NCBI GenBank assembly: GCA_049967415.1
Contig: JBMFSS010000001.1
Coordinates: 69,876 to 133,875 of the forward strand
Length of the DNA: 64,000 nucleotides
Origin: Candidatus Limnocylindrales bacterium
GTDB lineage: Bacteria; Chloroflexota; Limnocylindria; Limnocylindrales; CSP1-4
Reading direction: 5' to 3'
This document shows positions 1 through 64,000 of the stretch, piece after piece. The translations under genes were made by a program, and so were the position numbers. Below the pieces are notes generated by a model. It worked only from the letters and a program-made list of their open reading frames with translations. It was not told where the DNA came from and made no database searches. Numbering within the stretch: position 1 is the first letter of the stretch; the number at the start of each line of letters is the position of its first letter.

Positions 1-696
1 CATGACCGGCGGCGTGTTCTGCTGCGCCTGCTGGCGGGCGAGCTGGGTCGCGGCGGCATCGTAGGTCGAGTTCGCCACCAGCAGCGGCTCGATGATCTCG
101 CCGGCCAGTTCCCGCTGGTCCGACGGGATGCTCGCCGGGAGCGCAGCCGGGAGCGCCTGGCGCTCCGCGGGCAGGTCCGTATCGCGCACCTCGCCCCGCT
201 GTGCCGTATCGAGCACGCTTCGCATGTCGTCGCGCAGGGTCACCCAGGACGAGAAGTCCAGGCTCTGCAACGTTGCCACGGCCACTTTGGAGAGGCCGGG
301 GACCGCAGCCGCCAGGGCAGCCTGTCGCCCCTGCTCGGAGAGGACAGCCTCAAAGGCCGCATCGATGGGCGCGACCAGCTTGTCGAAGGCCGCCGTCTGG
401 GTCGCCGCCGCGAGGTCGCCCTTGGCAGGCGTGTAGTCATACTGCGGCGGCACCGCCTGCACGGCCTGGGCCTGGGCCTGGGCGGTGAGGATGGCGCTCT
501 CGAAGGTGATCGTGCGCGGCGCCCGGATGGTGGAGGGCGCGATGTCGCCGACCCCGACGTGATAGGCGGCAGGAATGATGTCGATCGAAAGGATCGCCGT
601 GAGCGCGATGATCAGCAGGCCGGCCGCGATGGAGAGGCGCACCGCGTCGCGCCGGGTGAACGCCGGTGGCGGCGCACTCGCCTGCTGGGCGAGCAT
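1..696 (-). CDS. N-terminal ~232 aa of a membrane protein resembling the extracellular domain of 7TM-HD phosphodiesterase (PgpH/YqfF-like); partial, continues past the window start.
   Basis: Manual reverse-complement translation gives MLAQQASAPPPAFTRRDAVRLSIAAGLLIIALTAILSIDIIPAAYHVGVGDIAPSTIRAPRTITFESAILTAQAQAQAV.... This is a signal-anchor TM followed by an extracytoplasmic domain similar to the YqfF N-terminus. It has no stop inside the window, which is why it is absent from the ORF track. It lies directly downstream of yqeY, as in the Bacillus rpsU-yqeY...yqfF neighbourhood. Confidence 0.5.
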   Translation of the reverse strand, partial: MLAQQASAPPPAFTRRDAVRLSIAAGLLIIALTAILSIDIIPAAYHVGVGDIAPSTIRAPRTITFESAILTAQAQAQAVQAVPPQYDYTPAKGDLAAATQTAAFDKLVAPIDAAFEAVLSEQGRQAALAAAVPGLSKVAVATLQSLDFSSWVTLRDDMRSVLDTAQRGEVRDTDLPAERQALPAALPASIPSDQRELAGEIIEPLLVANSTYDAAATQLARQQAQQNTPPVM

Positions 697-727
697 CAGC
701 GGGATCCCCCGCGGCGAAGGTCGCGCA

Positions 728-1297
728 TCAGTCGCCGCCCCCGCCCGACCGGCCACGTGCGCCCGGCGGAGGCAGCCGGCCGGTCCCGGGACCGGCGGCC
801 GCGGGAGGCGCCGGCTCCTGTGGGGCCGCCGTGCTGGCCGGGGGTACCGCGCCTCCTCCCAGCTGGCTGGCCACGCGCTGGCTGAGTGCGCGGCCGTCGG
901 CGCGCCCGCGCACTTGGGGGGCCAGGAGCTGCATCACCCGACCCGTGTCCCGGGGCGTGGTCGCACCGGCCTCGGCGATCGCCTGGGCCACCAACCGGTC
1001 CAGCTCCGGACCCGTCAGGGGCGTGGGCATCCACCCCGCCAGGGCCTCCAGCTTGCGCTCTTCCGCGGCCGCCAGGTCCGAACGGCCCCCGGCCGCGAAG
1101 GCCTCGACCGATTCACGGCGCGTCCTCACCTCGCGCGCCATCACGGCCAGCTCCTCGTCGGGCGTGAGCGGACGGCGCGCATCCTTCTCCGCACGCCGAA
1201 GAGCCGCCAGCGCCATGCGCAGCGCATCACGACGGACGTCGTCGTGCGCACGCATCGCGGCGGTCATGCCGGCCTGGAGTTGCTCTGCGAGTGTCAC
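728..1297 (-). CDS. yqeY: GatB/YqeY domain protein
   Basis: 189-aa ORF, MTLAEQLQAGMTAAMRAHDDVRRDALRMALAALRRAEKD...TPDEELAVMAREVRTRRESVEAF, typical of the YqeY family. It sits immediately downstream of rpsU, the conserved rpsU-yqeY pair. Confidence 0.8.
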   Translation of the reverse strand: MTLAEQLQAGMTAAMRAHDDVRRDALRMALAALRRAEKDARRPLTPDEELAVMAREVRTRRESVEAFAAGGRSDLAAAEERKLEALAGWMPTPLTGPELDRLVAQAIAEAGATTPRDTGRVMQLLAPQVRGRADGRALSQRVASQLGGGAVPPASTAAPQEPAPPAAAGPGTGRLPPPGARGRSGGGGD

Positions 1298-1413
1298 GGG
1301 ATGGTGGCTCCCGGGCCGCGCGGCACGGCGGCCCGGCGTGGCCGGAGGGCCCTGATCGTGCCGCTGGGGACGGGCGCGAAACTCCTTCCCAGCCGACGCG
1401 TCCCAGGGACGCC

Positions 1414-1629
1414 CTAGCCCTGGCGGGCGGCCTTCTTGCGCTTCGCTTCCTTGCGCTTGCGCTTCACGCTGGGCTTCTCATAGTGCTCGCGACGCCGAGC
1501 CTCCGCGAGGATTCCGCTCTGCTGGATCTTCTTGTTGAAACGGCGCAGCGCGCTCTCGAAGGTCTCGTTTTCCCCGACGCGGACTTCAGCCAATCCGGCT
1601 TCACCTCCCCTGGCAGGAACTTGCCTCAT
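1414..1629 (-). CDS. rpsU: 30S ribosomal protein S21
   Basis: C-terminal ...[56 protein letters not shown] matches S21. Start chosen at the internal ATG (MRQVP...); an alternative GTG at VRVGENE is possible. Confidence 0.85.
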
Positions 1630-1743
1630 CACGCCGTCCGATGCCAGGTGGACGCAAGCGTGGGCGCGGGCCGACTGCACCGCGCAAGGGCCGGGCGAGC
1701 ATAGCGGAGCGGCAGGCCCTGGTCAACCGCGCACGGGAGCGCG

Positions 1744-2094
1744 CTACCCGGGCGGCCAGGTCATGAAGCGGCGGCCGAAGACGTGAAAATGCAGGTGGTC
1801 CACGGTCTGGCCCCCGTCGTGCCCATTGTTGGAGACCACCCGGAACCCCGACTCCGCGATCCCTTCCCGTCGCGCCACCTCCTGGATGGCCGCGACCAGA
1901 CGCCCCAGGAGCGGCGTGTCCTCGTCCTGCAGATCCATGAGCGAGGCCAGGTGCCGGCGCGGGATGACCAGCACATGGATCGGCGCCCGCGGCGCGATGT
2001 CCCGGAAAGCCATCACCTGGTCATCGGCGTAGACCACCCTGGCCGGAGCCTCTCCGGCGGCGATCCGGCAGAACGGGCAGTCGCTGTGGGCCAC
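1744..2094 (-). CDS. HIT family (histidine triad) nucleotide hydrolase
   Basis: 116 aa carrying the HIT motif DHLHFHVFG and the N-terminal CPFCRI zinc-binding motif. Confidence 0.85.
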   Translation of the reverse strand: MAHSDCPFCRIAAGEAPARVVYADDQVMAFRDIAPRAPIHVLVIPRRHLASLMDLQDEDTPLLGRLVAAIQEVARREGIAESGFRVVSNNGHDGGQTVDHLHFHVFGRRFMTWPPG

Positions 2095-2126
2095 GCACGC
2101 GTCCTCCGCTGGCTGGTGGATTGCGC

Positions 2127-4892
2127 TCAGGGGTGCAGCTGCATCTCGGCCTGCAGCATCTTCTTGCCAGGCAGTTCGTGCAGGGTGAACCCCACGTTCT
2201 GCGCGGCCCGCTGCATCCCGACGTTGTCGACCAGCATCTCGGCGCGGATCCAGTCGAGGTGCTCGTCCCGTCCGATCTGGACCAGACGGCGGAGCAGCTC
2301 GGTGCCCAGCCCGGTGCGCTGGCAGCAGTCGGCCACCACGATCGCGAACTCGGCCCCGTTGACCGCGTGCCGCTTGGTGAGACGCGCCACGGCCACCAGC
2401 TCCCGCTCACCGTTGCCGGCGGTGCGCTCGGCAACCAGCGCGATCTCGCGGTCGTAGTCGTTGAAGCAGGCCCGCATCAGCCGCTCGTGCGCGGTGCGCT
2501 CGGCAAGGCCAAGGTCCTTCAGATAGCGGCCATAGACCGTGCGCTCGGAGAGACTCTGGTGGAAACGGACCATCAGCGGCTCGTCCTCCGGCCGGATGGG
2601 CCGGATAGTCATCACGCTGCCATCCACGCCGGTCCAGGTACCGATGTACTGCCGCGGATACGGACGGATCGCCAGTTGCGGGAGCTTCTCGGGCGGGAGC
2701 TTCGGGTCGTTCAGGACCACCCGGGCATCGAGCGCGATCAATCGCTCCGGCGACGCCAGCAGCGGGTTGATGTCGATCTCCTTGATCCAGGGCTGCTCCA
2801 CGACCAGCTGGGAAAAGTGGACCAGCAGTTGCTCGAGCGCGTCGGTGTCAATGGGCTGGCGGCCGCGGATCCCGGCAAACGCCCCGTAGATCTTGGTGCG
2901 CTCCATCATGCGCCGCGCCAGCGTGGTGTTGAGCGGAGGAAGTGCCAGCGCCCGGTCGCGGAAGAGCTCCACCAGCTGGCCGCCCAGCCCGAAGAGCAGC
3001 ACGGGCCCGAACTGCGCGTCCACGCTGCTGCCCAGGATCAGCTCGTACCCCGAGTAGTTGATCATGGGCTGCACGGTGACGCCTTCGAAGTGCTCCGCGC
3101 CGCGGCGTTCCGCAACTGCGGCCTGGATCGCCTTGTAGGCCTCGCGGACGGCTGCGGCGTCGGCCAGGTTCAGCTGCACGCCACCCACATCGGTCTTGTG
3201 GGTGATGGTGTGCGAATACAGCTTGAGCACCACCGGGTAGCCGATCGCCTCTGCGGCCGCCACAGCCGCATCCTCGCTCGGCGCGATGCGCGTCTCGGTG
3301 ATGGGAATGGCATACGCGGCCAGGACCTGCTTTGACTCGAACTCGGTGAGCAGGGTGCGGCCCTCCCGCCGCACCGTCTCGATGACATCCCGGGCCAGGG
3401 ACCGGTTGACGGCGCTGGCGTCATCGTCCGGCATGGAGGGCGTCTCGTACAGCTGGCGGAGCCCGTCGCTGTACCGCCACATGTAGTTGAACATTTCGAC
3501 CGCCGTGTCGGGGTAGAGGAAGGTGGGCATCCCCGCTTCCCGCAGAATGGCCGTGCCGGCCTCCACGTCCGCACCGCCCATCCAGCTCGCCAGGACCGGC
3601 TTTCCCTCGATGTGCGCAAACGGCGCGACCAGCTCCGCGGTCCGCGTGGGATCAGTCATCGCCTGGGGCGTGAGGATCACCAGGAGCCCGTCCGCGTTGG
3701 GATCGCGGGACGCAATCTCGAGCGCCGCGGCGTACCGCTCGGGCGGCGCATCCCCAATGATGTCGACCGGGTTGTTGTGGCTCCAGGGCGCGGGCAGGAT
3801 CGCGTTGAACGCCTCCATCACCTCCGGCGTGAGCTCCGTGAGCTGACCGCCGCCGCCGATCAGGGCGTCCGTGGCGAGGACGCCCGGGCCCCCGGCGTTG
3901 GAAACGATGCTGAGCTTGCGACCCTTCGGCCGTGGCTGTTTGGCCAGGACATCGGCGATCGCGAACAGATCCTGGATGGCGTCCACCCGGAGGACGCCCA
4001 CGCGCCGGAAGGCCGCGTCCAGGACTTCGTCGCTCCCGGTGAGCGAGCCCGTGTGCGAGGCAGCCGCCTTGGAGGCCTGCGCCGTCCGCCCGGGCTTGAT
4101 CACGATGATCGGCTTGGTGAGGGCGACCTCCCGTGCGGCCGACAGAAAGGCCCGGGCGTCGCCCACGGTCTCCATGTAGATCACGATGCTTCCGGTGTGG
4201 GGGTCGTCCCCCAGGTGGTAGATGACGTCTCCCCAGCCAACGTCCAGCATCGAACCCAGCGAGACAACGGAGCTGAAGCCGACCTGCTCGCGCACGCTCC
4301 AGTCGAGGATGGCTGTCAACAGCGCCCCGCTCTGGCTGATCAGGCCCACCGATCCCGGGCGGGCAATCCCGGCGGCAAACGTCGCGTTGAGCCCGTTGGT
4401 GGGATTCATGACCCCCAGACAGTTGGGGCCCACGACGCGGATGCCGCCCCGGCGCGCCTGTTCGAGGACCTGGCGCTCGAGCTCCTCGCCGGCGGGGCCG
4501 GTCTCCTTGAAGCCGGCCGAGATCACGATGGCGCCTTTCACGCCGGCGGCAACGCACTCCTCCATGACGCCCGGAACCGTCTGGGGCGGCGTCACGATCA
4601 CTGCCAGCTCGACCGGATCGGGAACGGCCGCCAGGTTCGGGTAGGCCTTCAGCCCCAGGATGTTGGGGCGCTTCGGGTTGACCGGGAATACGGTTCCCCC
4701 GAAGGGACTGCTGATCAAGTTCCAGAGCACCGTCCGGCCGACGCTTCCCTCCTTCTCGGTCGCGCCGATCACGGCGACCGAATGGGGGGCGAAGAGCGCG
4801 TCGAGCGGTCGTCGCCCGTAGCCCAGGACGTCGCTGGCCATGTCCACTACGGTCGAAGTGCCAACGCGGTCGGCGGACGTGTCAACCATCAT
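2127..4892 (-). CDS. Bifunctional NDP-forming acyl-CoA synthetase-like / GNAT protein lysine acetyltransferase (Pat/YfiQ family)
   Basis: 921 aa. CoA-binding and succinyl-CoA-synthetase-like domains ([24 protein letters not shown]-grasp) are followed by a C-terminal GNAT (AVARLTK...[22 protein letters not shown]). The true start is probably the internal M at residue 18 ([27 protein letters not shown]), around 4841. Confidence 0.85.
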
Positions 4893-5228
4893 TCACCCCC
4901 AAGGGAACTCTCTGCACGCAGCCTGTCGTCGACTTGCCAGTGACGCGTTGCCATATCGTGCACCCGCGGCCGCCGGATCTGCTCGGGGTGCATGTCGACA
5001 CCCGCCCGACTCGCGCGACCGCGCGGGAGACCCGAGGGCCGGGCTGCACCGGGCCGGGAGGGCTTCATGGCGGCGCAGCAAACGCCGCCGGACTGCGGAT
5101 CACGGCGACGTTCACAGGCAGTAAGAGTGCCGCCCGGGGCACAGCGCGTGTGAGCGCTCAACGTCCCGTTCCAGCGTGCCATAGGGCACAGCCGCGCGCC
5201 CGGGCCGGAAGCGCGGCGCTGCGGGCGG

Positions 5229-6188
5229 TCACACCACACGCTCGGCTTCGAGGGCAACCCAGTCGCCCTCCTCCCAGCGGCGCAACAGGTGGAAGCCAGC
5301 CGCGGCCAGAGCGCGTCGCACCTCCGCCTCGCGGTCGGCGATGATCCCGCTCGCGAGCAACCGCCCGCCTGTACCCGGCACGCCCTCCCCGGAGCGCACC
5401 TCCGCGTACAGACCGGCGGCCAGAGAGACCAGGATCGAAGCCACCAGGTTCGCCAGCACCAGGTCGAAACAGGGCTCCCCGGTTGGCACGGATCCCTGGC
5501 GGGCAACGATCCGGCGGGAGAGCCGGTTCCGGCGCGCGTTGGCACGGGTGGCCTCCACCGCCAGCGCGTCGGTATCCACGGCCAGCACAGACGCGGCACC
5601 CAGTCGCGCCGCCGCCAGCGCGAGGATGCCCGAACCGGATCCCACGTCGAGCACGCGAGCCCCGGCCAGCCGGTCTCCGGTCGGTGGGGTCGTCCCGACC
5701 GCGCCGGCCCCTTCCGCATGCCAGGCCTCAAGCCCCACCAGGCAGAGCCGAGTGGTGGGATGCAGTCCGGTCCCGAACGCGAGGCCCGGGTCAAGCACCA
5801 GCACCACGTCGCCAGGCTGTCGGCGGTAGCGGCGCCAGCGGGGCCGGATCACGAACCGCTCGCCGACCCGCAGGACCGGGAAATGCGCACGCCCCTGCGC
5901 GGCCCAGTCCGCCTCGCGCACGACCGCCGCCTGCAGCTCCCCGATGGGGCGGAGCTGAAACGCCTGCAGGTGGGCCAGGGCCGCACGCACCCGCGTCACC
6001 GCGTCGGCCGTCACCTGGCTGCTGGCGCCCGGCAGCCAGGCGCGCACCCGCGCCGGTCGACCGGGGTCGGACAGGGCCGGCAGCCCCCCGTCCCGCAATT
6101 CCAGGCCGGCCTCGATGCTGACGCCGCCGGGGGCCTCGCGGGCCAGGATTTCGGCGATCGCTTCCACCGCCTCCGGGTCGGCGGTCAC
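5229..6188 (-). CDS. prmA: Ribosomal protein L11 methyltransferase
   Basis: 319 aa with the SAM-MTase motif VLDVGSGSGILALAA. It lies immediately downstream of dnaJ, the conserved dnaJ-prmA order. Confidence 0.85.
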   Translation of the reverse strand: MTADPEAVEAIAEILAREAPGGVSIEAGLELRDGGLPALSDPGRPARVRAWLPGASSQVTADAVTRVRAALAHLQAFQLRPIGELQAAVVREADWAAQGRAHFPVLRVGERFVIRPRWRRYRRQPGDVVLVLDPGLAFGTGLHPTTRLCLVGLEAWHAEGAGAVGTTPPTGDRLAGARVLDVGSGSGILALAAARLGAASVLAVDTDALAVEATRANARRNRLSRRIVARQGSVPTGEPCFDLVLANLVASILVSLAAGLYAEVRSGEGVPGTGGRLLASGIIADREAEVRRALAAAGFHLLRRWEEGDWVALEAERVV

Positions 6189-6262
6189 GGCCAGCTCGAG
6201 CCACTCCGGAGGTCGGGCAGCCGGCCCCGGGGAGCGCGCGTCCCCAGCCGCGGACCTCGCGC

Positions 6263-7393
6263 TCAGCCGATCACGTCCTTCACCTTGTCAAAGAGGCCAC
6301 CCGATCGGGGTGCCGGCCGCTCGCCCCACTCGGCGGCCAGCGCCTCCAGCAACTCTCGCTGTCGCTTGGACAGGTGGGTGGGCACCTGCACCTCCACCAG
6401 CACGTGGAGGTCGCCACGGACACCGGGCCGGCGCAGGTTCGGCACGCCGCGGCCGCGCAGGCGGATCTCCGCCCCTGGCTGGGTGCCCGGCTTCACCTCG
6501 ATCTCCTCTTCCCCCTCGGCGGTGGGAACCGTCATCCGGGCGCCCAGTGCGGCCTGGGTGAGCGAGAGGCTCAAGGTGTGGTACAGCTCGGTGCCGTCCC
6601 GGCGCAGTGACGGGTGCTCCTCGACATGCACCGCCACGTACAAGTTGCCGGCCGGACCTCCTCGAGGACCGGCTTCCCCTTCGCCGGTCAGCCGCATCTG
6701 GTGCCCTTCGTCAATCCCGGCCGGGATCACCACGCGGAGCTTGCGCTTGCGCTGGACGCGCCCCTCGCCACGGCATTCATGACAGGGCGTCTCCACGATG
6801 GTTCCCTCGCCGTGGCAGCGCGGGCACACGGTGACACTGACCATCTGGCCCAGCATGGTGCTGCGGACCTGGCGGATCTCACCCTGGCCGTTGCACTGCG
6901 GACAGCGGATGGAAGCGGAGCCCGGCTCCGCGCCCGTGCCAGAGCAGGTCGGGCAGCGGTCCAGCGCAGAGAACTCGATCTCCTTCTCCGCACCGTGGAT
7001 CGATTCTTCGAAGGTGATATGGAGGTCGTAGCGGAGATCCGACCCGGCAGCCGGTCGGCCCCGCCTGGCCTGCGGCCCACCGGGGGCGGTCCCGCCAAAG
7101 AACGCATCAAACAGGTCGCCGAAGCCCTGAAACCCACCGAAGGGCCCGAACCCGTCGGCTCCGCCCCCGCCCACGCCTGCCCGCCCAAAGGTGTCGTAGG
7201 CGCGCCGCTGCTGGGGATCCGAGAGCACCTGGTACGCCTCGTTGATCTCCTTGAAGCGCTCCTGGGCCGAGGGATCCGTATTGACGTCCGGGTGCCACTG
7301 CTGGGCAAGCTTCCTGAAGGCGCGCTTGATGTCCGCATCTGGAGCGTCGCGCGGAACGCCGAGGATGTCGTAGTAATCGCGAGTGGTGGCCAT
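6263..7393 (-). CDS. dnaJ: Chaperone DnaJ
   Basis: J-domain (MATTRDYYDILGVPRDAPDADIKRAFRKLAQQWHPD), a G/F-rich region, and four CxxCxGxG zinc-finger repeats. Start set at the internal ATG (MATTRDYY). Confidence 0.9.
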   Translation of the reverse strand: MATTRDYYDILGVPRDAPDADIKRAFRKLAQQWHPDVNTDPSAQERFKEINEAYQVLSDPQQRRAYDTFGRAGVGGGGADGFGPFGGFQGFGDLFDAFFGGTAPGGPQARRGRPAAGSDLRYDLHITFEESIHGAEKEIEFSALDRCPTCSGTGAEPGSASIRCPQCNGQGEIRQVRSTMLGQMVSVTVCPRCHGEGTIVETPCHECRGEGRVQRKRKLRVVIPAGIDEGHQMRLTGEGEAGPRGGPAGNLYVAVHVEEHPSLRRDGTELYHTLSLSLTQAALGARMTVPTAEGEEEIEVKPGTQPGAEIRLRGRGVPNLRRPGVRGDLHVLVEVQVPTHLSKRQRELLEALAAEWGERPAPRSGGLFDKVKDVIG

Positions 7394-7705
7394 GCACGGG
7401 CAAGTATAGGAAAGCCAGCCGTCGAGCCTCGCCGCACCTCCTGGCGGCATCCACCGCGGCGGCATCGACCGCGGCCGTGGCGCCGGCGCAGGCCAGATTC
7501 ACTGACCAACCAGGGCCGGCGCAGACCAGGCGCCCCCGGCGCTACCATCCCGGGATGCCCAGTCTCTTCGCGGGTGCCCTCCGCGGCGCGCGCCGCCTGC
7601 GTGTTCTGCTTCTGCACCCCCGCCCCGGGCGGCCGCTGGCGCGCAGACGGCGCCGGGGAGCTCCGTGAGCGCCCGGGAGGCCGGCCGACGGCGCCGGCCC
7701 AGAGC

Positions 7706-9118
7706 GTGAACGGCACGAGGACGCGCGCAGGGCCCGCCGAAGGCCGCAACCCCCGGCGCTGGCTGCCGGCGCTCGCCGCGTTCGTGGTGGGCGCCATCGC
7801 GTATGCCGGGCTCTATTGCTTCCCGCCGATCTCCGTCGCGTACGCCTCCGAGTTCGGGATCGGCCGCACGCTTGCGGTGGTCCCCTGGACGATCTTCCTG
7901 CTGGTGACCGGGCTCTCCAGCCCGCTGCTGGGCCGGGCCTACGATGCGATTGCCGACCGCTGGCTGCTCTCGGCCGGGATGCTGCTGATGGCCATCGGGT
8001 GGGCGATGGCCGCCCTGACGAGCGGCGTCGCGCTCCTGGTGGTCGCCTACGGAATCTTCCTGGCGATCGGGCTCGAACTGGTTTTCGTCGGGACCACCAC
8101 GGCGATGGCCCGCCGATACGCGGGCATGACCGGCCTGGCCCTGGGAATCGCCTACGCCGGTCCGGGGGCCGGGGTAGCCGTGGCGTTGCCCCTGGTCACG
8201 CCCGCGATCGCCGCCATCGGGTGGCGCGAGATCCTGGCCGTCTTCGGCGTCCTGTCGCTGGCGGGGCTGCCGTTCGTCTGGTTGATGACCAGCGGCCCCG
8301 CGATCCTGGTCCCCCTGCGGACAACCCGGCGCGCCGGAGCCGCGCGCGCTCCGGAGGCGGCGACGGCGCATGCCCGGGCCATGCCGGAAGGTGGCCACGC
8401 CGCCACCGAGACGCCCGGCCTGCACGAGACGTCCGTTCCCGGTGCCGTGGGCGCGGCACGCGAAGTGGCGCCTTTCGGTGACCAGGGTCGCGACGACACC
8501 CTGCGCCGGACCCTGCACACCGCCCGGTTCTGGGCGCTCTTCGCAGGCGCGGTGGCCATCGGCGTCATGGACGAGGGGGTCTTCCAGACCTTCCTGCCCC
8601 AGGCCACCCGCCAGGGCGTGCCCGAGGCGCTGGCCGCCCAGGGCCTCGCGATCGAGTCGGTTTCCTACATCCTCGGCCAGCTGGTGGGCGGGGCACTCTC
8701 CGATCGGCTGGGCCGCCGCTCGGTGGGCGCGGCCGCGCTGCTCATCGTGGCGCTCGGCGCCAGCATGGCGTTCGCGGCGACCGGCGCCACCGCCGAGCTG
8801 GCGGTTGCCGGCGTGGCGCTCAACGGGTTCGGCATGGGGGCGACCATCGCGGTGCGATCCGCCGCCTTCAGCGACGTCTTCGGCGGGGCGAACTTCGGCG
8901 CGATCTTCGGCGTCCTGGCGGTGGCCTACCCGCTCGGGGGCATCCTCCCGGTGGAGCTCGGCGGCATCAGCGTGGATCGGCTGGGCACCTACTGGCCGGT
9001 CTACTGGCTGGTGATGGCGGCGGTGGTCGTCTGGGGTGTCGCGCTCCTGGTCGCCGGCCCGCGCCGGCACGGACGGGCGCTGCGGGCGCGCCTGCGGGGC
9101 GCGATAGGCCGCGCCTGA
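7706..9118 (+). CDS. MFS transporter
   Basis: 12-TM-like hydrophobic profile (WLPALAAFVVGAIAYAGLYCF..., LVVAYGIFLAIGLELVF..., GALSDRLGRRSVGAAALLIVALGA). It is the C-terminal part of the 834-aa track ORF. Start is tentatively the GTG at 7706; the upstream part of that ORF is antisense to dnaJ. Confidence 0.65.
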   Translation: MNGTRTRAGPAEGRNPRRWLPALAAFVVGAIAYAGLYCFPPISVAYASEFGIGRTLAVVPWTIFLLVTGLSSPLLGRAYDAIADRWLLSAGMLLMAIGWAMAALTSGVALLVVAYGIFLAIGLELVFVGTTTAMARRYAGMTGLALGIAYAGPGAGVAVALPLVTPAIAAIGWREILAVFGVLSLAGLPFVWLMTSGPAILVPLRTTRRAGAARAPEAATAHARAMPEGGHAATETPGLHETSVPGAVGAAREVAPFGDQGRDDTLRRTLHTARFWALFAGAVAIGVMDEGVFQTFLPQATRQGVPEALAAQGLAIESVSYILGQLVGGALSDRLGRRSVGAAALLIVALGASMAFAATGATAELAVAGVALNGFGMGATIAVRSAAFSDVFGGANFGAIFGVLAVAYPLGGILPVELGGISVDRLGTYWPVYWLVMAAVVVWGVALLVAGPRRHGRALRARLRGAIGRA

Positions 9119-9157
9119 CGTCGGCAGGCCGCATCGCGGGCCCACGGAGGAAGCCGG

Positions 9158-10354
9158 TCATGCCACCTCGCGGCGGATCGTCGCCGCCGCCAGCACCACG
9201 AAGAGCGCCGCGATGGCGACCAGCACGCCGAGATCGAGCTGCACGCCCGCCGCCGACAGGCCGCGGCCCTGGATCATCACCTCGCGCAGCCCGTCGGCCG
9301 CGTAGGTGAGCGGCAGCACCCGCGCCAGCGGCTGGAGCAGCGCCGGCAGCGTGTCGATCCGCCAGAAGATCCCGGAGAGGAGGCCCTGGGGCACGATCAC
9401 GATCGGGATGAACTGGAGGATCTGGAACTCCGTGCGCGCGAAGGTCGAGATGAAGATGCCCAGGCTCACCGCGCCGATGGCCAGCAGTATCGCGACCAGG
9501 AACGCCAGCAACGGGTTTCCGAGGCTCGGCACCGCCATGCCGATCGAGAACGCGCCGAGCGGGCCGATCGCGGGCACGTCGACCTTCATCAGCGTGAAGG
9601 CCATCAGCACGATCACCTGCAGCGTCGCGAAGATCCCGAACCCCAGCGTGTAACCCAGCACGATCTCGCCCTTCGTGACCGGGGTGGCGAGCAGCCGCTC
9701 CAGGGTCCCGCCGACGCGCTCGCGCAGGAAGCTGATGCCCGTCAGGATGAACACCAGGAAGTAGGCGAAGAACCCGATGAAGAACGGGGAGAGGGCGTCG
9801 AACTCGTCCGAGTTGGGAGAGCCGAAGACGGTCTCGTGCTCGATCCGGGGCACCCCCGGCGAGCCCGGCACGGCCGACGCGAGGGCGGTGGCCACCAGCT
9901 GCTGGACCTGTGCCACCTGGCCACCTTCCGTGGGGGCGTTTGCACCCTGGGTGATGACGACGAGACGGACACCCTGCCCGGACGCCACGCCGGATGCCAC
10001 GCCGGGCGGGATGACCAGCGCGACGTCGAGCCGGTCGTTGGCAAGGTCGTCCCGGGCGGTCGACTCGTCGATGGTCGAGGCCGGCACGTCGACCGTCCCG
10101 GCACCCGTCCCCGCCGGACCGCTCGACAGCCCCCGCATCCGGATGATGGCGTCGGCGATCCGCTGGCCGGCCACGCCCGCTTGGTTCACGATGCCGAGCC
10201 GGACCGGCGTGGTCTGCTGATCCCGGACCACCCAGCCGAGCAGCGCGGAGATCACGATCGGCACCACGAAGATCAGCCCGAGGGTGCGCCGGTCGCGCCG
10301 GAACTGGGCAATGATGCGGCGGATGACCGCGGTGACGCGGCGCGGGCTCATGCC
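9158..10354 (-). CDS. ABC-2 family exporter permease
   Basis: Six TM segments in the C-terminal half (FFIGFFAYFLVFILTGISFL..., ABC-2 type). Start set at the internal ATG (MSPRRVTAVIRRIIAQFRRDRR), which overlaps the upstream ATPase stop by 7 nt. Confidence 0.75.
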   Translation of the reverse strand, partial: GMSPRRVTAVIRRIIAQFRRDRRTLGLIFVVPIVISALLGWVVRDQQTTPVRLGIVNQAGVAGQRIADAIIRMRGLSSGPAGTGAGTVDVPASTIDESTARDDLANDRLDVALVIPPGVASGVASGQGVRLVVITQGANAPTEGGQVAQVQQLVATALASAVPGSPGVPRIEHETVFGSPNSDEFDALSPFFIGFFAYFLVFILTGISFLRERVGGTLERLLATPVTKGEIVLGYTLGFGIFATLQVIVLMAFTLMKVDVPAIGPLGAFSIGMAVPSLGNPLLAFLVAILLAIGAVSLGIFISTFARTEFQILQFIPIVIVPQGLLSGIFWRIDTLPALLQPLARVLPLTYAADGLREVMIQGRGLSAAGVQLDLGVLVAIAALFVVLAAATIRREVA

Positions 10355-11121
10355 GCGTCTCCGGAGAAGCGCAGGAACGCCTCCTCGAGGCTGTCGGTGC
10401 CGGCCCGCCGGCGCAGCTCCCCGCCGGTGCCGCGGGCAAAGACCCTGCCGGCCCGGATGAAGAGCAGCTCGTCGCAGCGATCCGCCTCGTCCATCACGTG
10501 GCTCGTCACGAGCAGCGTGGCACCCGCCGCGGCGAGGGCCCGGAAATGCCGCCAGAACTGCACCCGCAGCGCCGGGTCGATCCCCACCGTGGGCTCGTCG
10601 AGCACCAGGATCGGGGGGCGGTGGACGAGCGCGCAGGCGAGCGAGAGGCGGCGACGCATCCCTCCCGACAGCTGGAGTGCGGGCGTGCCGAGCCGGTCGG
10701 CCAGCTCGACGACCTGGAGCGTCTCGACCAGCCGGGCCCGGTCGAACGACCCGTAAAGACCGGCGAAGAAGCGGACGTTCTCCCACACCGAGAGCTCCGG
10801 GTAGATCCCGTCCGCCTGCGTCATGTACCCGACGCGGGCGAGCATCTCCCGCGAGGGCACGCGCTGGCCGAGCAGCCGGGCCTCGCCGGCAGAGGGCCGC
10901 GCGAGCCCGACCAGCAGCCGGATCAGGGTGGTCTTGCCCGATCCGTTGGGGCCCAGGAGGCCGTAGATGCGCCCCGGCCGCAGGGCGATGTCGACGCCGT
11001 CCACGGCGCGGATCGGCCCGAAGATCTTGACGAGGCCGCGCCCCTCGATCGCGGGCGCCGAGGGGCTCACATCCACGTCAGGGGCCGCCGTCACGTCCAC
11101 CACGCGGTCTGGCCCGGCCAC
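10348..11121 (-). CDS. ABC transporter ATP-binding protein
   Basis: Walker A (GLLGPNGSGKTT), signature (LSGGMRRRL) and Walker B (ILVLDEP). Lies immediately downstream of dnaK on the same strand. Confidence 0.85.
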   Translation of the reverse strand: MAGPDRVVDVTAAPDVDVSPSAPAIEGRGLVKIFGPIRAVDGVDIALRPGRIYGLLGPNGSGKTTLIRLLVGLARPSAGEARLLGQRVPSREMLARVGYMTQADGIYPELSVWENVRFFAGLYGSFDRARLVETLQVVELADRLGTPALQLSGGMRRRLSLACALVHRPPILVLDEPTVGIDPALRVQFWRHFRALAAAGATLLVTSHVMDEADRCDELLFIRAGRVFARGTGGELRRRAGTDSLEEAFLRFSGDAA

Positions 11122-11232
11122 CCGCCACGCCGGCTGGCGCGGACCCCTGCAGGGCCGCGTGCGCCCGCAGCAGACCCGGCGTCACCCTCGCGGTACACGC
11201 CGGCAGCGGAGATCGCAGGTCACGGCGCTCCC

Positions 11233-13155
<1,923 letters not shown>

Positions 13156-13158
13156 GGA

Positions 13159-13827
13159 TCAGTGCTCTCCTTCGGGCCTTTCCTGCCCGCCCACGTTGTT
13201 GGCGACGACGACGAGCGAGGGACGCAGGACGCGCTCCCGCAGGCGATAGCCGCGCTGCAGCTCTGCGATGACCGTCCCATCCGGGGCCTCGCTGGTTTCC
13301 TGGTGCACAACGGCCTCGTGCTCGCGCGGGTCGAAGGGTTTGCCGATCGATTCGATGGGGGTCAGCCCCTCCGATTCAAGCAGCGCACGCAGCTTGCGCT
13401 CGACGAGCCAGACGCCGTCCACCCAGCCAGTCTGGCCGACCTCCTCCGGCATCGCCTCAAGCGCACGATCGAAGTCGTCGACGACGGCCAGTAGCTTGCG
13501 GATCAGCGACTCGCTGGCCAGCCCCAGCGTGGCCTCGCGCTCCTGTTCGCTGCGCCGGCGGTAGTTCTGGAAGTCGGCCGCACTGCGCTGCCACGCGGCC
13601 CGCATCTCGCCGGCCTCCTGCCGAGCAGCCTCGAGCTCTGCCCGAAGCTGCTCGATCTCGGCTCGCAGCGCCTCAACTTCGGACGGCGCAGCACCCGGGG
13701 CGGCCGTCTCGCCTGGAACGCCGGCCTGATCAGGGACCTGCGAGGCGGCCCCGTCGCCGTTCGGGCGGTGCGCGCCCTGGACATGGATCCGGCGGCGCGT
13801 GCCGCCGTCGTGCTGTCGTTCAGTCAT
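13159..13827 (-). CDS. grpE: Nucleotide exchange factor GrpE
   Basis: 222 aa with the GrpE coiled coil and C-terminal beta domain (...FQNYRRRSEQERE...KPFDPREHEAV...). Sits 3 nt upstream of dnaK. Confidence 0.9.
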   Translation of the reverse strand: MTERQHDGGTRRRIHVQGAHRPNGDGAASQVPDQAGVPGETAAPGAAPSEVEALRAEIEQLRAELEAARQEAGEMRAAWQRSAADFQNYRRRSEQEREATLGLASESLIRKLLAVVDDFDRALEAMPEEVGQTGWVDGVWLVERKLRALLESEGLTPIESIGKPFDPREHEAVVHQETSEAPDGTVIAELQRGYRLRERVLRPSLVVVANNVGGQERPEGEH

Positions 13828-14888
13828 GCGTAGAAATGGTCCACCAGTTCATTCATGAGGCCGCTCACGTAACGGACACTGCTGATGGCATGCGGGTACG
13901 GCATGCGCGTCGGTCCGAGCACCCCGATCAGGCCCATGGCGCGCCCGGGGCGGCCGTACGCGGCCACCACGAGACTCACGTCGCGCATCTCCTCGACCTC
14001 GTTCTCGCTGCCGATGAAGACCTGCACGTCGTTGCGGGCCGCCGCCTGGCGAACCAGCCGACCAAGGTACTCGCGGTTCTGCAGGGCGCCGAACACGCGC
14101 CGGACCTTCTCGGACTCGGAGAACTCCGGAGCCGCGAGCACGTTGAGAAGGCCCTCGCTGACCACGTCCTCCACGGAAGCGGCATCGAATTCCTGCATGA
14201 CGTGGAGGGCCCGAGCGGCGGCCACGCGCACCAGGCGATCCCCCTCGGTCTCGTTCGGCAGGGTGGCGAGGGCGGCCTCGACCTGCGCGGTGCTCCGTCC
14301 GGCGAGCAGCTCGTTGAGCCGCCGGGCCGCCTGGTCGAGGGTCTCCTGGCCAACCGCCTCGTGGAGCTGCAGGAGGCACTGCTTGACCGGACCCTCCGCA
14401 AGGACCAGGACCACGGCAGCAACGCGGTCCCCGCTGCTCACCAGGTCGACCCGCCGCAGTCGCGCGGTGGCCGGTTTCGCTGGCGTGGCAAGCCCCGCCT
14501 CCCGGGTCACGGCGGCCAGCGTAGCCGCGGCGAGCCGGAACCACTGCTCGGAGGTGTACTCGACCTGCCCGAACTGGTGCCGGATCATGAGCTGTTCAAC
14601 CGGGGCCAGGTGGACCGCGTCCTCGATCGAGGTCACGTAGAGGCGGTAGCCCGCATCGGTGGGCGTTCGCCCGGCGCTCGTGTGGGGGTGCGAGAGATAG
14701 CCGGCCCGTTCCAGCTCGGCCATGATGTTGCGCACGGTCGCCGCGCTGATCGCCAGCCCGTAGCGCTCCACCAGCGACTGGCTGCCCACCGGCAGCGCCG
14801 TCACCACGTATTCCTCGATGATGGTCCGCAGGATCGCCTGCGCCCGCGGGTCGAGCGGCCCCGGCTCGCGGTCCTTCCGACGCGCCAC
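13824..14888 (-). CDS. hrcA: Heat-inducible transcription repressor HrcA
   Basis: 354 aa with an N-terminal wHTH (LDPRAQAILRTIIEEYVVTALPVGSQSLVERYGLAISAATVRNIMAELERAGYL). 4-nt overlap with grpE. A CIRCE element lies 46 nt upstream. Confidence 0.9.
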   Translation of the reverse strand: MARRKDREPGPLDPRAQAILRTIIEEYVVTALPVGSQSLVERYGLAISAATVRNIMAELERAGYLSHPHTSAGRTPTDAGYRLYVTSIEDAVHLAPVEQLMIRHQFGQVEYTSEQWFRLAAATLAAVTREAGLATPAKPATARLRRVDLVSSGDRVAAVVLVLAEGPVKQCLLQLHEAVGQETLDQAARRLNELLAGRSTAQVEAALATLPNETEGDRLVRVAAARALHVMQEFDAASVEDVVSEGLLNVLAAPEFSESEKVRRVFGALQNREYLGRLVRQAAARNDVQVFIGSENEVEEMRDVSLVVAAYGRPGRAMGLIGVLGPTRMPYPHAISSVRYVSGLMNELVDHFYA

Positions 14889-14933
14889 GCCGTGTTCCTC
14901 GTCAGGTGGCCGGCAACGTCACCGGCTCCAGCG

Positions 14934-14960
14934 GTTAGCACTCTCTGCTTGTGAGTGCTA
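14934..14960. promoter_or_regulatory. CIRCE operator (HrcA binding site), TTAGCACTC-N9-GAGTGCTAA
   Basis: Perfect consensus inverted repeat ttagcactc-tctgcttgt-gagtgctaa, located directly upstream of the hrcA-grpE-dnaK start. Confidence 0.85.
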
Positions 14961-15212
14961 ACCGCTGGGATGGTACCAAGCGGAGTCGCCGGGTGTCAAT
15001 GGCCCGGCGACCAGCTGTGAACGGCCGCGGCCCAGGCGTGACTTTCGCTGGCGCACCAAGGCGGAGCCGCACCAGGGTGGCACGGATCGCCGGCCGACGA
15101 CAACCGCCCAGGCGTGGCTTGACGCCGCCCCGCATGGACCTTATATTTCCTGCGTACTTTACGTTCTTTGCCCAGAGCTATCAAGGCTGTTACAGGTGCC
15201 GGAAGCGCGCGT

Positions 15213-15992
15213 ATGACCCTGACCCATCGACAGACAACCATCGTCCGCGCCTTGCTCGACTTGTACCGGGAGGCGCACGAGCCGATCCCGTACCGGGTGG
15301 TGGCGGAGCGCCTGCGGGTGTCGGGGCCCACTGCCTACCGGATGCTGCGCCTCGCCGAGGCCCAGGGCTACGTCGAGGCAGTGTATGCGCCCCGGCCGCC
15401 GGTGGCCGGGGCGGGCCGCTCGGCCGTCCTGTTCGCCCCCACGGCGCTCGCGCAGCGCCGCATCGCGGACGCGGCGGGCGCCAGCACGGACGTCGACTGG
15501 GAGGCCACCAAACGCCGCGTGCTGGAGGCACTGCGCAGCCACAGCATCCCGGACGCCGAGAACATCGCCCAGCTGGTGGCCGAATTGGAGCAGCCCGCGA
15601 CCCCACTGGCCACGGCCGGCCGGCTGATCGCCGCGCTCATGATCACGCTCGAGGACTCTCGACCGCGGGGCGGGCAGGGCGAACTGCCGATCCGCCTGGC
15701 CGACACGGGGGGACGGATGGGCCTCGCCGCACTGGGCGGCCTCCTGGTTGGCCTGGCCTGGGCCGATCGGACCCGGCGCGCGCTGAGTGCCCGCCTGGCA
15801 CGGCAGCTGCAGCGCCTGACCCAGGCGCTTGCCACGCTCTCGCCCGCGGAGGAAGCGGACCTGGCGGAGTTCGTCGAGCAGCTTGCCCGGCGGCTGCGCG
15901 CGAGGCGCGACGCTCCGCCCGTGGCCCAGGGTGCGGGGGCCCCGCCGGTGCCGAGGCGGCAGGCCCGGCCCAGCCACCCGGCGGAAAGTTGA
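15213..15992 (+). CDS. Hypothetical winged-helix DNA-binding protein
   Basis: 260 aa from the internal ATG (MTLTHRQTTIVRALLDLYREAHEPIPYRVVAERLRVSGPTAYRMLRLAEAQGYVEAVY). The N-terminal wHTH-like segment is followed by an Ala/Leu-rich helical region. Divergent from hrcA. Confidence 0.45.
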   Translation: MTLTHRQTTIVRALLDLYREAHEPIPYRVVAERLRVSGPTAYRMLRLAEAQGYVEAVYAPRPPVAGAGRSAVLFAPTALAQRRIADAAGASTDVDWEATKRRVLEALRSHSIPDAENIAQLVAELEQPATPLATAGRLIAALMITLEDSRPRGGQGELPIRLADTGGRMGLAALGGLLVGLAWADRTRRALSARLARQLQRLTQALATLSPAEEADLAEFVEQLARRLRARRDAPPVAQGAGAPPVPRRQARPSHPAES

Positions 15993-16122
15993 CCCCGTGA
16001 GTGACGCCCGGACCACCGCGGGCAGGCACGGGCGCCGGGCGCCCGCGCTCGGCGGGAGCAGTCCCTACGGCGCGGCCGGAGCGCGAGCGCCGAGTTGGGG
16101 TGCCGGGAGGCGAGGAGGGCTG

Positions 16123-16797
16123 ATGGCAATGGATCGGCAGGCCGGCCGTCGCGGGTCGGTCTCCGCGATCGTGCCCGTCTACAACGAAGCGAAGACCGTG
16201 GCGCGCGTGGTGGAGACGCTGCTTGGGTGCCCGCACATCGACGAGGTGATCTGCGTCGACGACGGCTCCACCGACGCCAGCCCCGCGATCCTGCGATGCT
16301 TCGGGCCCGCCATCAGACGGATCGAGCTCCCGGCCAACTGCGGGAAGGGGGCGGCGCTGGCGGCGGGGATCCGGATCGCCGGGAGCCCCGTCGTGGCCTT
16401 CTTCGACGCGGACCTGACCAACCTCTCGAACGACCACATCGCGGCCCTGCTGGCGCCCATCCGGGCCGGGACCGCCCGGGCCGTGCTCGCCTACGGGACC
16501 GGCGATACCACCGTCTCCCTGTTGCTCAGCCCCTGGATCGGGGCCCGTTTCACCGGCGAGCGCGCCTACCTGCGCGCCGACCTGCTGCCGCAGCTGGAAC
16601 GGATGGCCGAGACGCGCTTCGGCGTCGAGGTGTTCCTGAATGGCCTCTTCCCCAAGCAGGAGACCGCGGTCGTGCGCCTCGACGGGCTGGTGGGCCTCGG
16701 CAAGGAGGCCAAGCACCCGCCCCTGGTGGCCGCCCGGGAGTACATCGGCGAGGCGGCGGAGGTCACCCGCGAGATCCTGCGGAGCATGCGGGCGTGA
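16123..16797 (+). CDS. Family 2 glycosyltransferase (GT-A fold, short form)
   Basis: MAMDRQ...SAIVPVYNEAKTV...DEVICVDDGSTDASP...FFDADL has the GT2 DxD features. A strong RBS (ggaggcgaggagggctg) precedes the ATG. Confidence 0.7.
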   Translation: MAMDRQAGRRGSVSAIVPVYNEAKTVARVVETLLGCPHIDEVICVDDGSTDASPAILRCFGPAIRRIELPANCGKGAALAAGIRIAGSPVVAFFDADLTNLSNDHIAALLAPIRAGTARAVLAYGTGDTTVSLLLSPWIGARFTGERAYLRADLLPQLERMAETRFGVEVFLNGLFPKQETAVVRLDGLVGLGKEAKHPPLVAAREYIGEAAEVTREILRSMRA

Positions 16798-16941
16798 GCG
16801 CGCGGCGCGGGCCGGGCGGAGGGGGGGCGGGGTGGCGGCGCGCACCGCGGGTGGGCCCGCATGGCGGGTGGGCCTGCAAGGCGGCGAACACGCCGGCGGT
16901 CACACGCACGGCAGCGAGGGGCGTGCGATCAGACGGTGCGG

Positions 16942-18243
16942 TCAGACGATGCGCGCAAGGACCTCGTTCGAGAGGAGGCGCCCGCGCAGCGAGAGCCGCA
17001 CCTGGCCAGCGGCGTCCTCCAGCAGTCCCTGGCCGCGCGCCCAGCCCAGCGCCTCCGCGACCGCGGGCCGCGCGGCGACGTCCGGGCCGATCCCCTCGCG
17101 GAGCCGCAAGCCCAGGATCGCCTCTTCGGCCGCGAACGTCGCGGCGTCAAGCTGCTCCTCTCCGCCCGGGGGAAGCCGCGGGGGAGCGTCACGCGCCGGG
17201 CCGGACCCGGGCGCCAGCGCCGCGAGGTAGCCGTCCAGGCGGGCGGCGTTCCAGCGGCGCAGCGAACAGCCGTCAAAGGCATGCGCGCCCGGGCCCACGG
17301 CTTCGTACGCAAGGTGGCGCCAGTAGGCCAGGTTGTGCCGGCTCTCGTGCCCGGGCCGTGCCCAGTTGGACAGCTCGTACCACACCAGCCCCCGCTCGGC
17401 CAGCAGCTCGTCGGCGAGGATGTACTGGTCCGCAGCGCGGTCCTCATCCTGCTCGGCGCGCGCCCGGGTGCGCCAGGCACGGGCGCCGGGGCGGGTCGGC
17501 AGATGATCGCCGAGCGGTCCCGTCCAGCCCTCGGCGTCCGGATCATCCAGCGTGAGCGCGTAGGCCGAGACGTGGTCGGCGCCGGCATCCAGCACGGCGC
17601 CGAGAGACGCGCGCCACGTCTCCAGGGTCTGCCCCGGCAGGTCGTACAGCAGGTCGACGCTGACCGAGTCGAACCCGGCCCGGCGCGCCTGCGCCAGCGC
17701 CGCATGCACGTCCGCGGGCGAGTGCCGCCGGCCGAGGCGACGTAACTCGCCCGGGTCCATGCTCTGGACACCCAGGCTCAGGCGCGTCACGCCGGCCGCG
17801 ACGAAGCCCGCCAGATCACCGCGCTCATCGGGTCCGGGATTGGCCTCCAGGGTCACTTCGGCATCGGCGGCGATGCCGAAGTGGCGGCGCACGCCGTCCA
17901 GCAGGTCGGCAACCGTCGCCGCAGGCAGGAGCGAAGGCGTGCCGCCACCCAAATAGACGCTCGCCAACGGCGGGCGCGCGCCAAGGGCACGATCCAGGGC
18001 TGCCGCCCGCAGGCGCAGCTCCTCGCCGAGCGCCGCGACGAAGGCCGGCACGCTCGCGCCCGGGCCGCGCGCCGTGCGACCCGTGTAGACCACGAAGTCG
18101 CAGTATGGGCAAAGCGAGAGACAGAAGGGGACATGCACGTACAGCGCCACCGGCGGAGCGGGCCGCGATCCGGTGGGCGCGGTGACAGGGACCGGCCCGG
18201 TCGCCCCCATGGCCGGACTGCCCCCGGCCGGCACGCCGCCCAT
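16942..18243 (-). CDS. hemW: Radical SAM heme chaperone HemW (HemN-like)
   Basis: The CxxxCxxC radical-SAM motif (VHVPFCLSLCPYCDF) and the HemN C-terminal domain. Conserved lepA-hemW-hrcA neighbourhood. The true start is probably the internal ATG near 18210. Confidence 0.85.
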   Translation of the reverse strand: MGGVPAGGSPAMGATGPVPVTAPTGSRPAPPVALYVHVPFCLSLCPYCDFVVYTGRTARGPGASVPAFVAALGEELRLRAAALDRALGARPPLASVYLGGGTPSLLPAATVADLLDGVRRHFGIAADAEVTLEANPGPDERGDLAGFVAAGVTRLSLGVQSMDPGELRRLGRRHSPADVHAALAQARRAGFDSVSVDLLYDLPGQTLETWRASLGAVLDAGADHVSAYALTLDDPDAEGWTGPLGDHLPTRPGARAWRTRARAEQDEDRAADQYILADELLAERGLVWYELSNWARPGHESRHNLAYWRHLAYEAVGPGAHAFDGCSLRRWNAARLDGYLAALAPGSGPARDAPPRLPPGGEEQLDAATFAAEEAILGLRLREGIGPDVAARPAVAEALGWARGQGLLEDAAGQVRLSLRGRLLSNEVLARIV

Positions 18244-18253
18244 CGGCTCGCCT

Positions 18254-18955
18254 TCAGGCCAGCTGGCGCGGCACGATGGGCGGCAGCGCGCCGGGCACCG
18301 CGAGGGCGGTGAAGCGGGTCACCGCGTGGGCTACCAGGGGCGCGGCGATCCCGCCTGTCGCCAGTGCCAGGAGCCCTGTCAGGACGCCCAGGCCAAGCGC
18401 CTCCCCGAGCAGCCCGAGGGTGACGGTGTACTGGCCCAGCCGCGTCGCCAGCCCGTAGACCAACAGCTGAACCAGGAACGCGACGCCCGGCGGCAGACCG
18501 GCCAGCAACAGGAGCCCGAGCAGGACGCCCCGAAAGGTCAATTCGTCGACGACGGCGGTCGCGGCTGCGTCCAGGGCGAGCCGTGGCACCCGCCGTGCCG
18601 GACCCGGGCGTGGAACCTGGTCGGGCGCCCGCAGCCGGGCGAGCCCCACCACGACGAGCACGCCGGCCGCGCTCCCGAGGAGCGCCCCCACGATGGTGGT
18701 GCCCGAGAGGAAGGTTGCTCCCCCCAGCCCGATTGCCGAGCGGCCTGCGGGAAGCAGCACGGCCACACCGGCCGCCAGAAGGATCGCCAGCACCGGCCAG
18801 GCCAGCCGCGTCGCGATGCCGCCGGGCGAGTCGTCCGCCTGGTCCGCGTCGTACTCGGCCGACGCAAACCGCGGGGCATCCAGGCGCAGCAGCAGCAGGA
18901 GACCGGCCAGCGCAATCGCCATCAGGGTGCGTAGCTCGTTCACCGGCACGGACAC
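18254..18955 (-). CDS. CPBP family intramembrane metalloprotease (CAAX protease-like)
   Basis: Multi-TM protein with the EELTFRG-like motif (DELTFRGVLLGLLL). Start set at a GTG with a GGGAGG RBS. Confidence 0.6.
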   Translation of the reverse strand: MSVPVNELRTLMAIALAGLLLLLRLDAPRFASAEYDADQADDSPGGIATRLAWPVLAILLAAGVAVLLPAGRSAIGLGGATFLSGTTIVGALLGSAAGVLVVVGLARLRAPDQVPRPGPARRVPRLALDAAATAVVDELTFRGVLLGLLLLAGLPPGVAFLVQLLVYGLATRLGQYTVTLGLLGEALGLGVLTGLLALATGGIAAPLVAHAVTRFTALAVPGALPPIVPRQLA

Positions 18956-18993
18956 CGTTCCCCTCCCGGGTCCCCTCGGCGCAGGATCCCCGA

Positions 18994-20805
18994 TCAGGAC
19001 CCTTCGTCGGTCCGCAGGATCGCGAGGAACGCCTCCTGCGGGATCTCCACCTGCCCCACGCGCTTCATGCGCTGCTTGCCCTCGCGCTGCTTCTCCAGCA
19101 GCTTGCGCTTGCGCGTGATGTCCCCACCGTAGCACTTCGCCAGCACGTTCTTGCGCATGGCGCCGATGGTCTCGCGGGCCACCACAGTGCTCCCGATGGC
19201 GGCCTGGATCGGCACCTCGAACATCTGGCGCGGGATCAACTTCTTCAGCCGCTCCGCCAGCATGCGCCCCTGCGCCTGCGCGTCTTCGCGGTGCACGATC
19301 ATCGAGAGCGCGTCGACGGGCTCGCCATTGACCAGGATCTCCAGCTTCACCAGCCGCTCCGGCCGGTACCCGACCTCCTCGTAGTCCATGCTCGCATAGC
19401 CCTGCGTGCGGCTCTTGAGCTGATCGTAGAAATCGACGATCACCTCGGCGAGCGGAAACTCGAACTGCATGAGCACGCGCACCTGGTCCAGGTAATCCAT
19501 GGACTGGAACGTGCCGCGGCGGAGCTTGGCGAGTTCCATGAGCGTCCCGATGTACGTGTTCGGCGTCACGATCTTCACGCGCACCCAGGGCTCGGCGATC
19601 TGCTCGATCTCGGAGGGACCCGGGAGCTCGGCCGGGTTGTCCACGCGGAGCTCGCCGCGACCACCGGTCAGGGTGGCCACGTATTCCACCGACGGCGCGG
19701 AGGCGATCAGTTCGAGGCCGAATTCGCGCTCCAGCCGCTCCTGGACGATCTCCATGTGGAGCAGACCCAGGAACCCGCAGCGGAACCCGAACCCCAGCGC
19801 CACGGAGCTCTCCGGCTCGAAGGTGATGGAGGCGTCGTTCAGGTGCAGCTTCTCCAGCGCATCGCGCAGGAGCGGGTAGTCGGGGCCGTTGATCGGGTAG
19901 ATCCCGGCGAACACGAGGGGCTTCGCGGCCTTGTAGCCGGGGAGCGGGGCCTCGGCGGGCCGTGCCGCGGAGGTGATCGTGTCCCCCACCTGGCAGTCAC
20001 GCACGCTCTTGAGGCCGGTGGCCACGTAGCCGACCTCGCCGGCCGACAGCGTCTCGACCGGTACCAGCTGCGGTCGGAAGATGCCCAGCTCCAGGAGCTC
20101 ACTTTCCGCGCCGGACGCCATCAGCCGGACCGCCTCGTGCGGGTGCAGAGTGCCCTCGGCCAGGCGGACGTAGGCGACCACGCCCTTGTACGCGTCGTAG
20201 TGCGAGTCGAAGATCAGCCCACGGACGGGGGCTTCCGGATCGCCCCCGGGGGGCGGGATGCGGCGCACCACGGCCTCCAGGATCTCGGGAACGCCGGTCC
20301 CCTCCTTCGCCGAGGCGAGGATCACGTCCTCGCGTGGGATCGCCAGCACGTTCTCCAGTTCGTCCACCACCAGGTCCGGCTGGGCGGAGGGGAGGTCGAT
20401 CTTGTTGACGACCGGGATGATCACCAGGTTGTGCTCGAGCGCCAGGTAGACGTTCGCCAGCGTCTGGGCCTCGATCCCCTGGGCGGCATCCACCACCAGA
20501 ATGGCCCCCTCGCATGCCTGCAATGAGCGGCTCACCTCGTAGGTGAAGTCGACGTGGCCAGGCGTGTCGATCAGGTTGAGCGCGTAGGTCGCGCCGTCGG
20601 AGGCCAGGTAATGGAGCCGGACCGCGCGCGCCTTGATGGTGATGCCGTGCTCGCGCTCGAGGTCCATCGAGTCCAGCACCTGGCTCGTCATCTGGCGCGC
20701 CTCGATGGTGTGGGTCAGCTCCAGGAACCGGTCCGCGAGGGTGGACTTTCCGTGATCGACGTGCGCGATGATGGAAAAGTTGCGAAACCGCTCCTGGGGA
20801 ATCAT
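18994..20805 (-). CDS. lepA: Elongation factor 4 (LepA)
   Basis: 603 aa, [29 protein letters not shown]...; canonical LepA. Confidence 0.95.
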
Positions 20806-20969
20806 GAGGCTCGGCGAGTGTACCAGAGCTGCCCGGCGACTCAGCCAGCGCTGTACCAGCGCCAGTCTGGTGCCGACCTGATACCATAAGCGGCCGTGTC
20901 GCTCGCCACCGGCAGCGGCGCGCAGGCTCGCCCGTCATCACACACCATCGCATCGAGGATCGATCCGCC

Positions 20970-21695
20970 TTGGCACACTCGGCTCGCAACTGGAAGGGCG
21001 CACGGACGCCGCAGGCCATCAAGCGCGACCGCCAGGCCGTGCGCCGGCACGAGATCAACCAGCCTCGCGTCTCGCGGGCCCGGACGCTCGTCACCAAGAC
21101 GGTGCGTGCGGCTATGGAGGGGGACACGGAGACTGTCGAGGCGACCCTGCCGCAGGCGGCATCGGCGCTCGACAGGGCTGCCAAGACGGGTGCCATCCAT
21201 CCCAATGCGGCGGCGCGCCGCAAGAGCCGCCTGATGCGCAAGGTCAACGCCGCGCTCGCGGGCTCGGCGGTCGTGGGGACCGCTCGGGCAACCAAGACCA
21301 CCGGCAAGGCAGCCGCCGCCAAGGCCGCCAAGGCCCGGGTGGCCGCCTCCCGAGCAACCAAGGCCAAGGGCGAGCAGACGGCCGCCGGCAAGGCGCGGGC
21401 GGCCGTGCATCGAGCAACGCGCGGCGAGGCGACCGACACGGCGACCCCCGCGGGCACCGTTTCCTCGCCGGCCAGCACCGGCCGCGCGGCCCCCAAGAGT
21501 GCCACCCGGGCCGCCTCGACGCCGAGAGCCGCAGCGGCCAGGACGCCGCGGGCCGCTGCGGGCGACGCCGCCCCTGACGCCGCAGCGAAGGCGCGGCGCA
21601 CGCCGCGCGCATCCAAGGCCGCCGACGGCGCGCCTGCCGAGAAGCCGGCCCGCGCCCCCCGCGCGCCCCGCGCGAAGAAACCGCCGGAGGCCTAG
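20970..21695 (+). CDS. rpsT: 30S ribosomal protein S20 with a ~150-aa Ala/Lys/Thr-rich C-terminal extension
   Basis: The N-terminal ~90 aa (ARTPQAIKRDRQAVRRHEINQPRVSRARTLVTKTVRAAMEGD...AAKTGAIHPNAAARRKSRLMRKVNAAL) match S20. The same frame then continues through a K/A/T/P-rich low-complexity tail to 241 aa. Confidence 0.7.
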   Translation: MAHSARNWKGARTPQAIKRDRQAVRRHEINQPRVSRARTLVTKTVRAAMEGDTETVEATLPQAASALDRAAKTGAIHPNAAARRKSRLMRKVNAALAGSAVVGTARATKTTGKAAAAKAAKARVAASRATKAKGEQTAAGKARAAVHRATRGEATDTATPAGTVSSPASTGRAAPKSATRAASTPRAAAARTPRAAAGDAAPDAAAKARRTPRASKAADGAPAEKPARAPRAPRAKKPPEA

Positions 21696-21852
21696 CTCTC
21701 CGGGTCGAACGCGTGGCCGGCCGCGTCCGGCAGCCGGCGTGCCAGCGCTTGCCCGCGTCCACGGCCGCCAAAGTGGGCCGCAGACGCGCCAGAGCGCGGT
21801 CCGGGCGCGCGAAGTCCCACGCGCCGGAAGTCCTCAGCCCCGAGAGATGAAA

Positions 21853-21886
21853 AGCACGAGGCCCGGACAGCATCCGGGCCTCGTCG
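21853..21886 (-). terminator. Putative intrinsic terminator downstream of pgk (11-bp GC stem, 5-nt loop, U-rich tail on the minus-strand transcript)
   Basis: cgaggcccgga-cagca-tccgggcctcg, flanked on the plus strand by gatgaaaa, which gives UUUUCAUC after the stem on the minus strand. It lies between the convergent rpsT and pgk genes. Confidence 0.45.
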
Positions 21887-21956
21887 CAGCTTCCAAGTCC
21901 TGATCCGCTCGCCGTCCGGGCAACCCTGACGTGCGCGGATCAGGATCCAGGCACCT

Positions 21957-23171
21957 TCACGTTTGGGGCATCGCACCGGCGTCGCGGTCACGAAGTACCG
22001 CCACGCCGGGCAGCGTGATCCCCTCCAGGAACTCCAGCGACGCCCCGCCGCCAGTGGAGACGTGGGTCATCTTCTCGGCCAGCCCCAGCTGGTCCAGGGC
22101 CGCGACGGAGTCGCCCCCGCCCACCACGGTCGTCACGCCCTCTCCGGCCCGCTCTGCAAGGAAACGGGCCATGGCGCGTGTCGCGTCGCCGAACGTCGGG
22201 ATCTCAAAGACGCCCAGCGGGCCATTCCAGAGGATGGTTTTGGCCGGGCGCAGCGCGTCCTCAAACGCCCGGATCGTGTTCGGCCCCGCGTCCACGATCG
22301 ACCAGCTGTTGGGCACCTTGCTCGCCTGCACGACCTTGTGCTCGGCGCCCCGCGTCACCTCCTTGGCGACCACCACGTCGGTGGGCAACACGAAGTTGAC
22401 ACCGCGGGCCTCGGCGTCGGCCAGGATCCGCCGGGCGTCCTCCACCCGGTCCGGCTCGAGCAGGCTCTTCCCCACCGTGTAGCCCTTGGCAACCAGGAAG
22501 GTGTTGGCCATGCCGCCGCCAACGCAGAAGGTGTCGCACTTCGACACCAGGTTCTCGAGGACCTTGACCTTGTCCGACACCTTCGCGCCGCCCAGGACGG
22601 CCGCGAAGGGCCGCTCGGGGTTCTCGATCAGGCGCGAGAGCGCGTTGATCTCGCGCTCCATGAGGAAGCCGGCGTAGGCGGGCAGCAACTCGGCCATGCC
22701 CACGGTTGACGCGTGGGCCCGGTGCGCCGTGCCGAACGCGTCGTTCACGTAGACATCCGCGTAGCTCGCCAGGGTGCGAGCGAACTGGGGGTCGTTCGCC
22801 TCCTCCTCCGGGTGAAACCGGAGGTTCTCGAGCAGGATCACCTCGCCCGGCTTCAGGCGCGCCAGCGCATCGTTGGTCCCGGCCCCGATCGCATCTCCGG
22901 TCACAGGGACCGTGCGGCCCAACAGTTGGCTGAGGCGTTCGGCCACCGGGCGCAGCCGCATCCCTTCGACGACCTTGCCCTTGGGCCGACCCAGGTGGCT
23001 CGCCAGGATGACGATGGCCCCCTTGTCGAGCAGGTACTTGATCGTGGGGAGCGCGGCGCGGATGCGCGTGTCGTCGGTGACCTTGCCATCTTCCAGCGGG
23101 ACGTTGAAGTCCACGCGCACGAAAACCCGCTTGCCGCTGGGATCGAAGTCCCTGACGGTCTGCTTGTCCAT
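21957..23171 (-). CDS. pgk: Phosphoglycerate kinase
   Basis: MDKQTVRDFDPSGKRVFVRVDFNVPLEDGKV...; canonical PGK. Start set at the internal ATG. Confidence 0.9.
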   Translation of the reverse strand: MDKQTVRDFDPSGKRVFVRVDFNVPLEDGKVTDDTRIRAALPTIKYLLDKGAIVILASHLGRPKGKVVEGMRLRPVAERLSQLLGRTVPVTGDAIGAGTNDALARLKPGEVILLENLRFHPEEEANDPQFARTLASYADVYVNDAFGTAHRAHASTVGMAELLPAYAGFLMEREINALSRLIENPERPFAAVLGGAKVSDKVKVLENLVSKCDTFCVGGGMANTFLVAKGYTVGKSLLEPDRVEDARRILADAEARGVNFVLPTDVVVAKEVTRGAEHKVVQASKVPNSWSIVDAGPNTIRAFEDALRPAKTILWNGPLGVFEIPTFGDATRAMARFLAERAGEGVTTVVGGGDSVAALDQLGLAEKMTHVSTGGGASLEFLEGITLPGVAVLRDRDAGAMPQT

Positions 23172-23205
23172 GGCTCTCGTCCTTCCGTGCGTCCTGAGCC
23201 GGCGC

Positions 23206-24213
23206 CTAGAGGCGCTCTGCCACGAACTTCGCGAGGTCGGCGACGCGGCAGCTGTAGCCCCACTCGTTGTCGTACCAGGCCAGGACCTTGGCGAAACGGC
23301 CGCCCACGACCAGCGTGTAGGCGGATTCGACGATGGAGGAACGCGAGTCGCCCCGGAAGTCGGAGGAGACCAGCGGCTCATCGTTCACGCCGAGGATCCC
23401 CTGCATGCGGCCAGCAGCCGCCTCGCGGTAGGCGTCGTTGATCTGCTCGACCGTGGCCTCGCGGGCCAGGTCCACCGTGAGATCCACGATGCTGACGGTG
23501 GGGGTTGGGACGCGGAGGCTGAACCCGTCGAGCTTTCCCTTCAGGTCCGGGATCACGAGCGAAAGCGCTTTGGCCGCCCCGGTGGTGGTGGGGATGATGT
23601 TGAGGCCGGCGGACCGAGCGCGCCGCGGGTCCCTGTGGGCGGTATCCAGGATGCGCTGGTCGTTGGTGTAACTGTGGACCGTGTTCATCAGGCCGCGCTC
23701 GATGCCGAAGGTGTCGTTGAGCACCTTGGCAGCCGGGGCCAGGCAATTGGTGGTGCAGCTGGCGTTGCTGATGATCGCGTGGGCGGCCGGGTCGTACTTC
23801 TCCTCGTTCACCCCGAGCACCAGCGTGACGTCTTCCTTCTTGGCCGGGGCCGAGATGATGACCTTCTTCGCGCCGGCCTCGAGATGGACTCGGGCCTTGT
23901 CGGCGTCGGTGAACCGGCCAGTGGACTCGATCACGATGTCCACGCCCAGATCGCGCCATGGCAGCTCCGCGGGGTTCGTGATCATGAGGCTCTTGATGGC
24001 GTGCCCGTTGACCACGATCGCGTCGGCGGTGTGCTCCACGGTGCCGGAGAAGGCCCCGTACGTGGAGTCGTGCTTGAAGAGGAGCGCGTTGGTGGCCACG
24101 TCCACGATGTCATTGACGGCAACCACCTCGAGCTCGGGCGTGCGCTCAATGATGGCTTTCAGGGACTGGCGGCCGATGCGGCCGAAGCCATTGATCCCGA
24201 CGCGAACGGTCAT
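23206..24213 (-). CDS. gap: Glyceraldehyde-3-phosphate dehydrogenase
   Basis: [15 protein letters not shown]...[10 protein letters not shown]...; start at an ATG with a GAGAGG RBS. Forms the gap-pgk pair. Confidence 0.9.
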
Positions 24214-24775
24214 GCTGTGCATCCTCTCGGTACCCGCAGGTGCGGGCGTATTGGTTGGCCACATGGTTCAAAACCGCCCGACACGACCGGGCCTCAGGCC
24301 CGATTGCTGGGGCGCCCGGTCAGGTCCGACGGTCACACCGTCGAGTGACCCGCTAAGTGGTCGGTCGAGCCTCGGCTCGAAGAGGCAGGCCATCCTCGCG
24401 GCGGCACGGCCCGAACGCCTGGCCCCTGAGAATTGCGCACGCCTGGTACGGGGATGGACCGGCAGACCGGCCCGGCCCGACGCACGGAAGCACCACGCTG
24501 GGCGGACGCCGACGCTTGCGGCCCCAGCAGCACCAGGGCCTTGGCCGTCGGGCAATCCTTCATTGCGCAAGCATTCTACCAACCGGAATTGCAGTCCAGA
24601 TGGCCCGGACGGCCCAATGTACGCGGGCCGCCCGGCGCTCGGCCGCAAGCAAACGGGGCGCCGACATCAGGCCGGGGCCCCGTTTGCGCGTCGGAGGAAG
24701 GCGAGCCGCTGGCGGGCGGACCGCGCACCAAGTCGCCGGCCACGGCCCGCTCGCAGGCGGCCCGCCTGGCGCTCT

Positions 24776-24916
24776 TCAGCCGCCGATACGAAAGACGCTG
24801 GTCCCGCAGACCGGGCACTTGCCCTTGATCGCGTGCTTGCCGTTCTTCATCGTGATCTGCTCGGGATCCTTGATCTCGACCTTGGTCTTGCACTTGACGC
24901 AATACGCTTCAGCCAT
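24776..24916 (-). CDS. Small zinc-ribbon protein (DUF5679-like)
   Basis: 46 aa, MAEAYCVKCKTKVEIKDPEQITMKNGKHAIKGKCPVCGTSVFRIGG. CxxC...CxxC zinc ribbon with a GAGGAG RBS 8 nt upstream. Confidence 0.65.
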   Translation of the reverse strand: MAEAYCVKCKTKVEIKDPEQITMKNGKHAIKGKCPVCGTSVFRIGG

Positions 24917-24997
24917 TCGGTCCGCTCCTCTCGCCGGGTGGTCCGGCTCTGGCGACGGCAGGGGCAACGCCCCGAGGGCCGTCGATCACATGGCTCG

Positions 24998-25852
24998 TCA
25001 GTGGCCGGCACCCGGGCACCAGAGCCCAGGGCGCCAGCTGGTCGTGCCTGCCTCGCGGACCTGGCGGTCCATTTCGGACAGGATCAGCAGGGCCTCCAGG
25101 CCCACTTCCACACAGTCTGCCTCCGCTCGCTCCCTCGCTTCCCCCTCCAGGAACTGCCCGGTCGTCCGTTGAGCGAATGCCGTGCAGACGACGCCTGCGC
25201 GGCAACCCGCCAGCCCGGCCAGCACGAGGACGGCCGAGCCCTCCATCTCGAAGTTCATGACCCCCTGCCGGCGCATCTCTTCCGCGAAATCCGGGAATCG
25301 GATCGGCAGCTGGGGGATCGGCCGACCCTGTGCTCCATAGAAACCGGGCGCCGTTGCCGTGATGCCAAGATGGGCCCGCTTGCCACGGCGTGCGGCCGCT
25401 TCAAGCAGTGCAGCAACCGTGGCGTAATCCGCGACGGCCGGGTAGCCCTCGTGAACGAAATAGCGGGTGGTTGCCTCGAGCCGGACGGAGCCGGTGGTCA
25501 CCAGGAGCTCGCCGAGCGCAACGTCCTCCCGCAGCACCCCGCTTGAACCGACGCGGACGAACGCCGGGCGCGACGTGATGGCGAGGATCTCGGCCAGCAC
25601 GATTTCGACGTTGTCGGCCCCGATGCCGGTCGACACCGCCGAGACGCGCAACCCGCGGCGGGTGCCCGTGACACTGACGAACTCGCGGTGGCGGCGGAGG
25701 AACTCGACGTCGTCCAACTGCGCCGCGATCAGCTCGATGCGGTCAGGATCACCCGGAAGCAGGATGTACTCGGCCAGATCGCCAGGACCGAGCGCGATGT
25801 GATACTGCGGGCCCGCCTCGGGCAGCGCGACGCGGGGGTCCGCCTTCGGCAC
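24998..25852 (-). CDS. Nucleoside phosphorylase, PNP/UDP family 1 (uridine phosphorylase-like)
   Basis: ...YHIALGPGDLAEYILLPGDPDRIELIAAQ...STGIGADN...VMNFEMEGSAVL matches the uridine/purine nucleoside phosphorylase fold. The start is uncertain (GTG at 25852 proposed); the track ORF extends to 26041. Confidence 0.65.
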   Translation of the reverse strand: MPKADPRVALPEAGPQYHIALGPGDLAEYILLPGDPDRIELIAAQLDDVEFLRRHREFVSVTGTRRGLRVSAVSTGIGADNVEIVLAEILAITSRPAFVRVGSSGVLREDVALGELLVTTGSVRLEATTRYFVHEGYPAVADYATVAALLEAAARRGKRAHLGITATAPGFYGAQGRPIPQLPIRFPDFAEEMRRQGVMNFEMEGSAVLVLAGLAGCRAGVVCTAFAQRTTGQFLEGEARERAEADCVEVGLEALLILSEMDRQVREAGTTSWRPGLWCPGAGH

Positions 25853-26037
25853 GTCAACGTTCCTCGATGCCGCCTCCGCACGAACCGGCGGAGGTCGCGC
25901 CGAGCATAGAGAAGCCGAAACACAGGCGTCAAGCGCGCATGGGGGTCCGCGGGCGTGCGGGGCGCGGTTGGCGGTCCGCGGCGGGCCCGCCGAGACGCGC
26001 ACGTGGACGCAACCCTGCCTGCGCATCCGCGGCCCGC

Positions 26038-29000
26038 TCATCGCGACTCGGTGTGGGAACGGGAGCCCGCGCTCCCTGACGGGGACGAGAGAAGCGTCAC
26101 GAGCCGCGCTGCCAGGCCCCGTCCGATGCGCTCCCGGCGGTTCGCCTGGAGCCGACGCCAGGCGAGGAGCGCGCCAGCCGCAGCAAGGACAACCAGGAGG
26201 GCGATCAGGCCCAGCGCCGCAGATGCCGAGCCACCGGGGACCGCCACCGCAACCGGGCCGACGCGGAGTTCGGCGACCGGTCGCACCTCCGACCCGTCCA
26301 ATGCGGACCCCGTCGCGGCGCCGTTGCCGACGCCCGCCAGAGGGACGGCCTCGCCCAGGTCACCCACCAGGGCCACCGCGGCCGCATCGCTGACGACCAC
26401 CACCGAGCCGCCTCCGGTGGCGCGCTGGACCAGCCCGGTCACATTGAGGGCCGCGCCGCGCTCGATCATCCGGAGCAGAGGCGCGGCACCGCCTTCCAGC
26501 CGGACGTCGCCCGTGCCCGTCCCATCGTCAAGCGTCACACCGTCCGTGCGGAGCGCCGAGACGAGTCCACCGACGCGGACCAGGGCGCCGGGGTGGCTCC
26601 CGAGATCTGCCAGGTCGAGGTCCAGCGCAATGGCACCCGCCGCGCTGCCGGTGCCGGGCGCCGTCCGATCCGCGGATCGGCTGCCCACCGGCCCGCTCCC
26701 CGACTGGCCGGCGCCGAGGGGGGCCGCGTCCCCAGCGGTCGTCCCACCGCTCCCGGCAACGCCAGGGCCGAGGGCGACGTCGCTCGCGGCTCGTGGCAGG
26801 ACCGCCAGGCGCTGGTCCGCGGCGGCGGCCGACGGCCCACGGACGATCCCGGTGACGCTGGCATCGTGGCCCTCGGCCAGGGCCGTGGACGGCACGCCGC
26901 TCCGGCTCGTCCCCTGGACCGGAACAACGGACCCCCCTGGCAGACGAATCTCCGCGCGCCACGTGACGCCATAGCGACGCACGGCCTGCACCCGGCCGTC
27001 CGCCCGGACCAGGCGCCACTGGTCTGCCTGGGAGGGGGCCGTCGAGAGCGCACGGGGCGACAGGGCAACGTGGTGGGCGACGGCAACCATCTGGCTCGCG
27101 GTGAGCTGGAACGCCCCGCCGTATGTGCCGGATCGGCCCGTGATCCGGATCCGGTCTCCGACGGACACCGACGGCGCATCCGCGGGGAGCCTGACGAGGA
27201 TACCGCCCGACTCGTCCTGCACGACCACCCGCCGGGGGTCCGGGTCGATGAATCCAGGCTGCGTGCTGACCACGGCCTCGATGGTGACCGAGCCCGATTG
27301 GGTCCGGGCCCGGGCGACGGTGATGACCGACGCCGGTGGCGCTGACGCCGTGGGCGGGCCCGCATCCGGGCCGCCGCCCGCACCCACGCTCGATTCGGTC
27401 ACCGGCGACACGAGATCCCGGTCGTCACGTGGCCAGATCCGGTAGCCGTCCAACGCCCCCGAGCGGGAGGCGCGCTGGCCGGCAATCCCGGTCACCTGGA
27501 GCCGGGCCCCTTTCTTCAGGCCGCTGGCGCAGGGATGCCAGCATGAGACCGTGAAGGTGCCGGTGGCGTCCGAGAGGAGCAGCGTCGCCGACCCGGAGGT
27601 CGCCCGCGTGACCCGCGTTACCGCCCCGCTGGCGCGCACCAGGAGCCCCTCGACGCCTTCGCCGAGGGCGGCCGCGGCGACGGGGCGCGGAGCCGGCACG
27701 GCGTCTGCCCCGATCAGTCGGACGTCGCCGGGCGCGGACACGTTGACCTGCAACGCACCGTAGCGGGAGGCGAGCTTGCCGGTGATCGCGACCAGGTCGC
27801 CCCGCGCGAGCACGGGCGCGTTGCGAGCGGGGAGCACGGCGAGGAGGCCGCCCGTCGCGTCCTGCACCGCCACGGTCCGCAGATCGAGGATTGCGCCGGA
27901 CTCGGATGTCACGACACCCTCGATCGTGACCCGGGTACCGATGGCCAACCGACGGGCAGAACCGATCGCCATGGGCTCCGGCTCCGGATTGGGACTGGGC
28001 GATGGGCTGGGGCTGGACGAGGGGTCCGGGCTGGTGCTCGGCGAGGGGCTGGGGCTGGGAGATGGGTCCGGGCTGGGGCTGGGCGTCGGAGTCGACGATG
28101 GACTCGGCGTGGGGCTGGGCACGGCCACCACCAGGTCGGAGCGATCGCGGAGGTAGAGCCGGTACCCCTCGGCACCGGTACCGCCGGAGTCATGCTGGCC
28201 GAGAACGCCCGTGGCGACCACCCGGGCCCCGGCCGGCAGATCGGCGGAGGCGATGCCGCTCGCCACCACTGCGACCGCCCGCACCGGGCCGGTTCCATCG
28301 TCCACGTCGACGCCAAAACCATCCGCCAGCACCGTCCGTGTCGTCCCGAGCGTGCCCGTGACGGTTACCTGCCGACCCTCCCACGGTTCTCGTGCGCTGC
28401 CGGTGGCAATCGCCGGCGGCGCCGCGAGCGCGGGCACGCCGACCGGCTCGATATCGGACGCCGACCCCACGCGCAGGATGCGCTGCCCATAGCGCGTGCC
28501 GAGCGTGCCGTGCACGCGCACTCCATCGCCCATCGTCAGCGACGGCCAGGCCGTGGTGAGATGGATCGCGATCCCGGCCGTCGAGTCCTCCAGGAACGCC
28601 TCCAGGCCCGACTCGACGAACCCCGGCGGCGTTGTCAGGGTGCCCTGCACGCTCACCGTGCCTCCGTCGGGCAGGGAGCGAGCCTGGGCGATGCTCGCAA
28701 TCGCCACCGTCGGCACGGGGGTTGGGGTGGGCACAGGGGAGTCGCTCGGCGCCGGAGTGGCCGTGGGCCTGGGCGTGGGCGTGGGGGTGGCGACGGGCGT
28801 CGGGGCAGGCGTAGGGGTGGGTGCGGGAGTCGGGATCGGAGTGGCGCTCGGCGAGGGTGTCGCAGTGGGAGCCGGAGTGGGTTCCGGCGTGGGACCAGTC
28901 GGATCAGGGGCAGGCGACCCAGTCCCCGTGGGCGCGGGCGTCTCGCTGGAGCTGGGTTCCGGCGTCGGGGGCGCGGAGGGCGTCGGTGCCGTCGCCGGGG

Positions 29001-29646
29001 TGGGCGGGTCCGAAAGCCGCTGCGGAGAGGGCGTGGCGGCCGAGAAATCGGCCGCGTTGTCATTCGTGTCCTGCGCGTTCCCGTCGAGTCCGCCGGGCCG
29101 GCGCTCCACGCCGGCGCCGGCAGCCGGAGCGGCGACGGGCGTCCCCTCGACCCAGCCGTTGCTGGCATCCCCCCAGGAGACCGCGTCGATTGGGGCTCCG
29201 CCGGCGGGACGCAACACCAGGGTGCCGCCGTTCGCGGCCATGCCGCTTGCGTACGTGGCGTCCGCGCCGGCTGCGTAGATCCCGCTTGCGTTCGCAATCA
29301 GCACGTGATGCCTGGCGGGGACCAGGACCTGCGCTGTCCAGCCGACGCGCCGCGACAGGCTGGTGCCCGCCGAGCTCGTGTACGCGACCTCCAGGCCAGC
29401 CAGGTCCACCGGCTCGCCGCTTGCGTTGTACAGCTCGACGAATTCATCCGACGCGCTGGTCCCGCCAGTCTGCACCTCGCTGATCAGGAGCCCGCTGGAG
29501 GGCGGCCAGCCGACGGCGGACCCGGCGGCGATCCCGCCCGCACCCCAGGCCAGCCCGCTCCCGAAGACCAGCAGCGCCGCGAGTGAGACCAGGCCGCCGG
29601 TGGGGACGCGGCCCCGCGGCGATCGACGACGATCCAGGCGATCCAT
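26038..29646 (-). CDS. Large (1202-aa) secreted or membrane-anchored protein: signal peptide, lamin-tail domain, Pro/Thr linker, about seven OB-fold-like repeats, Pro/Ser linker, C-terminal TM anchor
   Basis: Start at an ATG with a GGAGG RBS. The N-terminal signal or TM is [34 protein letters not shown] motifs [10 protein letters not shown]...[18 protein letters not shown]. Repeated ~90-110-aa modules of the type [10 protein letters not shown]...[17 protein letters not shown], resembling the OB folds of YhcR/ExeM-type extracellular nucleases. C-terminal [29 protein letters not shown]. No nuclease catalytic domain was recognised. Confidence 0.8.
27973..28122 (-). repeat. Low-complexity coding repeat, the (Pro-Ser)n linker of the large surface protein
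   Basis: Encodes [48 protein letters not shown]; seen at DNA level as a tandem ggg/gct/gga triplet periodicity. Confidence 0.7.
28708..29010 (-). repeat. Low-complexity coding repeat, the (Pro-Thr/Ala)n linker of the large surface protein
   Basis: Encodes [17 protein letters not shown]...[32 protein letters not shown]. Confidence 0.7.
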
Positions 29647-29952
29647 GCCATGCACCTCCGGGGTGGCCGGCGGTCCCCGACTTGTAGCGCACGCCGCTTT
29701 GCGGGGCCTGCACTCCGCCTTACGTCGTGCTTGCCGCCCCGATCGCGGCCGCGTCCGGTTGCCTCCGCACGCGGAGCCCTGCGACTGCACACAGCGGTGG
29801 GCGCCGGCAAGTGCGCTGCGCCGCAGGGGCTGGCGTGAGCGTGGGGTACCATGCGCACCAGCGCCCGAGCTGCGGCCCAGCTGTGCCCAACGTGCCAGGA
29901 CTGGCCGGGTCCGTGCCGCGTCTATCGCCCGAACACGTCAGAGGAGTGAGGG

Positions 29953-30639
29953 TTGGCCCGCGCAAAGAGGACCGAACGCGCCGAAGTGCGCCGTCGCAAC
30001 CGCGTGCTCCAGGCCGAGGCGGCGGCCCTGCCCGCCCCCAGCCCGGCGGCCCCTGCGCAGTCGGCGGCGCCACCCACGTCGATGGTGGAAACCGTGCGCC
30101 GCATGCTCGGGCAGGCCCATCCGCCGGATTTCGGTGCCGACGCGCACGCGCTGCCAGGGATCGTCCGGGGCACGCCCTGGATCCTGGTGCCGTACGGGCT
30201 GCTGGTGCTGGGCGCGGCCCTGGCTGCGGTGCTACCGAAGAACGGGGCCTCCGGCGGGAGCATCCCCTCCTTCTACGTGCAGCTCGCCTTTCTTCAGCCG
30301 ACTCTGCTCTTCTTCCTGGCCGGGTTCCTGGCGCCGCGCGCCGCGTACCTCTTCGGTGCGCTGCTGGGCATCCTGGCTTCGCTCCTGTTCGTGGTGCTCG
30401 CCGTGGGTCTGGTGGGCGTCTTTGGGGCGCTCGACAAGATGAGCTTCGGGGATCGCCTGGTCTACTCCGGCTGGCAGCTCGTGCAGTTCACGCTGACCGG
30501 CGCGGTCTTCGGGTGGTTCGCGTCCTGGTACCGGGACTTCCTCCGGCGCTCCCAGGCACGCAGCCGGCAGACGGCAGAGGCCCGCAAGCGCGAGCAGCGG
30601 CGACAGGCCAGGCGTCCGGAGTCAAAGCGCGCCCGCTGA
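29953..30639 (+). CDS. Hypothetical integral membrane protein (4 predicted TM segments)
   Basis: 228 aa with a basic N-terminus, hydrophobic segments (WILVPYGLLVLGAALAAVL, LAFLQPTLLFFLAGFLA, FGALLGILASLLFVVLAVGLVGVFGAL, LVQFTLTGAVFGWFASW) and a basic C-terminal tail. Divergent from the large surface protein. Confidence 0.45.
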   Translation: MARAKRTERAEVRRRNRVLQAEAAALPAPSPAAPAQSAAPPTSMVETVRRMLGQAHPPDFGADAHALPGIVRGTPWILVPYGLLVLGAALAAVLPKNGASGGSIPSFYVQLAFLQPTLLFFLAGFLAPRAAYLFGALLGILASLLFVVLAVGLVGVFGALDKMSFGDRLVYSGWQLVQFTLTGAVFGWFASWYRDFLRRSQARSRQTAEARKREQRRQARRPESKRAR

Positions 30640-30774
30640 GGGCAGGCCCGCACCGGGCGAGACGGACAGACTGGGGACCGGGACCGGCAGGGGAACCCGG
30701 GGCCGGCGCGGGCCGGGGCCGGCGCGGGCACGAACACGCTGGAGTGCGCCCCGCCGGAGTGTTCCGGCGACGCA

Positions 30775-33700
30775 TCAGGCCCGGCGACGCCCTGCGTAGC
30801 CCTGCGCCCGGATGCCGCCCAGCACTCCCGGTCCGCCAGCAGCCCGCGCCACGCCGGGCAGGGCACGTACCTCGCGCGCGACCACGTTTACGACACTCGC
30901 CCCGCGCTGCAGCTCTCCGTCCACCCACAGGAGCGCGTGCCGTTGGACGACGCCTCGAAACCGATCCCAGCGGTCCGGCCAGAGCGTGACGTTGACCATG
31001 CCGGTCTCGTCCTCCAGGGCCAGGAAAACGGTCCCATGCGCGGTCATCGGATGCTGGCGGGTCACGACAAGGCCGGCGATGCGCACCACCCCGGGGTCCA
31101 TGTCTGCGAGCCGTCCGTTGGCCACCGCCCCGAGCCGGTCGAGCGCGGGGCGGAACAACTCCACCACCTGGCGCCGCGCGTCGAGTGAGAGGATCGCGTA
31201 GCTGTCGGCCAGCCGCTCCAGCTCGGAGGGCGGGGGCAGGACCGGAGCATCCATGGGAGGCAGGCGCAGGTCGAGCGGCTCCCAGGCGTCTGCGCGCCGC
31301 GGCCGGAGATGGATCGGCTCGACGCGCTCGACGGCCGCGAACCGGGCCCCGGAGTAATCGTGCGGCTGTTCGTCGTGCCCTCCGGCACGACCCGGCGGAG
31401 GCAAGCCTCTGCGGTCCATGCACCCAGGAACTGGGATCTCCGCAGCGGGGCCCGGAGGCTGCGGATCATGCACGGGAGGACTGTGCTGCGCACATTCGGC
31501 CGCCCCGAGGGCGGACACACCGACCCGCGGCCCGCCCGGCACGCTCGCCTCGTGCGTGGACGGGGGCCTGAACCGCTCGGAACACGCCCGGGCCGGCCGC
31601 GACACGCTGCAATCGTCTGCATCACATTCCCCGGGTGCCAGTTGCGCAGGTTCCGGCGCGCGTGCGGCTCCGCCCGCAGGCGGACACGCGCGCCCCGTCG
31701 TCGTTCGCCCCGTCGTCGTTCGCCCCGTCGTCGTTCGCCCCGTCGAGGCAGCCACCTCGTGCAGCTGCCAGAGCAGCTCTCGCCGCGGCCGTCCCAGCGA
31801 ATCGAGCGCCCCTGCCCGGATCAGCCGCTCGAGCACCTCCTCGGAAAGCCCCGTCCGTGCCACCACATCGGCCAGCGACCGATACGGGCCCCGCTCCCGC
31901 TCCGCATCGAGCCGCTCGGCATGCTCCTCGCCGATCCCCTTCACCAGGTGCAGCCCAAGCCGGACGCCATATCCGGAGGCCGACGCCGCCGCCAGCTGCC
32001 TGCGCGTGCGCGGGTCCGGCACCACGCAGCCCGATGCGTGCACGACCGCCGGCCGTCGCGCGATCCCGGACCCTTCGGGCAACGGCTCCCCGGGCAGCCC
32101 CACCCATTCGGTCGCGGTCCGGAAGCGGCTCCGGTTGACGTCCACCGGCAGCACCGCAACCCCGTGGCGCTTCGCGTCGTTGACCAGGACCTCCACCGGG
32201 TAGAAGCCCATCGGCTGGTTGTTGATGAGCCCGGCGGCGAACTGCGCGGGGTAGTAGAGCTTCAGGAACGCCGACTCGTACGCGGTGCGTGCGAACGCGG
32301 CCGCGTGGCTCTTGTTGAAGCCGAAGCTGGCGAACGCCGCGACCTGCCGGAAGAGCTCCTCCGCCTGCTCGTCGGTCAGGCCGCTCACGGACCGGCACCC
32401 GTCCACAAACTGGCCATGGAGCTTCTCCATCTCATGGCTGGAGCGCCAGGTGCCCATCGCCCGCCGGAAGCCATCCGACTCGCCCGCGCTGAATCCCGCC
32501 ACCCGGATGGCGATCTCCATCACCTGCTCCTGGTAGAGGATCACGCCGAGCGTCTCGCGCAGGATTGGCTCCAGGCTGGGGTGCAGGTAGGTCACGGGCT
32601 CGAGCCCCTGGCGCCGGCGCAGGTAGGGATGGACGGCGTTGCCCTGGATCGGGCCCGGCCGGATGATCGCGACCTCCACCACCAGGTCGTCGAGCGTGCG
32701 CGGCGCGGACTTCGGGAGCGTCTGCATCTGGGCCCGCGATTCGACCTGGAAGACCCCCACCGTGTCGGCCGCGCGGATCATGCGAAAGACGTCCGGCAGG
32801 TCCTCGGGAAGCCGGTCCAGGTCAAGCCCCACGCCGCAGTCGGCCGCGATGGCGCGCAGCGCGTCGTCGATCGCGGAAAGCATGCGCAGGCCGAGCAGGT
32901 CGAGCTTGATCAGCTTCAGCGTCTCGACGTCGCGCTTGTCGTACTGGACGACAACCCGGCCGGGCATGCTGGCGCGCTCGAGCGGAGCGATCTCGACGAG
33001 GGGGACGGCGGTGACGAGCATCCCGCCGACGTGGATGCCCAAGTGCCGGGGGTGGCCGTCGAGCCGGGCGCACAGCTCCAGCCAGCGCTCCCATGGCGAG
33101 GGGCCGGCGGTGTCCGTACCGCGCGCAGGCGCCCACGGCGACGACACGAAGCACGCCGCGAACTCGCCATCTGCCTCCAGGTCGCGCCGAACCACCGCCG
33201 CGTCGCAGGTCTCGAGCGCCTTCGCCACCCGATCGACCAGCGGTCGCGGGAACCCCAGCGCGTACCCCACCTCGCGCACCGCCGACCTCGCCCGGTACGT
33301 GATGACGTTGCAGACCATCCCTGTGTGCTCGGGGCCGTAGCGCTCGTAGACGTAGCGGATCACCTCTTCGCGGCGCGAGGAGGCGATGTCGATGTCGACG
33401 TCCGGATAGCTCGTGCGCCCTTCGTTGATGAACCGCTCGAAGAGGAGGTTGTGCCGGATCGGATCGACCCGCGTGATCCCCAGCACGTAGGCGACAATCG
33501 AGTCGCCGGCGCTTCCCCTCCCCTGGGCCGGGATCCCGCGCTCACGCGCGAACCGCATCAGGTCCCAGCAGACCAGGAAGAACTCGGCCAGGCCCGTCCG
33601 CTCGATCACGCCCAGCTCGTGGGCAAGCTGGCGCACCACCCGTGGCGTGAGCGGGTGGTACTTCCGGACCGCGCCCGCATGGCAGAGCGCCTCGAGATGG

Positions 33701-34842
33701 CTGAACGGCGTCTCGCCCTTCGGCACGTCGAAGCCCGGGAAGCGGTACCGCTCGAACCCAAGGTCGACCTGACAGGCGCCGGCCAGCTCCACCGCAGTGG
33801 CCAGCCCCTCGGCCCACGCCCGCCGGATGGCCGGGTCGGCGCCCATGTCGGCCGGCGGGAGCGCGAGCAGTTCCGGCCCCGACTTCAGATAGAACTCGCC
33901 GTTGGGGCGCCGCAGGTACGCGCTCTGGTCGAGCGTCAGGCCGTGGCGGATCGCGACCATCACGTCCTGCAGCTCCCGGCCCTCGGGGAGCGCGTAGTGG
34001 ACGTCGTTGGTGACCACGACTGGGAGGCCGAGCTCGGCGGCCAGGCGGACCGTCTCCGCCACCAGCCAGTCATCATCGGGGAGCAGGTGGTGCTGCAGCT
34101 CGAGGGCGAACCCGCCGATCCCCGGCACGCCCGCGCCACCCCGTGCCGGCGGGCGGCCCCGCGCGCTGGGCCCCAGGCCCCGGGCCACGCGGGCCGGGGC
34201 GGTGCCGAAGAGCCGAGCGTACCGCCGGGCGACCTGTGCGGCACCCTCGCGGTCACCGGCCAGGAGCCGCCGCGCGATTTCCCCGTGGCGGCATCCAGAG
34301 AGCGCCACGACTCCCCCGGCATGGCGCTCCAGGAGCGCCTGGGTGAACTGCGGCACGCCCTTGGTACCGGCCAGGTTCGCCGCGCTGATCAACCGGGAAA
34401 GGTTGCAGTACCCGGTCTGGTCACGGGCAAGCAGCACCAGGTGGGGGCCTCGCTGGGCATCCCCCACGCCGCGCAGGTCCTCGCGGAGGGCGTCGCGGTG
34501 GGCGGGGAGACGCGCGCGTTCGGCACGAGGCCGCGCCGGCACGCCATCGTGCGGTCTCGACGGCACCGGCACCGGCTCCCGGCGCCGGGCTGGCACCACC
34601 ATCCGGTGCGGGTCGGGGACTGCGCTGTCGAGCAGCTCGATCTCGACGCCGACAACCGGATGGATCCCGATCGACTCCGCCGCCGTGACGAACCGAACCG
34701 CGCCGTACAGACCTTGGTGATCGGTCAGGGCGAGCGCTCCCAGGCCGAGCTGGACCGCACGCTCGACAAGCTCGCCGGCAGACGATGCCCCGTCGAGGAA
34801 CGAGAAGTCGCTGTGACAGTGGAGTTCAGCATAGCGGGGCAT
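30775..34842 (-). CDS. dnaE2: Error-prone DNA polymerase DnaE2 (ImuC)
   Basis: 1355 aa. The N-terminal PHP domain (MPRYAELHCHSDFSFLDGASSAGELVERAVQLGL) is typical of DnaE2, followed by the Pol III alpha core. A LexA box lies immediately upstream. Confidence 0.9.
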   Translation of the reverse strand: MPRYAELHCHSDFSFLDGASSAGELVERAVQLGLGALALTDHQGLYGAVRFVTAAESIGIHPVVGVEIELLDSAVPDPHRMVVPARRREPVPVPSRPHDGVPARPRAERARLPAHRDALREDLRGVGDAQRGPHLVLLARDQTGYCNLSRLISAANLAGTKGVPQFTQALLERHAGGVVALSGCRHGEIARRLLAGDREGAAQVARRYARLFGTAPARVARGLGPSARGRPPARGGAGVPGIGGFALELQHHLLPDDDWLVAETVRLAAELGLPVVVTNDVHYALPEGRELQDVMVAIRHGLTLDQSAYLRRPNGEFYLKSGPELLALPPADMGADPAIRRAWAEGLATAVELAGACQVDLGFERYRFPGFDVPKGETPFSHLEALCHAGAVRKYHPLTPRVVRQLAHELGVIERTGLAEFFLVCWDLMRFARERGIPAQGRGSAGDSIVAYVLGITRVDPIRHNLLFERFINEGRTSYPDVDIDIASSRREEVIRYVYERYGPEHTGMVCNVITYRARSAVREVGYALGFPRPLVDRVAKALETCDAAVVRRDLEADGEFAACFVSSPWAPARGTDTAGPSPWERWLELCARLDGHPRHLGIHVGGMLVTAVPLVEIAPLERASMPGRVVVQYDKRDVETLKLIKLDLLGLRMLSAIDDALRAIAADCGVGLDLDRLPEDLPDVFRMIRAADTVGVFQVESRAQMQTLPKSAPRTLDDLVVEVAIIRPGPIQGNAVHPYLRRRQGLEPVTYLHPSLEPILRETLGVILYQEQVMEIAIRVAGFSAGESDGFRRAMGTWRSSHEMEKLHGQFVDGCRSVSGLTDEQAEELFRQVAAFASFGFNKSHAAAFARTAYESAFLKLYYPAQFAAGLINNQPMGFYPVEVLVNDAKRHGVAVLPVDVNRSRFRTATEWVGLPGEPLPEGSGIARRPAVVHASGCVVPDPRTRRQLAAASASGYGVRLGLHLVKGIGEEHAERLDAERERGPYRSLADVVARTGLSEEVLERLIRAGALDSLGRPRRELLWQLHEVAASTGRTTTGRTTTGRTTTGRACPPAGGAARAPEPAQLAPGECDADDCSVSRPARACSERFRPPSTHEASVPGGPRVGVSALGAAECAQHSPPVHDPQPPGPAAEIPVPGCMDRRGLPPPGRAGGHDEQPHDYSGARFAAVERVEPIHLRPRRADAWEPLDLRLPPMDAPVLPPPSELERLADSYAILSLDARRQVVELFRPALDRLGAVANGRLADMDPGVVRIAGLVVTRQHPMTAHGTVFLALEDETGMVNVTLWPDRWDRFRGVVQRHALLWVDGELQRGASVVNVVAREVRALPGVARAAGGPGVLGGIRAQGYAGRRRA

Positions 34843-34870
34843 GGGACCGTCCTTCCGGACGTCCCAATAT

Positions 34871-34884
34871 AGAACATACGTTCT
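34871..34884. promoter_or_regulatory. Cheo-type LexA (SOS) box, AGAACATACGTTCT, upstream of dnaE2
   Basis: Perfect GAAC-N4-GTTC palindrome 29 nt upstream of the dnaE2 start. Confidence 0.7.
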
Positions 34885-34915
34885 TTCAGATCAACCTGGG
34901 CGGCCGGCCGCGACG

Positions 34916-35653
34916 TCAATCCAGGATCAGCTCCGCGCGCCGGAAGCGGGCCATCGCGGCCATCAGGAGGAGCAGGTCCACGAGCACCAGGAGGAGCCCG
35001 GCCCCAACCGCGATCATGCCCCAATCGAGCCCGTTCAGGCCGGTCACCAGCCCGCGTCGTGCCTCCAGCGGCAGCATCTCCAGGACCAGCAGCGGCACGA
35101 ACACGACCGCGACGATCGCCACGTTGATGTTCTGCGTGGCCTGGCGGACGGTGGACGCCCGCAGCGCGACCAGCGTTCCGGCCGAGGCAACCAGACCGGC
35201 GCCCAGGAACCCGAACCCGCCCAGCAGCACGATCGCGACCGGCTGATAGACCAGGATTCCGTGGCCAGCGTGGGCCAGGTTCACGGTGATCAGGCCGACG
35301 GCCGCGCTGACGAGCATGAATCCCCAACCGTAGGCAACCGCGGCCAGCACCTTGCCGAGCAGGATCGCGCGGTCCGACAGCCGGCTCGCCAGCAGCGTCT
35401 CCAGGGTGTGCCGCTCCCGCTCCCCGGCAATCCCGTCCGCGACCATCCCGCTCGCGAGCAGCAGCGGTGCCCAGGCGAACGGCAGAATGGCCGCCGGCTC
35501 ACGGACCAGATCGGGGCCGATCTGGAGCGGCAGGAAGACGCCAAAGACCAGGAGCGAGAAGAGGATGCCCCGCAGCGACCGGCGCAGCGTGCCCGACTGG
35601 AGCAGCATCTCGCGCAGGTCCTTCCGGGCAATGGTGAGCACGTCGGTCGTCAC
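34916..35653 (-). CDS. ABC-2 type exporter permease (small)
   Basis: 245 aa with six hydrophobic segments. Overlaps the upstream ATPase stop by 4 nt. Confidence 0.7.
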   Translation of the reverse strand: MTTDVLTIARKDLREMLLQSGTLRRSLRGILFSLLVFGVFLPLQIGPDLVREPAAILPFAWAPLLLASGMVADGIAGERERHTLETLLASRLSDRAILLGKVLAAVAYGWGFMLVSAAVGLITVNLAHAGHGILVYQPVAIVLLGGFGFLGAGLVASAGTLVALRASTVRQATQNINVAIVAVVFVPLLVLEMLPLEARRGLVTGLNGLDWGMIAVGAGLLLVLVDLLLLMAAMARFRRAELILD

Positions 35654-36582
35654 GCGTCGGCCCCCACCAGTGCCAGGAACGCCTCCTCCAGGTCCGCGCC
35701 GCCCTTGCGGACCTCGTCGACCGCGACGCCTTCGCGGACCAGGATCGCGACCAGCGACGCCGTGTCGAGCCCATCGCGCACCTGGAGCACCACGCGATCG
35801 TCGCTGAGGGTTGCGGACTCGACCACCGGCTGCGCCTCCAGGAGCCTGACGATCCGCGCATCCAGCCCCCGCCCGGTGACCTCCATGCGATCCTTCCGCG
35901 CCCGGGCCCGGAGCTCATCCGGGCGCCCCACGGCCAGAAGGTGGCCGGCACGGATCACGCCCACTCGGTCACACAGCTTCTCGGCCTCCGCGAGATTGTG
36001 CGTGGTAAGAAAGACCGTCACCCCCTCGCGCCGGGCCAGGGCCGTCAGGTCGTCGCGGAGGGCGGCCGCGGCGATCGGGTCCAGACCGGCCGTCGGCTCG
36101 TCGAGAAAGACAAGGGCCGGGCGGTGCAGGAGGGCCCGCGCGACGGCGAGCTTCTGACGCATCCCGCGGCTCCAGCCGCCGACGATCTCGTGCCTCCGGT
36201 CCCAAAGCCCCAGACCGGTGAGCAGCTCCCGGACCCGCTCGCGCCGTGTGGCGGGTGGCAGGTGCCAGACCCGGGCGTAGAAATCGAGGTTGTCCTGCGC
36301 GGTCAGGCGTTCGTACAGCCCCGAATGCTCGAGGAGCGCCCCGCAGTGCTCGCGGATCCCCGCCGAGTCGGTCCGCGCGTCGCGCCCCAGCACAATGGCC
36401 GTCCCGCGGGTGGGCTCCAGCAGGCCGAGCAGGAGACGGATGGTCGTGGTCTTGCCGGAGCCGTTGGGCCCGAGGAAGCCGAAGATGGCGCCCGACGGCA
36501 CCTCCAGCGACAGCCCGTCCACGGCCCGCAGGGGACCGAAGTCGCGGGTCAGATCGTGGGTGCAGATCGCGCAGTTGTTCAC
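35650..36582 (-). CDS. ABC transporter ATP-binding protein
   Basis: Walker A (GFLGPNGSGKTT), Q-loop, Walker B (LVFLDEP), and a C-terminal extension. Start assigned to the GTG at VNNCAICTHDL (AGAGG RBS). Confidence 0.75.
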   Translation of the reverse strand: MNNCAICTHDLTRDFGPLRAVDGLSLEVPSGAIFGFLGPNGSGKTTTIRLLLGLLEPTRGTAIVLGRDARTDSAGIREHCGALLEHSGLYERLTAQDNLDFYARVWHLPPATRRERVRELLTGLGLWDRRHEIVGGWSRGMRQKLAVARALLHRPALVFLDEPTAGLDPIAAAALRDDLTALARREGVTVFLTTHNLAEAEKLCDRVGVIRAGHLLAVGRPDELRARARKDRMEVTGRGLDARIVRLLEAQPVVESATLSDDRVVLQVRDGLDTASLVAILVREGVAVDEVRKGGADLEEAFLALVGADA

Positions 36583-36774
36583 GCGGAGATGCCTCTGGAG
36601 CCTGGAACGCAGGGCGCGATTGTAGCGGGGAGCACTTGGGGCTCGTGGTTCGCGGTATCCTCGCCGCATGCGACCCACCATCCGCGATTTCGTTGGCATC
36701 GGGCTGTTCGTACTGGTGCTGGTTGTGCTGCTCGTCGTCTTCGTCGCGGCTGCGATTCCGCCGGGACACCCTTG

Positions 36775-37293
36775 ATGTACGGGCGCCTCGCCGCGGGCGC
36801 GGCGCTCCTGCTGGTTCTCGGCGCCTGCGCGGCGGGGGGCCCGGCGGGTTCCTCCCCGGGGAGCACGCCGGCAGCGGCCTCGATGGCCGGTCCCACGTCG
36901 GCGCCGTCGGGGGCGCCTCCATCCGGTCTGTCGCCGGCGTCGCCCGTGCCAACGACCGCCACTGCCTGGGGCGCCATCCTGGACCACGCGCCGGACTCGT
37001 TTCCACGCTACCCGGGGGCGGCCGATTCGAACGGGGCCACGAACCAGCCGGTGACCCAGGCTGTCTCGACCAGCGCCTCGGTGGCGACCGTGAGCGTCTG
37101 GTATGCCTCGGCGCTGGCCTCGGCAGGCTACAAGCAGACCAGCATCAGCAACCCCGCCGAAGACGGGTCGGTGGTCGCGGAGTTCGACGGAGGAAGCCTG
37201 GCCTCCAGCTGTCGAGCGCAACTCACGTACAAGCCCATGGGGTCGCTCACCTTCGTCTTCGTCCTGGTGTCGGCGAGCTGTCCGGCCGGGTGA
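36775..37293 (+). CDS. Hypothetical lipoprotein
   Basis: 172 aa from ATG 36775. Signal peptide with lipobox (MYGRLAAGAALLLVLGAC) followed by an Ser/Pro/Ala-rich linker. It is the C-terminal in-frame part of track ORF 35941..37293. Confidence 0.55.
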   Translation: MYGRLAAGAALLLVLGACAAGGPAGSSPGSTPAAASMAGPTSAPSGAPPSGLSPASPVPTTATAWGAILDHAPDSFPRYPGAADSNGATNQPVTQAVSTSASVATVSVWYASALASAGYKQTSISNPAEDGSVVAEFDGGSLASSCRAQLTYKPMGSLTFVFVLVSASCPAG

Positions 37294-37500
37294 GCGACGG
37301 GGGCGCAAGGTCCTCCCAGGCTTTTCGGAATCCAGGGGCAGGGCGCGTCACACGCAAGAGCCTCCCTTCGTCATCTGGATACCACCATCTCCCCACTGGT
37401 GCGGCCGTGCTCGGTCCGGGCTCTCCTCCTCCCCGGTTCGGGATCGGCGCTCGATCTCGACCCCGGCCGTGCGGCCGGGGTCGAGTCGCATCCGTTCGGT

Positions 37501-37749
37501 TCAGTCGTAGAGCCGTTCGAGGCGCCAGCTGCCGTCGACGCCGTCGCGATACACCAGGGCGAGCCATCTCCGGCCGACCACCTTGTAGTAATCACGGCGG
37601 ATGGGCCTGCGCCACCACGCCTCCTCGATGCGCCAGCGGTTGCAGACCTCGATCTGCTCACGCTGCCCGTTCCACGTGAAGGCCACGGGGCGGCCGGCCG
37701 CGTCGAGCTCGACCGTGATGACCGGATGCTCCTCGAAGAGGCGCGTCAT
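37501..37749 (-). CDS. Small hypothetical protein (82 aa) translationally coupled to imuB
   Basis: MTRLFEEHPVITVELDAAGRPVAFTWNGQREQIEVCNRWRIEEAWWRRPIRRDYYKVVGRRWLALVYRDGVDGSWRLERLYD. Its ATG overlaps the imuB TGA (ATGA). It has non-low-complexity, beta-rich-like composition. Confidence 0.55.
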   Translation of the reverse strand: MTRLFEEHPVITVELDAAGRPVAFTWNGQREQIEVCNRWRIEEAWWRRPIRRDYYKVVGRRWLALVYRDGVDGSWRLERLYD

Positions 37750-39059
37750 CGCGAAGTCCCGTGCCCTGCGGTCCCGGACCGTGGCGCCTCCGGGCTCGCC
37801 TCCGGGCTCGACGCCGGGCTCCAGCCGATGCGCTCCTCCGGCAGCCGCGCTTCCGGGTCGCGCACCGAGGCGCGCAGCACGCGTCCCTCGCCGAACCGGA
37901 TCGCGAGATCGGTCAGCTGCCACTCGAGACGCGCCACCCGGGCCGCCTGGGGCTCGAACAGGCCGAGCTGCCTGCCGAGCGCCGGGACAATGCCATCGAG
38001 CTCGAGGACCAGCCGATCGACCGGACGGGCCGGCGGCGCGGACTCCAGGCGCGCCAGGAGCAGGCGCTCGACCGCCTCGGGGCTCGCAGTGGGACCGGGC
38101 AGCGCCTGCTCGATATCCAGGACATCGAGCTGCGTCGCGCGCCGCCTTCCTCCTTCCAGCGCAACCTGCAGCCGGGCAACCGTGGCCCCGGCACCGCGCG
38201 CCGACAGCTGTCCGCACAACGCGCCGCTGAGACGATGCAGCACGAAACGGAGCGGCCCCAGCGAATCGGCCGGCGGCTCCAGCTCTGCCTCCGCCCGCAG
38301 CCGCTCCGCCGGATGGCGCGGCCGGAGCCTCCGGCCATCCCGTCCACCCGCCAGGTCGTGCAGCAACCCGCCCTCGGTCCCGAAGCGAGCGAGCACGGCC
38401 GCGCGCGGAAGCGCCGCGTACTCGCCGATCCGCCGCAGGCCCAGCACCCGCAACCGTTCCTGCATCTCAACGCTGGCCGGCAGCAGTGTCACGGGCAGCG
38501 GCGCGAGAAAGGCCGCCTCCGCCTCGACACCGCCGTCCGGCACGGCGAGCCAGGTCATCTCCGTGCCTGGCAATCGCTCACTCGCAACGGTGGCCGCCAC
38601 GAACGCCCCGAACCGTGACCCGGCGATCCCCGCCCGAATGGGCCCCGGGACGTGCGGCGCCAGCGCAGCGGCGATCCTCCCGAGCAGGAGAGGGATCTCG
38701 CCCCACAGTCGCTCGAGCCCATCGATCCCCAGCAGGGCGCCCCCGAACCCATCCGCTGCCGGGTCCGTCTCCCCTTCCACGTACGGTGCGAATCGCGCCA
38801 GGACGTCCAGCGCCGCCTCGGCGGCCGCGCGGTACCGATCAAGATCGGGGACCAGGAATGCAGCGTCAGGTGCGAGCGCCTGCGCGGCCGCGAGACGCAT
38901 TCCCCTGCGCACGCCCAGGCGGCGCGCGGAGGGGCTGCAGTCGAGCACCCGCCCGGGCTCCCAGGGATGGCCTCCCAGGATGATCGGTTCGGGAAGCGCA
39001 CGCGATGCGCGCTCGAGCCGGAGTGGAAGGTGCGGCCAGCCGAGATAGAGGAGTCGCAT
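37746..39059 (-). CDS. imuB: ImuB (inactive Y-family polymerase-like mutasome subunit)
   Basis: Canonical N-terminus MRLLYLGWPHLPLRLERA and a UmuC/DinB-like fold. Confidence 0.85.
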   Translation of the reverse strand: MRLLYLGWPHLPLRLERASRALPEPIILGGHPWEPGRVLDCSPSARRLGVRRGMRLAAAQALAPDAAFLVPDLDRYRAAAEAALDVLARFAPYVEGETDPAADGFGGALLGIDGLERLWGEIPLLLGRIAAALAPHVPGPIRAGIAGSRFGAFVAATVASERLPGTEMTWLAVPDGGVEAEAAFLAPLPVTLLPASVEMQERLRVLGLRRIGEYAALPRAAVLARFGTEGGLLHDLAGGRDGRRLRPRHPAERLRAEAELEPPADSLGPLRFVLHRLSGALCGQLSARGAGATVARLQVALEGGRRRATQLDVLDIEQALPGPTASPEAVERLLLARLESAPPARPVDRLVLELDGIVPALGRQLGLFEPQAARVARLEWQLTDLAIRFGEGRVLRASVRDPEARLPEERIGWSPASSPEASPEAPRSGTAGHGTSR

Positions 39060-40239
39060 GGGTCGACGCAGCGATGGTGATCTCCGGTGGACGAACGATC
39101 AGCGGGAAAGGCGGGGCAGCCGACCCCGGCGGCGATGGGATGTCCAGGAGCCGTTCGACCCCCCGGTATCGATCGCCCTCGTCGGCATACCGGATCTCCA
39201 GCTCGACGCGGCGGCCGGGAGGACCGAACCGGTTCCTGGTGACCGTGACCTGCGTGCGCTGCCCCACCACGTCCCGCCCGATGCGGATCCAGGCCCGCCG
39301 TTCGAGGTCGAGCCCCACCCCAGCCGATTCGACGAGCGCCCCCTGCAGGGGCGTCACCAGGTTCGGTGGTTCGATGGTCACCAGCCGTACACCAGCTTGC
39401 CTGGCGCGCGCCACCAGACGCCGCAGGAGCAGCTCCCAGTCAGCCGGCATTTCCTCGGGCAGATCGGCCACCACCACCTCGACCGCGCGACCCCCGACCA
39501 GGGCCCCCGCGAGCCGAAGCCCCTCGGTCACGTCAGACGCCCGCAGCACCAGGAGCCAGGCCAAGTCCACGCCGCGCGCCACGGCCTCGATCGGGTCGAA
39601 GACACGGGCAAGATCCAGCCAGGCAACGACCGAACCGTGCGCCTGGGCCTCCGCGACGAGCCGCAGCGCAAGCGTGGTCTTGCCGCTCGATACATCGCCG
39701 CGGAGCGTCACCTGAGCCGCCCGGACCAGACCGCCGGGCCCCAGGATGGCATCCAGCGCCGGGAAACCGGTAGGCACAACCCGGTGCTCCAGCGGTGCCA
39801 GCAGATCCAGCGGCTGGGCGAGCGGGAGCGGTGCCAGGGCGCCCTCAGTCGGAAACGCCTGGGACTGGCCTGCCATGGGATACCGAGGCGAAGCGGATCG
39901 ACCGCCATCCGCCGGCAGTGCCGGCGCGCCGGGATCGCTGCCGGGCGCCTGCGCCCCATCGCCGGCGGAGCCGGCAGTCGCACGTGACCCGCCGGCGGCC
40001 CGCCGATCCGGCCCCGGCGCCCGCCGGGCAGTCGCGACCGCCGACACGGAGCGCCCGTCTCCGAATCGGATTGCCGCGCTCCCCCAGCGCGTCTCAAGGC
40101 GCGCGAGGACTTCGAACAGCGGCTCCAACGACCGAGCGGAGGGCACGCCTGAACCCGGGACCGACCGGAGCGGGTTATCAGCGGCCCGAGCGGGGGGACT
40201 GCCAGCAGGTGGGATCGGACAGCTCATTGCCCGATCCAT
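38866..40239 (-). CDS. imuA: ImuA (RecA/SulA-like mutasome subunit)
   Basis: RecA-fold region GFPALDAILGPGGLVRAAQVTLRGDVSSGKTTLALRLVAEAQAHGSVVAWLDLARVFDP. A LexA box lies 4 nt from the annotated ATG. The annotated C-terminus overlaps the imuB start by 194 nt. Confidence 0.7.
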   Translation of the reverse strand: MDRAMSCPIPPAGSPPARAADNPLRSVPGSGVPSARSLEPLFEVLARLETRWGSAAIRFGDGRSVSAVATARRAPGPDRRAAGGSRATAGSAGDGAQAPGSDPGAPALPADGGRSASPRYPMAGQSQAFPTEGALAPLPLAQPLDLLAPLEHRVVPTGFPALDAILGPGGLVRAAQVTLRGDVSSGKTTLALRLVAEAQAHGSVVAWLDLARVFDPIEAVARGVDLAWLLVLRASDVTEGLRLAGALVGGRAVEVVVADLPEEMPADWELLLRRLVARARQAGVRLVTIEPPNLVTPLQGALVESAGVGLDLERRAWIRIGRDVVGQRTQVTVTRNRFGPPGRRVELEIRYADEGDRYRGVERLLDIPSPPGSAAPPFPLIVRPPEITIAASTHATPLSRLAAPSTPARARIACASRTDHPGRPSLGARAGARLQPLRAPPGRAQGNASRGRAGART

Positions 40240-40242
40240 GAT

Positions 40243-40256
40243 AGAACTGATGTTCT
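40243..40256. promoter_or_regulatory. Cheo-type LexA (SOS) box, AGAACTGATGTTCT, upstream of imuA-imuB
   Basis: Perfect GAAC-N4-GTTC palindrome immediately upstream of the imuA ORF. Confidence 0.7.
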
Positions 40257-40277
40257 ATTTGTCAATGACCCTGACTG

Positions 40278-41021
40278 TCAGGTCCCCGGTTCGGTCGGAG
40301 CAGGTACCGAGTTCAGATCCAGATCCCGCAGCAGCTGGCGACCCGTCTCCCAGTCAGCGGGACGGGCCGCCTGGAAGCGATGCGCCTCGTGCGCCACCCA
40401 GTTCCAGAGACCGGGACGCGACTCGCGCAGCAGCGGCGCCGCCTGGCAGCGCGACCACAGGTCCGCCACGAAGGCAGCGTAAAGGGCCGTCGGGGCAACG
40501 CCTGCAATCTTCGCCTCAGCGCCCGGGGTGAAGTCGATCGGCACCAGCAGCCGAGCGAAGAACGCCGCGACCTCGGGAGCCACCGGATCCACGTCCTGGC
40601 TGTGGCCGCTCCAGCGCAGGATGGGCACCGGCGAGTCGAGAACCACCAGCGTGGTCTGCGGATCCGCCTGCGCGACCCGGAGCGTGCCGCCGAACGTCAC
40701 GAATGTGTTCTGCACCTCCAGCCGATCGAAAACGTGCACCGGGCCCCAGGCCACGTCGGTCCGCTCCGGCAGCGCGCGCGAGCGGTAGTACTCCACCTCC
40801 TGGCCCTTGCCGGCGACCGTGACGTACCAGGTCATCCGTTCCGGGTCGAAGTGGGCCAGCGTGGGCTGGTCCCGCAGGGCGACCACCAGGTGCGACCCGG
40901 CCGGCGCGCCCGCGTCCCCGAGCTGCTCGTCGCGCACCAGGACGAATCCGAGCTGCGCCACCAGGGTCGCAGCCCGGTCGAACGGCAGCAGCCGCAAGTC
41001 GGGAGTCGGTGTCGGTTCCAT
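40278..41021 (-). CDS. Hypothetical protein (~247 aa)
   Basis: Long non-low-complexity ORF (MEPTPTPDLRLLPFDRAATLVAQLGFVLVRDEQLGD...WYVTVAGKGQEVEYYRSRAL...). The track ORF extends to 41084. No recognisable family. Confidence 0.45.
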   Translation of the reverse strand: MEPTPTPDLRLLPFDRAATLVAQLGFVLVRDEQLGDAGAPAGSHLVVALRDQPTLAHFDPERMTWYVTVAGKGQEVEYYRSRALPERTDVAWGPVHVFDRLEVQNTFVTFGGTLRVAQADPQTTLVVLDSPVPILRWSGHSQDVDPVAPEVAAFFARLLVPIDFTPGAEAKIAGVAPTALYAAFVADLWSRCQAAPLLRESRPGLWNWVAHEAHRFQAARPADWETGRQLLRDLDLNSVPAPTEPGT

Positions 41022-41158
41022 GTAGTCACCAGGGGTGGGACGCGAGGAGAAGCGTGCCGCCAGTATTGTGGATCGTTCCGCCACGATACTGCCCCGACAC
41101 CCGACCTGCTACACTCCCATGCACCCTGACGGGCCGGGCCCGTTGGCTCGTTCTCGGT

Positions 41159-41234
41159 GGGGATGTAGCTCAGCTGGGAGAGCACCGCGTTCGCATCGCG
41201 GGGGTCAGGGGTTCGAGTCCCCTCATCTCCACCA
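41159..41234 (+). tRNA. tRNA-Ala (anticodon CGC)
   Basis: 76-nt cloverleaf GGGGATGTAGCTCAGCTGGGAGAGCACCGCGTTCGCATCGCGG...CATCTCCACCA. It has the G3:U70 Ala identity pair, a TTCGAGT T-loop and an encoded CCA. Confidence 0.9.
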
Positions 41235-41575
41235 TTCCCTTCCTGCTTCGGCGCCGAGCAGCGCCGCGGCCCGGCTTGGTCGCGCCCCGCACCCAGATGC
41301 GCCGGCCCCGGTCTTCCCCTCGCAACCCCAATATGCCTGACCGCGACACCGGCGATGGCGTCCGTCAGGCAACCCGCCCGACCACACAGATCAGCCCCGG
41401 CACTCACGTGCCGGGGCTGATCGGCCTGTCGTCTCCGGGTCCGTGGGAGGAGGAGGGAGGAGGAGACGCCCAGAATGATGGACTCAACGGCTGAAGAAAT
41501 CCTGAAAACTCGGCCAAGCCTTGGATCTCACCCCAGCGCCGATCCGGCCACGGGCTCTCTCCGAATGGGGTGGAT

Positions 41576-41596
41576 CTTGACACGATGCGCATCAAG
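41576..41596. promoter_or_regulatory. HAIR-like inverted repeat (HspR operator candidate), CTTGACA-N7-CATCAAG, upstream of hsp20-hspR
   Basis: cttgacacgatgcgcatcaag resembles HAIR (CTTGAGT-N7-ACTCAAG). It overlaps a TTGACA -35-like hexamer and is followed by a TATATAT -10-like run. Confidence 0.55.
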
Positions 41597-41662
41597 GATG
41601 TTGTATATATGCATCGTCTTAGCGTGAATGCGCAGCGAGACAGAAAGGAGGTTGCAGCCGAG

Positions 41663-42133
41663 ATGGCGAACAGGACACTCAGTCCGCTCTTCCAGGACTT
41701 CGTGACGCTCCGAGACGCGATGGACCGACTCTTCGAACAGAGCTTCGTCGATCCGGGGCGTCTCCTTTCCTTCGACGGGTCGCCGCGGTCCATGCCGCTC
41801 GAGGTGTATGAGACGCCCGACTCGGTGGTGGTGAAGGCGCTGGTGCCCGGGGTCACGCCCGAGCAACTGGACGTCACCTACGACCGGGGCACCCTGACAC
41901 TGCGTGCGAAGACCGAGGCACCCTCGGCCCATGACGATTGGACTTGGCACCTGCGCGAGATCGGGTACGGCGAATACAGTCGGGCCATCAACCTGCCCAC
42001 CCCGGTCAAGACTGAGAACGCCCAAACGGACTTCCAGAACGGCGTCTTGACCTTGCGGCTGCCCAAAGTCGAGGAGGCCCTTCCGAAGCAGATCCGCATC
42101 ACGCCGGCCAAGCAGCTGACGAGCAATACATAG
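41663..42133 (+). CDS. Hsp20/alpha-crystallin family small heat shock protein
   Basis: ACD domain (...LEVYETPDSVVVKALVPGVTPEQLDVTYDRGTLTLRAK...GVLTLRLPK). Start set at an ATG with an AAAGGAGG RBS. Confidence 0.85.
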   Translation: MANRTLSPLFQDFVTLRDAMDRLFEQSFVDPGRLLSFDGSPRSMPLEVYETPDSVVVKALVPGVTPEQLDVTYDRGTLTLRAKTEAPSAHDDWTWHLREIGYGEYSRAINLPTPVKTENAQTDFQNGVLTLRLPKVEEALPKQIRITPAKQLTSNT

Positions 42134-42182
42134 ACGCAGCAGGAAGAGCAGGCGCGCAAATTGCCTGCGGAGAGGACCCGGT

Positions 42183-42509
42183 GTGACCGAGCGAGACCCG
42201 GACCGGGAAGCGGTCTACACAATGGCAGTCGCATCGCGGCTCACCCGGATGCATCCTCAGACACTCCGCAAGTATGAGCGGGCGGGCCTCCTGAGACCCG
42301 CCCGCCAAGGAGCTCAGCGCTTGTACTCCGCCGCGGACATCCGGCGACTGCAACGCATTCAGTACCTGGTGGAGACCAGAGGGCTGAATGTGGCTGGGAT
42401 CGGCATGACGCTTGCAATGGCCGATCGCCTCGACGAGATCGACGACCAGTCGAGCCTCGAGGAAGCGAGAGCGGCGATCGCGGACGCGGTGCGGCAGACG
42501 CGCGCATAG
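42183..42509 (+). CDS. hspR: MerR-family heat shock repressor HspR
   Basis: VYTMAVASRLTRMHPQTLRKYERAGLLRPARQGAQRLYSAADIRRLQRIQYL has the MerR HTH typical of HspR. It sits downstream of hsp20 and behind the HAIR-like repeat. Confidence 0.75.
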   Translation: MTERDPDREAVYTMAVASRLTRMHPQTLRKYERAGLLRPARQGAQRLYSAADIRRLQRIQYLVETRGLNVAGIGMTLAMADRLDEIDDQSSLEEARAAIADAVRQTRA

Positions 42510-42681
42510 GACAGCGCGGATAGCAGAGCCGTGCGCCGGGCTGGTCGTCCCTGCGCCCGGGCGGGCCAGCCGATCGCGGTCCAGCCATGGGAGCGGCAAC
42601 GACCGGTCGCGCAACGGAGGCAAGGGGCGCCCGTGCGGCACCTTGGCGCGCCGAGCAGCCGATGATGGGCTGGAGGGACCC

Positions 42682-45081
42682 ATGTCCAACCAGGATCGCT
42701 CTACCGAGACGCTGGTGGTGCCCCGGACCGCTTTCGTGTCCACGTACGTTCCCCGCCACTGCGGGATCGCCACCTTCACCCGCGCCCTCGTGACTGGACT
42801 GCAGCAAGTGGCCGATGGCTCGCCAGGGCTCTCGGTGGTCGCCCTGGAGCGCGCCGGCGAACACCTGCCATACCCACGCGAGGTGACACATCGCCTCACG
42901 GTCGACCTGCCTGTGACCTACCGCGACGCCGGCCGGTGGCTCAAGGCCAGCGGAGCCGATGTGCTCTCGCTGCAGCACGAGTACGGAATCTTCGGTGGAC
43001 CGAGTGGAAGTTACGTGCTCGACCTCCTCGATGCCGCAGGCCTGCCGGTGGTCTCGACGCTGCACACCATCCTGGCCCATCCGACTGCTGAACAGGAGGC
43101 GGTTCTGCGCGAGGTCGTCGCGCGATCTGCACGCCTGGTGACGATGAGCGCTCGCGGCCGCGCGATCCTGACGGAGCGCTACGGCGCCGATCAGCGTCGG
43201 ATCGCGGTCATCCCCCACGGGGTCCCGGACTTCGAGGGGCACGACCGGGACACCGCCAAAGCCGCGCTTGGACTCGCCGGTTCCACGCTCCTCCTCTCGG
43301 CGGGGCTGCTGGGGCCGGGCAAGAACGTGGAACTGGTTCTCGAGGCGTTCGCCCGCATCACCGAAGAGGTCCCCAATGCGCTCTACGCGGTGGTGGGTGC
43401 CACCCACCCGGAGGTCCAGCACCGCGAGGGCGAGCGGTATCGCCAGCAGCTCATGGCGCTTGCGACGACCCTCGGGATCGAGCGGCGCGTCCGGTTCGTG
43501 GACCGCTACCTGAGCGACGCCGAGCTGACCACCTGGTTGACCGCCGCCGACGTCTTCGTCACCCCCTACCGGAATGCCGAGCAGATCACCTCAGGCACCC
43601 TCGCGTATGCCCTGGCGGCCGGCGCAGCCGTGGTGTCGACACCGTACGAACACGCCAAGGAGCTCCTGCGGGACGGACGGGGCGTGCTGGTCCCCTTCGA
43701 GGACCCTCGCACACTCGCCCATGCCCTGGCACGTCTCCTCAGCGACGAGTACGCACGGGCGGAGCTGCAGGACCGCGGCCGCACGTTTGCTCAGGCCATG
43801 ACCTGGCCGAACGTGGCACGCCAATACGCGCAGCTCTTCGCACAAGCCGCGGCAGAGCCGGTGAGGATGCGGCGGTCGGCGGTCCAACGCTCCCCGGTCG
43901 CCGTCATGAGCCGGGGCCCGCGCCCGCGCCCGTCCGAGCTGCCCCTGGCTCGCGCGCACCTCCAGCGCCTGCGGACACCGCTCGGGATCGTCCAGTTTGC
44001 GCACGGGAAGCTGCCGGACCAGGCGCATGGCTACTGCACCGACGATGTGGCGCGGGCCCTGCTTGTCGACCTTCGGCATGCGCGGCTTGCCCCCGGCGCG
44101 GCCACCTCGGCAGACCTGTATGGGGACCTCACGTTTCTTTGGGATGCCTTCGACGCCGGCCTGGGCCGCTTCCGAAACCAGCGCGGCGCCGACGGACAGT
44201 GGCTCGAGCGGATCGGCTCCGAGGACGCGCACGGCAGAGCCATACAAGCACTCGGAGAGACAATCGCGCGCTGCGAGGACCGCTGGGCCGTACTGGACGC
44301 ACGCGGGCTGTTCGCGGCCGCCCTGCCGGCCAGCCTCGACTTTGCCTGGTCCCGTCCGCGGGCGTACGCCATCCTGGGCTGCTCGGCCGCCCTTGCCGAC
44401 CCGGCCTCGGCCGACCGGGCCCGCACCGCGCTCGAGGCGCTGGTTGCCCGTCTTGGCAGCTCCATCGTACGGGCCCGCACGACAGATCCTGGTTGGCCGT
44501 GGCCCGAGCCCACCTGCACGTATGACAACGGCGTGCTGCCCGAGGCGCTCATCGCGGGCGGCGCGGCCTTGGCCCGTCCCAGGGTCATCGAGTTGGGACT
44601 GCAGCTGCTGGGGTGGCTGGCCTCTGCCGAGACGGCACCCACGGGCCACCTGCGTCCGATCGGGAACCACGGCTGGTGGCCCCGTGGCGGTCGCCCGGCA
44701 GGCTTCGACCAACAACCGATCGAAGCCGCCTCGCTCCTCTTCGCGGCGGCCCGCGCCTGGGAGGTCACCGGCTCCGAGCGGTGGGCCGAGCTGGCAGAGC
44801 GCGCATTCGACTGGTTCCTGGGCGCCAACGACCTGGGCCTGCCGCTGGCCGACCCGGCGAGCGGCGCATGCCACGATGGGCTCGGCGCGGACGGCGTGAA
44901 CGCGAACGCCGGCGCGGAGTCGACGCTGGTCTGGTTGCTGGCTGTCGAGCGTCTGCGCGAGCTGCGTCAGGCTCGCTCGGACGCCCGCCGCCGCTCCGGG
45001 ACCGGGCAGGCCCGAATGTACGCGAGCACCTCTGACAACCGAGCCGTGGCCAAGGCCACCGCAGCGTCGGCCGCGCCGTAG
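42682..45081 (+). CDS. GT4 glycosyltransferase fused to a large C-terminal domain of unknown function (possibly an alpha/alpha-toroid-like glycoside-processing domain)
   Basis: Start at an ATG with a GGAGGG RBS. The N-terminal ~400 aa carry GT-B/GT4 features (...LSLQHEYGIFGG..., EX7E-like region ...VVSTPYEHAKELLRDGRGVLVPFEDP...). The C-terminal ~400 aa (...TCTYDNGVLPEALIAGG...WEVTGSERWAELAERAFDWFLGAN...) show no recognisable motif. Confidence 0.7.
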   Translation: MSNQDRSTETLVVPRTAFVSTYVPRHCGIATFTRALVTGLQQVADGSPGLSVVALERAGEHLPYPREVTHRLTVDLPVTYRDAGRWLKASGADVLSLQHEYGIFGGPSGSYVLDLLDAAGLPVVSTLHTILAHPTAEQEAVLREVVARSARLVTMSARGRAILTERYGADQRRIAVIPHGVPDFEGHDRDTAKAALGLAGSTLLLSAGLLGPGKNVELVLEAFARITEEVPNALYAVVGATHPEVQHREGERYRQQLMALATTLGIERRVRFVDRYLSDAELTTWLTAADVFVTPYRNAEQITSGTLAYALAAGAAVVSTPYEHAKELLRDGRGVLVPFEDPRTLAHALARLLSDEYARAELQDRGRTFAQAMTWPNVARQYAQLFAQAAAEPVRMRRSAVQRSPVAVMSRGPRPRPSELPLARAHLQRLRTPLGIVQFAHGKLPDQAHGYCTDDVARALLVDLRHARLAPGAATSADLYGDLTFLWDAFDAGLGRFRNQRGADGQWLERIGSEDAHGRAIQALGETIARCEDRWAVLDARGLFAAALPASLDFAWSRPRAYAILGCSAALADPASADRARTALEALVARLGSSIVRARTTDPGWPWPEPTCTYDNGVLPEALIAGGAALARPRVIELGLQLLGWLASAETAPTGHLRPIGNHGWWPRGGRPAGFDQQPIEAASLLFAAARAWEVTGSERWAELAERAFDWFLGANDLGLPLADPASGACHDGLGADGVNANAGAESTLVWLLAVERLRELRQARSDARRRSGTGQARMYASTSDNRAVAKATAASAAP

Positions 45082-45941
45082 TACAGCCGTAGCTCATCCC
45101 GATCCCAGTCGGCGATCCATCCCGTCGGGAAGACCACCCCCACGACGTCGCCGATCCGTTCGTAGGGTTCGGCAGGCCCCAGGAGCCACTCGTCGCTGCG
45201 GTGCAGTACGCGGCGGGGATCGTCGAGGTCCAGAAGGGCGAGGCCGGCCCGATACAGAACGCCCCCCACCGTACGACGAGCACCGTGATAGAGGACCAGC
45301 CAGCCATCCGGAGTCTCCAGCGGTGGCGGGCCCAGCCCCACCCGTTCGGCGTCCCACCACCCGCCCTCCCGCGCCGGAAGCAGCAGGGTGTGATCGCCCC
45401 AGTGGCGCAGGTCAGGCGAGTACGAAAGCCAGATGTGCGGCGCCCCCGTGAGCGGGACCGGCCGATGCGCCAGCAGCCAGCGCCCGTCAAAACGGCGGGG
45501 GAAGAGCGCGGCGTCCTTGTCGTCGGGCGGCATCGCCGGGCCCAGCCGGTTGAAGTGGCGGAAATCGCTCGTCACGGCAAGCGAGACCAGCGGGCCCCGC
45601 CGGCTGTAGGCGGTGTAGGCGATCGCCCACTCGCCACGCTCGGGGAGCCAGGTGATCCGCGGGTCCTCGATCCCCCAGAGCTCCTCCGGGTGGTTCTCCG
45701 GGTCGGCCACCAGGGTCGGCACTGGGTCAAACCGCCAATCGGTGCGCCCATCGGCGCTCCGGCAGACCGTCAGGTGGGAGATGCCCCGCAGATCCTCGAC
45801 ACGCAGGAGCAGCAGGGTCTCGCCCTCCACGGCCGCCGCGCCGGGATTGAAGACGGTGTTCGCGGGATACGGCAGGTCGGCGGCGGTGATGATCGGGTTG
45901 CCGGGGAACCGGGTGAACAGCACAGGCTGGCGCATCGGCAC
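44967..45941 (-). CDS. GH130 family glycoside phosphorylase/hydrolase (beta-mannoside-processing-like)
   Basis: 324 aa, ...FNPGAAAVEGETLLLLRVED...LFPRRFDGRWLLAHRPV...; the DUF377/GH130 five-bladed propeller pattern. Its 3' end overlaps the convergent GT4 gene by 115 nt. Confidence 0.75.
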   Translation of the reverse strand: MPMRQPVLFTRFPGNPIITAADLPYPANTVFNPGAAAVEGETLLLLRVEDLRGISHLTVCRSADGRTDWRFDPVPTLVADPENHPEELWGIEDPRITWLPERGEWAIAYTAYSRRGPLVSLAVTSDFRHFNRLGPAMPPDDKDAALFPRRFDGRWLLAHRPVPLTGAPHIWLSYSPDLRHWGDHTLLLPAREGGWWDAERVGLGPPPLETPDGWLVLYHGARRTVGGVLYRAGLALLDLDDPRRVLHRSDEWLLGPAEPYERIGDVVGVVFPTGWIADWDRDELRLYYGAADAAVALATARLSEVLAYIRACPVPERRRASERA

Positions 45942-46014
45942 ACGAGTTTACCCGCAAGTCATGCGCGCCTCGTCCCGGCACCGCCGGGCTACCGAACGCC
46001 CGTCGCCCGCTATC

Positions 46015-46929
46015 ATGCTGCGCATGGACGTGCCCCGGTCATCGCGGGAACTTCCTCTTGCCCCGGAGCCGCGTGCGGAACGCACGGCCCCGCGCGCAGA
46101 CCGGACGCGGCTCGCCGCCACGTTCCGCTCAGCGCGTCATCGGCTGGGGGCGCTCGCCCTCGCGCCGGTGTACCGCCTCTACACGCACCGCCTGCGGAGC
46201 CAGGTGATGGCCCGGCCGCGGCCCAGTCACGTCGCCATCATCATGGACGGTAACCGGCGCTGGGCGCAGCGGGAGGGGCTCCTGGATCCTGCCGCTGGCC
46301 ACCGGCGCGGCGCGGACAAGATCCTCGAGGTGCTGGGCTGGTGCCGCGCGCTCGGAATCAGCGAGGTCACCCTCTGGGCCCTCTCGATCGAGAACCTGGA
46401 TCGATCTCCCGAGGAGCTGGGTGCGCTGCTTGACGTGGTGACCGAGCGGTTGGCCGGTCTGGCCGTGCGCAACAAAGGCAAGCCGGCGCCGATGCGGGTG
46501 CGGGTCATCGGACGTCGCGACGCGCTCCCGGAACGGGTCAGGGCGGCAATTGAGGCCGCGGAGGCAGCAACTGCCAGCAGTCAGGGGCCCCTGACCACCT
46601 TCGCCCTGGCCTACAGCGGCCACGACGAGCTCGTTGACGCATGTCGCGCGGCAGTGCAGGAGCTGGCGGACGGCGGTGTGGCCGCGCATGACCTTCCCGG
46701 CCTGATCGACGCGGAGCGGCTTTCGCGGCATCTTTACACCACGGGATGCCCCGACCCGGACCTGATCATCCGGACCAGCGGCGAGGTCAGGCTCTCCGGG
46801 TTCCTCCCCTGGCAGAGCGCCCACAGCGAGTTCTACTTCTGCGACGCGTACTGGCCCGCGTTCCGCGAGATCGACTTCCTGCGCGCCCTGCGCACCTTCC
46901 AGCTGCGGGCCAGGCGGTTCGGCCGATGA
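46015..46929 (+). CDS. Short-chain Z-isoprenyl diphosphate synthase (UppS family; Rv1086-like Z-farnesyl diphosphate synthase)
   Basis: ...PVYRLYTHRLRSQV..HVAIIMDGNRRWAQREGL...IRTSGEVRLSGFLPWQSAHSEFYFCDAYWPAFREIDFLRALRTFQLRARRFGR closely parallels mycobacterial Rv1086. Start uncertain (ATG 46015, 46024 or 46207). Confidence 0.8.
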   Translation: MLRMDVPRSSRELPLAPEPRAERTAPRADRTRLAATFRSARHRLGALALAPVYRLYTHRLRSQVMARPRPSHVAIIMDGNRRWAQREGLLDPAAGHRRGADKILEVLGWCRALGISEVTLWALSIENLDRSPEELGALLDVVTERLAGLAVRNKGKPAPMRVRVIGRRDALPERVRAAIEAAEAATASSQGPLTTFALAYSGHDELVDACRAAVQELADGGVAAHDLPGLIDAERLSRHLYTTGCPDPDLIIRTSGEVRLSGFLPWQSAHSEFYFCDAYWPAFREIDFLRALRTFQLRARRFGR

Positions 46930-46939
46930 GCCCACACGC

Positions 46940-47815
46940 TTGTCCGACGCCCATCTGGCCCGGGTGGTCGACCGGGGGCGAGCCAAATCGAGGCGGGCTC
47001 GGGGCGGCCAACGGAGATCCGCTGCCGCTGGGCCCTGCGAGCTGCCGACCGTGACCGACAGGCTGCCCATCGCCCCGCTTCCCACCGAGCCCTTCGTGTA
47101 CGACTATCCGGGCGCGCACGACGCGGTCACCTACGAGCTGGAAAACCGGATCGCCGATCCCGATGGCAGGATCGAAGCCCAGATGGATCGCCTGCTTGAC
47201 ATGACCGGGCGGGTGGTGGCCGACGTGGGCGCCGGAGGCGGCTACCACGCCGTCCGCTACGCACGGCGCGCCGCACACGTGTTCGCGGTGGAGCCAGCGC
47301 CGCGGATGCTGATCCAGCTGCATCGCCGGATCGCCGCCGAGCCCGAGTGGGTTGGCTCCCGCATCAGCGTCCTCGCCGCGGGCGCAGCGGCGATCCCGCT
47401 TCCCGACGAGTCGGTGGACCTGCTCCACTCGCGGCTGGCTTACTTCTTCGGGCCCGCAAGTGCCCGGGTGCGCAGCTGCGAACCGGGGATCGCGGAGGCA
47501 CTTCGGGTGGTGCGCCCCGGCGGAGAGATCGTCATCGTCGACAACGACCTTCGGGAGGGAGACTTCGCAGCTTTTCTGCGCGAGTTCGGCTACGCAGCCG
47601 TTGAGCCCGCACTGGCCGACCGGCTCGACGAGTTCTGGGCTGCCCACGGGTTTACGGGCACCACGGTCATGAGCGAGTGGCGCGCCCCTTCGCGCAAGGC
47701 CCTGGGACGCGTGCTGGCGATGGAGTTCGGCGAGCGGGATGCGGCGGCCATCCTGACGCGCATCGACGGCGCCCGCTTCCGATACGGATACCGCCTCTAC
47801 CACCGCCAGCGGTAG
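46940..47815 (+). CDS. Class I SAM-dependent methyltransferase
   Basis: Motif I VADVGAGGGYHAVRYA and post-I acidic residues. TTG start directly after the upstream stop; the N-terminal ~50 aa are low complexity, so the start is uncertain. Confidence 0.65.
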   Translation: MSDAHLARVVDRGRAKSRRARGGQRRSAAAGPCELPTVTDRLPIAPLPTEPFVYDYPGAHDAVTYELENRIADPDGRIEAQMDRLLDMTGRVVADVGAGGGYHAVRYARRAAHVFAVEPAPRMLIQLHRRIAAEPEWVGSRISVLAAGAAAIPLPDESVDLLHSRLAYFFGPASARVRSCEPGIAEALRVVRPGGEIVIVDNDLREGDFAAFLREFGYAAVEPALADRLDEFWAAHGFTGTTVMSEWRAPSRKALGRVLAMEFGERDAAAILTRIDGARFRYGYRLYHRQR

Positions 47816-47868
47816 GCTGGCAGGGCTGCCTCCGCCGGATGCGGCGGCCGGCAACACCGGGGCCCGGC

Positions 47869-48633
47869 CTACTCCAGCGCCCAGTGCAGTTCTCGGCCGT
47901 GCACACGCAGCCAGCGGCGTGCCCAATCGGTCTCCGGGGCCACGGCGCGGACGAGGGCCCAGAAGGCCGGCGGATGCCCGAAGACCGCGAGGTGGGCCAG
48001 TTCGTGCACCACTACGTAGTCGAGCACCGCCGGGGGTGCCAGCACGAGGCGCCAGGAAAACGACAATCGGCCCCTGCGCGAAGCGCTTCCCCAGCGGCTC
48101 CGCTGGTCGCGGATGGAGATGGACGTCGGCGCGACGCCAACCTGGGGGGCACGCGCCACGACCCGGTGCTCCACCGCGGCGCGCGCCTCGCGCCGGAGCC
48201 ACGCCTCCATGACCACCGCCAGGGGCCGGGCATCGCCGGGTGCCAGGTGGACCCGGACCACGGGGTCAGCCGAGTCGTCGTGTTGCACACTGCTCCGCCG
48301 GCCGGCCGGAAGCACGCGCACCTCCAGCCGATGGCGCCTTCCCAAGAGCTCGAGCGTTCCCCCATCCCCCAGCGGACTCCGGGCCAGGCGACGGGCATGC
48401 TCCGCCGCGGCGCGAGCCAGGTGCCGTTCGATCCAGGCCCGGCGCTCGAGCACAAACGCATCGGCAACCTGCACCGGCAGGCGGTGCGGCAGCGTGAGAA
48501 CCGGCATCTCGCCACCGTCCACGACCAGGCGCAACCTGCGGGCCCGAGGCGATCGCCGGAGCCGATACTGGATCCCGCACGCCTCGCGTGTCGCGCCCTC
48601 GGGCTCGGCGGAAGTCAGCCTGTGGGTGGCCAT
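47869..48633 (-). CDS. M48/YgjP-like (DUF45/SprT-like) metal-dependent hydrolase
   Basis: YRLRRSPRARRLRLVVDGGE...WIERHL N-terminal pattern and the HELAHL zinc motif. Confidence 0.75.
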   Translation of the reverse strand: MATHRLTSAEPEGATREACGIQYRLRRSPRARRLRLVVDGGEMPVLTLPHRLPVQVADAFVLERRAWIERHLARAAAEHARRLARSPLGDGGTLELLGRRHRLEVRVLPAGRRSSVQHDDSADPVVRVHLAPGDARPLAVVMEAWLRREARAAVEHRVVARAPQVGVAPTSISIRDQRSRWGSASRRGRLSFSWRLVLAPPAVLDYVVVHELAHLAVFGHPPAFWALVRAVAPETDWARRWLRVHGRELHWALE

Positions 48634-48924
48634 GGCCGGCAGTATGGCACCCGCTCTCCGCCCGCACGGATGTCACGTGCCCACGCTGGAGATCCGGTGT
48701 CCGCCCGCGTGGAGGCGTGCCTGCCGGTTGACCCCGGAGCGGCGGCCGGAGCCGGGTCCGCAGCGCCTGCGTGTCATGCGCCATCTCGAACTCTTAACCG
48801 GCCCATGACCGGATCCGGCGTCTGGGTTCAGGGAGACTTCAGGGGGCCGGAACAACCTCCTGGGACGACGTCCAGGACAACGCCGAAGGACACCGGACCG
48901 CCGGCGCAGTCACGCAGGCACACC

Positions 48925-49422
48925 ATGGAGGTCCCCACCATGACACTGGCCGACTCGTTCCATCAGCCGCACCAACCGCTCCGGAATCCGCCGAAACCCG
49001 CCGGACGGTCTCGCGACGCGTGGCTCGTCCGAGCCAGCTCCGCGGAGCAGGGCGGTCCGCCAAGGCCAGCACGGCAGGCAGCGGCACCGCTCTGGCAGGC
49101 CGGCCGCGCGCCGGACCTGCTGCGGCTGTGTGCCCTGGCGGTGGTCGAGAGCGCGGGGCCGCTGGGCGGCCTCGAGATACTCAACCGACTCGCGCCGGTG
49201 GCACGGAGGCTCGGCGAATTGCCGCCCACCTTCCCCCTCCTCCACGAGCTGGAGGAGGACGGCTGCCTGGCCGCCTCGGCGGACCTGCCCCGCCGATACC
49301 GGATCACGGCCGCGGGAAGGCACGAAGCGCTCCGCTTGGCAGGCACCTGCGGTTCGCTCCTCAGCGAACGACTGGGGCCCGGTGCCCTGCTGGGAACCAT
49401 CCTCTTCCCCTCCCCGGGCTGA
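48925..49422 (+). CDS. PadR-like transcriptional regulator (start uncertain)
   Basis: The in-frame C-terminal part of track ORF 47677..49422 contains ...LLRLCALAVVESAGPLGGLEILNRLAPVARRLGELPPTFPLLHELEEDGCLAASADLPRRYRITAAGRHEAL, a PadR wHTH. Confidence 0.45.
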   Translation: MEVPTMTLADSFHQPHQPLRNPPKPAGRSRDAWLVRASSAEQGGPPRPARQAAAPLWQAGRAPDLLRLCALAVVESAGPLGGLEILNRLAPVARRLGELPPTFPLLHELEEDGCLAASADLPRRYRITAAGRHEALRLAGTCGSLLSERLGPGALLGTILFPSPG

Positions 49423-49721
49423 AGGGCGGACGCCGTGCACGTCCAGGCCCGGTCACGTGGCCACATGCGCGGCCACGTGACCCGCCGTGTGCCCCTGCCG
49501 GCTCCGCTCGGGGCCGCCCCCCGCCCGTCCGGACCCGGCCCGCGCGCTGGTGCGGCCCCTGGTGCGGCCCCTGGTGCGGCCCTCGGGCATGACCTCAGGC
49601 AGCCCAGGCGACCGTGACGGCCGGGGGAACCCCCACGTACGGATGGGCCATTGCCGCTGACCGCCCAGGCTGGCAGGATCGGGAGGCGTCGCATGACGCG
49701 GGCAATTGCCGGGAGTCGGAG

Positions 49722-49865
49722 ATGACCTATTGGACTGATCGCTCGAAGAGCGCAGGGGGCGCCCAGTCCCGCCGCTCGCTCGCCAAGGTGAACCTGCTCC
49801 TCGGACTCGCAGCACTCATCTCAATCCTCGTTCTCATCGCGCAGGGGAGCCACCTCGCCGCCTAG
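49722..49865 (+). CDS. Possible small membrane protein (47 aa)
   Basis: MTYWTDRSKSAGGAQSRRSLAKVNLLLGLAALISILVLIAQGSHLAA. A GGGAG RBS lies 6 nt upstream; one TM helix. Confidence 0.3.
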   Translation: MTYWTDRSKSAGGAQSRRSLAKVNLLLGLAALISILVLIAQGSHLAA

Positions 49866-49987
49866 ACGCTGCGGACGGGCAGCCAGAAGTCCGGGCCCTG
49901 GCAATCGCCGGGGCCCGTTTCTGTGCCCGCCTTCGTGCTCGCCCCCGCTCCGGGTGCCCTTCGCCAACCGCCCTCACGACGGTCCGC

Positions 49988-50752
49988 TCAGGTGTGCGCG
50001 AAGACCAGCCGGAGTTCCAGGATCCCGTGGTTCGCCACCGAGAGCGCGATGAACGACGTGGGCGGGATGATGCCGTAATCGGCGAAGGCGATGGTCAGGG
50101 ACCCAGCGACCTCGACGGTTCGTCCCGCCAGGCGCGCCTGCAGGGGGATCGTCACGGTACGCGTCTGGCCGTGCAGGGTGAGACGGCCGGTGGCGTCGGC
50201 CCGCACCAGCACGCCCGGCGCGGGCAACCCGCCCAGATCAATCGGCCGTGTCAGCAGGAAGGTGGCCGTGGGGTAGAGGGCGGTCTGGAGGCCCCGATGC
50301 ACCAGCTGCGCGTCGCGCAACGGCTCGTTGCTCTTCAGAGTGGCGAGATCGGCCGTGATGGCGCCTGCGATGACCGTGGTCCCGCGCAGGGTGAAGGAGC
50401 CCGTCACGCCCCCCGTCCGCCCCACGGCGGTGTGGGCGCCGATGCCCGCCAACTGCTCCTGCACCCGATAGCCCACAAACGAAGAACTGTTCGCGCCCGA
50501 GGCGGACACGGGTTCGAGCGTCCAGACGCCATCGAGCGCGCCGGGCGAAGTGGTACCGGCCGCCGAGGCCCCTGGCAGTGCGACAAGGTCCACCGGCGGC
50601 GGGCCGGGCGGCCGCAGGAAAAGGTACCAGGCGCCGAGGGCGGCCACGAGCAGCGCCGCGGCGCCTCCGGCCGCGAGCACTCGCCTCGCCCAGCGCGCAC
50701 CGGACCGGGGCAGCGGAGGGGAACCGGACGAACCGGCCGGAGGACGCGTCAT
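49988..50752 (-). CDS. YceI-like periplasmic/lipid-binding protein with N-terminal TM anchor
   Basis: Start at an ATG with a GGGAG RBS. TM segment (VLAAGGAAALLVAALGAWYLF) followed by a YceI beta-barrel region (...DGVWTLEPVSASGANSSSFVGYRVQEQ...FTLRGTT...). Confidence 0.7.
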   Translation of the reverse strand: MTRPPAGSSGSPPLPRSGARWARRVLAAGGAAALLVAALGAWYLFLRPPGPPPVDLVALPGASAAGTTSPGALDGVWTLEPVSASGANSSSFVGYRVQEQLAGIGAHTAVGRTGGVTGSFTLRGTTVIAGAITADLATLKSNEPLRDAQLVHRGLQTALYPTATFLLTRPIDLGGLPAPGVLVRADATGRLTLHGQTRTVTIPLQARLAGRTVEVAGSLTIAFADYGIIPPTSFIALSVANHGILELRLVFAHT

Positions 50753-51018
50753 GTCTGACTCCCGAGCGTGCCGCGGGTGCCCCGCGGTCCAGAGACCCGG
50801 ACCCCTGCCTCCCTGCCGCCCAACCGCCCAACCTGCGGTTTCCGGTGTGAGCGGGTCCCTGCTCGGGACGTGCAGGGCTGCGCGTGTGCCCCCCAGGTGC
50901 GAAAGGCCGCGGAACGCTGGCCTGATGGCAGCCGGCCACGAACCACCTGGCAGGGAGCCCCGGGGCAATGGAGCCGCCCTCCGAACCGGCCCTCATGCTA
51001 CACTGTCGCGGCTCCGAT

Positions 51019-51094
51019 GGGGCTATAGCTCAGCTGGGAGAGCGCCTGCATGGCATGCAGGAGGTCCAGGGTTCGAATCCCTGTAGCTCCACCA
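51019..51094 (+). tRNA. tRNA-Ala (anticodon GGC)
   Basis: GGGGCTATAGCTCAGCTGGGAGAGCGCCTGCATGGCATGCAGG...TAGCTCCACCA, with the G3:U70 pair and an encoded CCA. Lies 170 nt upstream of leuS. Confidence 0.9.
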
Positions 51095-51264
51095 CCTTCA
51101 TCAAGCGCCGACCCACAACCCCTCGCCGGAGCGGCGGGGGGTTCGACATAGCAGGGGCCCGCGCCATCGCGACGCCACGCCGTCCCGGTGGCCGCTCGGG
51201 CCCCTCGAACCGGAGAGCCGCGCTGCGTCCGGCGGCAACACGAGGGCAGGAAGCGGGGATCGCC

Positions 51265-53835
51265 ATGGTGACGGACCGGACCCACATCGACCGCTACGAC
51301 CCTGCGACCATCGAGCCGCGCTGGCAGGAGCGCTGGGCCGCCCTCCGGCTCCATCACACCGACCTTGGAGATACCTCCAGGCCCCGCTACTACCTGCTGA
51401 CCATGTACCCCTACCCATCCGGCGACCTGCACATCGGGCACTGGTACATCAAGACCCCCACCGATGCGATCGCGCGCTTCCGCCGGATGAACGGGCTCAA
51501 CGTCTTCTTCCCGATCGGGTTCGACGCGTTCGGGCTGCCTGCCGAGAACGCGGCCATCAAGCACGGCATCCACCCCGCCGACTGGACGATGCGCAACATC
51601 GAGAACATGCGGCGGCAGCTCCGCTCGATGGGGGCCACCTTCGACTGGGACGCCGAGGTCGTCACCTGCGACCCCGAGTACTACCGCTGGAACCAGTGGC
51701 TCTTCCTCAAGTTCCTGGAAGCCGGCCTGGCCTACCGGGCGATGGCGCCCGTGGACTGGTGCCCCAAGGACCAGGTGGTGCTGGCGCGGGAGCAGGTGGA
51801 AGGACCGGACCGCCATTGCTGGCGCTGCGGGACCCCGGTGGTGAAGCGCGACCTGGAGCAGTGGTTCCTCCGCATCACCAGGTACGCGGACGAGCTGCTC
51901 CGCTTCGATGGGATCGACTGGCCCGAGCCGGTGCGGGTGATGCAGACGAACTGGATCGGCCGCTCCGAGGGCGCCGAGGTCGTCTTCCTGGTGGCGCCGG
52001 ACCAGCATCAGCCGGGCGGCGACGAGATCCGGGTCTTCACCACCCGGCCGGACACCCTCTTCGGCGCCACGTTCATGGTGCTGGCGCCCGAGCACCCGTT
52101 GGTGGCAAAGCTGACCCACCCCGACCGGCGCTCGGCTGTGGAGGGCTACCAGTACGAGGCCCGCCGCAAGTCCGAGATCGATCGGCTCTCCACCGAGCGG
52201 GAAAAGACCGGGGTGCCGCTGGGCGCGTTCGCGATCAACCCGGTCAACGGGGAGCGGATCCCGATCTGGATCGCGGACTATGTGCTGCTCGGCTACGGCA
52301 CCGGCGCCATCATGGCCGTCCCGGCGCACGACGAGCGCGACTACGCATTCGCGGTCAGGTTCGGGCTCCCGATCCGCCAGGTGATCGCCCCGTCCGATCC
52401 GGTCGAGGCGGCACGGGTGGCGACGGAGGTCGCCCGGGGAGCGGACGGCGGCACCGCGTTCGTGGCCCACTCCGAGGACGAGGTGATGGTCAACAGCGGA
52501 CCGTACAGCGGGCACTCGGCCAGGGAGGGCTTCGCCGCGATCGTCGCTGACCTGCAGGCGCGGGGGCAGGGCGAGCCAGCGGTGACCTACCGGATCCGCG
52601 ACTGGCTGATCAGCCGCCAGCGCTACTGGGGGACCCCGATCCCAGTCGTCTACTGCGAGCGCGACGGGATCGTCCCGGTGCCGGAGGACCAACTTCCGGT
52701 CCTCCTGCCGCGCGACGTGGACTTCAAGCTGACCGGCGAGAGCCCGCTGAAGTCGCACCAGGGCTTCCTCCGTACGACCTGCCCACGCTGCGGCGGTCCG
52801 GCGACGCGCGAGACCGATACGATGGACACCTTCGTCGACAGCTCCTGGTACTGGTGGCGGTATCTGTCGCCCCACAAGGCCGACGGGCCGATCGACCAGC
52901 AACTCGAGCACGCCTGGTGCCCGGTCGACCAGTACACCGGCGGTGCCGAGCACGCCGTGATGCACCTGCTCTACAGCCGGTTCTTCGCCAAGGCGCTGGC
53001 CGACCTCGGGCTGGTCCACGAACGCGAGCCGTTCCGGCGACTCTTCAACCAAGGGCAGATTCTGGGCGCCGACGGCGAGCGGATGTCCAAAAGCCGCGGC
53101 AACGTCCAGGACCCCGACGAGCTCGTGCAGCGCTACGGCGCCGACACGGTCCGGCTTTTCCTCATGTTCATGGGCCCCTGGGACCAGGGCGGCCCCTGGA
53201 GCTCGACCGGCATCGGCGGCGTGACGCGTTTCCTCAACCGCGTCTGGACTGTGGTCCTCGATCCGACCGGGACCGAGCCCGGGGATCCCGATGCAGGGCT
53301 GCTGCCTCCGGGCGAGCGCGCGGCGGACGGCGAGCGGACGCTCCTGGTGGCGGCGCACCGCACACTGAAGCAGGTCACGGCCGAGTACGAGGACTATCGC
53401 TTCAACACGATGGTCGCGCACCTCATGGAGCTGACCAACCTGCTGATGCGGTACCGGGGGACGCCGGTCGCGGGCAGCGCGGCATGGGATGGTGCGGTGG
53501 AGCTCCTCCTGCTGATGCTGGCCCCATCGGCGCCCCACATCAGCGAGGAGCTGTGGGCCCGACGGCTCGAGGCGCGCGGCGAGACCTGGCGCTCGATCCA
53601 CACCGAAGCCTGGCCCGCCTGGGACCAGGCGCTGGTCGCGGAGGAGAGAGTGGAGCTGCCCGTCCAGGTGAACGGCAAACTGCGCGATCGCGTGCAGGTG
53701 GCCGCCGGGCTCTCCCCTGCGGAGATCGAGGCGATTGTGCTCGGCCGCGAGAAGGTCCGGACGATCCTGGCTGGGCGCACGCCGGATCGCGTGATCCAGG
53801 TCCCGGGCCGGCTCGTCAACATCGTGGTGCGGTAG
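51265..53835 (+). CDS. leuS: Leucyl-tRNA synthetase
   Basis: [24 protein letters not shown]...[13 protein letters not shown] (HIGH motif)...KMSKS (RMSKSRGN). Confidence 0.95.
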
Positions 53836-54084
53836 CCGTCGATCGGCGGCATCGGAGTCGGCCGCCGGGCACCTGGCACAGCTGCTTCGGGCGCAGCGGC
53901 CCCAGCCCTGGGGGCCAATGGCTCTGGTCAAAAGTGAGCCATAGCGCCTACTCTGCAGCGTCCGGACAGGGCGTTGACATGCGGGGTTCTGCCTCCGTCC
54001 GTGAGCCGCGCGGGCCGCGGCCACAGGAATCGGCTGACCATGCAGCGCCTGTCGCCGGACCCAGCGGTCGGTGGAGGCGTGCGC

Positions 54085-55029
54085 ATGCGAAACAAAGTGA
54101 CCGTGGTCGGTGCCGGCAACGTCGGGGCATCCACGGCCCAACGGATCCTGGAAGGCGGGCTGGCCGACGTGGTGCTGGTCGACATCGTCGAGGGACTGCC
54201 CCAGGGCAAGGCCCTCGACCTGGCCGAGGCGGCGCCGATCGTCGGGCACGGGGCCCACATCATCGGGACCAACGACTACGCGGAGACTGCCGGCTCGGAC
54301 GTGATCGTCATCACGTCCGGCCTCGCCCGACAGCCCGGGATGAGCCGGGATGACCTCCTGGCACGCAACGTGGAGATCGTTCGCTCCGTGGTGGAACAGG
54401 CGGCTCCCCGTTCACCCGATGCCGTGCTGATCGTGGTCACCAACCCGCTCGACGCCATGTGCCACGTGGCGCTCCGGGCCAGCGGCTTTCCGAGCCAGCG
54501 GGTCATCGGGATGGCCGGGGTGCTCGACACAGCCCGCTTCCGGACGTTCATCGCCATGGAGCTGGGCGTCTCGGTCACCAGTACCTCGGCGCTGGTGCTG
54601 GGCGGGCACGGCGACTCGATGGTGCCGCTCCCCAGCCGAACCACGGTGGGCGGGGTGCCCATCACCGAGCTGCTGAGCCCCGAGCAGATCGAGCGCCTCG
54701 TCACCCGCACCCGCAACGGGGGTGGCGAGATCGTTGCGCTGCTCAAGAGCGGGAGCGCCTACTACGCGCCGGCGGCGTCCATCTACCGCATGGTCGAAGC
54801 CATCCTCGAGGATCGGCAGGAGGTCCTGCCCTGCGCCACCTATCTCAACGGCGAGTACGGCCTCCAGGGCCTTTTCGTGGGTGTTCCCGTCCGGCTGGGC
54901 CGGCACGGCGTGGAACAGGTGCTGGAGATCTCCCTGACGGCGGACGAGCGCGCCGCGCTGGAGACCTCTGCCGCGGCAGTCCGAGAGCTTGTCCACCAGC
55001 TGGACAGCTTGCTGGCCCAGGCACATTAG
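54085..55029 (+). CDS. mdh: Malate dehydrogenase (LDH-like MDH)
   Basis: [19 protein letters not shown]...; Rossmann fold plus substrate loop. GGAGG RBS. Confidence 0.9.
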
Positions 55030-55102
55030 CCGGACGAGAGTCGTCCGGTGATCCGGGGGCGATCGGTCAGGTCGCCCCACTGCGAAGGAAGTGCGAGACT
55101 CC

Positions 55103-56449
55103 ATGACTTCCACCGATCCGCTGGAGGCTCCTCCGAGCGCGGACGTCGCCCGGCTGCACGTGGGCAGCACGGTCATTGACCTGCCCATCGTGAACGCCAC
55201 GGAGGGACAGCCAGCCATCAACATCGCGCCGTTGCTCGCGAAGGTCGGGGTCACCACCCTCGACTATGGCTACGGCAACACGGCCTCAACGCGCAGTGCC
55301 ATCACGTTCCTGGACGGGGACAAGGGCATCCTGCGCTACCGCGGGTATCCCATCGAGCAGCTCGCCGAGCGCTCGACGTTCCTCGAGACGGCCTACCTGC
55401 TGATCTACGGGGAGCTGCCCAACGAGGACCAGCTGGCCGATTGGACCGCCCGCATCAAGCGACATGCCCTCCTCCGCGAGGAGTTCAAGCGCTTCTTCGA
55501 GGCGTTCCCCACCGACGCCCACCCGATGGGCATCCTGGCTTCCGCGGTGAGCGCACTTTCCACCTTCCATCAGGGCGCGGATGACCCCCGCGACCCGCAG
55601 GGCGTGGAGGCGAGCACGGTCCGCCTGATCGCGCAGCTCCCGACCATCGCGGCCTTCGCGCACAAGCATGCCGTCGGCGAGCCCTTCGTCTACCCCGACT
55701 CGTCACTGGACTACGAGGCCAACTTCCTGCGCATGATGTTCGCGGTGCCCACGGAACCGTACGCGATCGATCCCGATGTGGCCCGGGCCCTCCGGATCCT
55801 CCTGATCCTCCACGCCGATCACGAGCAGAACTGCTCCGCCTCCACCGTGCGCATGGTCGGGTCGAGCCACGCCAACCTGTACGTCTCCATCGCGGGCGGG
55901 ATCGCCGCTCTCTGGGGGCCGCTGCACGGGGGTGCGAACCAGGAAGTCCTGGAGATGCTGCAGGCGATCGCAGCCGACGGCGGCAACGTGGGCAAGGCCG
56001 TCGACCGGGCAAAGGATCACAACGATCCGTTCCGACTGATGGGCTTCGGGCACCGCGTCTACAAGAACTACGACCCACGAGCCCGGATCATCAAGCAGGC
56101 TGCCGACACCATCCTGTCCAGGCTTGGCGCGGACGACCAGCTGCTCCAGATTGCCCTCCAGCTCGAGGACGTGGCGCTCCACGATCCCTACTTCATCGAC
56201 CACAAGCTCTACCCGAACGTGGACTTCTACAGCGGGCTGATCTACCGGGCACTGGGCTTCCCGACCGAGATGTTCACGGTGCTCTTCGCCATCGGCCGGC
56301 TACCGGGCTGGATCGCGCAGTGGCGCGAGATGATGGCCGATCCAGACTCGCGGATCGGGCGCCCTCGACAGCTCTATGTGGGCGAGCACGAGCGCCCGTA
56401 CGTGCCGCTGGAGGAGCGGCGCGCGGCTCAGGCGGCCGCATCCGCCTGA
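55103..56449 (+). CDS. gltA: Citrate synthase
   Basis: ...GYGNTASTRSAITFLDGDKGILRYRGYPIEQL...HADHEQN...GFGHRVYK..; canonical type II citrate synthase. Confidence 0.9.
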   Translation: MTSTDPLEAPPSADVARLHVGSTVIDLPIVNATEGQPAINIAPLLAKVGVTTLDYGYGNTASTRSAITFLDGDKGILRYRGYPIEQLAERSTFLETAYLLIYGELPNEDQLADWTARIKRHALLREEFKRFFEAFPTDAHPMGILASAVSALSTFHQGADDPRDPQGVEASTVRLIAQLPTIAAFAHKHAVGEPFVYPDSSLDYEANFLRMMFAVPTEPYAIDPDVARALRILLILHADHEQNCSASTVRMVGSSHANLYVSIAGGIAALWGPLHGGANQEVLEMLQAIAADGGNVGKAVDRAKDHNDPFRLMGFGHRVYKNYDPRARIIKQAADTILSRLGADDQLLQIALQLEDVALHDPYFIDHKLYPNVDFYSGLIYRALGFPTEMFTVLFAIGRLPGWIAQWREMMADPDSRIGRPRQLYVGEHERPYVPLEERRAAQAAASA

Positions 56450-56645
56450 GCCGGCAGAGCCCGCTCAGCAGCTCCGGCGGGGGTGCGTTTCGGTGGCGCC
56501 GGGCGCACCCCCGCGTGTCAATGGGCTCCGCGACGGGCCCTGACACGACGCGCGAACCTGATGCGCACGTGACGCACGGTCCGTCCAGCAGGGGCCGTGG
56601 CGCGCGCCGACGCTCGCCACCCAATCGGGCCCCGCTGGCATCTAC

Positions 56646-56984
56646 TCAGGAGCCTGGGGCATCCCCCGCGGCACGCGCCGCCTGGCGCGCGTCGCCCGAC
56701 GCGCCCAGCCGCACCTCCACACCCATCCGATCGAGCATGTGCCGCATGTCGTCGCCCATGTGATGGGCCACAACGACACCGACTCCGTGGTCCATCAGGA
56801 AGCGGGCGACCCTGGCGTGGTGCCCGCCCTCGGTCCCCGTATCGTGCAGGTCGCCCCAGCCCACATCGAACTCCTGCCAGTCGTCGAGACTGCCGGCCCC
56901 GACACCGGCGATGGCAACGCGGGACGCGCGTCCCCAGCTCGGGTCAATCTGCCCGTCGTCGGTCACGGGCACGCAAATCACCAT
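56646..56984 (-). CDS. NifB/NifX-family (dinitrogenase FeMo-cofactor-binding fold) small protein
   Basis: 112 aa, MVICVPVTDDGQIDPSWGRASRVAIAG...FLMDHGVGVVVAHHMGDDMRHMLDRMGVEVRLG, matching the Nitro_FeMo-Co-like fold. Confidence 0.6.
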   Translation of the reverse strand: MVICVPVTDDGQIDPSWGRASRVAIAGVGAGSLDDWQEFDVGWGDLHDTGTEGGHHARVARFLMDHGVGVVVAHHMGDDMRHMLDRMGVEVRLGASGDARQAARAAGDAPGS

Positions 56985-57237
56985 GGATGGCCCTCCGGGG
57001 TTCTGGGATTGATGTCAAAGAGTGTGCCGCACGCCGTGCGTTCGCGCACCGCGCCGCCGCTCATGGCGCCGCGGTGCGCCGTGTGCCCGGATCCGGGCAA
57101 CCCACGCTGAACCGGCCGGCCCCACGCAGTGAGCCATGGCTGCACGGGGCCGGGCACCGGGCGGCCCCGCGGGGCTGCCCGGTGCGTGCATGGAGAAGAG
57201 CCGGATCACCGGCGCCCGGCCTCGATCGGCCGCGCAA

Positions 57238-57609
57238 CTACACCTCCGGGGCCGAGCCGCTCTCCCCTTTGCGTTCGGATTCGGTGCCGGTCAGCTCGGC
57301 GAGGTCGGCCTCCACGCCCCGCACCTCGTCACGCAGCGCCGCGAGGTAGGCCTCGAGCTGTGCTGCCGCTGCGCTCCGGGAGGCCGGCGCGTACCGTCCG
57401 GCAGGATACCGGCGGTACCCATACCCCGGCTCGAAACCAGGCTCATACCCGTAGCCGGCTCGGTACCCGAAGCCGGGCCCATACCCCCGGCCGGGACCGT
57501 ATCCATAGCCGCGACCGTAGCCGTACCCGGCACCCCAGCCCGGGCCCCAGCCGTGGCAGTTGTCGGGACCCCAACATCCATGCCCGTGATATCCATGCCC
57601 GTAACCCAT
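57238..57609 (-). CDS. Gly/Tyr-rich protein with Cys/His cluster and C-terminal coiled-coil segment (123 aa)
   Basis: Perfect RBS AAGGAGG 7 nt upstream of the ATG. MGYGHGYHGHGCWGPDNCHGWGPGWGAGYGYGRGYGYGPGRGYGPGFGYRAGYGYEPGFEPGYGYRRY..AQLEAYLAALRDEVRGVEADLAELTG. The start lies 3 nt after the PadR stop. Confidence 0.55.
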   Translation of the reverse strand: MGYGHGYHGHGCWGPDNCHGWGPGWGAGYGYGRGYGYGPGRGYGPGFGYRAGYGYEPGFEPGYGYRRYPAGRYAPASRSAAAAQLEAYLAALRDEVRGVEADLAELTGTESERKGESGSAPEV

Positions 57610-57611
57610 CT

Positions 57612-58043
57612 TCAGGCCTCCTTGCCTGCTTCCGCCGAGACCGCTCCTCCGTGCACCGAGCGCTTGTACTCGGCAAGAAACTCGCCCACCAGGCGAGCTC
57701 GCTCCTGCATCACGGCGACCCACTCTGCAAGCCTCGCATCGCCCGACTCGGTCAGGACGTACTCCCGCCGACGCGCGCCGGCCAGCGGGCTCGTCCACTC
57801 GGACCGGACCAGGCCGGTCATCTCGAGTTCCCGCAGCGTCCGGTAGAGCTCGCCCACGTCCACCGCGCGTGGGGCCACCCCCAGTACGTTCAGGCGCGCG
57901 ACCAGGCCGTATCCGTGGTGCGTGCCGCCGGCGATCAGGACCAGCAGGAACGGCTCCAGCCAGCGGTGCCGCGGGCCGGTCGGGCGCCAACCACGACCCT
58001 GGCCGTGATGCGCCTCGGGTTGATGGTGGAAGTGTTCGCTCAT
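57612..58043 (-). CDS. PadR family transcriptional regulator
   Basis: ...RHRWLEPFLLVLIAGGTHHGYGLVARLNVLGV...GELYRTLRELEMTGLVRSEW...RREYVLTESG; classic PadR wHTH. Confidence 0.8.
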   Translation of the reverse strand: MSEHFHHQPEAHHGQGRGWRPTGPRHRWLEPFLLVLIAGGTHHGYGLVARLNVLGVAPRAVDVGELYRTLRELEMTGLVRSEWTSPLAGARRREYVLTESGDARLAEWVAVMQERARLVGEFLAEYKRSVHGGAVSAEAGKEA

Positions 58044-58177
58044 ATGCTTGTGTCATGTATACGTCTGGACCATGGTACCGGCCAGTGCCGAATGGCCCCC
58101 GCCGCTTCGTCGCTGGCGCCTGACGGCCTCATCCACCGGCTCGCACCCCGGTCCGCAGCCTCGCCTACACTGACCGC

Positions 58178-59119
58178 ATGAACGAGATCAGACTTGGTGC
58201 GCTCTGCTGGAACCAGTACACGGACTGGTCCGCGCTCCTCGAGGCGGGCGTCCGGGCGGACGCTCTCGGATACGACACCCTCTGGACGTGGGACCACGTC
58301 TATCCGATTGTCGGCGACCCCCACGGGCCCAACTACGAGGGCTGGCTGACCATCACCGCGTGGGCGGCCCGGACGGAGCACGTCCGCGTCGGACTGATGG
58401 TCGGCGCGAACCCGTACCGTGAGCCCACCCTGGTCGCCAAGATGGCCACCACCCTCGACCACATCAGCAACGGCCGCGCCATCCTCGGTATCGGTGCCGC
58501 CTGGTTCGAGGGCGAGGCGCACGACTTTGGCTTCGAATTCGGTTCGGGCGCGCCGGAGCGATTGCGCTGGCTGGGTCAGGCGCTCCCGATCATGCGGGGA
58601 ATGCTGGACGGGACCGAGCCTTCCGCGCCGGAGGGCTCGCGCTACCGCGCCTCCCGCGTGCGGAACGACCCCCTGCCCGTCCAGCGGCACCTGCCGATCT
58701 GCATCGGGGGCGGCGGCGAGAAAGTGACCTTGCGGCTTGTTGCCCGCTACGCGGACATGAACAACCTCGGCGGTGGCATCGAGGCCGTGCGGCACAAGGA
58801 GGAGATCCTGCTCGAGCACTGCGCGGCGGTTGGGCGCGACCCGGCCGAGATCGAGCGCACGGTCGGTGCCGGCGTGGTGCTGATTCGCGACAACCGCGCC
58901 GAGGCTGAGCGACTGCTCCGGGAGGCGTTCCAGCGCAACCGGGTGGCCCAGCCGTGGACCGACCAGCCGGTGGGCACCCCCGAGGACGTGGCCGAGCGCC
59001 TCGCCCCATATGTCGAGCTCGGCTACCGGCACCTGATCGCGGCGTTTCCGCCCACTTACGATGCGGAGTCGATGACCCGGCTCGTCACCGAGGTCAAGCC
59101 GCTCCTCGAGCGAGCGTAA
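58178..59119 (+). CDS. LLM-class (luciferase-like) F420-dependent oxidoreductase
   Basis: 313 aa, ...GYDTLWTWDH...RVGLMVGANPYREPTLVAKMATTLDHISNGRAILGIGAAW...; LLM TIM-barrel motifs. Confidence 0.8.
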   Translation: MNEIRLGALCWNQYTDWSALLEAGVRADALGYDTLWTWDHVYPIVGDPHGPNYEGWLTITAWAARTEHVRVGLMVGANPYREPTLVAKMATTLDHISNGRAILGIGAAWFEGEAHDFGFEFGSGAPERLRWLGQALPIMRGMLDGTEPSAPEGSRYRASRVRNDPLPVQRHLPICIGGGGEKVTLRLVARYADMNNLGGGIEAVRHKEEILLEHCAAVGRDPAEIERTVGAGVVLIRDNRAEAERLLREAFQRNRVAQPWTDQPVGTPEDVAERLAPYVELGYRHLIAAFPPTYDAESMTRLVTEVKPLLERA

Positions 59120-59475
59120 CCCCACCGACTGGCGGACCGGTCGCCGGCCACCCCGGGCGCGCCGCCCAGCCCGCGATTCGTGGATCGGGGCGTAAGCGAG
59201 CGGTAATAGCCGGCCCGTATAGTTTCGCCACCGTCCGCCGAGATCCGAAGTGCCCCGGGCCTCGGCGGACGCGGTGTGTTGGACAAAACGACCCGGCGAT
59301 GGCGCCCGGGATGGGGCCGAGCCTCTGGCCACAGGCTGCCGCACCTGCCATCGCGCCCGCCCGTTGGCACCCATGAGGGCCACTTCGTCGGGCCGGACAC
59401 GGCCACTCTGAACTCCGCCGCAACCTCGCACGGCCCGCATGCTTCCGGGTCGCGCGACCAGCACAGGAGGTCACC

Positions 59476-60195
59476 GTGGACCAGCCTCCCGAGGACCGGG
59501 CCCCCGAGGCATGGCGGTCGATCGACGTGACGCCGATCGAGGAGGCGCCGCCCAGCCTGGACCCGGCAGCCCGTCGCCGGTTCATGGCGCTGGGCGCGCT
59601 GGCGGCGATCTGCCTGCTCGCGACCGCTGGGCTACTGCTCCTCTCGCCCACCGGTTCCGGCCCGGTCGCCGCCGGCAGCGATGGAGGCCCCGCGGGGTCG
59701 GCCACGCCAGCCATCGAGGGGGTCGCCGGACAGCCATCGGCTCCGGGCGCCTGGATGATCGACGTCGGCGGCGCCGTGGCTCGGCCCGGCGTGTACGCCC
59801 TCCCAGCCGGGAGCCGCGTGGCCGACGCGATCCGTGCCGCCGGCGGATTCGGACCGCAGGTCGACGCGAGCGCGGTCACCTCGACGTTGAACCTGGCCGA
59901 AGTCCTCAGGGATGGCCAGAAGATCGTGGTGCCGCAGCGCGGAAACCCGGCGCAGCGCAGTGCAACCGGATCGGCAGCCGGGGCCCAGGGCGGGCATGGC
60001 GCCCTCATCGACCTGAACAGCGCCTCCGCCAGCGAGCTCGACGCCTTGCCGGGCGTGGGGCCGGTGACGGCCGCCAAGATCATCGCGGCCCGGGAGGAAC
60101 GCCCCTTCCGGACGGTGGATGAACTGGCGACCCGGAAGGTGGTCTCCGCCTCGGTGCTCGCCAAGATCCGGGGCCTGGTGACGGTCGGCGGCTGA
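59476..60195 (+). CDS. comEA: Competence protein ComEA (SLBB + helix-hairpin-helix DNA-binding)
   Basis: GTG start with an AGGAGG RBS. TM anchor, then ...IDVGGAVARPGVYALPAGSRVADAIRAAGG (SLBB) and IDLNSASASELDALPGVGPVTAAKIIAAREERPFRTVDEL (HhH2). Confidence 0.85.
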   Translation: MDQPPEDRAPEAWRSIDVTPIEEAPPSLDPAARRRFMALGALAAICLLATAGLLLLSPTGSGPVAAGSDGGPAGSATPAIEGVAGQPSAPGAWMIDVGGAVARPGVYALPAGSRVADAIRAAGGFGPQVDASAVTSTLNLAEVLRDGQKIVVPQRGNPAQRSATGSAAGAQGGHGALIDLNSASASELDALPGVGPVTAAKIIAAREERPFRTVDELATRKVVSASVLAKIRGLVTVGG

Positions 60196-60197
60196 AC

Positions 60198-62849
60198 GTG
60201 CCGCGCACGGGCTGGGCAGCGACCGGTGCGGTTGCCGCCGCACTGTTCGCGGGGCCGGGAGCCGCGGCCCTGCTGGCACCCGGCGAGCCGGCAATCGGAG
60301 CACGCGGCCCGGGCGTGGCCCTTGCCGTGGTCGTGCTCGCGTGCCTGGTCGCGGCGCTGGGAGTGGCCCGCACCTCGAGGCCCACGGTGGCCGTCGGGGC
60401 AGGCGCGGCCCTGGTGGCGCTCCGGCTGGTCGCGGGCTGCCTGCTCCCCATGGCCGCGCCGCCCCTGGCGCTTCCGACGTCGCTGCACGGCGCCACGGTG
60501 GAAGTCCTCTCGATCTCCACGCCCTCGAGCGGGGTCCAGCGCGCGGTCGTCCGTTTCGATGACGGGGCGGCTGGCCAGCTCCGCCTGTACGCACGCCTTC
60601 CGAGATACCCCGAAGTGGCGCCCGGGGACCGGCTGGCGGTGGATGGCCCCCTGCAGCCGCCTCCGTCCAGCACGGGATTCGGCGACTATCTCCGGCGCGC
60701 CGGGATCGCCGGCACGCTGACGGCTCGCCACCTGGAGCGCGTCCCGGCGCCCGATGGGCCCGCGGCGTGGCTGGAGCACCGGCGGCGCGACGCCGGGGAG
60801 CTGCTCGCCCGCGTGCTTCCCGCGCCGCAGGCAGGTCTGGCGGCGGGGATCCTCGTGGGCCTCCGCGACCAAGTGGACCGCGGCGTCGCGGCCGCGTTCA
60901 CGGCGGCCGGACTGACCCACATCGTGGCCATCAGCGGCTGGAACATCGCGATCGTGGCCGCGGTGGTGGCGGCGCTGCTGCGACGCCTCACGCGCCGGCG
61001 GCGCTCCGCCGCGACCCTGGCGGCGATCGTCGCGTACACACTGGCAGCGGGAGCGGGGGCGAGTGTCGTCCGGGCGGCGGTGATGGCGGCGGCCGTGCTG
61101 GGCAGCCGCGAACTCGGCCGCCCGGGGACCGCCGTGGCGGCCCTGTCGCTGGCGACCCTGGCCATGCTCCTGGTCGAACCGGCCGTCATCGCGGATGCGG
61201 GCTTCCAGCTCTCGGTGGCCGCGACCGCCGGTCTGCTGGCATGGGCGACCCGGCTGACCGCCTGGCTGCGCCAGCGCTCAACCTCCACGAGCAGCCGTCT
61301 CCCCGTGCCCGCCTGGCTGATCGATTCACTTGGGGTCTCGCTGGCCGCGCAGGCCGCGACCCTCCCACTGATCCTGCTCGACTTCGGGCGGGTCTCGCTG
61401 GTGTCCCCGATCGCCAACCTCGCCGCGGCGCCACTGGTCGTGCCGGTCATGGCAGCCTCGGCTGCCGCGCTGGCAGCAGGCTGGCTGGTCTCCCTGGGAG
61501 CGCCCCCGGCACTGGGCGCCATCGCGGGCTCGGGAGGGGCCGTGGTGCTCGGTGCGCTGGTCGCAGTGGGCCGCATGGCCGCCGCCGTGCCGGGCGCCAG
61601 CGTCACCCTGGGAACGCCGGTCGCCCAGCTGTTTGCCCTGATCGCGGCGGCCGGCGTTGCGCTCATCGGCGTGCCGCAGCTGCGCAGGCAAACCCTCGGG
61701 GTGGCTGCTGTCGCGATCATGCCGGCGCGGCGCGGGCCGCCCGCCGGGATCCCGGGTCCCGCACCGGGCACCCCGCCCGGGCCGGCGGAGGCCGGCCTGC
61801 GCGGTGCCAGCCGCACCTCCCGGACAACGCGGCCCGGGCACTCCCGAGATGGTCTCGGCCGGACCGCAGCGACCGACCCGCTGACGCGCATGCTCCGGCC
61901 CCTCGCGTTGTTCGCGCTGGCGGGGCTGGTGGCGCTGGTCCTGGTGGCCGCCGCACGCCCCGACGGCCGGCTGCATGTCTCGATCCTGGACGTCGGACAG
62001 GGGGATGCGATCCTGCTCCAGGGTCCGTCGGGCGGCCGCATCCTGGTTGACACGGGACCCGATCCGGAGCGGCTGCTCCCGCAGCTCGATGCGCGCGTGC
62101 CGGCCTGGGATCGGCGACTGGACCTGCTCCTGCTGACGCACCCGCACGAGGACCACGTGGGAGGGGCGGCGGTGCTGCTTCGGCGCTATCGGGTCGCCCG
62201 GATCGCGGAGCCAGGGATGCGCGGCACCGGGCCGGGATGGGATGCCCTGGTGGCCGAGTTGGGCCGCCAGGGCCGGACCACGTGGCATCCGGCCGCCGGA
62301 AACCGGATGCGCCTGGACGGGGCCTCCCTGGCAGTCCTCTGGCCCCGCCGGGGCGAGGTCCCCGAAACGCCGGGTGCAAGCGGCACTGCGGTCAACAACG
62401 TCTCGGTCGTCCTCGATGTCCGATACGGGGCACGCCGCATCCTCTTGATGGGAGACGCCGAGCAGGAGGTGGACGCCGCGTTGCTGGCCGACGGCAGCCT
62501 GTCGGCCAGCCAGCCCCGGGTTGACCTGCTCAAAGTGGCCCACCACGGCAGCCGCACGGCCACCACGGCGCCGTTCCTGGCCGCCGCGCGGCCCAGGGTG
62601 GCCGTGGTCAGCGTGGGCGCGGACAACACCTTCGGCCACCCGGCCCGGGCCACGCTCGATCGGCTGCGCGCCGCGGGCGCCCGTGTCCTGCGAACCGACC
62701 GGGACGGCCCCGTCAGCGCGACCACCGACGGGGCGGACCTGCGCATCGAGAGCGCCACGGGTGCCTGGATGGTGACGTCAGGGTCCCCTTCCGCGGCCGT
62801 CACCGGGCCGCGCACCCCAGCGCCCAACGAGCCGGCCCCGGGTTGCATA
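60198..62849 (+). CDS. comEC: DNA internalisation channel ComEC/Rec2, but no in-frame stop codon; the 3' boundary is inferred (possible frameshift or pseudogene)
   Basis: Manual translation from the GTG at 60198 gives a competence domain (GLTHIVAISGWNIAIVAAVVAALL), multiple TM segments, and a metallo-beta-lactamase domain (LDVGQGDAILLQGPSGGRILVDTGPD...LLLTHPHEDH...VAHHGSRTATTAPFLAAARPRVAVVSVGADNTFGHPARATLDRLRAAGARVLRTDRDG). This frame stays open through the HD gene and into holA, which is why it is absent from the ORF track. Confidence 0.7.
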
Positions 62850-62859
62850 GAATCTCCCC

Positions 62860-63489
62860 GTGGTTCCATCGCGCGCGGAAGCAGCCGACATACTGCTCGA
62901 TCTCGATCCCCCCGAGTGGTTGCTGGCGCACGTCGCCGCCGTCGCGGAGGTCGCATCGTTCCTGGCCGAACGATCCGCGGCGCGCGGCATCGCAGTCGAC
63001 CGGGAACTGGTGGAGGCCGCGGCCCTCCTCCACGACATCGACAAGTTGCTGCCGCCGGACGATCCCGTCCAGGAGCTCGGTCACGGCGCGGCCGGCGCGC
63101 GCTGGCTGAGCCAGCGCGGCTACCCCGAGCTCGCCCGTGCCGTCGCCGCGCACCCGATCACACGCCTTCTCGATGCCGATCGCTACGGCCGATGGAATGG
63201 CGTTGCCACGCGGGAAGAGCGGATCGTGGCCTACGCCGACAAGCGAGCCGGCCAGCGGCTCGAGGCGATGAGCGCCCGTTTTGCGGGCTGGGCGGCACGG
63301 TACCCGGAGTATCGGGAGAGCCTTGCGCGTGCCCGGGCAAGGGCCGAGCGACTGGAGCGCGAAGTGTGCGAGACCGCCGGAGTGAGCCCGCTCGCCGTCC
63401 GACGCCTGCGGTGGGTCGGCCCGACGCTGGACGCTGCGCGCCGGCGACGGGACCCGGCCAGGGCAGCATCCAGCACGGGCCGGCCCTGA
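62860..63489 (+). CDS. HD-domain phosphohydrolase (YqeK-like)
   Basis: 209 aa, ...HVAAVAEVASFLAERSAARGI...AALLHDIDK...RIVAYADKRAG..; HD motif. Confidence 0.75.
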   Translation: MVPSRAEAADILLDLDPPEWLLAHVAAVAEVASFLAERSAARGIAVDRELVEAAALLHDIDKLLPPDDPVQELGHGAAGARWLSQRGYPELARAVAAHPITRLLDADRYGRWNGVATREERIVAYADKRAGQRLEAMSARFAGWAARYPEYRESLARARARAERLEREVCETAGVSPLAVRRLRWVGPTLDAARRRRDPARAASSTGRP

Positions 63490-63527
63490 ACGCCGCTTCC
63501 GGGGCCGAGACCGCCGGATCCACCGCC

Positions 63528-64000
63528 GTGCCGATCCCGGTTGCCTATTTCTGGGGCGACGACGCGCTGTTGTTGCGCCGGGCGGTGGAGCGGTTCGCGC
63601 GCCAGACCGCTCCCGGCGAAGCGCCGCTTGAGCGCTGGCGGGCGAGCCCCCTCGAAGCGCAGGGGTTCGACGCGATTACGCAACGCCTGGGGAGCGCCCC
63701 GCTCTTCGGCGGCGGCCTCTGTGTGGTGATCTCCGAGCCGCTGGCGATGCTGCGATCCCGCGCGGAGCAGGACCGAGCGGTCGCGTTGCTCCCCTGTGTG
63801 GCGCCCGGCAATGCCCTCGTGTTCACCGAACTGGTGGCCAGCGGGGCCGGGGAACCGGGAGCCGCGTCCGGCCGGCTCCGCGCCGCGATCGAGCAGGGCG
63901 GGGGTGTGGTGCGCCGACTCGAGGCGCCTCGGGCCGGCCAGCTGGAACCCTGGGTCGCGCAGCACGCCGCGGACCTTGGAATCCACATCGAGGCAGCGGC
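63528..64000 (+). CDS. holA: DNA polymerase III delta subunit (HolA), N-terminal part; partial at the window end
   Basis: Manual translation VPIPVAYFWGDDALLLRRAVERFARQTAPGEAPLERWRASPLEAQGFDAITQRLGSAPLFGGGLCVVISEPLAM... matches the HolA N-terminal clamp-loader domain. It is in the same frame as comEC and has no stop before the window end. Confidence 0.6.
   Translation, partial: MPIPVAYFWGDDALLLRRAVERFARQTAPGEAPLERWRASPLEAQGFDAITQRLGSAPLFGGGLCVVISEPLAMLRSRAEQDRAVALLPCVAPGNALVFTELVASGAGEPGAASGRLRAAIEQGGGVVRRLEAPRAGQLEPWVAQHAADLGIHIEAA

Follow-up and report, generated by a model that had tools for sequence, protein, structure and literature searches.

The PadR gene examined here belongs to an operon conserved in Chloroflexota, which comprises a PadR regulator, a coupled small protein and usually a NifX-like carrier. 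Comparison with related loci suggests that this three-gene operon (padR, duf5320-like, nifX-like) is autoregulated and that it senses and handles a transition-metal ion or a small metallocluster, a reading to which we assign a probability of roughly 45%. The locus lies in the analysed stretch of 64,000 nucleotides (the window), and the following features were recognised.

58043..57612, minus strand: PadR gene, a 143-aa ORF with a match to Pfam PF03551
57993..58043, minus strand: His-rich N-terminal tail of PadR (MSEHFHHQPEAHHGQGR, five His), ahead of the conserved GWRPxGPRHRWLEPF
58042..58060, minus strand: AT-rich inverted repeat ATACATG-N7-CATAT, lying over the PadR ATG (58043-58041) and a -10-like TATACA
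58085..58097, minus strand: upstream motif GGCC-N4-GGCaC, approximately 25 nt 5' of the AT-rich palindrome
57623..57617, minus strand: AAGGAGG Shine-Dalgarno sequence of the small-protein gene, within the last codons of PadR (K-E-A-stop)
57609..57238, minus strand: small-protein ("GY-rich") gene, a 123-aa ORF, probable divergent member of the DUF5320 superfamily
57535..57609, minus strand: N-terminal Cys/His knob MGYGHGYHGHGCWGPDNCHGWGPGW of the small protein, residues 1-25, with 2 Cys and 4 His, a putative metal-binding site
57379..57534, minus strand: disordered Gly/Tyr/Pro/Arg linker, residues 26-77, with the basic patch YRRYPAGRY at its end (AlphaFold2 and composition)
57262..57378, minus strand: C-terminal amphipathic helix, residues 78-116, of approximately 3.5 Leu/Val heptads (AlphaFold2 and family alignment)
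56984..56646, minus strand: Nitro_FeMo-Co (NifX/orange-protein-like) gene encoding a His-rich protein of 112 aa (Pfam PF02579)

Gene organisation and conservation of the operon

An earlier note on this DNA had described a PadR gene followed by a gene of 123 aa, and both ORFs were confirmed on the minus strand at the coordinates listed above. The padR stop codon TGA (57614-57612) is followed by AG and then by the small-gene ATG at 57609, giving a gap of 2 nt rather than the 3 nt originally counted. The perfect AAGGAGG ribosome-binding site claimed for the small gene was located at 57623..57617, 7 nt from the ATG, and its letters are supplied by the padR codons AAG GAG GCC TGA. With the Shine-Dalgarno sequence embedded in the last codons of PadR, the small gene is translationally coupled to padR, and coupling over 1-2 nt would lead to near-stoichiometric synthesis of PadR and its partner. 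The junction (GGAGG, stop codon, 1-2 nt, ATG) was found in 11 of the 12 parsed loci, with the exception of L016, in which PadR is frameshifted. The gaps between PadR and the partner gene in sequence classes 2 and 3 were 1-5 nt.

The conservation of the pairing, proposed earlier as a check, was borne out, as PadR was encoded directly 5' of the partner gene in 34 of 35 related loci and the remaining locus gave a partial PadR match. A total of 31 distinct intact syntenic orthologues of the small protein were identified, and all matches to the window-protein branch in the species-representative genomes searched (8/8) were from Chloroflexota. The idea of a dedicated two-gene module held with respect to the PadR pairing and the conserved junction, but the module usually consists of three genes, including a Nitro_FeMo-Co gene. 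The third-gene product matched Pfam PF02579 with 42.4 bits (cutoff 26.3), and a NifX-like gene was present at most 400 nt 3' of the partner gene in 24 of 29 related loci, the window included. Approximately 95 nt preceding its ATG were conserved in L023 and L024, the closest relatives of the window locus. Classes 2 and 3 retained PadR and had no adjacent NifX-like gene. The PDB sequence search with the NifX-like protein revealed no close solved homologue.

The genes around the window trio encode malate/lactate dehydrogenase, citrate synthase, a luciferase-like oxidoreductase and ComEA, and ORP-type CbiA/ParA ATPases were not found among these neighbours. The Rfam scan of positions 56000-58600 returned a spurious palindrome match only. 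In agreement with the earlier statement that the arrangement has no characterised function, an operon of PadR and a small protein was described nowhere in the literature searched. Searches for PadR together with metallothionein, Rv3488 or a cysteine-rich small protein returned nothing relevant, and those for DUF5320 returned incidental mentions only, with no characterised function.

Architecture of the small protein and its relation to DUF5320

In the small protein, a Cys/His knob (residues 1-25) is joined by a disordered linker rich in Gly, Tyr, Pro and Arg (residues 26-77) to a helix (residues 78-116). The knob is of a Cys2-3/His4-5 type. Residues 8-25 read HGHGCWGPDNCHGWGPGW. At least four Cys and His in total were counted within the first 25 residues of 69 out of 71 family members, and the median elsewhere was 0. 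The window protein has only two Cys and carries Y3 where most relatives carry C3. With 2 Cys in 123 aa, it does not have the high Cys content of a metallothionein. Residues 1-77 contain 27 Gly and 14 Tyr. Across the family, the linker (G 25%, R 15%, P 12%, Y 11%) varied widely in sequence and ranged from 21 to 52 aa in length. The Gly/Tyr repeats and the Cys/His cluster described earlier are both present in the window, but (GYG)n is not a conserved core of the family.

In the AlphaFold2 model, the only helix spans residues 78-116, most of it at pLDDT values above 90, and residues 1-77 are disordered (pLDDT of approximately 42-51 at residues 1-70 and 71 at residues 71-80). The hydrophobic residues L85, L89, L92, V96, V99, L103 and L106 of the helix follow a 4-3 spacing, and this heptad pattern is in line with the coiled coil that had been predicted from the sequence. 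Positions L85, E86, L89, L92, D94, E95, R97, A98, E100, D102 and L103 were near-invariant in the alignments. When PDB sequences were searched with the family profile, the matches were weak and limited to designed dimeric coiled coils. The C-terminal helix is probably an oligomerisation zipper, and it is the conserved core that all DUF5320-type proteins have in common. The helix-core codons (n = 28) showed a pS of 0.535 versus a pN of 0.206 over 55 locus pairs, indicating purifying selection. Approximately 75 cluster representatives formed a tight family around the small protein, within which conservation is confined to the Cys/His tip, the helix at the C-terminus and the overall composition. 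A secreted or cell-wall Gly-rich protein was ruled out because the small protein has neither a signal peptide nor a hydrophobic N-terminus, and a RiPP precursor was rejected because modifying enzymes are not conserved near the gene.

The Pfam search suggested in the earlier note yielded a match to DUF5320 (PF17253) of 22.5 bits (E = 2.6e-4, positions 11-99 of 99), which is under the cutoff of 27. A DUF5320 match at E ≤ 0.01 was obtained for 12 of 21 close homologues. When the family was aligned to ten canonical DUF5320 members with hhalign, a probability of 98.2% (E = 2.7e-14) was obtained over 36 columns, covering the helix only, and coiled-coil composition can raise similarity scores over such a helix of approximately 36 residues. 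These comparisons point to the small protein as a divergent member of the DUF5320 superfamily. Both have a disordered N-terminal part rich in Gly, aromatic residues and Arg, followed by a C-terminal LExxLxxLxxExxAVExxLxxL helix, and the canonical genes too are associated with Nitro_FeMo-Co genes. In contrast, canonical proteins begin with MPRGDRTGPxGxGPMTGRGxGxC, in place of which the window protein has the Cys/His knob MGYGHGYHGHGCWGP, and their genes adjoin MinD-like 4Fe-4S ATPases and not PadR. The Pfam DUF5320 members are small proteins from anaerobic bacteria and archaea, and some metallothionein-like relatives of the window protein are labelled DUF5320 by NCBI. Neither the small protein nor either of the two related sequence classes is covered by an NCBIfam family.

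The PadR regulator and its His-rich tail

PadR regulators are known as sensors of phenolics, drugs and peptides. The window PadR matched Pfam PF03551 with 47.1 bits (cutoff 27) over the whole length of the profile (positions 1-75 of 75). Approximately 30 of its 143 aa form the N-terminal tail, and its closest PDB chains were TM0937 (2esh, 118 aa) and LmrR (3f8b, 116 aa). Subfamily 2 of the PadR proteins is defined by short length and a winged helix with a single C-terminal helix (PMC3506622), and by this definition the window protein appears to be a short winged-helix repressor of the subfamily-2-like (LmrR-like) type. It shares with LmrR, TM0937 and bcPadR the winged helix and the one C-terminal dimerisation helix, and a candidate operator lies beside its own gene, with ATGT/ACAT half-sites in its relatives. 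It differs from them in the additional His-rich N-terminal tail of approximately 30 aa and in its genetic partner, which is a tiny protein rich in metal ligands and not a co-transcribed pump or decarboxylase.

All 28 distinct orthologous PadR tails contained 3-8 His within approximately 14-20 residues, and the tail sequence itself varied. His-rich tails may be adventitious. The helix of the small protein is common to two further sequence classes, one of them metallothionein-like. The partner genes of classes 2 and 3 follow PadRs with Cys/His tails (three loci examined), and two PadRs adjoining metallothionein-like partners have tails with HCC and CRC, their partners containing CxC or CCC. Across the classes, the ligand type appears to co-vary between the PadR tail and the partner, with His tails accompanying His/Cys partners. 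Among relatives of the small protein, the highest counts were 14 Cys or 19 His within approximately 85-110 aa. The genes of the metallothionein-like relatives adjoin a CDF transporter, two ArsR and ArsP, and a chromate transporter and DGC domains also occurred in the neighbourhoods. Hemerythrin/HHE, OsmC, TusA, DsrE and CDF were encoded in other neighbourhoods, with hemerythrin near the module in seven loci. The gene neighbourhoods were heterogeneous and included sulfur relay, redox and metal genes.

The top NCBIfam match of PadR was the PHB-responsive repressor PhaQ (TIGR02719), with 60.3 bits against an equivalog cutoff of 139.35, and a PhaQ/phasin identity was ruled out by this score. In the PhaQ/PhaP locus of Bacillus megaterium, a PadR-type repressor is likewise followed by a small helical protein. 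However, the partner of the window PadR is unrelated to phasins, and no PHB genes are located nearby.

Promoter motifs and the candidate operator

The AT-rich palindrome was conserved in 29 distinct promoters, often as a perfect ATGTCT-N-AGACAT (ATGT/ACAT half-sites with a 5-nt spacer), and the window copy is a degenerate ATGA-N5-GCAT. The palindrome had only one match in the whole window, and the 30 nt around it were 100% identical to those of L023 and L024. An inverted repeat of the type ATGT-N8-10-ACAT near the regulator's own promoter is the operator signature of the PadR family (PMC3506622); the spacing in the present family is 5-7 nt, in contrast to LmrR, TM0937 and bcPadR and to the canonical 8-10 nt. 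The position and sequence of the repeat at 58042..58060 suggest that it is a candidate PadR auto-operator, and since this PadR-type palindrome overlaps the PadR start, autorepression is suggested.

The upstream motif has the family consensus GGCC-N4-GGCCCT, and its position was conserved in 29 distinct promoters. Within the window it occurred at chance level (3 matches versus 2.2 expected), and the stricter consensus gave 0 matches. This motif may belong to the promoter or serve as an activator site or a second operator. When searched as strict patterns, the two promoter motifs were recovered in only 12-13 of 32 loci, and alignment showed that the motifs were present in a more degenerate form. 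In the promoter consensus scan, sigma-70 matches were absent and the single site lay inside the PadR coding sequence.

Proposed function and alternative explanations

Metal binding, raised in the earlier note, appears to be the best-supported reading, as Cys/His enrichment is restricted to the N-terminal end of the partner and has its counterpart in the PadR tail, and metallothionein-like relatives exist. In the proposed mechanism, PadR would repress its own operon at the 58042..58060 palindrome, and the zipper would dimerise or oligomerise the small protein so that its Cys/His knobs meet in a metal site. A rising or oxidant-damaged metal or cluster would occupy the PadR tail, directly or handed over by the partner, and lead to derepression. 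The handover is modelled on CopZ passing copper to CopY, and the small protein would then buffer or chaperone the metal, comparably to SmtA under SmtB, exchanging it with the NifX-like carrier. As the ligands of all three proteins are dominated by His, Ni, Co, Zn, Cu or Fe ions would be favoured over an all-Cys Fe-S site.

The CopY/CopZ pair of Enterococcus hirae and the SmtB/SmtA pair of Synechococcus offer a functional analogy only, in that a winged-helix repressor with metal ligands is encoded with a small metal protein. CopZ donates metal to the repressor CopY, and SmtA buffers metal under SmtB. CopY belongs to the BlaI/MecI family and carries a C-terminal CxCxxxxCxC, and CopZ has a ferredoxin-like HMA fold; SmtB is an ArsR-family protein and SmtA a Cys-rich metallothionein. 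The window pair is unrelated to these proteins in sequence and fold, since it combines a PadR with an N-terminal His tail and a partner built of a disordered segment and a zipper.

A parallel in gene content was found in the orange protein (ORP) clusters of Desulfovibrio and other anaerobes, which encode the Orp3/Orp4 ATPases, Orp8 and MrpORP (PMC6345978). Canonical DUF5320 loci hold two CbiA/ParA-Fer4 ATPases and Nitro_FeMo-Co genes, matching the ORP gene set (PMC6345978), and the window retains a DUF5320-like and a Nitro_FeMo-Co gene. In contrast, the adjacent ATPase of the Orp3/Orp4/MrpORP type is absent at the window locus, PadR replaces the regulation by sigma-54 and DVU2106, and the strict-anaerobe models differ from the high-GC Chloroflexota genome studied here. 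The ORP papers in the literature searched described no DUF5320-type gene. It is possible, although doubtful, that the operon represents a new metalloregulatory class, in which a PadR with a Cys/His sensor tail is kept in lock-step with a zipper-oligomerised, disordered metal-binding partner, whose ligand content would range from 1 Cys to approximately 14 Cys or 19 His over more than 1000 protein clusters (approximately 1170 in the wider family). In that case, ORP-type metallocluster systems would have their missing small subunit in canonical DUF5320, which carries the same helix module.

The 1-2-nt coupling of the two genes and the linkage to PadR, constant over the three sequence classes where that to NifX is not, would also fit a small protein acting as a co-repressor or anti-repressor of PadR. 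Its zipper would sit on the C-terminal dimerisation helix of PadR, or it would bind DNA in a bZIP-like manner, perhaps at GGCC-N4-GGCCCT, and a signal-dependent (metal or redox) bridge would be shared between the Cys/His tips of the two proteins. We consider this unlikely. It is consistent with the second conserved palindrome in the promoter and with the HHGHGW(R/S)P of orthologous PadR tails (HHGQGRGWRP in the window), which resembles HGHGCWGP of the partner. An Arg-rich patch is conserved ahead of the zipper and one relative gave a weak bZIP_2 match, but the basic patch of the window protein is weak and set apart from the zipper, and the helix also occurs in canonical DUF5320 proteins without a neighbouring PadR. 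Regulator-partner fusions would likewise speak for direct co-regulation, and P0156 joins MarR to a DUF5320-like tail. However, P0186 was ruled out as a PadR-partner fusion, as out-of-frame sequence stands in place of the PadR C-terminal helix, resembling a frameshift artefact. Nor does it seem likely that the small protein serves, together with the NifX-like carrier, as a scaffold or accessory factor in an ORP-like system for Fe-S or heterometallic clusters, perhaps holding a cluster between its zipper-paired N-termini, with PadR as a local regulator responding to another signal (oxidants, aromatics). Canonical DUF5320 genes are embedded among Orp3/Orp4-like ATPases and Nitro_FeMo-Co genes, a NifX-like gene comes next in 24/29 loci, and TusA and DsrE provide sulfur-relay neighbours. 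Hemerythrin/HHE genes were recurrent as well, and di-iron Fe-S repair proteins are among the members of the HHE family. These associations have to be set against the absence of an Orp3/Orp4-type ATPase near the window gene and in the class-1 loci examined, the predominance of His among the ligands, the occurrence of ligand residues in the PadR tail too, and the presence in classes 2 and 3 of PadR without an adjacent NifX-like gene.

The composition of the disordered 50-aa linker, with aromatic, Gly and Arg residues in a "sticker-spacer" manner, would suit a low-complexity phase-separating or structural stress protein, a resemblance raised in the earlier note, such as a granule coat or condensate scaffold comparable to phasins and sulfur-globule proteins, under a PhaQ-like PadR and with incidental metal binding. 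There is a precedent in PhaQ-PhaP, where the partner of the PadR-type repressor is a small coat protein, and PhaQ was the top NCBIfam match at 60 bits, but this score is far under the cutoff of 139 and no granule-related genes lie nearby. Moreover, the GY repeats are unconserved, the linker shrinks to approximately 21 aa with a changed composition, and it is the Cys/His tip and the zipper that are conserved, so that this explanation has a low probability. That the small gene is a decaying remnant, or an ORF arisen by chance in GC-rich DNA, is scarcely credible. The GC3 of the small gene is 0.76 versus 0.83-0.89 in neighbouring genes, a lower value that is due to Gly and Tyr codon usage, and the identical protein was absent from the lookup collection. 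A decayed (interrupted) copy of the module was present in one metagenomic lineage, where the module is therefore dispensable. These observations are outweighed by the strong Shine-Dalgarno sequence with its conserved junction, the purifying selection over the helix, the 31 distinct intact orthologues in synteny and the confident helix prediction; the conservation effectively refutes a non-functional ORF.

Under the preferred metal-handling reading, the metal-sensor families would be extended to PadR by a lineage that has conserved metal-ligand tails and is obligately coupled to a partner rich in metal ligands. DUF5320 and the non-nitrogenase Nitro_FeMo-Co proteins are widespread orphans, for which the compact three-gene version is a tractable entry point because its regulator is clear, a candidate operator is available and the Cys/His content is graded among relatives. 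If the new metalloregulatory class proved true, the orphan DUF5320 would gain its first testable function. The operon also bears on the metal homeostasis of soil Chloroflexota, a poorly studied group, and, if the disordered linker matters, it would provide a bacterial case of a metal-responsive, zipper-tethered disordered protein. The DUF5320 relationship, the NifX-like third gene and the His-rich tail of PadR were not mentioned in the earlier note.

The intergenic stretch before the third gene

One further feature separates the small gene from the NifX-like gene.

57100..57237, minus strand: GC-rich, strongly structured intergenic stretch (RNA fold of -91.6 kcal/mol, z = -3.7)

The terminator consensus scan identified no canonical terminator at the module. 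The stretch is possibly a terminator lacking a T-tail, an insulator or a repeat element, and approximately 120 nt of it are missing in L023 and L024, where they correspond to a gap in the alignment.

Organization of the padR locus

The window has a GC content of 71%, and the following features were assigned in and around the gene pair.

53974-56449 and 58178-60195, + strand: flanking genes, housekeeping or unrelated
56984..56646, − strand: NifX-like Nitro_FeMo-Co gene, 112 aa (PF02579, 42.4 bits)
56985-57080, − strand: stretch of roughly 95 nt 5' of the NifX-like ATG, highly conserved in comparison with the related loci L023 and L024
57100-57237, − strand: structured GC-rich stretch directly after the partner stop (−91.6 kcal/mol, z = −3.7)
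57609 (ATG)..57238, − strand: small partner gene, 123-aa ORF
57623..57617, − strand: AAGGAGG box inside the last PadR codons, AAG GAG GCC TGA
58043..57612, − strand: PadR, 143 aa (Pfam PadR 47.1 bits versus a cutoff of 27)
58060..58042, − strand: AT-rich inverted repeat (T)ATA(T/C)ATG-N7-CATAT overlapping the PadR start codon, candidate operator
58097..58085, − strand: palindrome-like GGCC-N4-GGCCCT motif, kept across 29 distinct promoters

The 123-aa sequence and the Cys/His segment quoted in the earlier note were identical to the translation of 57609..57238, including HGHGCWGPDNCHGWGPGW (residues 8-25), and the reported AAGGAGG ribosome-binding site was present within the final PadR codons. 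The tight pairing with PadR also held, but not the claimed 3-nt spacing, as the gap counted between the PadR stop and the partner ATG was 2 nt. The first 77 residues of the partner contained 27 Gly and 14 Tyr.

Comparative sequence data indicated that the partner ORF is a genuine gene. A single-sequence search of 5.8 billion proteins returned 20 homologues, a profile search of the same set about 75 cluster representatives, and an exhaustive HMM scan covering 1.84 billion representatives 134 matches at E <= 0.001. Over the 28 codons of the helix core in 11 loci, pS was 0.535 versus a pN of 0.206. ORFs overlapping the partner on the opposite strand or in other frames lacked the low-GC2/high-GC3 signature of real neighbouring genes, and it is highly improbable that the partner is not a gene.

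The flanking genes encoded malate/lactate dehydrogenase, citrate synthase, an LLM-class luciferase-like oxidoreductase (divergent from PadR) and a ComEA-like SLBB and helix-hairpin-helix protein. About 120 nt of 57100-57237 were absent from L023 and L024, an extra insert in the window; the stretch may be a terminator without a T-tail or an inserted repeat element. The conserved 56985-57080 stretch contained short inverted repeats of the GTGCG-CGAA-CGCAC type and a GGAGGG ribosome-binding site; the NifX-like gene may have its own regulatory element here.

Conservation of a three-gene unit

Exact-protein lookups, species-representative genomes and a metagenome scan together yielded 38 intact genes of the window type (class 1, see below), 31 of them distinct. 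Of 35 loci with sufficient upstream sequence, 34 had PadR directly upstream of the partner and the 35th showed a partial PadR match; the pairing is kept across genomes. The junction was stereotyped: PadR ended in ...(K/R/T)E(A/V)-stop, with GGAGG in these final codons, and the ATG came 1-2 nt later. A Nitro_FeMo-Co gene was located at most 400 nt downstream at 24 of the 29 loci with enough downstream DNA (7 of the window's type and 17 MTH1175-like), so that the unit really comprises three genes; the two-gene module proposed earlier was correct as to the conserved pair and fell short in its extent. The nearest relatives, L023 and L024 (partner protein 86% identical), shared the window's order of luciferase-like oxidoreductase, PadR, partner and NifX-like gene. 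The NifX-like protein of the window was His-rich (HH at residues 55-56 and 74-75) with a single Cys, and those of related loci were likewise His-rich.

The partner family and its ligand residues

The window partner matched Pfam DUF5320 below threshold (22.5 versus 27 bits), and 12 of 21 close homologues matched at E <= 0.01. Compared profile to profile, the partner family and ten canonical DUF5320 proteins matched with 98.2% probability, but only over a 36-column C-terminal helix, a short segment on which the kinship would depend. In a wider search, the helix LExYLxxLxxExxAVExxLxxL was common to four sequence classes.

Class 1 (window type): starts MGC.HGHGYHGHGCWGP or MRYHHGYGCYGHG
Class 2: starts M[GS]C[WG]HGWHGCGPWYGPP
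Class 3 (metallothionein-like): about 85-110 residues, with as many as 14 Cys or 19 His
Class 4 (canonical DUF5320): starts MPRGDRTGPxGxGPMTGRGxGxC

Classes 2 and 3 had no assignment in Pfam or NCBIfam, although some class-3 proteins are named DUF5320 by NCBI; a profile of both retrieved 1172 clusters. Among the species-representative genomes searched, all eight class-1 loci were in Chloroflexota MAGs (Limnocylindria or Chloroflexia), and the window was most similar to these; together with its GC content, this points to a probable origin in an organism of that kind.

AlphaFold2 (71-sequence alignment) predicted disorder for residues 1-77 of the partner and a single helix spanning 78-116, most of which had pLDDT > 90. 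L85, L89, L92, V96, V99, L103 and L106 follow 4-3 heptad spacing, which makes the earlier label of a coiled coil reasonable. The helix was almost invariant in alignments of the family. Cys and His were restricted to residues 1-25 (medians of 2 and 4, respectively, against a median of 0 elsewhere), where 69/71 sequences had at least four of them. The window partner has only two Cys, with Y3 where most relatives have C3.

PadR orthologues carried an N-terminal tail ahead of the conserved GW(R/S)PxGPR(H/R)RWLEPF, variable in sequence yet with 3-8 His in 28/28 distinct tails. At the one class-2 and two class-3 loci examined, the PadR-partner junction was the same (gaps 1-5 nt), and the tails were His-rich or Cys/His-rich in step with the partners, e.g., a PadR with HCC or CRC and a partner with CxC or CCC. 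Canonical DUF5320 genes, by contrast, neighbour Nitro_FeMo-Co genes and a pair of MinD-like 4Fe-4S ATPases, as in the orange-protein complex of Desulfovibrio (PMC6345978). The linkage of PadR and the small protein in classes 1-3, together with that of the small protein and NifX-like genes in class 1 and canonical DUF5320, marks the small protein as the common element.

Metallothionein-like relatives with the same C-terminal helix (with a maximum of 14 Cys or 19 His) included P0105, P0139, P0170 and P0191, among others; at loci L019 and L021 such relatives were preceded by a PadR with a Cys/His tail. One 245-aa protein (P0156) combined a MarR winged-helix regulator with a DUF5320-like tail, which could reflect either a true fusion or read-through. 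A 208-aa polypeptide uniting PadR and such a tail (P0186) looked like a frameshift artefact and was rejected as a fusion.

The padR promoter

Alignment of 29 distinct PadR promoters revealed two elements conserved in position, the GGCC-N4-GGCCCT motif and, ~25 nt downstream, the AT-rich repeat. In many loci the latter was a perfect ATGTCT-N-AGACAT, giving half-sites (ATGT/ACAT) that are typical for operators of PadR proteins (PMC3506622), although the spacer was shorter. Around the repeat, 30 nt were identical in L023 and L024, whereas the flanks differed. The window copy was degenerate; the only match in the 64-kb window was in the PadR promoter. The repeat supports a putative autorepression of PadR. 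The GGCC motif was not enriched in the window (3 matches versus 2.2 expected), and a stricter consensus had no match there. At locus L004, the spacer of the GGCC motif was in the reverse-complement sense.

Possible function of the unit

The most economical reading, to which we give a probability of about 0.45, is that padR, the partner and the NifX-like gene form an autoregulated metal or metallocluster module. Through the zipper, two or more partner Cys/His knobs would come together, the PadR tail would provide the sensor's own ligands, and translational coupling would keep sensor and partner in matched amounts. The partner would then act as a metal buffer or chaperone, handing metal to or from the NifX-like carrier. 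Such a module would work like CopY/CopZ and SmtB/SmtA, to which it is unrelated. Related loci had heterogeneous neighbourhoods consistent with this reading, including hemerythrin/HHE, OsmC, Usp, TusA, DsrE and CDF and, for metallothionein-like relatives (L021), a CDF transporter, ArsR, ArsP, a chromate transporter and DGC domains.

The partner might instead be a PadR co-repressor or anti-repressor, possibly with bZIP-like DNA binding at the GGCC palindrome, which we consider unlikely. An accessory role for the partner in an ORP-like cluster system, in which PadR would be incidental, is also rather improbable. The condensate or coat protein suggested by the earlier note appears quite doubtful; the linker (21 to 52 residues) was conserved in composition only (G 25%, R 15%, P 12%, Y 11%).

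DUF5320 is an already catalogued family without known function, and no function was found for the pair in the searchable literature, in agreement with the earlier note. Undescribed there were the branch with a Cys/His tip, the obligate coupling of this branch to a His-/Cys-tailed PadR, and the conserved candidate operator.

Loss and mobility of the module

One metagenomic lineage (L028, L030, L032, L036 and L037) carried a decayed module, e.g., L032:1270-1660. Only the C-terminal part of PadR was left, the partner started MGYGPGYGHGPGYG, lacked the Cys/His tip and was interrupted by a stop, and the NifX-like gene was kept in 3/5 contigs. The module can thus be lost. On a JGI contig encoding the protein P0011, the PadR-partner pair lacked a NifX-like gene and was surrounded by genes for integrase, Prim-Pol, HNH, IS21-type IstB and DDE transposase, which shows that the two-gene module can travel on a mobile element.

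Follow-up and report, generated by a model that had tools for sequence, protein, structure and literature searches.

Gene content and the comEC reading frame

The last part of the window (the whole 64,000-nucleotide stretch that was analysed) carries comEA, comEC, an HD-domain phosphohydrolase gene (HD) and the 5′ part of holA (Table 1). Translation of positions 60198 to 64000 from the GTG at 60198 gave 1267 codons without a stop. When every stop was listed by frame, the comEC frame (coordinate mod 3 = 0) proved to have none from 60120 onward, and the other two frames carried 15 and 13 stops over 59400 to 64000. A preliminary description of this DNA had claimed that comEC has no terminator of its own, that its frame runs out of phase through a genuine HD gene before joining a genuine holA in frame, and that the ORF track concealed this by omitting frames that run off the window. 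The translation, the per-frame stop list and the ORF listing bore this out, and the interval from ~62770 to 62860, where that description had proposed looking for an in-frame stop, held none in the ComEC frame. Near the 3′ end of comEC, the +1 frame carries TGA at 62773 and TAG at 62848; the TGA lies 5 nt past the last conserved ComEC residue and was present in the relative L001 and absent from L002 and L003.

Table 1. Features at the 3′ end of the window
Feature	Position	Strand	Remarks
comEA	59476..60195	+	Upstream operon gene; from the ORF listing
comEC, conserved folded part (residues 1-860)	60198..62777	+	OB-fold, competence channel domain and C-terminal metallo-beta-lactamase (MBL) nuclease domain
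+1-frame TGA	62773..62775	+	Just past the ComEC fold; outside the ComEC frame, not the stop of comEC
In-frame ComEC tail	62778..62859	+	Pro/Ala/Gly-rich linker (TSGSPSAAVTGPRTPAPNEPAPGCIESP); crosses the HD promoter stop-free
-10 box TAGAAT	62848..62853	+	Predicted internal promoter; gap of 6 nt to the HD start codon
HDIG/HD-domain phosphohydrolase gene (HD), 209 aa	62860..63489	+	Stop TGA 63487; +1 frame relative to ComEC
Run-on of the ComEC frame	62860..63527	+	HD read out of frame (Arg-rich), then the 38-nt HD-holA spacer; stop-free
CGA in the ComEC frame	63033..63035	+	Spans the H-D motif codons CAC GAC of HD
holA (DNA polymerase III delta), 5′ part	63528..64000	+	GTG 63528, VPIPVAYFWGDD...; ComEC frame; cut by the window end

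Relatives in which the H-D motif of HD is encoded by CAT GAC have a TGA at the site equivalent to the CGA of the window, and their ComEC ORF ends there. In L001 and L003 the ORF stops 173 nt into HD, and +173 was a recurring stop offset across the class. This usual stop (CA[T GA]C) is missing in the window because the His codon is CAC. The open frame goes on to the holA stop beyond the window because the 38-nt spacer is stop-free and holA lies in the ComEC frame.

Profile matches were obtained for the neighboring genes. The comEA product matched the NCBIfam comEA subfamily TIGR01259 (E value, 8e-19) at 67.8 bits, below the 152.35-bit cut-off, and the syntenic comEA gene of relatives carries SLBB and HHH_3 Pfam domains. 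The HD protein matched TIGR00277 (HDIG) at 40.6 bits against a cut-off of 27.6, with the H..HD metal motif present and LLHDIDK conserved; its profile matches included no equivalog-level assignment and no YqeK model. PF01966 is recorded on syntenic HD genes, and the HD protein was 91 to 94% identical among clade relatives, a conservation exceeding that of ComEC. The 157 amino acids of HolA inside the window matched TIGR01128 (E value, 5e-8) at 32.6 bits, below the cut-off of 80. Using tblastn, holA was found in nearly all loci compared, and in relatives the full-length syntenic genes are annotated with PF21694.

ComEC itself scored 209.3 bits against TIGR00361 (ComEC_Rec2; cut-off, 190.05), with positions 426 to 663 of the 663-position model aligned to residues 578 to 837, so that the C-terminal end of the model was reached. 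The ComEC N-terminal domain model TIGR00360 matched at 76 bits (cut-off, 36.5), and PF13567, PF03772, PF00753 and PF12706 are recorded on ComEC relatives. Both the MBL motif THPHEDH, which has the HxHxDH metal-binding pattern, and a KVAHHGS motif were found. AlphaFold2 (AF2) modeled the protein with a mean pLDDT of 85.1 and a pTM of 0.83, placing the final beta-strand at residues 856 to 860. No internal stop or frameshift interrupts the 857 conserved residues. The best homologue shared 83% identity, and among species bearing the same arrangement ComEC diverges to about 50% identity yet stays full length.

The comEC-HD junction across Limnocylindria

Comparisons were made across 80 non-redundant loci, comprising 79 of Limnocylindria type and the window. 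The relatives are all metagenome-assembled genomes, with contig names of both short-read and long-read style. Of these loci, 13 had the ComEC stop ahead of the HD start, 46 had it inside HD, 6 shared the HD stop in frame, 3 closed just past HD, and 12 stayed open to the holA stop or beyond; the ComEC frame passed the HD start in 67/80 loci and in both assembly styles. None of the 18 closest database homologues had a ComEC stop before the promoter motif. Given these comparisons, it is probable that comEC is an intact gene here and that a stop-less frame is its usual condition in the Limnocylindria (Chloroflexota).

HD lies in the +1 phase relative to ComEC in 57/80 loci and in frame in 8; six loci carry a direct in-frame ComEC-HD ORF. 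Long overlaps with HD were found in 56 of the 57 +1-phase loci. Among the 15 loci with the +2 phase, 10 had a stop at or before the HD start, and in at least 6 this was an ATGA overlap with the HD start codon. This dependence of overlap length on phase fits Fonseca et al. 2013 (PMC3887535). Stop positions inside HD were scattered from +173 to +650. A short start-stop overlap (ATGA, GTGA or TGATG), the usual operon junction, was present between comEC and HD in about 6/80 loci, and TGATG was found at the HD-holA junction in many. Such an overlap is likely the ancestral state of the comEC end, and an old, fixed, lineage-wide phase change probably removed the ancestral overlapping ATGA stop. Compared with a GTGA overlap, the phase in the window is off by one base, leaving TGA out of frame (GTG G at 62860 to 62863).

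A TANNNT hexamer precedes the HD start in 80/80 loci, with a gap of 6 to 7 nt in 79 and of 9 nt in one; the same spacing was found at 0.24% of control ATG/GTG sites. Only one of the 80 HD starts had a Shine-Dalgarno-like 4-mer upstream (GGAG, GAGG or AGGA within -16 to -4). In mycobacteria, leaderless promoters have been defined by TANNNT centred 7 to 12 bp upstream of the start codon (PMC3898074), and the HD start has this geometry, conserved across relatives. The spacing of TANNNT and the absent Shine-Dalgarno sequence suggest that the HD(-holA) mRNA is leaderless. In the window clade the -10 region (GTTGCATAGAATC) is invariant, and the 6 to 7 nt between the box and the HD start vary freely (CTCCCC, CCCCTC, CCACTC, CGAGGC and others). 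The TAG of TAGAAT lies in the HD frame, and the ComEC frame reads the box as ..C-I-E-S... A consensus promoter and terminator scan of positions 62400 to 63700 returned no match; it requires a -35 element and is therefore blind to promoters consisting of TANNNT only.

Between the ComEC fold and HD, the ComEC frame encodes a tail with a pLDDT of ~33 from residue 863 on. It is collinear with that of L001, and further clade members differ by gaps of 3n nucleotides; seven distinct spacer lengths were found in the window clade, all in the same phase. The spacer was open in the ComEC frame in 73/80 loci, whereas the other two frames were open in 37 and 48. The motif F-x-C-[AG]-[IV]-P is kept at the peptide level in 51/80 loci with synonymous codon variation, and no stop occurred in the 1218 codons upstream of it. 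The stop-free frame, the conserved motif and the 3n indels together indicate translation of the tail as far as the HD promoter. GC content by codon position is flat in the tail (0.74/0.72/0.75), and for this reason the coding status of the tail in the window clade rests on its 3n indels and its freedom from stops in the ComEC frame. The only conserved tail residues in this clade, G-C-I-E-S, are inseparable from promoter DNA; the string was set aside as a protein motif, since the same letters are the invariant -10 region.

The level of stops expected by chance was taken from the same relative frame in 27 other genes of the window, which carried 0.0071 stops per codon. At this rate, the probability of no stop in 209 codons is 0.23, and the whole of HD was open in 15/55 same-phase loci across the class. 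The ComEC frame crosses the 209 HD codons because this alternative frame, set by the GC-rich third position, is stop-poor. G or C occupies the third position of about 87% of HD codons, and codons of the form NNT are further avoided ahead of GA, AA and AG. The HD gene of the window has 40 susceptible sites, where the following codon begins with AA, AG or GA, and at none of them does the preceding codon end in T. Out-of-frame stops in HD are rare for these reasons, at ~1.4 per gene, and about a quarter of genomes have none. The observed/expected ratio of stops was 0.46 in HD, 0.45 to 0.49 in holA and 0.43 to 0.58 in the ComEC body. HD genes entered by ComEC had more such stops than others (1.45 versus 0.8; p = 0.03). 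An open frame across HD is unremarkable once a stop upstream of HD is absent, and the controls show no selection for the run-on.

Further signals were considered and rejected as evidence of selection. Synonymous-codon resampling gave P = 0.04 for the window, with 15/55 loci open where 1.8 were expected; stops are just as depleted in this frame in the 27 window genes (ratio, 0.59), and in holA and the ComEC body of the same loci. Dual coding at the 5′ end of HD had as its sole signal a drop in synonymous variability over the first 57 HD codons, the overlapped part (1.23 versus 1.39 bits; p = 0.014), which is too weak. This drop could hint at overlap constraint or, equally, reflect ordinary 5′-end effects.

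Proposed explanation and alternatives

The folded part of ComEC ends near residue 860, and beyond it a translated tail, disordered in the model, extends to the HD start and contains the -10 box. As the tail leaves no gap before HD, the positions available for a ComEC stop are dictated by the phase between comEC and HD. In one phase ComEC ends on an ATGA overlap; in the phase of the window (57/80 loci) a short overlap is impossible, and the frame enters HD and continues until an accidental out-of-frame stop. HD and holA may mainly be made from the internal promoter as a leaderless mRNA. Ribosomes reading through from comEC would append a disordered stretch of no use to a membrane protein of low abundance, making the run-on a neutral or slightly costly by-product.

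Alternatively, the tail could be a functional element, carrying a selected Cys motif (F-x-C-[AG]-[IV]-P, or G-C-I-E-S in the window clade) on the side expected to be extracellular. The motif would be a site for covalent attachment or partner binding; having to preserve it together with the promoter of the following gene, to which it is fused, would force comEC to be stop-less, and ribosomes would really make ComEC chimeras reaching into HD and HolA. We regard this as unlikely. No docking of the tail or of the Cys motif onto folded ComEC was seen in the AF2 models, where the tails of both the window protein and P0031 were disordered.

It is less likely again that processing or termination normally cuts the comEC mRNA short after the ComEC fold and ahead of the HD promoter, with stalled ribosomes rescued by tmRNA and ComEC perhaps kept low. 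Such an end would spare the cost of translating >1.2 kb of nonsense, and it would suit a tail that is disordered and poorly conserved. However, the null result of the terminator scan of 62400 to 63700 argues against an intrinsic terminator, and predicted RNA structure at the junction (62740 to 62900) was not significant against shuffled sequences (z = -0.53). Furthermore, tmRNA tagging would destroy ComEC, and the stop-free tail suggests that ribosomes are expected to pass.

The preliminary description had also raised the possibility that comEC is a pseudogene, and a gene undergoing inactivation would fit a missing terminator, which gives any product a long aberrant extension. This is now very improbable: the 857 conserved residues are unbroken, score above the curated cut-off, retain the catalytic MBL motifs and yield a confident, complete AF2 fold, and the arrangement has lasted across species at ~50% ComEC identity, unlike in a decaying gene.

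A programmed +1 ribosomal frameshift, which would end ComEC at the +1 TGA or TAG or fuse it to the HD protein, could draw on the excess of the +1 phase with the ComEC frame open across the HD start, on the six direct ComEC-HD ORFs, and on a CCC-C run at 62856 to 62859 in the window. We give it hardly any weight, as no shift-prone site is conserved (the nucleotides before the HD start vary even within the clade), the +1 TGA is not conserved, zero-frame stops are scattered, and HD possesses a conserved start codon and promoter; the phase excess is accounted for by common ancestry and a translated tail that tolerates only 3n indels. An Rfam search of the junction region identified no family match (structured RNA, riboswitch or frameshift stimulator), and the junction fold, no better than that of shuffled sequences, gives no sign of a stimulatory structure.

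Equally remote is a functional run-on, whether a selected, dual-coded extension of ComEC from HD or a ComEC-HolA chimera with a role. Although the frame is open into holA in 12/80 loci and synonymous variability is slightly reduced early in HD, the stops inside HD are scattered, their depletion equals that of control genes, ComEC-entered HD genes have more stops, and the open fraction of 15/55 matches the chance level. An extracellular C-terminal domain of ComEC (PMC8579336) is also no place for a clamp-loader subunit.

Finally, a private ±1 indel (a sequencing or assembly error) near 62.77 to 62.86 kb could have taken a true stop such as TGA 62773 or TAG 62848 out of frame; the preliminary description had named a ±1 indel there, whether such an error or a real inactivating or slippage-prone site, as the simplest cause. 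The position of the +1-frame TGA just past the conserved residues, with the TAG in the same frame, favors it, and such errors commonly cause 3′ extensions (PMC2478687). It is already largely refuted, and its chances are now very slight. No gap was found between the window and its closest relative L001, which comes from a different metagenome and has a ComEC 83% identical, over 221 nt spanning the junction; L002 and L003 differ by junction gaps of 18 and 33 nt only; TGA 62773 is absent from both; and the stop-less state recurs in 67/80 loci from many independent assemblies of both styles. Comparison with orthologous comEC 3′ ends, which that description had proposed, upheld the stop-less end and told against the indel, the orthologues being extended alike.

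Relation to known overlaps and consequences for annotation

The stop-less comEC resembles the 3′-extension class of co-directional overlaps (category iii of Pallejà et al. 2008, PMC2478687; the always-long phase of Fonseca et al. 2013, PMC3887535) in having no stop before the downstream start and running to the first accidental out-of-frame stop. As in the always-long phase, the comEC-HD phase bars an overlap of 1 or 4 nt, and high GC lengthens such overlaps. It differs from those cases in extent, spanning from 173 nt up to the whole of the downstream gene and the one after it. Pallejà et al. judged all 715 co-directional overlaps >60 bp to be errors, the extended gene exceeding the length of its orthologues (PMC2478687). 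In contrast, the ComEC orthologues share the extension class-wide (67/80), and the hallmark of an artefact is lacking.

With the leaderless mRNAs of Mycobacterium tuberculosis (Cortes et al. 2013, PMC3898074) and Deinococcus deserti (PMC4007540), HD shares a TANNNT 6 to 7 nt before ATG/GTG, no Shine-Dalgarno sequence and no recognisable -35 element. Unlike those, the Limnocylindria case is known by sequence comparison, and its promoter would lie inside the translated tail of the upstream gene. The run-on also occupies the same stop-poor frame as shadow ORFs in GC3-rich genes, with the first codon position on the GC-rich third position. It differs from these in being physically continuous with a real translated upstream gene, and ribosomes may really enter it.

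Gene callers in this class yield 'ComEC' proteins of 1100 to 1450 amino acids carrying HD or HolA domains. Database proteins of 1445 to 1447 amino acids with a HolA domain, and one of 1215 with an HD domain, have the same cause, and public protein databases already contain such annotation artefacts (P0040, P0054 and P0115). The HD gene was uncalled in three loci (L002, L005 and L007) and truncated in L003.

Recognising that the frame is naturally stop-less averts two errors, the call of a comEC pseudogene and that of a ComEC-HolA fusion. The comEC-HD pair contradicts, in conserved form throughout the class, the rule that overlaps >60 bp between co-directional genes are errors, and it illustrates that high GC and a promoter lying within a translated tail can between them make a gene stop-less. 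Opening no new mechanism, the stop-less comEC of the Limnocylindria is probably an ordinary neutral by-product, of consequence chiefly as an annotation trap.

The open ComEC frame and its neighboring genes

Translation of positions 60198 to 64000 gave 1,267 codons with zero stops, and a list of all stops by frame identified none in the ComEC frame (coordinate mod 3 = 0) from 60120 to the window end; the remaining two frames carried 15 and 13 stops over 59400 to 64000. These analyses confirmed the preliminary description, in which comEC had been reported to lack an in-frame stop and to stay open to the window end, with an HD-domain phosphohydrolase gene (HD) in the +1 frame and the N terminus of holA (DNA polymerase III delta) continuing the ComEC frame. 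No in-frame stop was found at approximately 62770 to 62860, where it had allowed that one might have been overlooked; the TGA and TAG codons in this stretch are both in the +1 frame. As it had also suspected, the open frame was hidden from the ORF track because the ORF lister leaves out ORFs running off the window. Past the last conserved ComEC residues, the DNA reads GGT GCC TGG ATG GTG ACG TCA..., encoding ...G-A-W-M-V-T-S.

Features of the comEC-holA region and other elements of the window
Feature	Coordinates	Strand	Remarks
TGA	62773-62775	+	+1 frame, outside the ComEC frame
TAG	62848-62850	+	Second +1-frame stop, within TTGCATAGAATC
HD gene	GTG 62860 to TGA 63487-63489	+	+1 frame relative to ComEC
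holA	GTG 63528	+	ComEC frame; N terminus VPIPVAYFWGDD...
ComEC-frame junction peptide			...AASGAETAGSTAVPIPVAYFWGDDALLLR; ComEC-frame reading of HD includes SIARGSSR and IVPGR
G-C-I-E-S of ComEC tail	62839-62853
Second predicted disordered segment	61746-61868		ComEC residues 517-557
tRNA gene	41159-41231	+
tRNA gene	51019-51091	+

The gene identities originally assigned agreed with the NCBIfam results. ComEC matched TIGR00361 with 209 bits (cut-off, 190), the final model position falling at residue 837, and the HD protein matched the HDIG domain model TIGR00277 with 40.6 bits (cut-off, 27.6). holA, with only 157 residues inside the window, matched TIGR01128 below the cut-off of that model (E value, 5e−8), and the gene upstream of comEC was identified as comEA. 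The HD protein had no equivalog match and was recognized by domain-level models (HDIG) only. Its position between comEC and holA, beside rsfS-nadD-obg, is fixed across the class Limnocylindria, and within the clade of the window's closest relatives the HD protein is 91 to 94% identical, compared with 66 to 83% for ComEC.

AlphaFold2 modeling of ComEC together with 34 tail residues gave a mean pLDDT of 85.1 and a pTM of 0.83. The model was ordered through the last beta-strand (residues 856 to 860), with pLDDT of ∼33 from residue 863 on; therefore, the folded part of ComEC is predicted to be complete, ending at approximately nucleotide 62777 and followed by a disordered tail. Disorder (pLDDT <50) is also predicted for a Pro-, Gly-, and Arg-rich segment that links the channel domain to the helix preceding the MBL domain. 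Elsewhere in the window, two tRNA genes were the sole Rfam matches, the second lying inside a stop-free GC3-rich stretch (50926 to 53832) that a crude gene finder took as a gene.

Stop positions in related loci

The closest homologues derived from Chloroflexota MAGs labeled Limnocylindria or Limnocylindrales (best ComEC match, 83% identical), and 18 of the 18 closest in the database (58 to 83% identical) continued past the MBL domain without a stop. The majority read through the string ...PGCIESPRG...ARGS.RH.ARSRS..., an out-of-frame reading of the intergenic sequence and the 5′ portion of HD. The gene order comEA-comEC-HD-holA, followed by a convergent 84-amino-acid gene, rsfS, nadD, and obg, was conserved. 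Across the junction, the window aligned without gaps over 221 nt to L001, a clade locus from a different metagenome, and with gaps of 18 and 33 nt, each a multiple of three, to clade loci L002 and L003. The clade spacer, measured between the RTD motif and the start of HD, occurred in seven lengths (136, 151, 169, 172, 211, 214, and 238 nt), all in one phase. The +1-frame TGA at 62773 is found in L001; L002 and L003 are without that segment.

These comparisons bear on two earlier proposals, a ±1 indel near 62.77 to 62.86 kb (an assembly or sequencing error or a real inactivating or slippage-prone site) and, as its consequence, a possible comEC pseudogene, for which the orthologous 3′ ends had been named as a check. 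The gap-free and three-base-multiple alignments and the extension shared by relatives, including all of the closest homologues, argue against a private defect, and the TIGR00361 score above cut-off, the complete and confident predicted fold, and the similarly extended orthologues argue against a pseudogene. Both were rejected, as ComEC is intact, no private indel is present, and the stop-less state is usual in the class.

An HD-protein alignment used to scan GTDB species genomes identified 80 loci. The survey set, drawn from these, the ComEC-homologue loci, and the window, likewise comprised 80 non-redundant loci with a ComEC C terminus and HD. The first ComEC-frame stop lay before the HD start in 13 loci, at least six of them ATGA overlaps with the HD start; inside HD in 46, scattered from +173 to +650; at the HD stop itself in 6, where the two genes share a frame; and just beyond HD in 3. 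In the remaining 12, which take in the window and L055 (both running off their loci), all of HD was crossed and the stop lay at or beyond that of holA. All main states were seen alike in contigs with short-read-style (NODE_, k141_, scaffold) and long-read-style names. Since no stop intervenes between ComEC and HD in the six in-frame loci (L006:6501-7148, L026, L057, L069, L080, and L082), a direct ComEC-HD fusion polypeptide would be possible there, beside HD expressed from its own promoter. In four long-read-style MAG contigs (L015, L047, L052, and L075), the ComEC C-terminal region was recovered as two tblastn segments rather than one, suggesting ComEC-internal frameshifts or insertions unrelated to the stop-less tail.

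The ComEC tail and a putative HD promoter

Between the ComEC fold and HD, the ComEC frame was stop-free in 73 of the 80 loci, compared with 37 and 48 for the other frames. The tail of 51 loci carried the motif F-x-C-[AG]-[IV]-P, 40 to 88 residues past the RTDxxG motif (for example, L005:3816-3833, L007:4947-4964, and L004:6063-6080), and upstream of it zero ComEC-frame stops were found in 1,218 codons (9 and 5 in the other frames). The motif codons vary (Cys as TGC in 40 and TGT in 12; Ala as GCG, GCC, GCT, or GCA; Pro as CCG, CCC, CCA, or CCT; x free), and this synonymous variation indicates the pattern expected of a translated, selected peptide. In the window tail, only G-C-I-E-S is present; the invariant DNA of its clade is GTTGCATAGAATC, read by ComEC as (G)-C-I-E-S, with the TAG of the box in the HD frame. 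AlphaFold2 gave the Cys motif no order, even in P0031 (residues 830 to 864; pLDDT, 30 to 38), a relative's ComEC with a natural stop directly after the motif.

A TANNNT hexamer was present in 80/80 loci (TACCAT, 52; TAGAAT, 15; TACGAT, 6; TATCAT, 4; others, 3), ending 6 or 7 nt before the HD start codon in 79; such a hexamer preceded 0.24% of control ATG/GTG sites. A Shine-Dalgarno-like 4-mer preceded the HD start in a single locus of the 80. The geometry is that of the TANNNT promoters from which high-GC bacteria transcribe leaderless mRNAs (PMC3898074), and we infer that the hexamer is the −10 box of an HD promoter producing a leaderless mRNA, with a putative transcription start. In +2-phase loci, the Cys motif overlaps this box (TGC GCG GTA CCA TCG) and ComEC ends on the HD-start ATGA. 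With an open tail reaching a promoter that lies 6 nt before the HD start, comEC has practically no space for a stop codon of its own.

Termination of the comEC transcript before HD, with rescue of its ribosomes, is considered improbable, and no terminator was detected between 62400 and 63700. Programmed frameshifting at the comEC-HD junction is less probable still: the sequence separating the −10 box from the HD start is freely variable, the +1 TGA is unconserved, the junction RNA fold is no better than shuffles (z = −0.53), and no Rfam match was found at the junction.

Phase, GC content, and the extent of the overlap

Where the ComEC frame ended was decided by its phase relative to HD. In the +2 phase, 10 of 15 loci stopped at or before the HD start, and in phase 0 the frame entered HD in register in 6 of 8. 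All but one of the 57 loci in the +1 phase, that of the window, overlapped HD at length, in agreement with the observation that overlaps in this phase are never short and lengthen as GC rises (PMC3887535). A +1-phase stop requires a T-ending HD codon followed by one starting AA, AG, or GA; the window HD has 40 such following codons, none after a T-ending codon (T3 = 8%). In relatives, the frame stops most often 173 nt into HD, where CAT GAC in the catalytic H-D motif supplies a TGA; the corresponding window codons are CAC GAC (CGA in the ComEC frame, 63033 to 63035). The majority of +1 loci have holA in register with ComEC, joined to HD by a TGATG junction or, as in the window, by a 38-nt spacer that places the holA start 41 nt (≡ 2 mod 3) downstream of the initial nucleotide of the HD stop; an ORF that crosses HD therefore usually runs to the holA stop.

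Naive synonymous resampling gave P = 0.04 for an open frame across the window HD. Selection for an open frame, suggested by this value, was rejected, since window genes, holA, and the ComEC body are equally stop-depleted; the controls attribute the low value to a context effect common to the whole genome. Among 27 control genes (long GC3-rich ORFs taken as genes by the crude gene finder, window 2129 to 59116), the same relative frame held 83 stops where 141.5 were expected (ratio, 0.59), and the other alternative frame fitted expectation (220 against 230), a pattern suggesting that codon context disfavors NNT ahead of GA, AA, or AG. Observed/expected ratios at the same loci were 0.46 for HD, 0.45 to 0.49 for holA, and 0.43 to 0.58 for the ComEC body; given the control-gene depletion and this parity, nothing selects for the run-on. 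At the empirical rate, the probability of no stop in 209 codons is 0.23, and the frame was open in 15 of 55 class loci. HD genes entered by the ComEC frame carried 1.45 stops per gene in that frame, compared with 0.8 per gene for HD in other-phase loci (p = 0.03), and weak selection for terminating the run-on may account for this slight excess.

Synonymous entropy is weakly reduced over the first 57 HD codons (1.23 versus 1.39 bits; p = 0.014), which would favor functional dual coding of HD, but such coding, like a functional ComEC-HolA chimera, is very doubtful given scattered stop positions and negative controls. An extracellular location has been described for the C-terminal domain of ComEC (PMC8579336), contrary to a chimera.

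We consider it probable that a stop-less comEC tail, inherited class-wide, houses the promoter from which HD, immediately downstream, is transcribed, and that high GC3 and phase would turn this tail into a run-on ORF. The closest known category is long co-directional overlap by 3′ extension of the upstream gene, of which Pallejà et al. listed 68 cases among 715 co-directional overlaps of >60 bp, judging 715/715 to be errors on the grounds that the extended gene exceeded its orthologues in length (PMC2478687). In contrast, comEC is not an error by that criterion because the extension is common to its orthologues. How far the overlap reaches, however, is unconserved and shows no sign of selection; therefore, the comEC run-on is an unusually widespread, extreme case of this category and not a new mechanism.

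The stop-less arrangement has resulted in public "ComEC" proteins of 1,445 to 1,447 amino acids with a HolA domain (PF21694; P0040 and P0115) and of 1,215 amino acids with an HD domain (PF01966; P0054). Wherever the ComEC ORF overruns HD, public calls omit or truncate HD: it is uncalled in L002 (6615-7241), L005 (∼3946-4578), and L007 (5062-5721) and called from 5363 instead of 5234 in L003. The main value of the finding is a warning for annotation, together with a conserved example of long co-directional overlap.
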